Origin: Podarcis filfolensis
Taxonomy: Eukaryota
Length of the DNA: 64,000 nucleotides
Assembly (NCBI GenBank): GCA_964270895.1
Contig: OZ185439.1
Strand: one strand, 5' to 3'
Below the pieces are notes generated by a model that saw only the letters and a program-made list of their open reading frames with translations, did not search any database and had not been told where the DNA came from. Both the position numbers and the translations under genes were made by a program. Below are positions 1-64,000 of this stretch, piece by piece. Numbering within the stretch: the first letter of the stretch is position 1; the number at the start of each line of letters is the position of its first letter.

Positions 1-949
1 AAACCGCTTTGCTGTCCCAATATGTTTCAAATACAGAAGCCAAGACAATATCAAAGGGAGAGAGAAAATTATTAATCCTGCAGCTAACTAGCTCGCCCTT
101 TCATTCGCCAATTTTGTTTAAAAACAATGGACTTGATGCTGTTTACATGCTACATTCCCCAACCCCCCAAAACGTATATTTACAATTACAATGGTCGTGA
201 TGTGATATGTAGGAAAGTCTCAAGAGGAGCTAAAATACATCTTAACTATTTGTTTTCTAGGTTTTCATGGGAGAAAGCTTTTAACTTCAGAGCTGTTTAG
301 AAACAGGTACCAGAAATCTACTAACGAAGTCTCAAAATTAGAAGGCTAATAACTCCAGCCACACTACTAATTTCTCCTTAGTAAAATGTCTTGCGAAGCA
401 CAGAAAACGGTTGTGAGATGGGGGAAAGCCGTTTGTTGACGACTGCGTAAAGGTGGCAAATGTAGAATTTTATTAACCTCTCTTCTGCTTAGGGGAGGTG
501 GGGATGAATTTATATATCTCTTTATAGATCAATCACACCCTTAGAGCCATTGGACCAACCAGTTTTCGCTTTTCTAAGTAAACAAACAAGCCCACTTATT
601 AAAATACTGAACTTCAACTCATTTCGTTATTGCTACCGATACTAATTTGCAAAAGAGAGAGCGAGCTGGTGATTTGTGTAAAACTCTCCCTAAATAAACA
701 TTCCCAGAGAAAGCGCCGCGTTAAGGGAGTTGCACTTTCTCTGAATACACCAGAAACAAAAAACAAAAAAATGAGGTGGCGATGGGGTTTCTTTTCCCCC
801 TTCCCTGCGAAAGAAAAAGGAGGGTGGGAGAGGAGTAAGGGGGGGCTCCTTCCGTCCAAGATCTCCCCATTGGCCGGTGATTACATGGATGAAACTGACA
901 TGTTTAAAGGGGACGGGCGCATCCGTAATCAGTCTGCCTGGCTAGGACT

Positions 950-2680
950 TCTGTCTGGGCGACCTTCTTGTGACCTCTCTCGCCAGAGGAGGCTGCTGTC
1001 ACTTTAAAAATTTACTGAAAGAGGAGCCTCTGTCTGGCTTCCGATCGGCGAAGAGGTGGGGAGGGGGGGGGAGATACCTCTCCTCTCCTCTCTCTCCCCC
1101 CCTCTCCCTCACTGGCCGGAGAGAGCGCCTTCTCTCATTAAAGAGACAGCTCATGAAAGAGAACCGCCTGTCGGCTGAGGGTTGCAAGAAGGGATCTGGG
1201 GAGGTAGTTTTTAAATATATATATATATTATTTTTTAAGCGCGCGGGGGGATCCTTTCCAAAGAGAGTCTGCGATTGGAAAAGAAGCTCTTAGGTCTGAA
1301 GAGGTGTGCAGTGTGGGGAGGGGAAACCTCGCTCTTCCCCCCTTCTTGCCCCCCCTCTTACACACACACACACACACACACACTCGCTCAAACCCTTTTC
1401 TCTCCTCCCTTGTGATCAAGCGGCAGAGAAGTGAAAAGGAAGTTATTTTCTCGCTCTTTCTCTCCCTCCCTCTCTTCCCTCCGCCTCCCCCCCCAATAAC
1501 TTTCTTGACGCAACACACACACTCACACACGCCCTGCAACCCCCGAGCAGCCTGAGGGCAAGCGAGGCGATGGGAAGAAATTAACACGCCGGGCTCCGAA
1601 TCAATGGGGACAATTAAAGCAATCGGCGCGCGTCTCCTGGCCCCCCCGCCCCGCCGCCGCATCCCCGCCGCTTCCAAGCCCCACCACCAGCTCCCTTCCT
1701 CGCCACTTTCGCATTGAATATCGCGCACACATACACACACCCTACCCCGCAATAACGACCCCCGCCGCCACCACCGCGCCCCCTCAAGGACCCGGAGAAG
1801 TTTCCAGGCGAGGAGAGAGGGGGGAAAGTTTTCTCCAACCCCCCGATCCCCCCCCAAATGCCAGAGAAGGAAATCGGACGCTGCAGGAGGCAAGTCAGGA
1901 AGCTGCGCCTGCGGGACTCCACCGGGTTGCAGAGGCGACACTCTTCTTTGGAGAGCGGCGGCGGCGAAAGGGCGTGTGGGGTGGGGTGCGCGCGTGCAAG
2001 CGAAGTCAGGGGGGGCGGATCTCCTCTTGAGATGTTGCTGGCAGCTGCCTGAAGGATTGATTGCCTCTGCTGTTATTATTTCATTATTATTTTGCAATAC
2101 GCCGCCCTCCTTTTTTTTCCTTCCCCTCTCCCACTGAAAGGAAGGGGTTTTGGGAAGCAGCGGACCTAGTGATCTGAGTGGGCCAAGGTAAGAAGAGCCG
2201 TTGCCAGACGATCGCTCAAGCCAGCTAGTCATAACAACAACAACAAAAAGTGTGTTTCCATGTGGCCCGGGCACTTTCCCCCTCGCCTCTCTCTCTCTCC
2301 CTCCCTCGCTCCTTCCCTCCCTCGGTGGCGCGCTCTCGCTCTCTCTCTTTCCTGGGTTCCTTCTCCAGCCCCCTTTGCAGATTCCACTTGCAAAGAAAAC
2401 AGAAACAAACCTTAAGCTGCGATCTCTCTCTGGCTCCGCACCTTCCCCGCGCGCTCAGCGGCTCTCCTCTGTCTCCGGGGCAGAGGGACGGGGCGGGGGG
2501 CAGTGCGAGATGCGTGTCCGGGATGGGTGGTGGGGATGCCTGTCTGGCTGTCCCAGGTAAGATGGAGCTGACCCAGATCGAGAGACTTGCCAAGCAAGAT
2601 TTGGCCTCAGGTAAAGGTTACTTTAGCCATGTTGCTGTAGTAGTCGCGGGGTGCGGAGAGTGAAAAAGCAGGCATCTGCA
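950..2680 (+). promoter_or_regulatory. MECOM: CpG island; EVI1 internal promoter and alternative first-exon region
   Basis: CpG-dense, GC-rich stretch with GC boxes (ccccgccccgccgccgc ~1643) and GA/CA tracts. Several consensus 5' splice donors lie 2.3-3.1 kb upstream of the 135-nt exon where EVI1 first exons are known to join. Confidence 0.8.
1360..1383. repeat. (AC)12 microsatellite in the promoter
   Basis: Direct reading: acacacacacacacacacacacac. Confidence 0.95.
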
Positions 2681-2753
2681 ATGGCAGGTTTGTTGTATCA
2701 CTGTTGCTGCAGTTATTTCAGAAGTAAATAAATTAAATGTAAAACGAGAATAA

Positions 2754-2756
2754 ATG
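2754..2756 (+). CDS. MECOM: Candidate start codon at the end of an alternative first exon (ATG|gtacgt), in frame with exon 5280
   Basis: gaataaATG|GTACGT: A at -3 and a good donor. Splicing to the phase-0 exon at 5280 gives M-ILDEYYNVKF, like the human isoform recalled as starting MILDEF. Confidence 0.45.
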
Positions 2757-5279
2757 GTACGTGGCTCTCGGAGCGTTTGTTGCATTTTCAAGAGGCTTTA
2801 AGTGTTGCTTTTAAGGATATTTGAGGAGGAGTCATGTCGCAACCATACCTCTGCTTTACAGACTGAGGAGTTCTATATCTTTTTTTTCCTTTTAAAAATA
2901 ACCAGCAGGAGTTAAGCTTAGAATATTCCACGAAAAAAAAAGGCAAATCACTCACTTGACATCAGATCGGGTAAGGAAGGAGGCAAGCAGGGGAAGCGAG
3001 CGATGTTAAGCGCACTAAGTTTTACGTCTCTACCGAAAGTGCACCAAAATGTTCAAACACAACGGCAGAAAGGAGGGAAAAAAGAGAAACAAACTTAAAA
3101 CCCTGGACTTGAACTTTACACTTCAATAGCTGAATTAATTCATTGGTGACAGTTGGAGTTGAAAGGAAGTCAACACGAAAACGAATTATATATAAAGGAA
3201 TTAGGTGTGGAGCTGGGAAGCTTTTCCTTCTTCCTCTCCACGTGCCTCCCCCCCTCTCTCCTCGCCACATTTCCCGGAGCTCTCTTGATTAATTTACCTT
3301 CTGAACTTTGTATGGACATCTGAACCGTTGGATCGCTTAATAAATTTGTGGGAAGAGAAAGGAGTCAGAGGGTTTGCGTGTAGAGGGAAACAAGGGCTTG
3401 GAAGCAAGGCTCATCTTCTTCCCATAACCTTTTATTTTTCCTCTGCCTTGAGTTTCAGAAAGGGGCCCGAATCAACGAGCACTGGCCCTTGCAACCAAGC
3501 GTCTGCTTCTTTGCTTTCTGCCAGATCTCAGTGCCATTTATTTTAACCGAGGACATCATAAGGAATCTGCTTTGGAAACAAGTGTTTGTCAATTGTACAC
3601 CACCGCTGAAAGGGCTGGTTTTTATTTTGTTTATTTTGTTTTCTTCCCGGTGACCCAATTGGAGGCTCAGGTGATGAGGTGAGGTTAGTGGGGTCAAGGT
3701 TATTTTCATACTCTGGGATGTGAGACTTGGCTCACATTTTCTTTCCCTATGCAATGAAGATTTTTGACCAGAGTGTTTACCATTGCGTATGTAAAGAATC
3801 CAACACCTAGTTCACCTAGTGAGATTGACTTTGAAGTGACTTCCCCCCTGGCAATCTCCAGCAAATACTCATTTATTTATTTTTTTTGGTGCATGCCTCT
3901 TTCTTTTAGCAAATGAAACTGGTGGTACCCTTGTTGCTCTTAAGTGCCTCACTGGTTAACAAAACACATGAGAGGCACTTTCTTCGTACCTCTTGCTTTG
4001 TGCCCTCTGCTTTGTCCTCTTGAAGTTTGTGGGGAGTTAATGATCTAAAGCTACTTCTGGGTGATTACCTGAACTCTTTGCTAAAACTGCTCTAGGGCTA
4101 TGGAAATGTGCCCTCCAACTTTTGTCTTTAACCTTCAGGTGGACCTAGATAAAGCAGCTTTCCCACTGGGTTCATTTAATTCCTGATTTGGAGCTGGTAG
4201 ACCAGATTGTTTGGTCCTTGATAGGAAACTTCCTTTAGGTTTTCATTAACTTAAATGATAAATAATACCAGGACGTTCAGTTTGGCCGCCAGAACTGTTT
4301 GTTGTGGATCTGAACATGTGTTCAGATTCTTTCTCTGCAGTTTCTTCCCCTTTCGGTTCTTTTCAAACACACTTTGTATTGGGGGTTGTTCGGTTTTAAA
4401 AAACTTTCCACTACCAGCTGGTTAGCATGCTTGCCATAAGATAGGGGAAATGTTTTAAGATGTATATTTTCACTTTAAATACTGCTCAGTTGAAACCTCA
4501 GGTTAGGCCTGTATGCTGGCAATTTGTGAAACTGCATGTATAATAATTAGCCAGTTATCATAATATTATTCTTATAGGACGGTGTTTATAAAGTAACCAC
4601 CAGCAATCACATTAAGTTTGTTTATTATCCACATATCTGAAACCATTTAGGGGCATGTGCTGAACATAGCCACATTTCAAGCAAGTGTTTACATTTTATT
4701 GCATTTATTTTCTTTGGTGTGGCATAAGAGGCCCTGTTATTAGCCAAATCCTGCAATTTGCTTTGATTAAAGAGTTGTGATTCAAGGTTTGCATATGAGA
4801 GGAATAAATGGAACATTAGGAGAAAATTAATTCCTCGAAACCTAAACTTTATTTAGTATAGACTTTTGAACGGAAAAGGCTTTATTAAAGATGGTAAACA
4901 CAGAATGCTAAAGGGCAACACCTTATATGTGGTTAATCATTTTTGCATCTGTTTGCTGATTAACAAGTTAACATTTCATAAAAATGATTGAAATCATGAC
5001 TGTTCCCTAAGCTTGCAGCACTTAATTAATCTGTTCTTATAGTGATTATTCCACAGCATTTTGATTCTACAAAACATGTTGGGGGGAATGCTCTTACAAT
5101 AGATTGATTGCTCCTTTAATTATTAGGCTTGTTTAAGCTAATCATTTTTGTGAAGTCTACTGAAGAAACCTATTTGTTTGTTTTGAAGAGCTGGGATTTC
5201 TTTTTAATTAGTACAACTTGGACAAGAAACAAAACAAAACACAACATCAATTTATTGTTTTGTATTCTTTTCTTTCTAG

Positions 5280-5414
5280 ATCTTGGATGAGTATTACAAT
5301 GTGAAATTCTGCATTGATGCCAGTCAGCCAGATGTAGGAAACTGGCTGAAGTATATCAGATTTGCTGGATGCTATAATCAGCCCAACCTTGTTGCATGTC
5401 AAATAAGTGATCAG
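5280..5414 (+). CDS. MECOM: MECOM PR/SET-domain exon (EVI1 exon 2; coding in MDS1-EVI1, 5'UTR in short EVI1)
   Basis: Acceptor tctttctag|ATC, donor CAG|gtatgt, 135 nt. Translates ILDEYYNVKFCIDASQPDVGNWLKYIRFAGCYNQPNLVACQISDQ. Confidence 0.96.
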
Positions 5415-8400
5415 GTATGTAGTGAACATTTACTGGGCTTACTTTTAAGAGCTTTATGATATCCTTGGGAGGAAAAAAACAGAATAGCAGCCAACCTAAA
5501 GTTGTGGATGGTGTGGTCTATTTGCTGTTTACGCGTACATAAATTGAAAAGCACAGATGCGAAAAGCAGAACAGAGGTGGTGGTGGTTGCTTTTAAAGCA
5601 GCAACAGCAGCATATGTCTCCCCTAATGTTTGTCCACTTATCCTTATCCTTTTTATGTCAAGCATGGGTCATGATCTTTATATCACCCAAACATATTTGA
5701 AGTGGATATATTCCTGTTTGATGCTAATATTTTCTAGCTAATTTTCTGGTCAAATAGGGCACCCAGTTGTCAAGTTGAAACTTGTGAAATACTCTTTTGT
5801 ATCAATCTCAGTGAAGAAAGGTGTAAAAATAACTTCTCAAATATCCTCTATCAGCTACCTATCAATATCCAGACATATTTTCCCAGTCATTGCACATTTT
5901 ATACCCCTCTTTCTGAAATAAATAATATCATTTCCCATTTTTGCCTTGGTAATTTACAGCAGTAGTAGAAATTTCAATCTGTATAGGAATGGGATGTTAA
6001 TTACATTTGTTCCTTTAAATAGCACTTCTGGAATGCAGCCAGATAAAATAATGAAGGACATTTAGCTTTGAAACAGTATAATGCTGTATTATTCATCTTT
6101 GCATCCCCTCTTCTCCAGGTTCTGCTTAACTTGTACATAAATGTAAAATAAATACAATAATGTGATTTTAAAAATTAATGTAGTTAGAGGATTTGAGGAC
6201 CATTGACTTTTAAAGCAAACACTAAACTGGTTAGAGCAGGGGGCTATGGATTATGTTAATATTTGATGTCAATAAAAGCAGTGCAATCCTATTAATGTCT
6301 ACCGAGAAGTAACCCAGGTAAGCATGCATAGGATTGCAGCCTAAATCGGGTAGGTTGGTTATAACATTGATTTAATTGCCTTGGCATGACAGGGTAAAAG
6401 AAAAGGGGGAAAAAACACAAGTACACACAAAGTTTCAATTAGAAACAATTATTTTCAGTGAAATTATTTACCTTGATATACTCAGTGTTTTATGCTCTGC
6501 CCTTCGCAGAATTTCACATATTTACAAATAACACAAACAAAATCTTTTCCGAATTGGGGTCAGATATCTTCATGTCCTGACTTCTTAAAGCCTCCATATT
6601 AAAGGCATAGAAGATTGAGCAAACAGAATTGGCCACTATTGGTTTTTCTTGCCGACCACATGGTTCAAGTAAAGAAGCAATAAAGGCCATTAGCAAATGA
6701 AATATACATTCTGAAAGTTGCAGTCTGGTTTGCAGAGAAAAATGATCCATCCTGAGATTGTGCAGCCGCTTACAGAAAGGAAACGCCAGTGTTGTGCTCA
6801 ATTTATTTTTACATATAGTAAAGCTTGACTGGGGGAAAAGAAAGTGAATTTAGTAAATAAATCCAAATGGATTTAAGGGGGCAGTTGCTAAGGGCTTGCA
6901 TCTTGATAATGTTCTAAAAATAACAAAACATATGTCAGATTTAAACAGAAATATGTTTAAAACATCTAACACTTGCTCCAACCTATGCACACAGTTTGGA
7001 ATTAACATCACAGAACTCGTTACTTTTTAATGTTTACATTTTTCACAGTTGGTAATGGCACCTGTACTACTGCCAACAAGTTCTTTTCCTAATTCACTGG
7101 AGAGGTATTTATTTTTGCACCATCCTGCACCTTTTGCAGATATATATTTATATAACTGATTGTTCTTCAAATCTGCAAATGAAAAAAACCACTTGCCCTT
7201 TGTGTAGTACACTGCACAAGATACGCAAGGAACATGAAAAATAGATTGAAAGTTAATTCATATCTCTTTACATGGTCAACAATTACACATACCTATTCTA
7301 GTACTTAATAGCATGGGCCACAGGCCACCAAATATCATAAACACATGATTGGAACTCGGTCCCTTTACTTCAAAGTAAACCTGTTTAGAGTCAAGGTACA
7401 AGTTGGTAAATGTCATCTCAAGCCTTAAAGTGAGCTTTCCATGCGGCAAGCCGCCTCTTCCATTGTTTTACCTCAAAGTGGGAGAGGTAAAAGTAAACTA
7501 GGACAGATCAAACTGTGAAATTGATATTATGTGTGTGTAGATGCAAACTCTCGAAAAGGGTGCTCTTTCTACATATAATGTGTATGGATACACATCACTC
7601 TGGGTTCTAGGCAGTCCCACACACCACAAGAAAACCTCTCTGATAAGGCATTAAAACGGAGAGAATACATCCAGAATTTGCAGATGACTAGAGAGAATTT
7701 GGATTGCATTTTCAGGAGGTCCTAGGAAGCATAGGTATGACCACGCAAGTGCTAAACACAAGACTTAAAAAGCTGACTGGAACCATTTACCAGATCTGTT
7801 GTTTCACTCTGTTTCTCCATGAGGAATAAGGCCTGCCAGTTGGTGAATTAGTCCTACTCATCGCCTAATGAACACCCCAGTTGACTGAGATATATTATTA
7901 ACTATTGAGACCAAGGACAGCAGTACTTGATCAGCAGTAATTGTGTTAATCTCTAATTACCTCAAATTACCTGCCAGATTCATTAGCAAATGCTGTACTT
8001 TATCTGGGACAGGGGAAAGTTGTTGCTGTCAGTGTGATGAAACAAGGTCGAATTCACATTTATAGCGCTGAAGGCAAGATAAACTGAAAGACAGACATGA
8101 GCCCTAGACTGCTGGAGGGTTTCAGCTGGGTCTCCAGCCTTTACAATCTAGCCACTCAGCAGAGCCTTTATCATTTAACACCTAGGCAAAGAAAAACAAC
8201 TTTTTGCTGTTGTCTATGCTTAAGCCTTTCTTTTTTTTATTTGTCAAAGTGCTTTGCTTCCCTTCTTCCACTGTCCTCTCCCCCTCCCTTTCTTGTCTAA
8301 GGTCAGATTTCATCACTTTGGAACAACTTTACAAAAGGTCTGGGTTCCTTCTTATAACTATATAAATAAGCCCTACTAAGATGAACAGCTCAAGAATAAT

Positions 8401-10604
8401 GGGATGCAGTCAAAACATGTATGCTGAGAGCAACTCATATTTCATTTGATTGGATGTAGAACAGGACTTTTAAGACTGGATGGGGATAGATTCCTTTTCC
8501 CCTCCCAATAAAGTTGATCTAGAATTTCCCAGCGCTGTCCTATTATCTCCTGTCATGTCTAATAAGTCTTAAAAGTATGTAATTCAAGATGTTTGCAAAT
8601 AATGAATTCCAAATACTGTGCAATAGGTTGTTATATTGGTCGTCCCCCCCCACCATTCCAGGGTACTACCGTTCTTTACAGTGTGCTGTCTATAGGATCT
8701 TGTCATCCGTGTTTCTCAGTGGAATGCATTTTTTGGGGGGGGGTCAGTTTGGACTTGACGGTAGCTTGAGGAAAATTGGTAAAAGTTTCTTATTGTGTTT
8801 TGGGACAAATCTGTATGTATCTTTGCATACTAAACCTGCTTTCTTACAATTTACCAGTCATTGGTTTGTAACAAATTTGTGTCTGCTTCACATAGGTTTT
8901 CATGACTGATTGAATACAAGTTTGTTTTCTCTTTTTTTAAGGGATACAGTAACTTTATTAATATATACTGAATTTTGAGATTTGGAGAACTGTAGCCTTG
9001 AAGAGATTGGTTTGTGTGAGACAGTTTGAAAGTACAAATTTGTGGTATCTTAATGTTTAAATAGCTGTTTTCCAGGTGGTAGTAAATTATACATTCTTTA
9101 TGTTACGGTTTCCAGAATTCTCAAGGGAAATAGAGCAGTCCCCATACCTCATGGAAGTAGACAGCTTATACTGGTGTTACAGTACACCACTACATTTTTT
9201 TCATCAGCCATAAGACAAGCGTACCTGTTTTTATCCAGCACATATTGGAAGGGTATGCATGATGTTGATCCTAAAAACACAAAAGTTTAAGCTTAAAAGA
9301 ATTGAAAGCAAACCTCATGGAAAAGAGAAATGTTAAATTACAGTCGTGGATATTTCACAGTCTGATCCTCTGCATGTCTATTTGGAAGTCAGTCCCACTG
9401 AATTCAGTGAGTGGGAATTCACATTTACTCCCGAGAAAGTATGTAATCCTAAGCGCATATACCAGGGAGCAATTCCAATTGAGAACAAGTTTATGATTGT
9501 ACTGTAAAATATAACTATAGCGAAGTCATTTTTTATTATTATAAGATAGCAGAATGTTCCATGAGCTTCAACTAGGCCATTGACTGCTTTTTGAAATCCA
9601 GTAAGGAGGCATGCAACATTTTTAATATTAAAAACATATGTATTGTGTGTATTTATATAACACTAAATTTCTTCATATGATGGAGAATCGTGAAAATATG
9701 AAATGCATCGTTAGTTCTCATGCCAAAATTAGACTAGTAGATGGATTTTAGCTTGCTTTGTATTACAAAGACCATGTTTTACTACACCTGGTTTTGTTCT
9801 ACTGGGAATAAACATGGTAGGGCTATTATACAGTCAAACAAGTATAATACAACTATTAATTTTTTTTATCAAGTTCCTTCCATTATTTTAAAACACCAGT
9901 GCATTTGCTTTAAATAGTTTTAAAACACATTGCTTACACACACAAACACAAGCCGCCTATTTAATTAATATTTTGTAATTTTGAAGATACATTTTTAAGC
10001 TAACCTTATATTTGCAGCAGTTTCATTCTATGGCTCAAGTCTGCCAACAATTGCTTACATTCAGCCTCATCCACATATATTTGAATTTAAGCAGTTTTAA
10101 ACATACATGCCTGGATGCCCGTGCTGTTCTTTTAGAGGCATTTTCTTATACATGATGGGTATGATCAGGCATGCGCCTAAGTCCATTTTTTCCACTGGGT
10201 TCTTGACTGTGGTTTAGGATTGGGAGTTTAGCCTGAATACAGTCCTCTGGACAGTGCTGCTGCTCTTAGTAAGTCTACTCAGGAAAAAGTGGGTTGTAGG
10301 TTTCAGTAGTCTTCTGACCCAACTGCCTTGAAACCAGCAGTTCCACAATGGCTTTTTCTAGTGACTGTTTATGGTATAATATGTAGAAATGGCACTATGT
10401 ACTCACAAGTACATGTATCCTGTAAACTATTTGGAAGTTGTACTGATTTGCATACAGTTAAATTTATTATGTGTGATTTAGCAAGCAAACGAACATTTAG
10501 GCAACATTAAGACTAAATCTGAATCTGATTTACCACGATTAATTCCCACTGCCCCAACTGAGGAAGTTATGTTCTGTTGTCATATAGTAATGTACCCACA
10601 GAGG

Positions 10605-11584
10605 CCAATTGGGGAGAGATCATCAGGGGGTTTGGGCTGGGTGTTCATCAGATGATACCCAGTTCTACTTTTCTTTTAAATCAGAACCAATGAAGGTGGT
10701 GAAGGTCCTGTGTGAGTGTCTGGAAGCGGTTGGAGGATAGATGGTGGCTAATGGATTGAGGTTGAATCCTGACAAGATAGACGTACTGTTTTGGGGGGAC
10801 AGGAGGCGGGCAGGTATGGAGGACTCCTTGGTCCTGAATGGGGTAACTGTGCCCCTGAAGGACCAGGTGTGCAGCCTGGGAGTCATTTTGGACTCACAGC
10901 TGTCCATGGAGGAACAAGTCAAATCTGTGTCCAGTGCAGCTGTCAACCAGCTCCATCTGGTACACAGGCTAAGACCCTACCTGCCTGCAGACTGTCTCCC
11001 CAGAGTGGTGCATGCTCTAGTTAACTCCCGCTTGGACTACTGCAATGCGATCTACGTGGGGCTACCTTTGAAGGTGACCCAGAAACTACAACTAATCCAG
11101 AATGCGGCAGCTAGACTGGTGACTGGGAGCAGCCGCCGAGACTCTATAACACCAATCCTGAAAGACCTACATTGGCTCCCAGTACGTTTCCGAGCACAAT
11201 TCAAAGTGTTGGTGCTGACCTTTAAAGCCCTAAATAGCCTCGGCCCAGTATACCTGAAGGAGCATCTCCACCCCCATCGTTCTGCCCAGACACTGAGGTC
11301 CAGCTCTGAGGTCCTTCTGGCAGTTCCCTCATTGCAAGAAGTGAGGTTACAGGGAACCAGGCAGAGGGCCTTCTCGGTAGTGGCACCCGCCCTGTGGAAC
11401 GCCCTCCCATCAGATGTCAAGGAAATTAACAACTACCTGACTTTTAGAAAACATCTGAAGGCAGCTCTGTTTAGGGAAGTTTTTAATGTTTGATTCTATT
11501 TTTAATATTCTGTTGGGAGCCGCTCAGAGTGGCTGGGCATACCCAGCCAGATGGGTGGGGTATAAATAAATTGTTGTTGTTGTT
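10605..11584 (+). mobile_element. 5'-truncated L2-clade LINE (dead RT C-terminus plus 3'UTR and tail)
   Basis: ORF 10741-11493 has LNPDK, LDSQLSM, RLDYCN, LQLIQNAAARLV, LHWLPV and FKALN motifs typical of L2/CR1-group RT. The upstream YADD is broken by a deletion and there is an in-frame TAG at 10738. It ends in cagatgggtggggtataaataaattgttgttg. Confidence 0.92.
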
Positions 11585-12239
11585 TGGAGGGGGGAGAGGA
11601 ATAAATGTTTTCCAGAGGCAGCATGGATCATATTCAGAGGCCTTGCATTGACCACTCTTGCTTTAAACTTCTGTTGTGTCCTGAGATGCCCTAAAATTGG
11701 AAGGAAGTTTTCAGAAATCTTAAGTCATTTCAAAACTTGCCAGTGCACAATGAAAGAACTTGGACAGCTAGCCTTTAATAGGCACAATCAGACAAGCATG
11801 CCGTTCTCTCTAAGTGAAAAGAAATTTGTTGATGGGAGATTATCTTATAATCTTTGCAAGCATTTAAGAAATAATAGAGAGGATTAAAGATGCCTACAGT
11901 GAAAATGCTGTAATTCACTCAGTGGTTTCTGCCAACTCCTTTTGTTCGTTGTTGTTGTTTTTCTTTTAAAACTGGTAGTAGAAGAACGTAAGAAAATTCA
12001 CCTTGAATTCTACTCAAGGTGGGATTATGTTGATTAATCTATTTAATAAAGTCCTGTGTAAACATATTACTGTTAAGTATCCCCATTTTCCTGACACTGG
12101 GTGGAAGATTTGACATTTTGTTTATTGAGTTCTCTATGCCACACTGCATATGGACAGGTGTCTACACCACAATCAGCAAAACTGCAACTGGTATTCTCTG
12201 GCATGGTTGTTGCATGCTAGATTCAGAAGGTGAAATATA

Positions 12240-12409
12240 CCGTATTTTTCCGTATATAAGATGCCTCCATGTATAGGACACCCCCTATTTTGGGGGACTT
12301 CAAATTAAGAAAACACCCCTCAGCACTACCCGTGTATAAAACGAACCCCAATCTTAAACCTATTTTTTTGGTTAAAAAACCCCCTAGTCTTATACACAGA
12401 AAAATACGG
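12240..12409. mobile_element. Tc1/mariner (pogo/Tigger-like) MITE, 170 bp
   Basis: TA|ccgtatttttccgtatataag ... cttatacacagaaaaatacgg|TA: inverted termini with a TA duplication. Confidence 0.88.
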
Positions 12410-13856
12410 TATATTATGGTGACTGAAACAATTGTCCATCATAAAAGCTGGCCGGCCACACCAGATACGATACACAGGGGAGGAAGTGGAGGGGAATTAG
12501 TGTAGGGTTCCCTCTGAATAACAATAATAAATTGTTAATGTGCAGGGCCATTCTATACATTCTTACTTAGAAAAAAGTCTCAGTGTGTTGAATGGAGCAT
12601 ACAGTACTCTTAAATAAGTGTGCATCGGATTTTGGCCTCTACATATGTGGGCATGTTATAAGCTTTGAAGGTTACAAACCAGCAGCATGATAGGATGATC
12701 AAAAAACAATTGGATGTGACCTGAAGTTGTTTTATTGGTTTACTTAAAATGTCTGTACAATTTTTTTCAGATACCTTGTTCAAGGCAGTTAGCGAATACG
12801 TACACTGTGATATAATGGCTACAACTTTGACTTGGAGAATCTGTGTTCAGGTCCCTCACTTGCCCACAAAGCATAGTGAGTGAGCTGCGGTCCAGCCATT
12901 GTTTCTCAGCATAATTAGCTCTCAGGGTTTCTGTGAAAATAAAATAGCCACCCTGAATTCAGTGGTGGAAATGTGCGGTATAAATTCAAGAACTTCAGAA
13001 GATAAAATCATTATAAAAATATACAGTAAGCTACTAAATCAGAACAGCAAACTCAGTAGCACAAAATATTATATGCTGCTGTTTTCATTACATCTCAGAA
13101 CAAGCCCCATTCCAGCAGGTCAGTCATGCAATCAGCCCTGAATGCTGGGACTCTATATACTTTAATGATCGTATCTACCATCTCCTCCTTTTTGTTTTAC
13201 CTCAATCAATCAAAAGCACTTCCCTGGCAATAATAGCCATTCACCAAGCCCCAAAGCAAGGCTGAGAGATGGTTTTGGGGGCTATCCTACAACTTTGCAA
13301 ATCTTTTGTCTTTAGAGAATCGTGAAACTCTCAGCCTTTCCCAGAAATGCTTAATATATATTTTTTGTCAAACTGCTGTGCAGCAGTTATAATCTGGTTT
13401 TCATATATAGTATTTTATATTTCAGCTATTTTATCCTGCTAGTTTTATTGTGTTGTGCTTTTAGAGTGTTGTACCTGCTTGTAAAAGGCTTGCAGCCAAG
13501 TTTGGGAGATGGTGTGGTTTTGAAATTGTCATAAATACTGATGAGTGGCTGGCCAGTTCTTATCATGGCATGCTCAGGACTGGAAATTGTGTCAGGTTGG
13601 GTGGATGCTGTTGGATTAAGGTTGATGCAGACCTATCCCATACCACGTTATAGCTTTTTTTTTTTTTTAAAAAAAGCAAAGAAACAAGGATATGTTTCCA
13701 TACTATGATTCCTATAGCATGAGTCATAGTGCAGACATAACCTAAACTGATTATGTCCACAAAGCTGAAACATTTCATAGAAGTAGGTGCAGCAAACTTG
13801 CATGGGCTGTGGTGAGCACATGGAGTACTTTATTCCTACTGTGTCACTTTGCTATT

Positions 13857-13985
13857 CTTTAAGAACAGAACAATTGTGTTGCCAGATCAGACCACTTTCG
13901 GTCTAGTTCAGCATCATGTTTCCAACAGCAGCTAGCCAAATACCTTTGGAAGTGCCCAAGCAGGGCATGAGGGTGATGATGACCA
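13857..13985 (-). mobile_element. Old CR1-type LINE 3' fragment
   Basis: taagaac...ccagatcagaccac...tctagttcagcatc...gccaaatacctttggaag resembles the copies at 31963 and 53486. Confidence 0.5.
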
Positions 13986-14752
13986 TGAAGGTCAGTGTAG
14001 GAACAATTTGGAATTAGAGCCTTGAGACATGGAACAGGATATGGTACAGACTTGCATGTTGAGAGGAAAATCTCCATTCTGAGACATGTCCTGCAAGAAC
14101 AAATGTCCATGATCTTCATTGCCGTTTGTTTCTGTATTATTATTATTTTAATCCTGCCCTTGTCATTTTGAACGTGGGACTTAGAAAGAATGGTAACATC
14201 CTACACTGTGCATGTACACATCCATTTTGGCTTTTAAAACTCAGGCGTCCCATGCCAAGCAAAAAATGGTCACTTATGCAACAGACATATATGCTGCCAT
14301 CCTGTGTCACTTGTGTCCTTGCCTTTCTTTTGGGTAACCAAGTGATGTTCCTCTCAAAGTTAGCTTATTATACTTCCAAGAATTAACTGGCCCTCATGAG
14401 GTCACATCTACACATGTAACTTGCATTTTACCACTCTGAAAGGACATGTGCAAGAAATTACACATTATCTTTTTTGTGTGAATATCTAATTTCACCTAGG
14501 TGGAATCTACGCACACAAAAAAAGCATTCTGAAAATGCTTTTTTTAAAAAGCGTTTTTAAAAATACATTGAATTTTCCATAAGGCTCACCATCGCCATCT
14601 AGTACCACATTGTATATTGCACTTAAAACATTTTTTTTTGCAGCTGTATAGCTGCGTCCCCAATATTTTAGAGGAAATCTCACCCCTTCTCAAGGACAGG
14701 GTGAAAGCTTTCTGTATAATATCTGAAAGAGGAATGAAATGTTCACATAATT

Positions 14753-14903
14753 GGCCTGGATAGCTGGTTAGAGAGTGGTGCTGATAATGCAAAGGTTGCA
14801 GGTTTGACTCCCCTATGGGACAGCTGCATATTCCTGCATTGGAGGGGGTTGGATTAGATGACCCTCAAGATTCCCTTCCAACTCTACAACTCTATGATTC
14901 TAT
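14753..14903 (+). mobile_element. SINE with tRNA-Ile-like head and CR1-type 3' tail
   Basis: The head ggcctggatagctggttagagagtggtgctgataatgcaaaggttgcaggtttgactcccc resembles tRNA-Ile (GAT loop). It is followed by tcctgcattggagggggttggattagatga and an (attctatg)-type tail. Confidence 0.82.
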
Positions 14904-16074
14904 AGACCCCTAAATGGCTCCCTGCCCCCGTTTATACATACCTTGCTTCCATAATGGCAGTGCGCATGGGGTTCCCAGGCAGTCTTCCATGCAGGCACTC
15001 ATAAGACCCAGACCTGCTTAGCAATGACATGGGGGCTGCCTCATTTGTTCATTTGTATTACAGCAAAGACTTGATGTCTGCTCTTTACTGTCCAGTCTTT
15101 CCAGCTCATTTAGTTGGTGACTGTACCACTCTCATCTTTTGTGTGTGTGAGAAATTCAGAGCTTTGGTTTTGTCTTTTCAGAATTTGCCCACTCTGCTAC
15201 TGCTGTTACACAACTACCCTTGGGTATCCTATAAGTCAGCCTGTTTGTCTAGAGGTGGTGTAGCCCTAACATGGGCTGCTAACAGACTGCAATGCCCTAA
15301 TGTCTGAGGTTGTATCCTGAGGTTGCAGCCCTCTCATTTCATTGCTCTTCTGTTCCTTCCCACGGCATTTCTGCAGTTACAGGAAGATCTGAGTCTGAGG
15401 TAGGAAGAAAATGGAAACCCCCCTCAGATCAGTATTTGAGCGTTCGCATTCCATGGGCACAACATGCAGCAGAGGAGCATTGGATTGGGGAAGCGGGAGA
15501 GACAAATCAAAACAATTGACTTGTAAGTCAACATGCTAGCTTGCTGTTTCAGGCAGACTGTTGAAATCCTAGCCCTACGATGATATCATTTAGACTGCAG
15601 GAGGCTCTGAACTGTGTGGATGAGTGGACTGAGCCGCCTTCATTCACCTCGGGAAGAGGAAGAGTTGAGTGTGGCCCCATTTTCCACAGAGATCTGCTTC
15701 CCTGTCATTCAATGATAGGACAGAAGGACAGCATGTACCAAAGCGCAATTTAGCCACCCGCTGCACTGAGGTAGTTCCCTCCCCTCTATGATTTGCAAAG
15801 CGTAAAAGGGCCTCCCTAAGGAGATATGAGGCGCAATCCCTTCAGCTCAGATTAATTCTGCATTTTGAATGGATAAGAAGGAATGCCAGCCCTGCTATCT
15901 CTCCCCCATCCCCTTCATATCCCATTCAATGTAGTACAGGGAGTTCTAGTGATGCATTGAGAATTTTCATGTGTCACTAAAAATAGCGCCTTTGGGAGAA
16001 GTGTGAGTTCATACATGTTAAAAAGCAGGAGACAGCTTTTCAAAATCTGACAATACATGCTGATCAGTTTAGGC

Positions 16075-16212
16075 AAGAGGTGGGTAGTTTGTGGCCATCC
16101 AGGTGTTGTTGGAATTCAATTTCCATCAGCTGCAGCTAGGATAAGCAATGGTGAAGGATGATGGGAGTTGTAGTGCAGCAACATTTGGAGGACCACAGGT
16201 TCCCTGCCCCGG
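16075..16212. mobile_element. Diverged hAT-type MITE related to the copies at 60156 and 61729
   Basis: Shares the core gatgatgggagttgtagt and has degenerate inverted arms (tgtggccatccag / tggaggaccaca). No clean TSD. Confidence 0.45.
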
Positions 16213-19200
16213 TTCCAGGCTTTGTATTTGCATTGCAAATGGAAAAGGGGAATTTTAAAAAAGCGATTTGTGCCTTACACACTTTGAAAGCTTAAACTTC
16301 TCTACAAGAAACTGAAAATGGTACTCAAAGCGCCAGATAGTTCCACTAGTGGAAGCCAATCTGAGGCCTTCTGCTAGATAAATGTTTTTCTGTTTGCCTT
16401 TCTCCTCCCTCAAATTGGCTGGGCGGGGCAGGGACAGGGTTGGAGGAAACCCCAGAACAGCATGCAGGGGGAGGATTCCATAGGGTGGCCATGGGTCCTA
16501 CTTTACAGAAGACATTCCTAGCAGAAGAGATATTTGGTTCAAGTCTGATTTAAAGATAAAGAATCAGAAGAGACCTTGAAACGGCTCATTAACAGTTAAC
16601 ACCTGGATAGCATACAGATCACTTGACCACAGCCTTCTCCACTATGGTGAGATGTATGATACTTTAATTTACATGATTTACAAGTCAACACTCTTAAGAT
16701 CATGGAGGTTGGGTAGAGTGATTAACATTTGAAAATTCATCTAAGGCTGCTGTTCTGTTCCCATATAAGTGTTTACTTAAAGTAACTTTTCTAATAAATG
16801 GATTTAGGGTTGTAATATTACTGACTTTAATGTGACTGAGCCTTGTTTGTGCAGGGTGACGGGGGGGGGGGGAATGTAATGCAATCTAGTTTTGGCTGTA
16901 CCTGCCTCTGGTCTACCCAGGTGTAAATGGGCTGTATTCAATTAAATTCTGCTCACAGTAGACCCACTGAAATTTAGGAACCTAAGTTGTGCCTACTAAT
17001 TTCAATGGGTCTACTCTGAGTAGGACAAGCAGGGAACACATTCCATTATGTTGAGATGTGTTTTAATCATAGCAGGCGATAAACGTTGAGACAGAATTTT
17101 GGATTCTGTCAAGAGTTGGGGGATAGAGAAGAACATTTGAGCATCCTTTCAATCTCAAGTCATCCAGGTGTTCTACTTTGGAATGTAAGCCTTATAATAT
17201 TATTACACTACTATGCTCCAAGTGATAAAAATGGAGAACTTGCACTTTAAGAGACAGTAGCTGTAACGGAAAGGTATGGTTACTATAAATTCAAAGCCTA
17301 GCATTTTATTTATGCTGAGAACTGCATAAGGTATATATGTATGTGTATGTATACCATACGACAGCTCAGCTTTGTACATTTAATGAGCTAAGTTGGGGGA
17401 AGGTTCTGTGGACAGGTCTTATGTTATCAAAGCAATAATAAACAACTTTAAAGCCACCTTCCTTCACTTGCTGTAACAGTAACATCCATATTCTTTATGC
17501 ACTCCTGTGCTTGGCTTAATTTCTTGGGAGAAAATGTGAAATGAATATTAGCTACTCATTCTAGATGGACCATTTAAAGAAACAAGCTAAGTCTCTGAGT
17601 TGGGAGTGTTGAGCAGTTTCATAGGCCCACATGTGCTCTGTATTCTTACATAATGTGCTCCAGGGCTGACCTCTTGAAATCAAGCCATGGGACTAAAACC
17701 TGCTGAAGCCTGGCTACAGAATGTAATATCTAAAGACCTGCCCAATCTCAAACTATCCTGGAAATGTTATGTTGCTTGAAAGCTCAATCTCAGGCTTGAA
17801 AGTGCTGCTTTTAATTTCTTATCCCAGTGTTCCGAGGCAAAGCATTCTGCACATGCTCAAAGGCATCCTTATTACACTTTTTATATCATGTTAGTGCCTA
17901 GGGCATGTTCTGCCTAGGGCAGAAAGGAGGTTCACCAGATGCTATTGGAGGCATTTCTGGTAGGGATCTACTAGAAGGATCAGGCAGGGTCTTCTGAAGC
18001 CTTCTGCTTCCTCTCTAGGGAGGAGTTATCCCTCTTTCCAGACCAATCCTGCCTTCTCATCTATATCCTTTCTAGTGTTTGTTTTGTGTCAGTTTTGTGA
18101 GTTTTGTGATCTTTTTCCTCCCCTCCCACCTTTTCTTCTTCTGATAAATACCCCTTTCTCAGGGACCTTAGCATTCCCCTTCAGACTTTTCCCTACACAT
18201 GTTTCCTGAAATGAGAATGTGTCACTCCCTGCCCCCGCCACTATTATCAGAATGCCCCCCCCCCACCAAACTTGAGAGCTGGGGCATTCCTCAAAGTGCT
18301 GCTGCTCGTCTTCTCTGCCCTGGGTGGTGGTGGTGGGGAGATGAACAACAACACTGCACACAGGAGCGCTTCAGCTCTCCCCAAACTCAGCGAGAACCAG
18401 GGCACTCCTCAAGATGTTGCCGCTTGCCTTCTCTGCCCCAGAGCTGGGAGAGACGAGAAGCAATGCCACATGCAACATTCCTTCCTCTCACCAGTGAGGC
18501 GGTGGGGTGTTCCGTCTGGGGCAGGCAGGGCACCAGCTCTTGTGCTTCTGCTACCTGAGGCAGATTCTTCACCTCACCTCACCTCATTGGTGGTCTGGCT
18601 CTGACGGAGTGTGTCTGGAGAGCTGCAGAGACTGATCCTGACCCTTGATGCCTGCCATCAAGTTGGCATGCTCTTCTCAACCAGGTAGTTGCCCAGGGGA
18701 CAACAATCTAGAGCTCTGGGCCATATCCCTGGGCCTGAAGTCTTTCACTTGAGCTGTTCATTGGTGAAGGCCTAAATTTGCATCACACTGTTTATCACTT
18801 CAGCTGGCCAGTGATAGACCCCTTTGCAAACCTGGTCATTGCAGTTTTTGGCATTCATCTTGTGCTTCCCATGTGCAACATTGAAGGGAATAGACATTCT
18901 ATTGCACCATGGTCTGGGGGTTCAACTATTAGCATTCTCTTTCCCCTCTGATTCCTTGTATGATCCAGAAGATTCAGCCGCTGTAGGCTTTGGTAGTCCT
19001 TGTGGCCTCATTATGACTGTAGAGGCCATTATTTCAATGTCTCATCATTTTGTCTGTGTGAAACCTGTGGATACTTCCAGTCCAGAGGAACTGTTGTTGC
19101 TATTTATTTAACAGTATGACAACTGAAAGTCTGGCTGACTCAAATGGTTGTTTCTGTTGTGACTGCATTGTACTCTAGGAAGGCTCCCTCTTAACACATG

Positions 19201-22055
19201 TATAAACTCAGTAGGATTTATCAGTCCTGGGGTTCTACTGCTAAGGTAGAGGCAGTGATTTCCTTGTAGCTGCCTGGTCACAAGGTCATTTTGCTGGTTG
19301 CAACTACATTGGTGAGTAGGGTTACAGAGTTAGGAGTCTTTCATTGGACCCATAGTTATGTGTTAATGCAGGGTGGTGACTGGGAATGGCTCTGTTCTTT
19401 CTCTGTTCACAGGCAGTAGTTTCACTCTCCTTTTATCATAATCCTTTACATTCTCACGAATCCAAATGGCACACACTGCCATTGGTAAGGAGAGCTCTGC
19501 GGTACCAGCTACACAGAGCTTTGGAGTTTAAACTTTCTGAGACTCTTTTGTCTTCTTTCGCTCCCTAGAAATGGTTCTGCACTCAGTAGCCATCCTGCTC
19601 GCAGGAACACAGAGGGCTCTGCTGTTTTATTTGGATAGGTCTTGGGACACGAGGAGGTCTGAATCTCACTCTGAGGACTTACAGGTCCCTCTGTAGGAAA
19701 GTGAACTAATATCTATAGGCCATAATGTGTTGGTGAGGGGTGGCTGGGAGAGGAGCCTTCCCTCTCTCTTTTCGGATTGTTCAGGAAGTGCATTTTCTCT
19801 ATTATTTCAAATATTACAACTTCCTGGATAGGTTGAAGGTCTTTCATAATTCACGCTTCTGTTATTCTTTATGCATGCCAAATGCAGGCTGTTAAACATA
19901 AATAAAACTTCCAGTGCCCAACCAGGAAAAATAAACTGCCAAGACTTGTCCATCCTCTAAAAGGAAATAGAATATATTTTCAAATTTTCTTCCTCATCAC
20001 TATATTTCCATTTGGTAGCTTTTCTTTGTGGCTCTGTTACATTGACACCTACGATTGTTATTCTGAAATACATTTATTTTCCTTTATTCTGTGTTTTATT
20101 TCATTGTTGTAAGGCAATTTTCAGAATACAATTAAAATAGGATACGAAGAAATAATTCTGCATTAACAGGACTGTGTGTGTTCTGGAATATAATTTTGCA
20201 ATTCAGAATTTGGCAGCCTGGTAAGAACCTCATCTTTTTATTTTAAAGCAAATATCCAGTCCTTGAGGTCTAGATATGCAATATGGCAGGTGAAGTTTCA
20301 GAAGCTAGTGGGTGTAAACAGGATTTTTCTAGTTTAGTGAGTTACAATGCCCTGCATAGCTTTTCACTGCATAGTCTTCAGCAGTTTACTTGACACATTA
20401 CCTCGCTTCCTGACTGTACATGTCTACTCAGAAGTAAATTCCACTGAGGTCAAAAGTGCATCAAAGTGTGTTTGGGATTGCAGCCTTAGCTCTGCAAAAT
20501 AAAGACATGTAGGAAAATAATTTATACGGGTTCTAAAACTTTATTTAAAACCCCCCAAAACCTGTTAGCTTCCACTAAGTGGAGCAGTTTTAGAACAATG
20601 AAAGTGGAAAAAATGAAAGTGCCAGGGACTGCAAAGAGTAGGCACAAACTAGGAAGATCAGCCCTTGAGATCAGGTTATTTTGCTTAAAGCTGGAGAAGC
20701 TACAACTCAAGTAGTCACAAAGGGTTCTGAGTAAATTGCACACTCCTTTATCAGCAGAATTCATTCTTATGCTTGGCTCTTACTTCTCTAGTTGTAAAAA
20801 TTGGAATAATCATTACCATAGCGAAGATGAAAATAGTAAGGATTATAATGTATTTTGCAATCTGAAAGCCATCTTAAAATGATAGGTATTCATAATGATC
20901 GCATGCTATGCTCTTGGTGTTTCATTTGAACTAGGGCTCCCTTAACAGGACATAGATGATGAAATCTTCCATCCTGGAATATGAGAAGGAAAAATGTGAA
21001 GCCTGCCGACCTATGCACAGTTAGAAATAGGCTCCATTGAACTCCATGGGACTTACTTCTGAGTGAACATGCAAAGGCTCAGGCTACATAGGAGGCAGTA
21101 CACATCTCTGTACATATACAGAGTGCCTTTCCATCATCAGTGAGCAGTTAGAGCCAAGGCCCACATTCCTGGGATGAGAGGACTGAGTTTCTTGTTCAGA
21201 ACGTATGTGTTTAAGGCAGGTTTTAGTTCCAGCACCTTCCCTTTTTAAAGTTAATATCTAGGGGCTTCTTAACCAGATAATGTGAGTTATTGTGTAATGG
21301 TCTGAATGAGGCAAAGGCCTGTTTGTGACATAGAAAGCTCCATTCCAGCACCTCGTAGGTCTCTGAAATGTCGGTGGTCATCTTACAGAAGTAATGGTCA
21401 CTGTTATTAAGAGCCACTATACAACTGAAAGTTCAGGGCTACCATTAAGTAGTAAATCATATTACTCATATATTGAGAAATGCTATTTCAAAGGCAAAGC
21501 GCTATGGAATAAATACACTTGGGTTTAGCTTTGAGACAATGGAGAGCTTGTGTAAAATGGATACAAGGTGAAAGTAATTTTTAAACTTTTATTTTCAAAG
21601 AGTTTTGTGACCCATTTTGGCTCCTTTACTTGATGTCCTTCCATTGCTTTTTTGATTTTTTTTAAAAAAGACTCTTACTATTATATCAGGTCCAGAAAAA
21701 AAAATCCCTGCTTTTCAAAATAGGGTAATTCTGTGTGTTTTTATATAAAAAGTAGAGTGAGACATATGTGACGTTAGGAGTGCCTATTGCAACCATATTA
21801 AAATGACTAGTGACCCCCCCCCCCAATTCCAGTAGCATACAATTTGGCACAAACATTTTGAGGTCAGATGTTACATGTGCTTTTGTTTTGTTTGTCAAGA
21901 AATAGTAGGACTGTCAATAGCTATCAGCCAGGATAGCTAAATGAAACTTCCATGTTCAGAGGCAGCATGCTGCTGATTATCAGAAGGCTGCCAAATGCCT
22001 CTGGGAAGCTCAAATGTGTGGCATGAAGGCAATAGCCGTCTCTGTTCCAGGCACT

Positions 22056-22386
22056 TAAAGGGTAAAGGGTAAAGGGACCCCTGACCATTAGGTCCAGTCG
22101 TGGCCGACTCTGGGGTTGCGGCGCTCATCTCGCTTTACTGGCCAAGGGAGCTGGCGTACAGCTTCCGGGTCATGTGGCCAGCATGACTAGGCTGCTTCTG
22201 GCGAACTGAGCAGCGCACGGAAACGCCGTTTACCTTCCCGCCGGAGCGGTACCTATTTATCTACTTGCACTTTGACGTGCTTTTGAACTGCTAGGTTGGC
22301 AGGAGCAGGGACCGAGCAACGGGAGCTCAGACCATTGCGGGGAATTGAACTGCCGACCTTCTGATCGGCAAGTCCTAGGCTCTGTG
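22056..22386 (-). mobile_element. Sauria SINE, near full length
   Basis: The reverse strand reads cacagagcctaggacttgccgatcagaaggtcggcagttcaattcccc (B box) ... aagtagataaataggtacc ... ending in a (ccttt/accctt)n tail. Confidence 0.92.
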
Positions 22387-22838
22387 CTTAGGGAAGCCTA
22401 TCGCACAGAGATCACACTTGCAAGTTTCCCAAAGCCCTCTTTGGAAGCAGAATCCTGAACTGGATGGACCTTGGGTCGAATACATAGGACAGCTATTAAC
22501 ATTATGTGCTTGAAGTCTTGTGATTAGGTGACACGTTTTTACTTTTATTACAAAAATGCATTCAATCTCAGTTTTAAAGGAAAAAATTGTGGAAGTGTTT
22601 TAGCTTCTTAGTGTCTCCTGTAAAGCAAAATGTAATACACGATTGCAACAGAAAGGATGTCAGTTGCATTAAATTAGAGTACTGTATGTTAATTAGCTGC
22701 CCCATTCCACCCTTGCAGTGCATATTCTGTTGCTCTCCCCTAATTAAGAGATCAAGGATCCTATGTTGTTTTCATGTGCAGTTTGTTTGAAAATCTCCAA
22801 ATATGTGTGTATGTGTGTTAAGCAGCTGATACATTGTA

Positions 22839-23621
22839 CCATATTTTTCGCTCTATAGGACGCACTTTTTCCCCTTCAAAAATGAAGGGGAAATGTGTGT
22901 GCGTCCTATGGAGCGAAGACGCCATAGCCCCGCGACCCTCTCCCGGCTGGAGAGGTAACGCGCGGCTATGGCAGGAGCCTCCATAGCCGCGCGTCACCTC
23001 TCCAGCCGGGAGAGTGCGTGCGGGGCTAAAGCAGCCCCCCGCGACTCTCTCCCGGCTGGAGAGGTAACGCGCGGCTATGGCAGGAGCCTCTATAGCCGCG
23101 CACAACCTCTCCAGCCGGGAGAGCACGTGTGGGGCTAAAGAAGCCCGGCTTACTCTCTCCCGGCTGGAGAGGTGATGCGCGGCTATGGCAGGAGCCTCTA
23201 TAGCCGTGCGTCACCTCTCCGGCCAGGAGAGCGCGTACGGGGCTAAAGAAGCCATAGCCCCGCGACCCTCTCCCAGCTGGAGAAGTGACGCGTGACTATG
23301 GCAGCAGCCTCTCCGCTGCGCCTTTCCGCTGCTCCCTGACCTGCTCTTTGGGGCTGGTGGTGGGCTTCCCCCCGCCAGCCCCAAAGAGCAGGTCGAAAGG
23401 AACCTTCCAAGGTAGCCGCCTGAACGCACCTTAAACGGCACCTTGTTTTAGAGCGGGAAAACAAGAGGGGGAAAATTCTCCCACTCTCTGCGCAGCGCCT
23501 CCTGCCACTTCGCTGAAGGGGCGCTGGGCAGAGAGCGGAAGAATTTTTTTCCCTTGTTCTCCCCACTCTAAAACAAGGTGCATCCTATTGTCCGGTGCGT
23601 CCTATGGTGCAAAAAATACGG
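22839..23621. mobile_element. pogo/Tigger-like non-autonomous DNA transposon (783 bp) with an internal hairpin array
   Basis: TA|ccatatttttcgctctataggacgcac ... gtgcgtcctatggtgcaaaaaatacgg|TA. Same terminal type as the element at 12240; no transposase ORF. Confidence 0.9.
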
Positions 23622-25349
23622 TACTTCTTAAAATCTGCTCTTTGGTCTCAGCCAGTTACATGACAGGAAAGGACAATAGCATTAGTTTCAAAATTGCAGA
23701 CGGTGACTTGCTTGACAGCAGCCCGAAGAGGAGTCCTGTCCCTTAAAAGTGAAGCAGGGAAGGCTTCCGAGTTCTGTCTCTCTGTCAGAAGAAGAACCCC
23801 TTCTCAGTTTACAACCTGTGAACAAGACGCCTGCACAACTTCACAGGAACCAGTCAGAGCCATTTCATTGTTTGAAATGGAGTTCAGATGGCATCACCCC
23901 CACCACTCTGACCAACTTTTAAAAGTCTTCCTGCACCATTCAGACACCAGTGCCCACCTTCATCTGTTTCCCCCTCGTGCTGCCAGGTTTCCTTACCCTG
24001 CTGTGTGGCAAGGCTGGCCCTGAATGGGCCCAAATGGTTCAGAGCTTGCTGCATGAGGAGAGCAGCAAGCTACCTTTGCCACCCCAGGCAATGTTGTGTA
24101 GATGACAGGACATACAAACCAGAGCAACAGCATTGTCACTAAGGGCTAATTCACTGCTGCATCTCTGGTCACTGATTGTACAAGACATCAAGTGATGACC
24201 TGCATGTGCGAATGGCCCATCAGAGGTTAATTGGCAGACAGACATTTCTTGCTACTCAACACAATACCTTTCAGGAGTCTGGTTGTTTTCTGACAACTAT
24301 AAACTCCACTTCTTAATCTTTGGTACTTAAATTAAAAGCCAAAGGAAGGACAAAAGGAAGACCATCTATTGCATGCAACCTGTACATCTTGCCGTCATTC
24401 TTCCAAGACTCTGTAAGTCAGCAGTTCAGTCGTGTCTTGGGCTCATCAGCCCATAACTTACTATTCGCTTTCAAATGCACCAAGGCCATTAGATCTGGAG
24501 AAAAGTCAGATTTAAATACATTTATCTTAATAAATGGAAAAGCAAGTGTTGCTTAAAGCAAATATTCAGTGCATGCGATGTTGACATCAGATTTATTTGC
24601 AGGACTTAAAAGCTGGCCTTACTTAAATCTGTTTCAGCCGTGGATCAAATGAATTTGGTTGTCCCAACCTGGCCCCCAGTGAATCAAAGTCCACATCACC
24701 AACTCACAGCATCATTTGTCACAATTGGCAGTATCTGCTCATGAGAAAATTATGTGAGCACGGGCTGCAGAGTAGGCTTGAGGTGCATTATCAGAGCTGT
24801 ATGGGGAAGCATGCAGCAGGCTTGCCCTTGCTCCAGCAGGACTTGCTCTACTTTACTCTTGTTTTCATAAGGCCCAATAAATATCAAGTTAAAGCTGAGA
24901 ATGAGTTTGAGCTCATTTAACTGTGCTTCTGTTTTGCCATTCATGTTCAGTCACCTTTTCAAAAGTCCCAAATGTGTACTCCAAATCACTAGTGTGATTG
25001 TCACATTCTTTCGCTGTCTCTCACTCTATCAGATACATTATGAAAATGACTTTTGCATATTAACTACAAAAACTAAGGAACTGCTTCATGGATTTCCCAG
25101 CAGAATTGCATGAGAAACATTAACATATTTGGTGATTCAGAAAGGTGGAGGGAAGGGAGGGAGTAGAGGCAGAGAAAGCAATAAAGACTTTTGCATATTT
25201 GTTTTTCTGACCCAATCAAATATGCACACAAACCAGGAGGGAAATGAGTGAAAGAGGTGTACCATAATAGTGTTTATTTCACAAACTGTGTCCCTGTTGG
25301 GTATAGGGATCCCATTGATTTGCCCATAGCTTACTCCAAAGCTCATCTT

Positions 25350-25710
25350 CTCCTGTGCTGGGCAGGGTACAGATGTAGAGCCAATCAGAAGGTGAGCTAT
25401 TTGACTCTGTGTCAGATGGGTGAGTTCCAGTTGCTCTGTCCCAGCTTCTGCCAACCTAGCAGTTCAAAAGAACACCAGGGCAAGTAGATAAATAGGTACC
25501 ACTGCGGCAGGAAGGTAAACAGTGTTTCCATGCGCTCTGGCACCCGTCAAGGTCCTCCATGCGCCAGAAGCAGTTTAGTCATGCTGGCCACATGACCTGG
25601 AAAGCTGTCTGTGGACAAACACTGGCTCCCTTGGCCTGAAGTGAGATGAGCGCTGCACCCCATAGTTGCCTTTGACTGGACTTAACTGTCCAGGGGTCCT
25701 TTATACCTTT
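25350..25710 (+). mobile_element. Sauria SINE, diverged full-length copy
   Basis: gccaatcagaagg...ctgccaacctagcagttc...aagtagataaataggtacc...tcatgctggccacatgacc...gagatgagcgc...ggggtcctttataccttt. Confidence 0.85.
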
Positions 25711-28700
25711 AGAGGGGTCAGAAGATCCCTTAAACATAACAAACATTATTGGGTGGGCTCTCTATAACATTAATTTCATTAAACTGCGTTTTATTTGTAA
25801 ATACAGACCTAGTAACAGATTAATTACCCTTTAACCCATTTTAACCATGCATTTTCTGCACATTTAAATTTGTTAGAAGGTGGTAAAAGGTCAAGTTTCT
25901 TAATTTTTCCATGCATGTTTGAATGGTGAATTGAGCTTCTATGAGGAAAAAGCAACCCATTATTTCTTACATTATTTTAGTTACTCTGCGTTAATCCACT
26001 ATACTCTGGTCCTAAGTATACTGACTCGTATTTAAGTCTCAATAATTTCAGTGAAACTGATTATTAAGAAGGGACTTCTTGCAACATGCACGCAGGGGTT
26101 TTAAACTTTTAAAGATGCCCCTGTAGCTGTGCCTTTAACAGCATTTTGATCACCAGACATCTCCCTGCAAGGAAAGCTTCAGCTGCTGATTTCTAGCCAG
26201 TCAAACTGCTGTTAAGAACACAAGAGCAGCCCAAGCCCCCACCCCCTTTTCTCATTTGGCCACTGTACACTGAAGGGGTGAGGTGGGTTAGTGTCCTGGG
26301 AAGAGGACTGAAACATGCCCCACTTCAGACATAAATTTTCCTGAGCAATTAGCTGGATCAGTGTCATGTAGCCCAATCCTGTTCCTGTTTACTCAGAGGT
26401 AAATCTCAGTGGAACTCGGCTAAGTATGCAAAAGGTTTCAGCATTAATCTTAATGTCAATGCATACACACTCCTCCGTGTAAGTTTACTGATTCTGAGAA
26501 TGGGCCCCTTTAGGCTTCCTTTACAATGCAATATGTAAATTGGTGAATCAGTCAAGTTAGTCTCCAGTCCCCAACCCAAGTCAGCTAGGGACCAATTAAC
26601 ATGTTCCTCCATGACCTTTTGAGACCATGGCAGCCATGGTTTTTCACTGACCTGTTACTTCTATCCACACTAAGCCTGTTGTGTATTTTGACCACCACTA
26701 GACTGAACTCAGACAAATTTACTTCTGGCGCTTGATCATAACCCCAGCTATTTCAAATGGCTGCAGTCAGGAATCAAAATAGTCTTTGCTGTGTTGTGGG
26801 TGGTGCAGTGATTAGCCTTTCTTGCTGACCCCTCCCAGCTTTTAAAGTCTAGAATGTCTTTACGCTCTCTTTTGACTAGAAACACATTGCCTTGTTGTGC
26901 TGAGTGCCTATGTTTCATATCCCATTAGTTTTTAGACAAATTTTAAGATGAGCCAAAATTCAGGAGAAACAGCGAAAGGCTTGTTGTCTTTCCTTTTTAA
27001 TTTGTGCAGGTTTGTGCCGAACAGATCAGACCTTTAAAAAAATCTGCAATATCATAGTGTTTCCTTTCCTTTAAAAACAAAATGGGGGAGGGGAGGAAGG
27101 CTTTTTGGTGTACGTGTTAAGGCAGCGTTTTTCTTTGCGAGACCTTGCTGTGAAGTTCTAATATGTCACCATTCAAATGTCAGCATGCTGTTGGAAAGGA
27201 AGCTAATAACTTAAACCTTTGAGAGCTGCCAACAAAAGAGGTAATTCAGATTGTGGAGAGAATGCCATTGTGTTCTTAGGGGAAATAGATTTCCAGAATG
27301 AAACATGCTACTTGGAAGCATTTGTCTTTTGTGTGTGTGGAAAGGGGCGACGGGGGCGGGGGGGGGGCGGGAATGTAGATTATAAACCTAAAAGATGGTT
27401 TGGCTAAGATAGCTCTCACTTTGGAGAACTAAAGGAGGAAAAGGGAGTTGACAGAAGTGGGAGTGGAAACTCCAGAAGCCCCAAATCTCTACTTTTATGG
27501 GGAAGGTGCGTAGCTAACAGTCAGCAGCCTGCACATTGTATGATTAATGCTTTTTTTTCTTAGAGCTTTTGCCTTTGGAGAGGCAGCCACAATGTGGCCT
27601 TAGCTTGTTCTCTGGAAATGTCATGTAACATACAAATTCCTTCTGTTTATCCCAACACCACTCGACAATATATGACTTGGCTTCTTCAAGTGGTTGAACT
27701 ACTGCAAGTATTAAAAAGAAAAAACAACAATGCTGCATTTTTAACGGTGGGGGCAGGAAAGAAGCAAATAAACCTGGAGTAATGCAATACTCTTCATTAA
27801 GGCATTTGTAGACAACACCCCCCCCCCCCCCCGCACATAGTTGTGGTCAGGCTTTTTCTGAGAAAAGAAACAATTGGGTTTTAGAGCCACCTACTGGAAC
27901 TGTATAAGAACTGCGTGCACATACAGTCAATAGTTTTGAGCAATGTGGATTTTTGCCATTGGTGTGGGTCACTGAAACTTCTGCCTTTTCCCTAAAGTCT
28001 CTGAGAACTTCCCCTAGGCCGACAAGCGTTCAAAATAGTTGTTTCTTTTGAACCCCCCTCCCCATTGTTGTATCCTCCTAGTATTAAGAGTTGTCACAAA
28101 ATTATTTTAATAAAGTAAAGGCGAAGGCTTGCTTTGAGTTTGATAAATGAACAGAGGTAGCCAGTGCTTTTAGAATTAGTTCAAATATCTTATTTGAACA
28201 TTTGTCTTTTATCAAAGTCCTGTGAAAACTGTTCTCCATAATGCAGGTTCTGAGTGAAACAATAAGACAGTGAGCTTTTCTTCCTAAAGTCATCTTTTTA
28301 TAGGCCTTTGGGGATCACAGATAAGGTTCTCCTACCCCTAAAGGGCAGCCAGCAGGGCTGGGACCAGTGAGGTTCCCCTCTGAGCGCCTGGGCTCTCAGC
28401 CAGTGCCCCACCTGCCCCACTACTGGAATTAGCTCTGATTTGGTTGTTCTTCCTATTCCTTTTCAGAGCATAGCCATCAGGTTAGGTTTCCTTCCTTCTT
28501 CACTACAGGCTGCAAATTCAAACGTGCAAATGATGCTTTGATGTTTGATGGGGCTGTTTAGGTGGAGTTTTCCTTTTCACACAGGAAGCTAAGACTGTGA
28601 TCCGAGGTATATCTACCAGGACTAACCTGGAAATACAAGCTTAACCAAGTAAAGCTCTGCAGAACAATTCTGCACATCCCTGTGGATCAGGTTGCATAGT

Positions 28701-29494
28701 AAACTTTGAGTGATATCTGGCTATGTGCTTACCCAAGGCATTGCAGTTGTTCTTTATGATTAATTTGGTGTATCCCAATGCTTATAATACAGACTGGATT
28801 GTCATTCTATTATTGACTTCCTACCTATTTGCCCAATGGAATTATCACTCACCCCCTGCTGGTGTAACTAGGAGAAAAGTTGATCCTTGTGTGTGGTGTG
28901 CCTTTATTTATTTATTTTTTAAAAGACTGCATTTGAATATACCTGTCTTCTTAGTTGGCACTTCAGTAAGCAATTTTATTCAATGAATTACCTGTACAGC
29001 CCATGTTATAGGAAGATTTGTGAATTGTCAGCAAGCATTAATAATACTTTGCTTGTCACACAGCTTGCTCTTGAGCATATTTCTTGATGGAAATACAGCT
29101 TTCTTTGCATAGGAATAATAGCTATTGGGATAAATCTTCTGCCAGATTATTTTGGCTTCGGGACTGCTACTGAGTAACACTATTTGTGCTTCTGGCCCAG
29201 TGCTGTCCACTCTTAATTAGCAACAGCAATCCAAGATCTCAGACAGAGGACTTTCCCAGCAAAGTTGGTTGGTAGGTAGATAGCTACCTCAGATCCTTTT
29301 TCTACCTGAAAGTGCGAGGAACTAAATGAGACCTTCTGCATGCAAAAATGTGCTCTACCGCTGAATTGTGGCCACTCCTTTGTGGCACCAACATGGCCAA
29401 TATGACCTCATATTTTTGCTGCAACATATATGTAGAAAATCCCCTCTTGGTTACTGTGTGCTTCTTGTCACTTACTTGCCGTTCTCTCTGTCAG

Positions 29495-29597
29495 ATATAT
29501 TACAGAGTGGTGAAAGACATTGAAGCTGGAGAAGAGCTCCTTCTGTTCATGAAGACTGAAGACTATTTACACGATCCTATGGCTCCAGACATTCATG
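29495..29597 (+). CDS. MECOM: MECOM exon: end of the PR domain and the EVI1 start codon (ATG 29549)
   Basis: tctctctgtcag|ATA ... CAT G|gtcagc, 103 nt. Translates IYYRVVKDIEAGEELLLFMKTEDYLHDPMAPDIH. Confidence 0.96.
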
Positions 29598-29728
29598 GTC
29601 AGCAATTTCTTATGGCAGATTGTCAAATAACTTATACAGAAAGTTACCTAATTATCAGCACTTAGAGCAAATTTATCCTCTCGCATTGGTCGAAGGCCAC
29701 TGAGAGTAATGACTGATTTGCTTTACAG

Positions 29729-29945
29729 AGGAGCGTCAGTATCGGTGTGAAGACTGTGACCAGCTGTTTGAGTCCAAAGCAGATCTCGTGGACCATCAGA
29801 AATTCCCATGCAGCACACCTCACTCAGCATTTTCGATGGTGGATGAGGAATTTCAGCCAAAGCTTGACAAGGAGAATGACCTCCATGATATGCATGACAT
29901 TCAAGAGTGCAAAGAATGTGACCAAGTGTTCTCTGATGTGCAAAG
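29729..29945 (+). CDS. MECOM: MECOM exon: zinc finger 1 and the first half of ZF2
   Basis: gctttacag|AG GAG ... CAA AG|gtagga, 217 nt. Translates [28 protein letters not shown]...[13 protein letters not shown]. Confidence 0.97.
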
Positions 29946-30015
29946 GTAGGAACAGGCATATTTTAAGAGAAACAAAACATACATAGACACCATATAAAAT
30001 ATATATAATATATAT

Positions 30016-30040
30016 GGTAAAAGGTAAAGGACCCCTGGAC
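30016..30040 (-). mobile_element. Short Sauria SINE 3'-end remnant
   Basis: ggtaaaaggtaaaggacccctggac is the reverse of the tail seen at 22056 and 47499. Confidence 0.6.
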
Positions 30041-31962
30041 GAAAGACCCAAATCAATCTTTATTTTATTTCAAAAATTATTTATTTTATTTCTATTTTTA
30101 TTTTAAAATATTTAGTAACTGATGATCATTAGAGAATTCCATAGCGGTTTGCAACTTAAAAATAGCTAATAAAAAATTGCCAATAAGAAAACATAAAGTA
30201 ATTCAAACAAAAACTAACAATAAGCCAACAGCAGAAAGTGAGGAATTACAACACAGTAGAGGATAGTGTGTAAACCAGTCATCAGGTCTTGATTCATAAC
30301 AAACAAACAAATTACCCATGTTTGCCAAAAGACAGCAGTGCGGAATTTGTCTTGATGTTTTTAGAAATAGAGTTCTAGAATCTTGGGGTTCCTGATCATG
30401 TCTAATACAGATTTCACACAAAAAATGGAAGGGAACTGATCTCATGGTCTCAAGTGGGGGGACGGGGGACGGATGGACTCATATAGGAGGACATGTCCCT
30501 GCTGTGCTCAGTGAGTATGCAATGCCTAGAGAGGTCAAAAGCTACAAAGTTGGCAAGAACTACACTTCTAGTGTTGGTGGGGATGGAAGAGGTCAGAGAT
30601 GCACTTTGAGTATTTGCTAAAGGACAAGGAATAAATATGTAAAAATTGGTGTTTTAAGATTTATAGCTGCTAAATTATTTTAAGTTCCAGCTAATTATGA
30701 AGGCAGTGTCTGGTTTTGAAAGTCAGCGCACAAACAGAAACCATTTTCAGGCCAGGGTTCTCTTGGATAAGTGAGCACATCCACTGTTGGGAAACTACAA
30801 TATCACTGCAGCAAAAATGCAACCTTGAGGGAAGATGTCTGGACTTTAGGAACAGATGGATGACAACTCTGCATGACTCGTGCTTAGAAAACTCTTCTTT
30901 GGGGAAAGCCTTTAAGGGTATTAAAGGCTCAGAACAAAGGCCAGAAAAAAAATATCAGCAAAAGACAAATCATAAATTGCTCTGCCACTGAGAGGGAGAG
31001 GGTGAAAAATGAGAACCGTCAGCCTGGCTGAAAAACATTTAAATTATTTAAAGTCCAATACATGACAGAAACAGTTCAAGGAAAAAGAATATAGAGAAAA
31101 TATTCTATTTCAAAAAAATGTTCAGGTGGCAATTGGAATTGTTGATATATATGCAAGCTGGTGTATGTGTAATTAATGGGGGGGGGGGGGACACAGCCAA
31201 ACACCATTTTAAATCTATGTTGTGGATTAATGGTGGAAGTAATAGTAAATTACATGTGAAATATTATGAAAGAAAACAGTAACATTAAATAAGACGAGAA
31301 GCATGACTCATAGCTACACATAACAGTGACAGATTGGATTCTACAGCAGATGCAGAATAATATTACTTATTTATTTATCTGGAATGTTTCTAATCCTGCT
31401 TTTCAATCCAAAGGCTCTTAAAGCAGCTAACACACATTAAAAACACAATCAGTCCAATTAAAAATTACAAGGAAACCAGACAGAGTGGCAAAATATGTTA
31501 GTATCAAGTCAGGTGAAAAATCTAAAAAGCTACAATATAATAAAAATTATATTGTAAAATATAATTTAAACATGTAAAGGCCTGGCCTTCACCTGTTGCC
31601 CAAAAGACATTAAACTCTCATGTTTTGGTTGAGTCAAATAAGATATCGCTGCAAAAACCATATTCCACTGGATCAGTAGGCAGCGAGAGCCTCTCTTTCT
31701 AGTGTATCATCTCCTAAGGGCCAGGTCATATGTTGAGGAAAGACGTAGCAATGTATTGGCTGAGTGTGCTGCACACACATTAAGAGGTTCTTACTCCTCC
31801 AAGAACTGCTTCTAAGGTTTGATTCACTGAAGCATTTGTAATATGGGATAGTCAATACGGATTAAATTTTTCACTGAATACGGTAGGTTGAACCAGTCTT
31901 GTGAATAGTCCCAATTAGCAGCCGCACTTCTTAACAACTACAAAAAGTGTATATTCTATTTA

Positions 31963-32174
31963 GAGTAAGCAGAGTCCTACTGGATCAGACCAAGAAGGCC
32001 CATCTAGTCTGCCAATCTGTTCTCACAGTAGCCCACCAGATGCCTATGGGAAACTCACAAGCATGATACGCATGCTCTCCTGCTTGTGTTGCCTAGCAGC
32101 TGGTATTCAGAGGCATATCGCCTCTGATCCGGGAGGTAATACATAATCGCCATGACTAGTAGCCATTGATAACC
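31963..32174 (-). mobile_element. CR1-type LINE 3' fragment
   Basis: ctggatcagaccaag...cccatctagtc...ctgttctcacagt...ccagatgcctatgggaa...gactagtagccattgata; shared with 53486 and 61068. Confidence 0.7.
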
Positions 32175-32439
32175 ACCATCTCTATCACACCCCCTCTTAC
32201 GTGTCCTTTTCCTAAGCAAAAAACATTGTAACCTCGAATTTTATTGATTTCTATAAATCTACTGTGACTGTGGCTAACATTGTGCAATCCTATGGGTGAT
32301 ATTCATCGTAGGAGTGGAGATTCTTATTCTATGACTACTTTGATTCCCTGAACTGAAATAAGTTCCTCTTCCTGAAATAGGCTCCTGTCTCTTCACTTCT
32401 TGGAACAGGAAAAGGTCTATGCAGTTCCAAAAACCTTGA

Positions 32440-32634
<195 letters not shown>

Positions 32635-34684
32635 TGAAATTGTAGGGTGCCTGGAATTTTGTATATGCACCGTTGCTTATGATATGTAGAGTCACATTTT
32701 GAGCATCTTAGGTCTGGCTTCAGCACTGAAGCACATGATACCCTCATACAACGTTTCCACTGGACTGGACCACTTCAGGCAACAGGTAGGGGATCAGATT
32801 TGAAAGCTTCTCTCATGTACAAATGATTCCCTGCATATGTAAGGCAAGATGCCCACAAGAAGGCTAGCTCAGAACCTTCTCCCTGACATTTTTGTGCGTG
32901 CTTGTTTTGTATGTGCTGTAACGTGTTTTTGTTAATGTGGGAGAGCGTTCAAACTTGATTCATCCATCTGCAGCCTGAAATGTTTCAGGGCATCACATGA
33001 AGCTGCTGATAGTGACATCTAACTCAGAGCTTGGTACATATTTTGCACGTATGGGGTCACTTTGATGTTGTAGAGAGCACACCCGCCTAAGCAAGGGGTC
33101 TGAAATCCGTTGATGGTTTTCAGTCAGATGGACTATTCTTATCTAACATAACAGAACTCTTAATATATCAATACGGAAAGGCAACTGATTGAGTGCCAAA
33201 ACTACTTGTGTGACTACTGAAACTAGGATTTAGGGTTGTATAGAGTTTTGTGGCAATTAAGCCATTGTGTTGTGTCAGCTGTTTACTCTCATTGCTTGAA
33301 CAATATAACAAAAGGGAAATAATACCATCCACTATACGCCTTTTGGGAGCAGATTATATGTGAGAATCTGTATATATGACATTGTAGAAGACAAATAACT
33401 GCTTATGAGATGCTGTGTCATGGTATTGACTGTCTGCTCTTACGTGAACTGCTTGGAGCACAAATCTATTTGTGTAAAATACAGCATAAAAAAAATTGTC
33501 CGTGCCTATGGTTTCAGTGCCACAAATGAAACATGGAGGATGGGTGCGTGGGTGTAGCAGAAACGTTTAGTAAATTTAGTAACTATCAATAGGTCTTATT
33601 GATGACATTGTTCTGAAATATATTTGAATAGTGTTGCAGAAAATGCTTGCTGAGTTTTGTTTCTATGAAGGCTAAGCAAACACTTGAGATTATGAAGGCG
33701 ATGGAGATAATTTCTGGGACCTATCCATTTAGGATCCCAGCAACATGCAGCAATATGTATTTGGCTCATCCCCTAGGGAGCTACAGTCCAATAAACAAGA
33801 ATTACTGCCCATTTGCAACCCATCCTCCATTTTCTCTACTTAACAAAACAGGGCAAGGATAAGCTTTGACAGTCAGGACATTGCAGTTCTTAGTAAACCA
33901 TGAGTAGGGACCTGGTTTAGGAATATCAGAAACAGACAGAATTAGGGGTTTAAGAAAGAAGCGAATAGTTGCAAACTGTACTGGAATGGTAATGATGATG
34001 ACAACAAAAGTACCAAAGGTTAGGTTCAGATTTAGCTATGCTTAGGCTAGACCTATTGAAAGTCATGTCTAACTAAGTCACATTTCAGTGGATCTACTCG
34101 ATAAGTGTCCTTTGCAGGATCCAACCTAATATTTACATCTGTCTATTGCTGTCTTTACATTTTATTATGCTGGAAATGGCTGCTATTGTTACTATACAGT
34201 TTACAAATTCTAAAATGTATTTTCTCTTAAATACTGTATACCCTCAGTGAAGCTAAACATGCAAAATAAATGAAACTGCAGAGATGTTTTAGTACTTCTG
34301 CACATTTTCAAACCACTTTGAAACTGGTTTAACCATTATGGCATCCTCCAAAACCCCCTGAGAGTTGTACTTTTGATGGTTAGTGGCTAGAAGCCCCTAG
34401 CTTCATCACAGAATTTAGTTTCCAGGGTTTCTTGTATGGGAGCCAGGGCACTTAAGTGTGCTTGACGCTGTTTTAACTGTGTACTGTAGACAGGCCTTAA
34501 AAGTCACCTCTTCTTTTAATTCACTTACATAACTGAACTCGCATAAACTATTAAAAAAAGCCAACTTTTGCCTATTTCATATGCAATGCCTCCTGGTTTG
34601 ACTAGAGTCTTGTGCAATTGCTGGTGTTGTTGCTTTTCCTTGTCTGCATCAAAGTTTCGTGTTTAATCAGTACTCATTTCCTAG

Positions 34685-34855
<171 letters not shown>

Positions 34856-37837
34856 TAACCACTAAGCTTCTGTGTCTGTCTGTTTTTTTTTAGCAAGATG
34901 CGGAATCAGATAAACATGCTCCCATTGAAGCATTAGCAATCCCAACGGTCTTTAATCAGACAGTTCCTAACTGTCTTTAACTGGATTGTGCCTTTAATCA
35001 GAAAAATAAAATATTGTGTTGGTGGAAAGTCTGGAGCCGTATATTGCACTGACAAGCAATTTTCTTACTCGTATCAACCTCTGTAGTTCTGGGACTTGCT
35101 CAAGAAGTGTTCGGGGAGGACTTGTCTTATTTTAGGCAGCAGAATTATTAGAAATTTAATTTCCAGTCTCAACATATGGTCTTCACTCATTACTTTCCCC
35201 ACAAGCAGATACTCTAGCAGATTTAACTGTAGGAAGTTAAATAAGACTTAAGGAACATAATTTCGGCTGCAATCCTAGACACGCTTAACATGAGAATGAG
35301 TCCCAATGAACCCAATCGGGCTTACTTGTTAATAGGATTATACTGCCAGCTTATTGTTCTATGAATGTACGGGAACCCTTGGTATAAGAATAATTATCTG
35401 CAATCTCCCAGGTACAGAAAGGGCACCTAGCAACAGATGCCTTGCAAAAGCTCTGCATATGGTGTCCGTTCAGTCATTATGTGACAGGGAAGCTGGGGTC
35501 ACTTTCCCATGTGGCATGGCTGACTGAAGGCCTGCCACTCCCTTTCTTTCTCTGTGTATGTATGTGTCTATGTAGCATCAGCACTCTTGTCACATTTCAT
35601 TTCAGGTGTATTCCTCACTACCAAATTGGCACAGTGGTTGGTTATGCATGCTTCTTTCCTCGCACTTTTAATTTTATGTTTTGCAAAATAAATGCTGAAT
35701 TTGTACAATCTGCTTTCATGCACACCCTAATAAATGTGATCCTATGTGCTTAAAAAGTGCATGTGCCAAAACAGGATAGTGAAGGAACCAAGTCTGGTTT
35801 GTGCTAGAAGTAGTCAGTGAATGAATGAATTGCTGAAAATAGCACCTGACCACTAAAGGCCTTTGAGAACCACATAGAGATTACTTCAAAATCACAGAGT
35901 GAGTCTGCTATAGTTTCCAGGGTACTTGCAGTGTAGCCACAAGACGTACCTTGTTTTTGTAATCTACTTCACCTTTCTCTTTTGAACTTCAAAAGATGTC
36001 ACCCTGGGCTACGGCTGTGGTAGGAAACTTGCATGGAGCAGCATCAACGACATAGACAGCCAAGGGTATGTGGGATGATGGAATGCAACGTAGCGCAGAA
36101 GAAAGCAGACGGGAGGAACCATGTAGAAATCAGGAGAGGAATACAAACTCAGAGGAAGGCTGTAGAGCCAGAATTAAGCCTACACATTCATTTGCTCCTA
36201 AAAATTCCACCCCCAAAGGCATTCCCATGGCATGAACTTTCCTTCCCTGAAGTAATGATCATGGAGGAGATCCTCTGCTGCATGCTGCTATTGAGGATAG
36301 CCACTTCATGATGCCTGCTCTCCATTTGGTTAGCGCTTGTAAACCTTGTGGCAAGGAGGTGAGAATTCACTACAGGGATGCTGCTTTTGGTTCCCATATG
36401 GACCAGCTCTTGAAGGAGAGCACTCCGCGTATTTTTCCTGCCTGTTTCATTTCAGAAGCTGCCTGGTATCCGAAGCCTCTGTGGGCAATTCTGGAAATAC
36501 TTTTATAACCTCATTTTATATTGTGTGCTCTGGCATACTTCCCTAGGCCCAAGTCTAATTATGCTTTGAACCTTTTGTAAGTTTATTTATTTATTCTTAA
36601 TGTAGCCTCAGGAAGAAGAGCTACTGGTGGATGTGACTAATAAAGTGTAAGAAGATTCCACCAAATGAGATTCCCTTGAGCAAACCACCGAAAACCCTGG
36701 AATCATTCCAAATGATTGCTAATTTCAAAACAGCTTCTAGCTACTCTTTCCTAAAGGAAGAGGCCATCTTCATAGACAAACTCAACAAAGAATCCTTATT
36801 GACTTAGTTATGTGAGAGCCTTTCAGTAGCTGTCCACATTGAGAATTATGGCAGTGAAGCTTTATTACCGAACATATTTCATTCTACTCAGTTGCTTTCA
36901 AATTTATCTACGCAGAAGTCAAGGCAACTCAATATTTTACTATTTTTTATTTTTAAAAATGCAGATAAAAAAGTGGGGGAATAAACCAAGATGCTATCAC
37001 CACTGTTCTTGGAAGCTGTTGTTGGGGACAACTTAACTATTGGGTAAAAATAAGCTGTAAAAGAGGAGCCCAGTCAAATTGCTACCTACATCATGGATCT
37101 TGTGGCGAGTGTTTGCCTTTTCTTCACCCGTTGCCCTGAACATCCCTTGCTTCTCAGAATTTTGCAGTGGCTGCAGGAGTTATCACAGCAGAATGAAAGG
37201 TGTAGCAGGAATGAGTCTGTCTCTGAATGTATGACTTCTTTGTGTGTATCCGTTTCCCTTGCATTGTGTGTTATTCGCAACAATATGGCTGACCCTAATT
37301 CATACTTTTCCCATTAGCTGATCCTAGGTTTGAATTTTTTAAAAGATATTTGAGATACAGTAAGCCAAGTGATTGGATGATTCCAAGGCACCACTTAAGT
37401 CCTAGGTGGTGGTGTTTCAGTACAGTAAATACTTTATAGACATTTCTCTCAACTAAGTTAATATTCAATAAAACACAACAGTTTATACTGCATAGCACTT
37501 CTGGCAGTGGAACCTTTGGGAACTGTTTGGCTGAGCTGGTGTGGCACAAAATGTTCAGTTGCTCAGGGAACAAAGCATTTTGCACTCCAGCATTGGTGAG
37601 GGGAAGAAAACATCCTTGGAAGAGGTCTCAGCACATAGGGAAGAAAGGACAGGAGGCCAAGAGCTAAGCAAGCTGAAGAAAGAGAAGATGGAGAAGTCCT
37701 GAAGAAAAGGGACAAAAGGGCACAAAGTCAAAGAGGGCACAAGAAAGAGTGAGCTCTGAAGAAACACAAAGGTGTGCAAATCAGGAAAGGCTGTATGCTA
37801 TGGAGGGATAGGAATTCTGAAGGAGAGTGGCTAAAGG

Positions 37838-37972
37838 AATCAAAGAGTCATAGCTGGAAGATACCATGAGGGTCATCTAAGTCCAGCCCCCTGCAATGCA
37901 GGATTTTTTTGCCCAGTGTGGGGCTTGAACCCACAGCCCTGAGATTAAGAGTCTCATGCTCTATCGACCGAG
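37838..37972 (-). mobile_element. SINE with tRNA-Lys(CTT)-like head and CR1-type tail
   Basis: The reverse strand reads ctcggtcgatagagcatgagactcttaatctcagggctgtgggttcaagccccacactgggc, then aaaaaatcctgcattgcagggggctggacttagatga. Confidence 0.85.
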
Positions 37973-40900
37973 GAAGTGGAGCACTCAAACACTGGTGAAT
38001 GAGATATGTAAATGAAGGGAAGAGGAGCCAAGGGGGAAAAATTGGGCTGGGAACTGTGGGCCAGAGAACCAAGGGTACATTACCAGTGTAAAGCCTGATA
38101 GGAGAATTGTACTAGATGTGTCTTTTATTGTTATTGTTTCATTTGATTTGGCCACCCTACGGGGGACAACAGGTCTAATAAGTCTGTTGGTGGAGAGGCT
38201 GAATACCATTTTACATATTGATTTGAAACAAGCAGCCAATGTTTTGACTGCAGGCTTCTACTCCACTAAAACATTTTCAATTGGAAAGTCTATGTGCTGC
38301 CCTATCCTATTGATCAACTTTAGCAAGAGCGCTATAAACACAGCTGTTACAGTTAAAGTTAGATCTCATGGCTGCCCAAATCAACCAACTGCATGCTATT
38401 CAGGAAGATACCTTAAGGCACTGCATGACGATTAGTAGAAGCTCAGCAATAATTTGACACAGTGATGCCAACACTGTTTCCTCAGGGGATTGCTCTAATT
38501 AAAATTAAGTAAATCACGGCACACAGGGAGTTCTTATGATTGCTATATCAAGCTGTCTTGAGAGCCCTTTGGATAAAAAAACAGCATAAAAATGGAAAAT
38601 AAATACGGATCTTCCTTCTGCCCCACTGTCATCAATATCAATATGATGTTAGTAATTGTAATTAAATAGCCAATTTTTAATCTGTAGGTTAGCAAATTAA
38701 TCTTCTGATTAATTTGACATTAGACATAGACATTGAGTAGTTAATAATTGAGAATCATGTAGTTTTTTTAATTAACTACTTAATTCTAAATTATTAACTA
38801 CTTAATGTCTGTGGCTCAATTCTCATGACTCTGAAAGCAGATTGAAATATAGATTATCTGAATGTGAGGGGCAAGCAGTTTAAGATGTTAAAAGAAAACT
38901 AGGAATGGATGACTGACTTGAGCATCTTTTTTTTTTTAATCCATGTTTTGATGAAACGATCTTGCCTACCTACCCATAGGCGAGGCAAGTGGCATGTCTT
39001 TATTTCAAGACTTGCATCTCTCACGGTGGGAAGTTCAGATCACTTTTAATGTTATGTGAATCCTTCCTAATTCCCTGCCTTACCCCTCTTGTTCTGACAT
39101 TAGGTCGAACAGCATAATGTGGTTTTACTTTCTATTGAATGTACAAAGAGCTTCCAAGGAAGGATCAGTTAACAGAATTTTTAAGCTTGCTATATTGCAC
39201 TACTGGGCCACAGAATCCAGATACACACAGCATGAAGGTGTGGGGTCAAACAGGAAGCCAGTTTAATGGAGAGAGGGGCCAACCTGCAATTTCATATCAG
39301 CCCATGGGGACTTGTGGTTCAAACTCTTGAGAACCAACGACCAGCTTCCTGTAGCTCTCGAATTAACTTCTTCAGTGTACGAGAACATACTCCATACATT
39401 CATCAAGGGAGCAGTTGAATGAATCTGTGTGAGCCTTGAGTCTCAATAATATATCAACATGATTTTTAATGGCTTAAAAGAATCCCTCAGAGGGCTGTGG
39501 TCCTGCTCCTGGAATGGTTGATATTTTTATATATTTGTGCTTCAACTTATTTAAGCAAGCGAAAACATAATTAACCAGACCCAGTTATGACCGTTGTTTA
39601 AAGATTTGTGTTCCCTTGCCTGACATCACAGGGCTGTCTTTTTAATATTAGTGAAAATAAAATAATTAGTGAACAATAGCTTCCAGCCATATAGGGACCA
39701 TTCATACCCTGCGGCTCCAGTTCCTTTTTTCTTTTCTTTTCTTTAAAAGAAAATTCAGATGCTCTGCCATTCTTTTCAAATTAAATCACATGGAAAATGC
39801 TTTTCCCTACTTTTTTCATTAATCAGCAATTGCTAGTGTAACCAAAAGAGCAACTGTGATTTTTCAAATGCAAAGGATGATGGACAGAAAAAACCATAGG
39901 ACAATTATGAATAATTGCCGTGTAATTACAGAACAAAAGAATTTAAAGATCACATGTCAGGGTAGGATTTTCTGAGCGCTTGTGGCTGGGGGTAGAGGGT
40001 CACCTAGAGCAGAGATATCTGATTCCCAGCAAAAAGGCCACACACCATGCTGTACCTTCTCAGTCTGTTTATGGCAACTGTCTCTCGTTACAGTATGCCG
40101 CCCTGGCTTGGGAGCAAACTCACCAACACCAACTCACCAACACAAAGGTAATTACACACTGCCTGCCTTCATAAAACCTCCAGCTTGCTCAAATAGAAAC
40201 CACATGTTGGAATAGACAGCAATGCATTAAAAATAGCACTTAACAGTCATGTGTTTAATAAGCAGAAAATATGCGAACTTCACTTCTAGCTAATTTCTTG
40301 GTCCTAAATGCTTAAGTCATTGATGGATTATAATGTATTTGGTATCTGGTGTGGGAAGGATTGCAATGGTTAGATGAGTACAGAGTCAAGACGGTGTTGA
40401 AAACATAGAGGCCGGGAAATAAGACCCCTGGCTTGGAAATTTAAAGCAAATGTAAGGTTATAGAATATAAGGGTTTATCAAGGTGGAAGAGAAAATGTCT
40501 CACTGTAGATCCACTCCTGTAATAGCTTGACTTGGCTTAGTTTAAAGTAAAAATGTATATTGAAGTTAAAGGGACTGGCAGGGTTGGAGTGCTACACTAA
40601 GAATGAAGCTTATTGGTCTCTTCACATTCTACCATGCATTAGGCAATCCTTTTCCACCCACGACAAATTTTAAGGCACTTTCATTCTATTTACTTGCACA
40701 AAAATACGTTCATCTCCATTTCAACGCTGTCTTTGTCACAAGAATTCAAATGAATGCATCCTATGTTTTCTTTTACGCTCTCTGTTATTGTGAGCTTCTG
40801 ATTACCATAGATTGAAGACAAACAATAATGAATGACCATTGCCATCACAACCTTTCCTGTGAGCTTCCTGAGGCATTTAATTCACTACTGCAGCCTTGAG

Positions 40901-43900
40901 AGACTTAGTTTGATCCACCCAAACTGTTCTTCTGTTTTAAATAGTTGGTTTCCAGTCCTAACTTTATGCACAGCCACATCATACACTAATTTAACCAAAA
41001 CCCCACAATTCTGTCAATATAAATTTAGGATTATCTCTGTGATGAACTACTGAAAGCATCACCTGACTAGTGGTGGCAATGCATAACCCTACTACCCAAA
41101 CTCATTCTGAGTGTTAGGGTTCTGGGCCATAAGACCTTTTCCATCCATTGTAATTGGAGAGATAGCAATGTGTAGAAAGCTGCCCTGTTCCATGGAAGTG
41201 AATGGAGAAGCCTGTGTGCCCCAAGATGGAGATTAGGACAGTTCTTTTTATAGTGGCAGAGAGAACTGCCAAATAAGGGAAGGAACTACTATAGTGCAAA
41301 GTGATCTGGTGTACTTGTTTCCTCATTCTGCCTCTTGCTATTATCCCAGACATAACTGCTGAATCAGGAGATGGGGCCAACCTGAATTGGGGCCATTATG
41401 CAGATCTTGAACATTTATGGCTACTGATACAATAGGTTACGTAATGGAATCTGCAAGGGGTCTCCTATCCTCTCTCCATCGTATCAATGTATTAGTGTGC
41501 TGCAGTTTAATGCATTCATTAATGATTTTGGCTATAATTTTAAAAGTGAATGTTTGCCCTGCCAGTTAATCTTGCCTTGTTGTGAAGGCCATTAAGAACT
41601 ACTCATCTCAACTGGTAGTATTGTTGTCTGCTTAGTTTTAAATTTTAACCACTATGTCAGCTGTGTCTCAGATTGCTAGGCATGAAAGCCATTTTATATT
41701 TGTATATCTCTGATGTATTTTCATGTGTAAATAAGTGCCAGCCTATTATCTTTAAGAAAGGGAACAACTGAGTACCTCTGTATATAGTAGAAGTCTTCCT
41801 GCTTGCATATCAAATCTATTATTTCTTTGTTAAATTTGTATTCTGTCTTTTCTACAAGAGCTCAAAGTCTCTCACATGGATATTACTCTGGCCAAGATCT
41901 ATTTAGTAAATTTCACCAATGCAACTGTACCATGTGCCTTCAGACCAGTTAAGAACCTGTGATTTCTTTACTGTGCAATCCCATACAATTCTGTTCAGAA
42001 GCAAGCCCCATTCAGTTCAATAATAATAAGATTTATAGGATTGCAAGTTGGATACCATACAAATCAATAGCAACTTTACTATTAGAAGTCCTGAACACTG
42101 TGATAGAGGAATGCCATCTGCATTGGGCTTTGAAAGCAATAAATATTCCAAATTAAATTGATGGATCGAAGAATTTAATTTAGAAAAAATTCCAGATGTT
42201 TCTCCTGTGTGATATTTTCTCCAAAATAAGGGAAAATCCCTCACACTTAGAAAGATCAAATTAAACCTGCTACTGTTCTCGTGTGAGTAATATTTTTTTC
42301 TTAATACATTTTTTTGGCTGGAGCATTCCTTATGAATGAAAGGTATCTTACAGGAACCCTGGCTGATACAGAGCAATAACATTCTTCCTGAATTGTACAT
42401 TTCTTTGGCTTGCACCCAACCCTGCAACTGTTACTCTGGCTGTTGTCTGATAGATATCAGCAAGGCAACTCATCTGCGCCAGGCAGGTGGAATCAGGGCC
42501 TTCTCAGACAATGAAAGTCTTTGTTGTTGTGATGGGAACAGATAGCTACAGGGTAAACATTTAAGACAGACAACAAGCGAGCAGGTTCTCAAGGATAAGC
42601 TTTATAAGAGCAGGAAGGTTAGCATCAGCCACGGTGTACATGGAAGTCAGAGGACGTGATTATAGTTCATGGGAACCAAGAGTGCAGGATGGGATACATT
42701 CAATTCAGTTTCCTTTGCAGGCTTAAAATAGAGCCATTGTAAATTATGTCAGCCTGTCTGAAACCACTAAAATAATTGTTAAGAAGGTCTGAGAATGCAC
42801 AATATGCATTGTTGTATGGCTTTGATGTGTGAAGGGCAAGAGCCTGTGATATAACACAAACTGAGCAAAAGTTAAACTGTTCAACTCTTCTTTACTGGAG
42901 GAAGCTGAGTTTTAATGCATAAGGATAATAATCATACCCGCTATTTAGAGTTTAGAGTTTAGAGGTGAGTGGTGGTATATAGCCAAAGTGGCAACATCCA
43001 CACCCAGGAGGGAAGTGTCAGCAAGCTTGGAAGAACCTTAAGTTTTGCAGAAGGACAGAAAACCTTGACGGGGGAAAAACCCTCAATAAGCTCAGTGGGA
43101 ACTGAACATGTTCAGGGGCCATGGAATACTGACTGATTTGTTGGGGTAGGGGAGATAGAAAACAGAGTCGGAGGGGAAATGGAACAGTATAATCCTGGAT
43201 GACTGACTGCAACACCCCATGCTGCAACATTTTATTGCAGGCTCATCTATTTTAAAATTTCAGGCTATGTGTGCCATTTATATTCCCATACAAAAGGGAG
43301 GAATCAGCCGGGAACTCTTAAGGTTTTCAGAAGTATGTTTCTTGTTGTGTTTTAGGGAAAAACCCTAAGCGGGAGGGGACTCCTCCCAACAGCCCAAAGC
43401 CTACTAACTGTGCTCGGTGACCATGGAATGCTAAGTAACAACCGAGGAAGACACAAAACTGGAAGGAGAATGGAATGACCGAAATCTTTTACGGCAGCAT
43501 GCCACAAACAGCAATGCTTTGTTGCAGGTCCTCCTTGCATTTGCACTGATTTTGAAGAAAACTTACCACATACCTGTGTTAGCAAGGCCCTGCCGAGAGC
43601 ACACATTTGTTCTGAATGCAGATTTGTTTTAGTAAATGGCCACAGGAATTGTTCCAACTGTAGAAATTAGCTTAGAGAATGTATTCTTTGTTCATGGTGC
43701 ACATATACAACCACAGTACCTTATTTCTGAAAACAGTCCAGTATAGCTGCCATGGTAATGCAGTATATATATATAGCAGTATATATCAAAAGCACTAAAC
43801 CTGTGGTAACTTCTGTTCAGACTTTCTTAGATAAAAGTAACTTTATATGCTTGTGCAATCAAAATAATGGAGCAAACCACGGGGTCAAGTTACTCATGCA

Positions 43901-44703
43901 TATGCAAGTGTTTCTGGGGTCAATATGGTATTCTCTTCTGCAATTATGTCTTATGTCTTATATCATTGTACTATAAAGCAGTGACCATAATCCAGAACTC
44001 CACGTATGTGCAAAAGATTGGCTTGCATGTAACGTTTTTGTATCTCTTCTCAACTTGCACGTAGAGGACTGCTGAATCGGGGTTTCAGGTGCATGCACAT
44101 GGATTTTTCTGGATCCTGGCCAACGCATATAAACGCTCAAGGCTGTCAAATATTATGAACAATAAAACAATGTGATACTAATGTTGAATTTTTTTTTTTA
44201 AAAGGGAAAGAAATGTGGGGATTTTCATTTTCTGCTTCTCATTATATTTGCCTAACTGGATTCCTTGTTTTGGTGGTTGTGACAGTTTTTTTTTTAACAT
44301 GCAATCTGCACTCAGACTCATCCTTTCAGATGTCTGACTAACAATGCAGCCCCTATACATGTTTAAGGCCTTGGTGCTGTCCATTGTTGGTCATACTCAG
44401 AACAGACCCGTTCAAATCAACAGACTGTGTTAAATGGGGCTTGCTTTTAAGTGTATGCACATAGGAATGCTGGTTGCAGTCATAGTTGCATATACAAGGA
44501 TATAAATTCCATTGAACTCAGTGGGTCTTATTTCTGAGTAAACATGTTTAGGAATGAGCTCTAAGTAAGTTTTCTAAAAGTGTAAGAGACTTCAGATGCT
44601 CAGTTTAAAGCAGCTGGGTGGGACTGAATGGGGTGTGGGGAGGAGGAACAGAAAAAATTACTTTAAATCCTGAGTTTTTGTTGTTGTTGTTGTTTACACA
44701 CAG

Positions 44704-46066
<1,363 letters not shown>

Positions 46067-47498
46067 GTAATACACATGAAACAAGCTATACAGATGGCCT
46101 AAATGGTCCTCAGCCATTTAATGTAATAAAATGCACAAATAGTTGAAATTTGAATGAATGCAGCTTAGGGACTGGGGATTTTTAAACATTTATTCTCTTA
46201 ATACAAAATAATTATTATATTTGAAGCAATTTTCCCTTCAGAAAAAATAATGTATTTAAAAATTGGCAGTCAAATCCAGCTTTTGTTTGCAAACTAGGAA
46301 CGTCGATCTCCACTGCAATCAAAGGTGTTTCACTCAAGAACTCAAAACACGTTGTACCATAGCAACACAACGTGGAACTCAAGGGTAAAATTCTGCCTTT
46401 ATTTACAATCAAGTAATCTACTGATTTGTTTTTAATTATTGGGAAGTGTTTGTTGCACTCTGCTGTGCAGAGTATTACAACTAATGCCAAAGAAACTGCA
46501 TGATAAATAGTAATATAGCAATGAAATATCAATAACAGTAAATATTACTTAGTGTGTTCTGATATTTTATTGAACACAGGACAATAGAACAATTATTCCA
46601 AAGGGAAATAGCAATATATGCTATTTCTGGATCTATCCAGGGAGACACCCGAAAGAGCCGGTGCATTCAAACAAATTCAATTTGATATCCCTGATTAGAG
46701 ATTTTTCTGGGTTTTCATAAAATAGTTTCTTTATTTGCCACATTGAATGGGTACTGTCTTCCTTGTGATCTCTGGAAAGACAATACAATAAATTGTTTCC
46801 CCAAGTTTGCCACTTCAAATGGCAGGCTAGCCAAGTTTCTCTCTTTGTAAGTAAGAGCCCAAGCCTGATGGATCTATCATCAGGCATGCAGCTGTACCCA
46901 AATATAGTTTCCTCATGAGTGGAAGTATTCTAGCTGCCCCCTGACAATGCAGACTAGTGTGTTTCCCATGAGTATATTGACTTCTCTTGGTGTACAGCCG
47001 TAGGTGCGTATGTGTTGCAAAGGAGCAAAGCAGACCACAAGAACAGATGAACAAAAATCTAAACAAAACGCAATTGGACAAGAGATAATAACGGCTGCCG
47101 GCTGCCTAAGGTGTTCATTCCCATGTAATATGCCAGCACACGGCAAGAGTTTTCTAAATTAATTAAATAATTAAAGGCTCTTTAATTGAAGCCCTCAATA
47201 ACCCACCCACAGAGCAGAGAGCTCACTGCATCTCTGCATGATTTACTGCTGTGGCTTAACATCCTTTGAATGAACCTCTGCTTTGGATGGCCCTCTCTCT
47301 CTAATGGAGAAACTCATTCATCCGCAATGCAGAGATGGCAGCAGAATTACCCACCCTCAGAAGGGACTCCAATCTGCCTGTGCTTGAGTCACTGCTCTGG
47401 CCTTGCTTCTTTCCCACCAGGAGACATACCCAGATCAGTGACTCATGCAGAAACACAGGGAGTGAGGGGCTCCTCTGAGAGTGAGTAATTTTAACTCT

Positions 47499-47643
47499 TA
47501 AAGGTAAAGGTAAAGGTACCCCTGCCCGTACGGGCCAGTCTTGACAGACTCTAGGGTTGTGCGCTCATCTCACTCTAGAGGCCGGGAGCCAGCGCTGTCC
47601 GCAGACACTTCCGGGTCACGTGGCCAGCGTGACGAAGCTGCTC
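47499..47643 (-). mobile_element. Sauria SINE 3' portion
   Basis: taaaggtaaaggtaaaggtacccctg...gcgctcatctc...cttccgggtcacgtggccagcgtgac. Confidence 0.88.
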
Positions 47644-48516
47644 CATATTCTAGAACTATGCTGTTCAGGTTAAACAGGGAAAGGAACATTTTATTTTTAT
47701 ATTTTGAAAGAATAAAGTTTGGGAAAAACTGGCCTACGTTTATGAACAAGTGCTGAATGACGCCAACTTGCTGTTTTCGAATATCACATCTGGATATTCA
47801 TTCATGGGATTTAGACCTAAATAAATATAGCATCCCTGTGAAAAGTATCTCTCCCCCCCCCTAGTTTTGTTTATTTCTGTAGTATTTGTCTACTATGGAA
47901 TTTGCTGCTTCAGTCACTTGGCACAACTTAACTAATCTACAACTTCCAAATGTAAAACAAAAAATCCTCTCATTCTGTAAACAGTTAGCCAATATTGACA
48001 TGATATAAACTTGGCAGACCTTCATGATGAGTTACAAAAAAACCATAATCCTATTTGGGGGGGAGAAAATATGAATATGGAAATAGATGTATTTTGCATT
48101 TGAAGCGGTGAGCGTCGATGCTGACATATTTGGAACTCATTTCCCATACTTCAAAAGCAGATAATATTATTAATAGTAAAACAATAATAAATGCTTCATA
48201 GAAATATTTTAAGTCCAATTGTTTGTTTGTTTTTAATATTTGATTTTGTTCCATAGAAAATTGGCCATTTCAACTCTGTAGTTTTGATAATATAGTTATG
48301 GTTTTGATAACTGTGCTCAGACCACTCAGCAGTTTCTGTTGCGCATAATAGTAGATACTTGAAACTGGAATGTTTCCAGAGCCATTGGCGTAGTTTTTTA
48401 AGGGGTGCCCACCAGCCTCATTGACATTAAAGAGCATAGTGAATTGCACCTCCTTGTCTTTGATCTTTGTGCCTGAGAAGTTTTGCCTCTTGTTCTGAAT
48501 CCAAGTTATCAAATAG

Positions 48517-48714
<198 letters not shown>

Positions 48715-49836
48715 TAGACGCAGGTGCACAGGAACAACGGGAATCTTAGTCATTATCGGATTTCCTAGAACATACAAGTTTTAGTGAGCAGGGAGAAACA
48801 AACCACGTAGCATTGTTTTACTTTTCACAATGTTTTTCAGGAAGACTTCAGGAGAACAGTGCAACTGTCTCCACATGCCCAGTGGAATTCTGGGGTTGTG
48901 TGTCTCAGATGCCACAAGAGAAGCCCCTTAGGGTGTACTGGAAGTAGTCTTTCATCTGGCATGAATGCCTCTAAGAAAAATGCCCAGAAGTCGCACTATG
49001 CAGACTGGCATGAGCAAAATGCCGGGCACACCCAAAGCACCTCCCTGAATTTCTAGCCTCTGTTTTCAAGGCGCTGTGCTTGTTAAACTAAGTTCTTATG
49101 CAGTTATGCCAAACAAAAGCACCTGGTGAAATGATAATATGACTGATCCACCATATGTCTACTTCTCAATTTTTCAAGATATGTCAACAGGGAGCAACTT
49201 CTGGTATTTGCTTATGTCATACCTGCCAGGGGGCAAAAATGCACAACCCAACTGCATGACAGACAGGCTCAGTCACAAGTTTAGGGTCTATTTTGTTTCT
49301 AAGCCACAGGAATTTGTGGGTCCACCTTAATACATAACCTTTGTCACCTGTAACTTCTTGATGCATGAGATAAAATTGAGCACTGCTTGCATACACTTCA
49401 CCATTTTTGTTTTGTCAGGTCAGGGTTGCTTCTTCTGGTTGTGCTAGTTTAGTAGCCTAAACAAAGGTCTAGGATCTTGGAATTCTAATTTCTATTGCTA
49501 TGTTTCATTTATAACACTATAGGCAAACACCGATATTATTGTTCCACAATACTGTGGAAAGCCACTGTTTTGCTGTTGAAAATGATTATGCGCAGCTTAG
49601 CAGGCATGGCCAAGCTCAGAGGATAAGGTTATGAGAACTTGTCAGCAACCATATTTGTGGTAGTCCATAACATGACAAAAATTAGTGTAGGCTGGCATTC
49701 AGGGAAGATTTATTTCATAAGAATCTACCAATAAGTGGATAAAGAATGCATAGTTTATACTAACTGAAACCTGGCTTAGGACACTTCAGGACAAAATTAT
49801 AGGGATGCAGTACATTGCCCAGGCAGGTGCACTATG

Positions 49837-50183
49837 TGACCCGTGAGAGCAGCAAAATAGCCAGACTGTACAACAGTGAGGGGATAAAATCAGGCCAAAT
49901 CTTTATTGACAGCAGCAGACAGGGCAAGGGTTGGCATGGCATTGGGTCCCTGGATCAGTTCATCATTCCACAAGCCCCATGTCGATGGGATGGATCTGCT
50001 GAGTCTAGATCGCTCCAAACCTGCATGACAGGAGTCGGCCAGCGCTGAACCTTGCCATGGTGCAAGCCAAGCAAGCAAGGTCTCACTAGGGACCAGAGTG
50101 CAGATTCCAACTGGGCAGATACCAAACCCACAATTGGGTTTGCCATGGTTCATCCTCAGGCCCCTTATGGGGGGCCCCCTACA
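49837..50183 (-). mobile_element. Candidate solo LTR (347 bp)
   Basis: TG...CA termini flanked by the direct repeat ctatg; a minus-strand AATAAA at 49902-49907 lies near the LTR 3' end. Confidence 0.55.
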
Positions 50184-50254
50184 CTATGTTGATCCTGACC
50201 AATGCCATTTCCGCCCTCATACAAAAAATGTTCTTCCGTCTAACCAAAGAAGTT

Positions 50255-50373
50255 GGGAAGTTTTTAATATTTAATGCTGTATTGTTTTTAACACTCGATT
50301 GGAAGTTGCCCAGAGTGGCTGGGGAAACTCAGCCAGATGGGCGGGGTATAAATAATAAATTATTATTATTATT
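50255..50373 (+). mobile_element. L2 LINE extreme 3' end (same family as 10605)
   Basis: gggaagtttttaat...cagagtggctgggg...cagccagatgggcggggtataaat plus a (tta)n tail closely parallels 11474-11584. Confidence 0.82.
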
Positions 50374-50428
50374 AGGAAAGCCATAATTTCACTGAGGGAA
50401 TGGCAGAGAAAACCCCAACCAAGTGCCA

Positions 50429-50431
<3 letters not shown>

Positions 50432-50506
<75 letters not shown>

Positions 50507-50517
50507 AAAGAAAGAAA
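50432..50517. repeat. Compound (AG)n(AAAG)n microsatellite
   Basis: Direct reading. Confidence 0.97.
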
Positions 50518-51284
50518 TCCTTTCTGGCTCTGTCAACCAGCAACCCAAAATATTTTTGGGGGGGATACTCTCATTTTCCTACTCATATTGAAATACTGCC
50601 CCTCAATGAGGCCAAACTTAGATTCACAAAATGTTTAGGGGCATGTGTACCCCTGCATCTCTCCAGAAAAAAGCACTGCTCTAACCCAAGGGAGGGTGGG
50701 CAGGAAGCTCTCAAAGCAAAATGGCTGTGAGCTTCAGGGGAAGCAGCCTTATATAGGTTTTCCCCTCCCTTCTTCAGCAAGGGCTCATGGGACAGCTTTT
50801 TCCCATGAGCCCATCACACAGAGAAGACACTGGGCAAAACCTTGCCCAGTATTTTGCTGCAATCTATGGGCCATAGCACTGCTGGGCAAAGGGGTCTCAT
50901 GCTTATTAGGCACAGAATGGGGCTTGGAAGTGTTTTTATATTTTATTTTTTGCATGCGTGAGGCTCCAGGCTCAACCCTAGTATCACAATTGGTATTTTG
51001 AATTAAAAAACAACAACAATTGCCAAGCATAAAGTGTTTGCTTCCAGGACTAATGCATGCACAGATGTTAAGTCTCATATGCAGTCATCCTCATGGCATC
51101 AAAACAGACTTGGAAAATCTTTTACATTACAGATTAAGCTCACATCCACAGGGTATACCTCAGTCTAGAGCCTTGAGATATTTTCTCCATAGCGGCTGCT
51201 GTGACTGAGACGAAAGGGAGATTACTGTACTATTGTCAATAAATGATATAAATCGAAACAATATGGAGTCAAACCCATCTTTCT

Positions 51285-51324
51285 TTGTTACTCCTCTGTT
51301 ACTCCTTTGTTACTCCTTTGTTAC
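51285..51324. repeat. Short tandem repeat, 11-bp unit ttgttactcct x ~3.6
   Basis: ttgttactcct ctgttactcct ttgttactcct ttgttac. Confidence 0.9.
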
Positions 51325-52279
51325 CAATTGATGGTGAGTTAAGCATTCCATAACTGTTCTAATTGTTTTTTGAGAGCCAGCATAAAGCAGTAGCTAGACT
51401 ATGAGAACTTAGTTACAATTTATGTTTTGTCATGAGGATGCTAGCAAAAAACTGCCTTCTATATAAAGTGATTGCTCTTTGACATAGCTTTTGAACTGTT
51501 CACATGGGGGAACTCACAAGAAATAGTTCTTATGCCTTCACGTATGACGGAAAGAATGGATGATGTGCAATGTGATGGACCCAATCAAAATGGTACAATG
51601 GGGAATCAGTTACTACAGGGTGAATGCTTTCAACATCTTCTCAGTGGCAAATACAATGTGTGTTTTGGTGTTTAGGCTGGCATGCTGTAAATCTAATGCA
51701 TAGAGCAGGATGTACTCTTATTCTGATCTCTGCCCCAGAATGTGAGAAAGGTGATCTGAATACAGAACAGTGAGATGTGACATGCCATAAACATGATTGC
51801 TAAGTGCCCTCTTCAGCACTCTGGAGCCTGCATTGCTCCCAGGGACTCCAGTGAGCTGCAAGTAATGAAGTAGACTGGACAACTGTGAGGCCAACCAAAC
51901 ACTTGCTAGAACTCATAATCATGCCTGTTGCATGGCAGAGAATAGCTTACTTTGCATCCACAAGCAAGTGGGCTACAGAGCTGTTCAGGATGGTCCAGGG
52001 AATGTCAAAACCTTCTCCAGCGAACTTTGAGAATAAAATTGGTTGCATCTGCAGCAACTTGGACTATAATTTTGTTGCAGATCCCACTGAGATGTCCAGT
52101 GCATCAGCGGATCTTACTTTGTGGGGTCTGTTGCAGTTAGTGAGGCATTGAAGACATGAACAGGGTCCCTGCAGCAGTGCTACCAGTCATGTGCTTCCTT
52201 GATCCCTGCTGCTCTTGACTGATAAGGACTAGGCAGGAAGCGGCTATGACCAGGTGGGTTCAGGGTGTGGTGATGAGCC

Positions 52280-53297
52280 AGTTGTGCCACCATTCCTCAA
52301 GAAACCCACCCTGGACCTGTTGGTGTATGACAACTACTGCCTAGTCACTAATATCCCCATTTTGAGGAACTAGGGAGATCCACAGTAACCCAGCTGTAGG
52401 AACTCTTGGATAGTACTGATTTTCAGGACCCAACTCAGTGCCTGGATGTAGTTGTGGGATGGATGAGGGCCGGTGAGATGACGGCTCTGTAAGTAAGCAG
52501 TTCTTGGGTCAAGGAAATAATTCACCTGTTCTGGAGGGGGTGCACTCCCTCTGAAATGGTTCCATCGTTGCTACTAGAGACCCAAGTGACCATAGTGGCT
52601 AGGACTAGGAGTGCCTTTTACCAGGTTTGGCTGGTGCAGTAACTACGATGGTTCCTGGACAGGGATAGCTTAGCGACAGTGACCCATGCACTGGGTAATC
52701 TCAGCAATGGATTACTGGAGCGTAGCCTTTGCCTAGGGCTCATGCCAAGGCTGGTTCAGAAGCTGTAGCCAGTACAGAATGCGGTAGCATGGCTGCTCAG
52801 TGGAGTTGCATATTGTGAGCATATTATGAACATAGCAGAGGCAAGTGCATTGGCTGTTAATTTGCTACTGAGCCTGGTTTGAGGTTTCGCTGTTAGCTTA
52901 TAAAGCCCTGAACAAATGTATCCAAAAGAGTGCCTTCTCCCATATAGACAGTCCAACTCATTGAAATCAGCATATGGGAATCTTGTGGTGGCACCACAGC
53001 CACTGGTATTCTGTCTTGTATTCAACAGGTAGAGAGGTCTTTGCCTACCTGAGAAATTAGGCTTGCATAAACTGCATTATGTTTTAAGTATGTTGTAAAA
53101 AGGTGTTTGCTCCAAGAGGCATCTTTTGATTAGTAATGTTGCTGCATACACGGCAACCAGATTGGACTACTATATATTTATATATATCTATTGTTTTATA
53201 CTGATTGTTTGTGTTGCTTTGTAATTCTGTGTTGTACACTGCTTTGGATATTTTTAAAATATAAAGTAGTATATAAAGATTTTAAATAAAATAAAAT
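52280..53297 (+). mobile_element. Heavily decayed, internally deleted L2-type LINE
   Basis: Frameshifted traces of RT motifs in the expected order (KKPTLD, NY.PV.NIP, VTHAL, QNA, HWL, YKALN), ending in an A/T-rich L2-like tail. Confidence 0.6.
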
Positions 53298-53485
53298 GCA
53301 GGATTTCTGCAAAAGCTGGCCTTGGGCCTCAGCTACTCCATAGGGTTGTTATGAAACAAAAATGTGGTTTTGAGCTACTTTAAAGGTTGTGTAATAAATA
53401 CATACTGGAAAGGGGAGAAAGGAAAGGGGAGAAAGGGGAACAGGAATGGGGGGGGGGCGTGGAGGGAAGTTGGCAGGGAGCAATT

Positions 53486-53612
53486 ATAAGAAGGGACATA
53501 AGAAGAGACTGTGGGATCAGGCCTGCAGCCCACGTAGCCCAGCCTCCTGGTCTCACAGATGGGCCAGCCAGATGCCTGAGGGAAAGCTGCAAGCAGGACC
53601 TGAGGAAAGGCT
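53486..53612 (-). mobile_element. CR1-type LINE 3' fragment
   Basis: acataagaagagactgtgggatcaggcc...ctcctggtctcacag...gccagatgcctgagggaa...gcaagcaggacctgag. Confidence 0.7.
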
Positions 53613-53921
53613 GCCATGCAACACCTTCTTTTCTCTAACAACCACACTACGTTTTGTCACATGACTAAGAGACAGTCCCTTTGTCTGTACCCAGGAAGAT
53701 TATGTAAACTTCATCACATCTTTTCTTTCTGCCAAACTTCATATTCTGAGAGCTGCTTCTAACATTTAGTTCTGAAGGGGTAAAATCTTCACACAAAGCT
53801 GCTTGTTTGAAACAGATATACTTTTTAAAATGAAAACTATGGGGATTTCCATATAAATTAGGTAACTGACAGTGAATGTCTACCCAGACCATCTGTCATG
53901 TATGCTTTAGTTGAGTTGAGC

Positions 53922-53975
53922 TTCCTGCATTCCAGGGGGTTGGGCTAGATGGCCCTACAATTCTGTGATTCTATA
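53922..53975 (+). mobile_element. CR1-type SINE tail fragment (same tail as 14753 and 37838)
   Basis: ttcctgcattccagggggttgggctagatggccctacaattctgtgattctat. Confidence 0.7.
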
Positions 53976-54326
53976 TTCCCAGATAAGTGGGTACGTGATT
54001 CCTGAGTGTTATTTTCCTAGGATTATCATGTCATGTCAGTAGTGATCACAGACACTGAGTTCAAAGCAGTAGCTGTGTTCAGCAACCAAAGTTCGGAGGT
54101 GACTTAGTGGAAGGTGGATGAAGTGAACTGTCTCTACCCTTCTCTCTCACCCCTATATATCAATGCCAGTCACTCTCCCACTTCACAAACCATTGCTCTG
54201 TTTTGCTTGTGGGAAATGTACACAAACCTGTTGCACCTTTAGAAGTATTTTTGTGTGGTGGCTAACACTGTGTTAGGTGTTTATCAGCTACAATAACCCA
54301 GGAGCCATAATGCCATAGTTGTTAAA

Positions 54327-54502
54327 GTAGGGAGATGCATATTCAAGTCCCCACTCAGCCATGAAGATCACTGGATGACTGTGACCCAGTTACTCTCAGC
54401 CTAGCCAAATTCATAGGGTTGCTGTGAGAATAAAATGGGGAAAACCACTTATGCTGTTCTGGGCTTTGTGGAGGGAAGGCAGATTTTAAATGTAGTATTA
54501 CT
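54327..54502 (+). mobile_element. tRNA/CORE-type (MIR- or Squam3-like) SINE, diverged
   Basis: ttcaagtccccactcagccatgaag...ctcagcctagcc...agggttgctgtgagaataaaatgggg. Confidence 0.6.
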
Positions 54503-54685
54503 AAAAAAATGCTGATGATGAGACGTGTGGGTTGCGGTACATGCCACCCCAGGGGAGTGCTACGTGCCAGAGTGGGTTGGAAACAGACCCAAAAGAACTG
54601 TATTTTATTATTTTATGTGAGCCACCTTGGGTAGCCTTCTGGATCAAAAGGAAGAACAGAAATAAAATAGAGTAATTAACATAGA

Positions 54686-54822
54686 TGGTTGGACAGTGTT
54701 CTCGAAGCTACCAGCATGAGTTTGACCAAACTGCGGGAGGCAGTGGAAGACAGGAGTGCCTGGCATGCTCCGGTCCATGGGGTCACGAAGAGTCGGTCAC
54801 GACTAAATGACTAAACAATAAC
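54686..54822 (+). mobile_element. RTE-BovB LINE 3' end with target-site duplication
   Basis: tggttggacagtgttctcgaagct...catgagtttgaccaaactgcgggaggcagtggaagacagg...gtccatggggtcacgaagagtcgg...gactaaacaataac. Flanked by aattaacataga at 54674-54685 and 54823-54834. Confidence 0.88.
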
Positions 54823-54828
54823 AATTAA

Positions 54829-54994
54829 CATAGAAACATAGGAAATGGCCTTATATTGAGTCAAACAAGTGGTCCATCTAGCTCAGTATTATTTACACTG
54901 ATTGGCAGCAGCTCCCCTGGCCCTACCTGGAGACTGTAGAGATGGAACCCAAGACCTTCTGTATGGAAGTCCAACTGCTCTACCACCGAGCTAC
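54829..54994 (-). mobile_element. tRNA-derived SINE with CR1-type (ttcctatgtttctatg) tail
   Basis: The reverse strand begins gtagctcggtggtagagcag...agaaggtcttgggttccatctc and ends tttcctatgtttctatg. Confidence 0.65.
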
Positions 54995-55046
54995 AAATAT
55001 TGATAAACCCTATGTCAGAACTCACTCCCAAACTCTTACGGCCACA

Positions 55047-55174
55047 CAGTGGTTAAGTACTTAATTTGTTAACCTGAAACTGTTCTTAACCTGAAGCACC
55101 ACTTTAGCGAATGGTGCCTCCCGCTGCCGCCGCGCCACCGGAACACGAAGCGTATGTAACCCGATGTACCACTG
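55047..55174. mobile_element. Tigger-like (Tc1/mariner) MITE, internally deleted
   Basis: Starts cagtggtt and ends gtatgtaacccgatgtaccactg|TA; internal aacctgaa repeats. Confidence 0.75.
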
Positions 55175-55418
55175 TAGTTGAAATGAGAGGCGATTAAAAC
55201 AAATACGCTTGTTTTGGCTGCAGTGACTTAGAGCTTCCTAGTAGCCCCTGCAAAAGGATGTAGTAAGAGGTTAATGGAAGGCTGGTCAACAGGTTTGCCT
55301 CAGGGTGATGTGACTGAGCTTCATGGAATCTTCCTTGTGGAGTGCCCAAGGCATAGAAAATAAAGTGTGAGGTAACACAAGGTATGGGCTCTCTTTTTTT
55401 GTGGAGAAGAATCATGCC

Positions 55419-55740
55419 CAGCGGTGGAGCGTATGCCTGTGCTGCCTGGGGCGGTGTGTGGGATGTGCCCCTGAGGGGGGGGGGTGCGGCAGGTGTCCTT
55501 GGCACACCACAGTCCAGGGTAGGAGAGGCGCGGGGAAGCTGCCACCCACTCTCCCCCTGCTTACCTCCTCCGGGTCAGCCTGTGCCAGGCACAAGCGCCG
55601 CAGCCAAGGCGCAGCTCCTCCTTGCGTGGAGCCAGGCTCCAATAAAGGAGCCTGCTGTGGGGGAGCCTGTTTGAGCCCCCTCACAAAATTGCATCCGGGG
55701 CCACGGCCCCCATGGCCCCCCCTCCCATGCTACGCCTCTG
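55419..55740. mobile_element. hAT-superfamily MITE, GC-rich, 322 bp
   Basis: Termini cagcggtggagc / gctacgcctctg (9/12 inverted match); 8-bp TSD atcatgcc / atcatgct. Confidence 0.8.
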
Positions 55741-57234
55741 ATCATGCTGATCTAGCCTGCATGCATATGAGCCTAGCACTCATAATCTTACCCATGTATT
55801 GGCAGCATGCACAGATGAAATTACTTTTCTTGGAGATGCAAAGAAAGCTTGGGTTGAGTGAATGTTGATCAGCTGTCAGATTGAGAGATCTCCCTTAGCC
55901 AGCCTGTTTTTCCTTGGACCTTTGCTTTTCCTTACTCTAGCTCCTCTGTCAGTTGTTCCTTTACATAATATTGCCGCTGCTTGGTATTATCACTTGATCA
56001 ACTCACTGTACAATTGCCACAGCTTTACCTACATCACTACAAGTGTCTGAAACTAAGGTGTGTGAGGACTAAAGAAAATCCTCCTAGCCATGTGGTGAGC
56101 ATCTCCATACAAACGGCTTACTTACCATGTGCCAGTAAACCAGCTACCTCTTATGATTTAGCATAGTTCAAGTGACACCAATCATGTGAATAATGAGCCT
56201 GAGTCTGGCACCCGTCCTGAGTTTCTGCTAGTCTTCATTGGTGTGTCTTTAGACATGGCAGCAGGCAACAAAAAAACCCCGTGAGGTTCATTGAGCTCTT
56301 GGTGGGCTGCCCCCCATGTTTGGAAGCAGCTCCCCTAAGCTTGCTGCTGCTCCATGCTTCACTATTGCATCTCTTAACCTTAAGCACTTGTTATGCATTG
56401 CACTTGTGAATAAGGTAAATTAGCAGAAAGGTAAAAATAAATAAATCTGTATGTGAATATGTTTTATTCTAAAGTGAAATTTAAAGATAGTGTCTGCAAA
56501 TGGCACACAAATGAAAAATAGTTTTGACACAAAACTGGTATGTGTGTGGTTAGGGATCCACCACAACTTTGCTGGTTGCTAAAATAGGATTAGAACATAC
56601 TAAGAGATACGCTGCTTTAGTTCCAAAGGCAGAATTTAACTCAGTGTTGTGTGATAACTTATTTTGTGCTACTGTTTTAATAATCATACAAAGATTAACT
56701 TTAGCGGTTGACAAACATACCTGTAACTTTCCATAAAAACTATGGTAAGCTATTAGGACCAAACCACAGAGACCCTGTTTAAAAGAAAAATCTACTTAAA
56801 ATAAACACATCTTGATTTATTTTTTGAAAATGATCATTTTGGAACGTAATAATTACAATGGCCGCACTGCATTTTGGATATGATGGACAAGTTGAGACAC
56901 AGCACTGGCTCCCTTTTAACTTTGGTTAAGAAATGGCAAGCCAGCTTTGGGAAAGTACTCTCCTCCCTCCCACCTCCCTACCTTTCTCTGGATCAAATTG
57001 CCCTCTCCTGCCTTAAGAGAAATTTCAACACTGTTGTGTACTGGCCCAATCTCATTTCAGATGCAAATAATCCACTTCCAGAAGGGTAATCCATGTTAGT
57101 CACTCATAGCAAAAACAACAAAGAGTTTTAGCAACTTAAAGACAAATTTATTGTAGCATGAACTATACATTAATTGCAATAAGGGATCCAAAAGCAGGAA
57201 TAATATGTTGTTTTTGTTTCAATTTTGCTCCCAG

Positions 57235-57261
57235 TTCCAATTGCCTGATCAAAGAACTTGG
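57235..57261 (+). CDS. MECOM: MECOM 27-nt alternative microexon FQLPDQRTW (the Rp9 variant)
   Basis: ttttgctcccag|TTC CAA TTG CCT GAT CAA AGA ACT TGG|gtaagt, phase 0/0; the peptide matches the human 9-aa insert as recalled. Confidence 0.93.
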
Positions 57262-60155
57262 GTAAGTTCATTATTTATATTTTCAATTTAAACACTGTAG
57301 AAGAAATTGCATAAGAAACGTGACATGAAAACTCATTTACTTCACTGCAACCCTGCAAGTCTTTTCCTGCTAATTATTTTAGCTCTCCTAAATCACACTT
57401 GTGTCTTATTCTACTTTTCATCAAATGCTAGTCTTTACTCCATTACACGTTCTAATGAATGGGAGTCTGCTACAAAGGACTGTATGTGCAACCGTTTCAA
57501 AGAATTGTATTAAGATTTCTAGAGGCATAAAATTGTTGTGCCAGTGACTGATCCAAAGCTCTGAGCTTACAGCAGCACAATTGCACACATAAAGCATTTT
57601 ATTGTGCTAGTGTGGGCTTTGTATGCCATCTACTATAGATCAGAAGCCACCATATTGGGGAGTTTAGATGACATCCCTCACAGATAACAGCGCTCCCCTA
57701 ACATGTACAAGCAATACATGCATGTGTCAGTACATGCATAAAGCAGAACAAGCAAAACACAGATGTGTGTTTGTGGCTGCCATAGCTAGGAAGTACCAAG
57801 CTAGGTTGTGCAACCCTGTCATCCACTCACACATTTTTTGAACATGTGATGGGGGATCTCTCTGAGCACCCACCTTTGAAACAATCTTTTGCAGATGAAT
57901 CAATGTAAAGGAATATTATATAGTCAATATTTAAGTATATTTCCCACCCACCCCAGGGAAACCCTATCGCTCAATCAGAGCAAACATCAATTGGGTTTTC
58001 TATGGATTTATGTTTGCCCCAATTTAAAGCTAAAGAGCAGGTTTTCCCTGGGAAAGGAGCAGGGCAAGTGAGAAAATCTTTTGGACCTGTGCTCCCTGGA
58101 CATGGAACAAGCGGAAGTGTGGATGAGCCTACAGTTGGTTTGGACAAAAATGAGAAGCTCAACTGCTTCTTGTGGCACTTCATCAGTTCACCTCAGTACT
58201 CTGCACATGACCATTACAATTTACTTCTCTCTTTGTTTTTATTTTGTTCATGGTTAGTAGCAGTACTTTGTACAGCTCCATTTTTTAATTGTGAGCCCTG
58301 AACCTGGGGGATGAGAACTATTGATTGATTGGACAGTTTATTAATATTTTCTTGGCGCTGTGCAAAAATTATGAAATGGTGGACTAGCATCCACCGGACA
58401 CAAAACAAAAGTGAAAGAAACAAGGAGGGCAAGCAGATTCAAGTACCAGTTCTTCATAAATTATATTATATTCTTCATAAATGTTATGATGATGACCAGG
58501 TGGATTGTCTGCTGATGGAGGCATTTCTGAGAAAGGGCAAACTACACTGCAGTTGTTCCCACCCAAGCCAATGGAGTAGGCCTTGGAGTCTCACCTCTCC
58601 CACTGATGCAGCCAGATAGATTTAGCTTGTGCATCATGATGAGCATATAATTTTATTCCCAATAATTATAGCCAGTCACATCCATAAATGTTTTCAGGTC
58701 AGACTTGCTCCTTTTAAGAACAGCAAGGGAGTTCAGGTTCAAATGAAGACCACAGATCCATGTTTTTAAAACCAGGTCTGCTCTGAGAAATGAGAGATGG
58801 GTGTGAGGGGTCTCATTTAATGAGCAAAATGGATATATAGCTGAGGAGTGCAGACCTTCCCTGCTACACATCTTTTCTGCAGTCTGTCTCACAACGTCAC
58901 TTTTCTGGCTCGAGTACCAAAATTGAGATCAGATTAGAGAAAGGCACTTGGGGAGAAGGGCTACAGGAAAATAAGTGATGGGAAGGTTTCGTATTTCAAG
59001 AATACGAACGTCTTCAACCCAGTTTGTTTGTTCCACTTTAACCCCGCTGTCACTTGTAGGTTTAAGGCAGTTTACAATATTTTAACATTTTCCCTCCCCT
59101 GCTGTATCCCACTCCTTTCTCACTGGCAGATTTGAGAAAGAGATGAAGAATGAAATTCCCAACCAAATGATCTCTCCCCTGTTTTCCTTTCTCCCATTCA
59201 CATGAACAAATCCATATAATTCTTCTTGAGGGTCGCTAAAATAGACCCAAAATAAAATGTATTGGCAATGACAATGAAAAGATGCTGATATGGTCTAGAT
59301 TTTTCATATTTCTTAAAAATGCACTAATTAACATAGAAAATGAACATCTGTATCATTTTTCATTTCCCATGAATTATGATGGCCAGCCATTTTGTGAAGC
59401 AAGCCTTCAGTGGCCTAATTTATGAAATGCTAGGGTCATGTAATCCTCTGATTTCAAGGTACTAAGCCATTATTTATTTTTAACAGACTATTTGCCCTAT
59501 ATATCTGTTACTGTTTTTCTGTTCCTAGCTAATAAACTTTGACATAAAGGACCAAGGCCATGTTTGATGGTATCAAACCCATCTGAGATGCTTATAAATA
59601 CCGTCTCCCCTCTAGTTATGGCCATGTCTACATTTTTGGGCCTGAACTGGGAGAGCATGCAGGTTTGCGTCACCCAACAGTTTATAGCCTCTCTGGGACT
59701 AAAAGGGAGGTACGGGATACAAGCAGCTTCCTTTTCTAAACTTCTGAATGCAGATAGAATCAGCTATTTACGTATGTAAATCAAAATTGGTATGCTGTAT
59801 AGCATTAAAATATGCTGGGGTTTTATATTTTTTTAAAAAACATACTTAGCCCAGATTAAGAGCATGCATTGCTTAACCATAAGGAGCCTGTGTATGAGAG
59901 AGAAAACAAAGAACTCTCTTGCCACCCCCTAGCTCTAGGAATGTCTCTGTAGACATATAAAATCTAATCGTTGCCCTGAATTTTTTCTTCTCTTAATATG
60001 AGGTAACATGATGTTGGTTTTGGATAAGGAATATTGTCTCCCTCGGTGAGGAAATATTTCAGCGCCAGACATCTGTTCCATCCATGTGAATATTGGGGCA
60101 GAAAGGGATGAATAGGGGCACTATTTCTTTAATCACTCTCCTTAAACCCTTATAC

Positions 60156-60301
60156 CAGGCTTCTTCAACCTCGACCCTCCAGATGTTTTTGGCTTACAAC
60201 TCCCATGATTCCTAGCTAGCAGGACCAGTGGTCAGGGATGCTGGGAATTGTAGTCTCAAATTGTAGTCTCAAAAACATCCGGAGGTTGTTGAGGAAGCCT
60301 G
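60156..60301. mobile_element. hAT-superfamily MITE, 146 bp
   Basis: Termini caggcttcttcaac / gttgaggaagcctg; perfect 8-bp TSD ccttatac. Confidence 0.92.
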
Positions 60302-61067
60302 CCTTATACCTTGCTGCCTAGAAGAGAGCTGTTCCTTCAACAGTGAATCAGCTCAGGCTGGGAGGCTCCATTGCTTCATGGCTCTCAGTCAGCCTGTCCC
60401 CCTCCTCCCAAATAGCCTCATGTACTAGTGATAACTCTGAAGATCCTGCCTGACTCTCCATATTCTCTGTTCCTGTGGTCCCAGGGGAGATTTGGGGGTT
60501 TTTTTGGGGGGGTGCATATGTGTCTGTGTACCAGCAGGAACTCAGGCAACTGAAGTGGGCAGTGGTAGCTGGTAACATTTTGACTTAGCAGGGCTGCCAT
60601 TTTTAACCATGCTGTTTTCATCATAAGATGACTTGTATGGCACTTATTTAGGAAAGTGTGCCATTATACTTGTGCAGAGTGATATTGTCTCCTCCTCTAA
60701 AAAATAAAACAAAACTCTGCACATCTATGAGCAGGGAAAGAGTTTCCATGTAAGAGGAGGAAAAGAATGACTCCATACCGCCTATGTAGAAATTAAGCCT
60801 ATGTTCTATATAATATGACATAAAATTTTGAGTACATGAATACAAGTTCTTTGCCAAAAAACTAAAAATACTTTAAAAATGTGATGGAAATTTGCTTCCA
60901 GTTTCATGCAGCCCCACCCCCACAAAAAATCAGTTTAACTATTCATTATCCAAAAGACTCTTTTCTCTAAATTAAAAGAACAAGCTATAAAAACAGCTCC
61001 TCAAAGGAGGAAACACTCACTGTTTCTCTGGCCTAATGGTCTGTCTATTCCCATACTATTTCCAACA

Positions 61068-61190
61068 GTGGCCAGCCAGATGCTACTTGGGAAGTCCCTG
61101 TTTCATACCTGCTAAGTCCTTGTTTGGTGTCCCCAGCTTGACAATCAGATGTACTACATCTGAATATCGATTTTCCATCTCCTGTGGCTA
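61068..61190 (-). mobile_element. Old CR1-type LINE 3' fragment
   Basis: ctggcctaatggtctgtctattccc...tttccaacagtggccagccagatgc...gggaagtccc. Confidence 0.5.
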
Positions 61191-61728
61191 AAATATCTTC
61201 TTGACTGAACTGTCCTCCTTTAATTCTGCAAAGAGTTAACTATGCTATTGCCCATTACAACACAGAATGACACTGAACTCCATATATTTATTGTGCTGGT
61301 TTAAAAAAAAAATATTAAAAAAATACTGCCTTAAAAGTTATGAAGCAATTATTTCCTTTTGTAGTTCCTGTTCATGTTTTGAGATAATTTCTCTAAGTTT
61401 ACATTTCTTAGTGTTCACAGTCTGATATCATTGATCCTGCAGCTTCCTACACCAAAAGGTTCAAATATTTCGCTCAGTGGTAGAGCACATGCATGAAAAT
61501 TCTTGCTATAAAGGATTTTCAGTAACTGGGTAGGAAACCACCCCTGCCAGAATTCCTGTGATTCATTTGAGTCAGTGTTGACTGGGAGTATAATCCTTTG
61601 TCCTGCTATTCACACCTGAGCTCCGCCCTGGAATTTGCGATGTAATAGCATGTATGCATTTATGAATTAATGAATGAATACGTACATATATAAAGCTTTT
61701 GCAGAATGCTTTTCTTATGCCACTATGT

Positions 61729-61864
61729 CAGGGTTTCCCAAACTTGGGTCTCCAGCTGTTTTTGGACTACAATTCCCACCATTGCTGACCACTGGTCCTG
61801 CTAGCTAGGGATGATGGGAGTTGTAGTCCAAAAACAGCTAGAGACCCAAGTTTGAAAAACCCTG
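61729..61864. mobile_element. hAT-superfamily MITE, 136 bp (same family as 60156, opposite orientation)
   Basis: ~44-bp inverted arms cagggtttcccaaacttgggtctccagctgtttttggactacaa / ttgtagtccaaaaacagctagagacccaagtttgaaaaaccctg; perfect 8-bp TSD cactatgt. Confidence 0.93.
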
Positions 61865-61934
61865 CACTATGTCATCACTACTTTCACATATCTCAGAATA
61901 GCAAACCAGGGCTTCCTTCTTTTGACAGTTGGAG

Positions 61935-62186
61935 CAATGCAGTAGAGAAAAGTATAACCTATGAGCCAGGAATCCTTCAAGCACAAATGTTGCCTCAGCC
62001 ATGGACTCACTAGCTAGCCCAAGGAAAGTCACTGTCTTCTAGCTTCAACCACCATCTGCGACATGAGAATAATGCTACTGGCCCACTGTACTTTAATGGT
62101 TACTGAGATGATGTATGTGAAGCACTATGAATGCTAACAAAAAGTGCTATGTAAATGCAGAATAGTAGTAGTAGTAGCAGTAATAG
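61935..62186 (+). mobile_element. Ancient MIR/CORE-like SINE remnant
   Basis: cctcagccatggactcact...atgtatgtgaagcac...aagtgctatgtaaatgc plus a (tag)n tail. Confidence 0.45.
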
Positions 62187-64000
62187 TGTTCCAGGTCAGA
62201 GGGAGCGATCCCTGGGCTTGACCTGAACAACTTGCCCTTCTATTTTTGGAAACTAAGCACGGACCATTCACATTCTGATGGTCTGCGTTTTTGTTAGCAG
62301 CCATTGTTATATAGCTATGACATTCTTGTAGAGTTTCCTTCCCCTTCAACTGCTGATATGTCCTCTAGACCCGAGTTCTGCCTCAGCAACCTTTCCTTGG
62401 TTTTCTTTGTCTGGGAACATCTGTTCAGATGGGGAAACAATGACCTTTTGCCTCGGCTGAGGCAAAGAGCTACCCTAGCAGGCACTAAGAAGATTAAAGG
62501 AAGGCTGCACTGATAGCTTTCATGCTGCTCCAGTGGTTCTCAGCAGTGAGAGGAGAGAATACAAATGGGCAAAAGGGCTGTAGGCAAGCAGAAGAAAGAA
62601 GCTGGTAATCTCCTCCACCCTTGTCACTTCACTTTTATTCCCAGTTTATTTCAGGTCTATTTCAAAAATAAAGGGGAATGCAACTGATTTCAAGCATGCC
62701 CCGTAAGGAAGAACGAAGCATTATGTTACATATGGGGATGCTGTTAAAATGAGTTTGATTCTTGCCCTTTAACATCCAGTACAACTTACTCTGAATCCTG
62801 ATGTAATAACTTAACATGTTTCACCACCTCTGCCAGTGGCAGCCAGTTAGGTAAGGAAACACCCAGCATCATGTCAAGATGGGGGAAAGTGAGATAGATG
62901 CTACCAGGTTGGAAAGAGACTCAACGTAGGGCTGCCATTTTTAGTGGCAGCATCACCTTCCTTATAAGTTTTAGTTCCCCCTTTAGCTTTATGTCCTCTT
63001 TCAGATGCTGCTGCTGTGCTGAATGACCCTGGAATATTTTTGCAATTGCACACTTTAATTCTGTTTGGATTAATCTGGTATAAACATCACTCACTAATTA
63101 TGTTCTTCACGAATTGCTCAGAATGATTTGTTCATCTTATGTTGTCCTACTGTATGTAAGCCCTGTTTGGGCTGGTTTTCAAGGCAGAGGATTAAGCTGG
63201 CTGTTTCATGTTGATTAAATTTTATTATGCCAATTCCCATACGATCTGTGTTCCTCAACAGGCAGCCTATGGGCACATCAGGCTCACCAACTGGCCCCTC
63301 AAGTCGATTGCAATCATAACTTTTTCTTTTGCTAATGCTGGTTGTACCTTAAAGAATGCCACTCCCATAGGTTTTCCTGAGCCCTTAGTTTAGCTGGCTG
63401 TGTTCCATGTTTTAATTCAGGAATGCCCTATATCGAATAAAGTGACTTACTCTCAGATTGCCCCTAGAGAACTAAATCTGTTTCTAAAACATAATAATAA
63501 ATTCAGGCACTTTGGAGAATTTATTTATCTATGGCCCATTATTCACATAGGTGAGGAGTGTGAGAGTGTGGGGCTTGGCCTTCTCCATCATGTCACCAAC
63601 ATTATGGTGAAGTGTGTCAGGTTTCCTCTCTATTGATTCTACGTCACCAGGTGAAAACTTAGCTTTTCCAGAATACTTTTCCTGAGGTCTATTTTAATGT
63701 TATAAACATTTGTATTATTGGTTAACTATAGGATTCTTAGTTGGCTGTTTTTATTGTGGGATGTATATTTTTAGCTTTGCAGTAAGCAGCTACAAGTGCT
63801 GTGTAAATAGAAGAGAATGCAGCAAAGAAGTATTTGAATATATACCTAAGTAAGCAGGAAGTGATGCAACCAGGAATGGCTGCACTAGCAGCCATTGGAA
63901 GCAACATAAGCATGTGACTGGTGATAGGATCCTGGAGTTGGGGGGACTGGCAAGCCTCATAAAACTGCCATATATTGTCTGTGCAGTCGCTACAAGTCAG

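Follow-up and report, generated by a model that had tools for sequence, protein, structure and literature searches.

The EVI1/MECOM gene of the lizard Podarcis filfolensis appears to carry, in one of its introns, a tandem array of long GC-rich palindromes. Each of these palindromes could fold into a long stem, and the question is whether such an array has a role at this locus or whether it is a passenger that arrived with a mobile element. We analysed the array within a stretch of 64,000 nucleotides, called the window (contig OZ185439.1 of assembly GCA_964270895.1), and all coordinates refer to it. The original prediction, made from the letters of the window, had placed the palindromes inside an intronic MITE and had considered a pri-miRNA-like or siRNA source, an ADAR substrate and a fragile site in MECOM as their possible roles.

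Structure of the palindromic array

The array is located at 22926-23311 and comprises three complete units, followed by the left half of another, at a period of 109 bp. Tandem Repeats Finder reported a period of 109 with 3.5 copies and 85% matches at 22928-23312. A repeat search returned a 109-nt family with three copies, the second and third matching the first at 92% and 86%, and in addition a 66-nt family with four members that includes the half unit (23246-23311). Together with the inverted-repeat arms, these searches agree with the three and a half palindromic units that had been predicted. In gapped pairwise alignments the units were 84.5-90% identical, which corresponds to a difference of 10-15.5% between them.

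Each full unit folds into a single near-perfect stem of about 45-48 bp with a loop of 4-9 nt, close to the predicted stem of about 45 bp; the RNA folds range from -79 to -94 kcal/mol with z values of -9 to -13. The first unit (U1, 22926-23027) has 34-nt arms that are 97% complementary with a spacing of 9 nt, and it folds with -94.4 kcal/mol as RNA (z -12.7) and with -55.7 kcal/mol as DNA. In the second unit (U2, 23033-23136) the arms of 32 nt are 91% complementary, the RNA fold reaches -84.5 kcal/mol (z -10.9) and the DNA fold -48.6 kcal/mol. The third unit (U3, 23142-23244) has arms of 45 nt with 78% complementarity and folds of -78.6 kcal/mol (RNA, z -9.2) and -39.6 kcal/mol (DNA); its arm mismatches are transitions, which give G-U pairs when read on the + strand. 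None of 200 shuffles was as stable as the RNA folds of U1 to U3, and the folds with DNA parameters had z values of -12 to -7.8. The left half of a fourth unit at 23256-23311 is nearest to the left half of U1 (89%, including the preceding GCCAT) and showed no fold of its own when folded alone (z -0.5).

It had also been proposed that the units pair in alternative registers, and this was seen in both larger folds. When the array was folded alone, U1 paired with U3 around the U2 hairpin (-296.7 kcal/mol, z -22.9), whereas folding the complete element gave a self-paired U1 and pairing between U2 and U3. The loop CAGGAGCCT, thought to be constant, is so in the three full units only, and the half unit carries CAGCAGCCT. 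The linkers between the full units are AAAGC and AAAGA, and the third linker is the 11-nt AAAGAAGCCAT.

An alignment of the seven arms of the array showed one and the same difference between left and right arms in each unit, at columns 9-15, where the left arms read CGCG-ACyC and the right arms CrCACGyrC. Neither pattern searches nor blastn of the element against the window found the unit motif elsewhere in the 64 kb, and a tRNA scan over the array region was negative.

The array is the middle part of a transposon-like element

The array occupies the middle of a 783-bp element that extends from 22839 to 23621. The element starts with a terminal inverted repeat of 27 nt on the + strand (22839-22865) and ends with its counterpart on the - strand (23595-23621), 23 of the 27 positions matching after reverse complementation. 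A TA adjoins the left end (22837-22838) and another the right end (23622-23623). Read from the sequence, the two are a candidate target-site duplication; two bases could match by chance, and no empty site was present among the contigs. Terminal inverted repeats are what a MITE-like element, as originally predicted, would have.

The ends were also approached with sequencing data from two lizard species. One DNA run each of organism A (X1) and organism G (X12) was used, together with contigs of X15, which is probably an RNA run, and raw RNA reads of X23, the latter two both from organism G. Contigs and reads were aligned to positions 21800-24700 at a likeness of at least 85%. Organism A diverges from the flanks of the element in the window by about 0.6% and organism G by about 3%. 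The contig pieces of organism A that cover the unique flank end at 22836, and those of organism G probably stop at the same point; in both runs the pieces restart at 23621. One contig of organism A (X1 record 3) equals 22354-22870 in length, which suggests that it reaches about 34 nt into the element.

Outside the array, the element is a chain of hairpins as well. The left terminal hairpin (22847-22917) has 19-nt arms, 95% complementary and 33 nt apart, and is formed by the inner part of the left repeat pairing with its own inverted copy. To the right of the array follow a hairpin at 23338-23394, with 27-nt arms of 93% complementarity and a spacing of 3 nt, and a long one at 23438-23581, with 62-nt arms of 79% complementarity and a spacing of 20 nt.

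The longest open frame across the array, at 22821-23210 on the - strand, had no relatives in the protein collection. An autonomous partner was not found, and the 64-kb window holds no other copy of the element. Exact-pattern scans of metagenome contigs with the unit motif and with the terminal repeat gave no matches, nor did a full-text literature search with the letters of the terminal repeat. The element shows the marks of a MITE, being 783 bp long, non-coding, present in high copy number and flanked by varied sequences at the loose ends of its copies. As judged from its sequence, it fits a non-autonomous transposon of wall lizards, putatively of the Tc1/mariner type.

Position within the EVI1/MECOM gene

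Relative to EVI1/MECOM, the element is situated about 6 kb upstream of a coding exon, on the strand of the gene. This exon (29489-29572, +) encodes the tail of the PR domain and matches positions 92-118 of PF21549 with an E value of 1.5e-4, under the cut-off of Pfam. Further downstream, the long central exon at 44922-46070 (+) is 87-97% identical to proteins named EVI1 or MECOM, the exons being compared one at a time by reference. It is interrupted by a run of N at 45631-45762, and a second such run lies at 44708-44887. The predicted location in MECOM is supported by this identity. The element is probably intronic; the first part of the PR domain must be encoded still further upstream.

Some neighbouring features were also recorded. 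A stretch at 1501-2000 resembles a CpG island (GC 0.64, CpG observed/expected 0.90); it precedes the PR-tail exon by about 27 kb and may be the promoter or first exon of EVI1. At 10741-11493 (+) an open frame of 250 amino acids resembles, by eye, the final part of a LINE open reading frame, and it had no match in Pfam. A tRNA-derived SINE in minus orientation lies at 22068-22386, its tRNA-like head cut at 22386; we take it to resemble the Sauria SINE of squamates. This SINE has by far the highest depth in the aligned stretch (3-4.7e7, compared with about 80). In a contig of organism G, positions 22057 and 22413 are connected by 13 different letters; at this locus the contig thus lacks the SINE, which is a lineage-specific insertion located 450 bp away from the MITE.

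The element is abundant, and other copies share the array

To estimate how common the parts of the element are, we compared their depth with that of the unique flanks, where the summed word depth was about 80 in X1 and about 9 in X12. The summed contig depth is an order-of-magnitude proxy and not a copy number. The left end (22770-22963) was covered at 13,000-36,000 times the depth of the flanks and the right end (23546-23642) at 3,500-6,000 times. Within the left end, the terminal repeat at 22839-22865 reached about 13,000-16,000 times the flank depth and the terminal hairpin at 22847-22917 about 27,000-36,000 times, more than any other part of the element. The three bins of the array (22964-23254) were at 110-455 times the flanks, and 11-60 distinct contigs covered each array place among the places listed. 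The ends thus belong to a very large family, whereas the array-bearing form is a minority subfamily with about 10^2 copy-equivalents of array-like sequence.

In all four runs, many copies leave the sequence of the one studied here directly after 22917. The copies that lack the array go on past this position with sequence in which GCGCGGCTAT, a motif of the unit, is found (consensus of the loose ends, with an agreement of 0.6-0.7). From its letters, the unit looks home-grown from interior sequence of the family. As a separate observation, the left 80-90 nt (22837-22925), comprising the terminal repeat, the loop and the inverted copy of the repeat, are 50-300 times commoner than the remaining interior, and this part may also exist as a separate, much smaller MITE.

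Other copies were found to contain the array in the same surroundings. On the left side, one contig of organism G (X12 record 10) runs from the left hairpin into U1, and another (X15 record 20) starts exactly at 22837 and continues gap-free over 217 nt via U1 into U2 with 88% identity. On the right side, U3, the half unit and the sequence downstream of it are spanned by X12 records 11 and 12 and by X1 record 4. Since the same junctions occur in other copies, the array, half unit included, must be older than the spread of the subfamily. Two contigs of X1 skip exactly 218 nt, the length of two units. The number of units therefore varies between copies, and the flanking modules are unchanged.

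These data bear directly on the role that had been suggested for this locus. The original prediction itself had named an array in many scattered copies as speaking against a function, and array-like sequence is indeed present in the two species, at about 110-455 times the flank depth, in dozens of distinct contigs and with the same junctions. A role that is specific to the MECOM copy finds no support here.

The array shows no signs of use by the host

An array that is shared by many copies might still be used by the cell. In this case the 45-bp stems would be cut to miRNA-like or endogenous small interfering RNAs, or edited by ADAR, and would affect MECOM or silence the family. There is a precedent in Made1, where mariner-derived palindromes became microRNA genes, the human mir-548 family (PMC1784062). 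On either strand the predicted stems are highly stable, and members of the family are present in the RNA data, both in the raw reads of X23 and in the contigs of X15. We consider such a use very unlikely for the following reasons.

The RNA library X23 comes from another species, about 3% diverged, and from unspecified tissue, and about 12% of its reads were taken. A role confined to particular tissues might therefore not show in it. The depth of these reads was zero in every bin of the unique flanks, so this intron was without detectable transcription in the X23 library. The few RNA reads of the array had the letters of the family and at least 8 differences from the copy in the window, among the places listed, and hence derive from other copies. 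Across the bins of the element, the ratio of RNA to DNA depth was 1.5-5 per thousand. The array bins, at 2.2-4.9, did not exceed the highest of the other bins (up to 5.0), and the RNA signal is as expected from passive read-through of scattered copies. The RNA depth thus tracks the abundance of the DNA copies, and the array is not enriched.

Editing by ADAR was assessed by comparing the RNA reads of organism G (X23) with its DNA (X12). Here, A>G differences were found at 32 places in RNA and at 26 in DNA, which is no excess, and G>A differences at 47 places in each; the reads in this comparison stem from a large number of paralogs, and this locus contributed none of them.

A pri-miRNA-like nature was likewise not borne out. 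A search of Rfam at a permissive threshold gave 55 matches distributed over both strands, nearly all of them with models of microRNA precursors from unrelated families of plants and animals. None came near its gathering score, the best one having 53.8 bits against a cut-off of 168, and such sub-threshold matches are what any long hairpin gives. Typical pri-miRNAs and substrates of Drosha have shorter and less perfect stems, and longer loops and linkers, than the near-perfect stems of 45-48 bp, the loops of 4-9 nt and the linkers of 5 nt in this array.

The substitutions in the arms are uncompensated, which also argues against host use. Selection for the stem was considered separately and rejected; there were no compensated changes and the differences between the arms are single-sided transitions, although three units give this comparison little power. 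In conclusion, nothing that we found shows a role for this copy in the MECOM intron.

CpG content and decay of the array

The CpG dinucleotides of the array are largely retained, as had been noted before, with an observed/expected ratio of 0.84. For the whole element the ratio is 0.81, compared with 0.17-0.18 for the flanks and 0.27 over the window. At 783-784 bp, with a GC content of 0.60 and a ratio of 0.81, the element also exceeds the formal limits of a CpG island (at least 200 bp, GC above 0.5, observed/expected above 0.6). Its GC-rich interior might then act as a mobile CpG island or as a cluster of protein-binding sites, serving as promoter, enhancer or insulator and scattered over the genome, including into MECOM. 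A recently inserted piece of GC-rich DNA would, however, show a high CpG ratio anyway. No transcripts starting at or near the element were found in the X23 library, and the loss of CpGs has already begun.

This loss was seen in two comparisons. Among the 15 arm substitutions outside columns 9-15, 13 are transitions and 6 are losses of a CpG. These substitutions are single-sided, giving G-U pairs in the RNA of the + strand and mismatches on the other strand. When compared with the majority of the family, the copy in the window differs at 10 or more places of the array. Nine of the 10 differences listed are transitions, and 4 of them are changes of CpG to TpG or CpA on this copy. The divergence from the family majority is at least about 2.6% at the places listed. 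Transitions of this kind suggest methylation in the germline and are the decay that methylated DNA would undergo. A function as a mobile CpG island is likewise very unlikely.

The retained CpGs had been explained by an insertion that is young or unmethylated. This was half right: most CpGs are kept, and the decay is nevertheless under way. The insertion is young enough to retain most of its CpGs, yet it is not new.

Origin of the array

The asymmetry between left and right arms, which is shared by all units, indicates that the palindrome formed once and that the whole 109-bp unit was then copied head to tail. Separate insertions of small palindromic MITEs, which were also considered as a source of the units, were rejected in view of the head-to-tail order, the like linkers and this shared asymmetry. 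Since the units differ from each other by 10-15.5% and this copy from the family majority by at least about 2.6%, the duplications are older than the insertion. It is also very unlikely that a minisatellite expanded locally once the element had inserted, in which case the array could be an unstable or fragile site specific to this locus. In favour of this, copies differ in their number of units, as the 218-nt skip shows, and hairpin-forming repeats are prone to slippage. Against it, the array has the same neighbours on either side in other copies of two species, the odd half unit being included, and the duplications predate the insertion.

Taken together, our results argue, with a probability of about 85%, that the array represents the minisatellite inside a single copy of an abundant, non-autonomous, TA-flanked transposon of the Tc1/mariner type, 783 bp in length, and that it is a passenger at this locus. 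The structure of the array, the ends of the element, its multi-copy state, the shared junctions, the variation in unit number and the absence from one library of RNA specific to this locus were all observed; the assignment to Tc1/mariner, the way in which the units were duplicated and the neutrality of the array are inferred.

The following history would account for these findings. A palindromic module of about 100 bp, related to the interior of the wider family, would have arisen once. The whole 109-bp unit, consisting of palindrome and linker, would then have been duplicated head to tail, likely by slippage or template switching at the hairpin or by unequal exchange. These duplications would have taken place in a master element prior to its spread. 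Cut-and-paste transposition would have carried the array to roughly a hundred or more places, and copies would have gained or lost whole units afterwards. One copy would have inserted into the intron of EVI1/MECOM, where the array is presumably a passenger that decays slowly, chiefly by transitions. Wherever read-through transcription occurs, the stems of the array would form, and nothing indicates that the host makes use of them.

Comparison with known elements

MITEs that bear tandem repeats are a described kind of element (PMC12628747, PMC3879986). The comparisons that follow were made by description. In Xenopus, the Tc1/mariner MITE miDNA4 contains a satellite repeat, present either as a single monomer or in arrays that differ in length (Scalvenzi and Pollet, as summarised in PMC12628747). 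It resembles the lizard element in being a vertebrate MITE of the Tc1/mariner type with an interior array that spreads with the element. It differs in that its repeat is a captured satellite, whereas the lizard unit is a near-perfect GC-rich palindrome that apparently comes from the family's own interior.

The Xstir repeats of Xenopus are derived from the interior of a MITE, and a stem-loop mechanism during replication was proposed for them (Hikosaka and Kawahara 2004; PMC12628747). As summarised there, they are like the lizard repeats in their derivation from internal MITE sequence. Xstir arrays, however, are described outside the MITE as well, whereas the lizard unit is known here inside the element alone.

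In bivalves, the clam element DTC84 and the pearl family carry up to five core repeats within a flanking 'cassette', the number varying between copies, and the palindrome in each repeat was proposed as a hotspot of length change (PMC3879986). Both elements are modular MITEs with core repeats of variable number between flanking modules (PMC3879986). In contrast to the lizard element, each repeat of DTC84 ends in a 12-nt palindrome, and the element has a target duplication of AA and a microsatellite tail (PMC3879986). In the lizard element the whole unit is palindromic, TA adjoins both ends and a microsatellite is absent.

Made1 with its mir-548 genes resembles the lizard element as a mariner-derived palindromic MITE with a hairpin transcript (PMC1784062). 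The Made1 hairpin is, however, the element itself, of about 80 bp, and small RNAs are documented for it (PMC1784062). The lizard hairpins are longer, GC-rich and internal units. The particular trait of the lizard array is that its entire unit is a GC-rich near-perfect palindrome; otherwise it is an ordinary, though neat, passenger repeat.

As the evidence stands, the array carries little weight for the biology of MECOM. It is conceivable that the MITE subfamily has seeded the genome with about a hundred or more hairpin arrays that are processed, as siRNA or edited double-stranded RNA, or left unmethylated, and that intronic copies alter their host genes. We give this no more credence than the mobile CpG island. 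If it were true that cells process such arrays or leave them unmethylated, intronic copies such as the one in MECOM would alter the output of the host gene. The element illustrates cleanly, in a vertebrate, how a transposon can carry a minisatellite of its own and spread it, here one whose whole unit is palindromic. As such, it bears on the birth of satellite DNA from mobile elements and on the tolerance of hairpin-forming DNA in introns.
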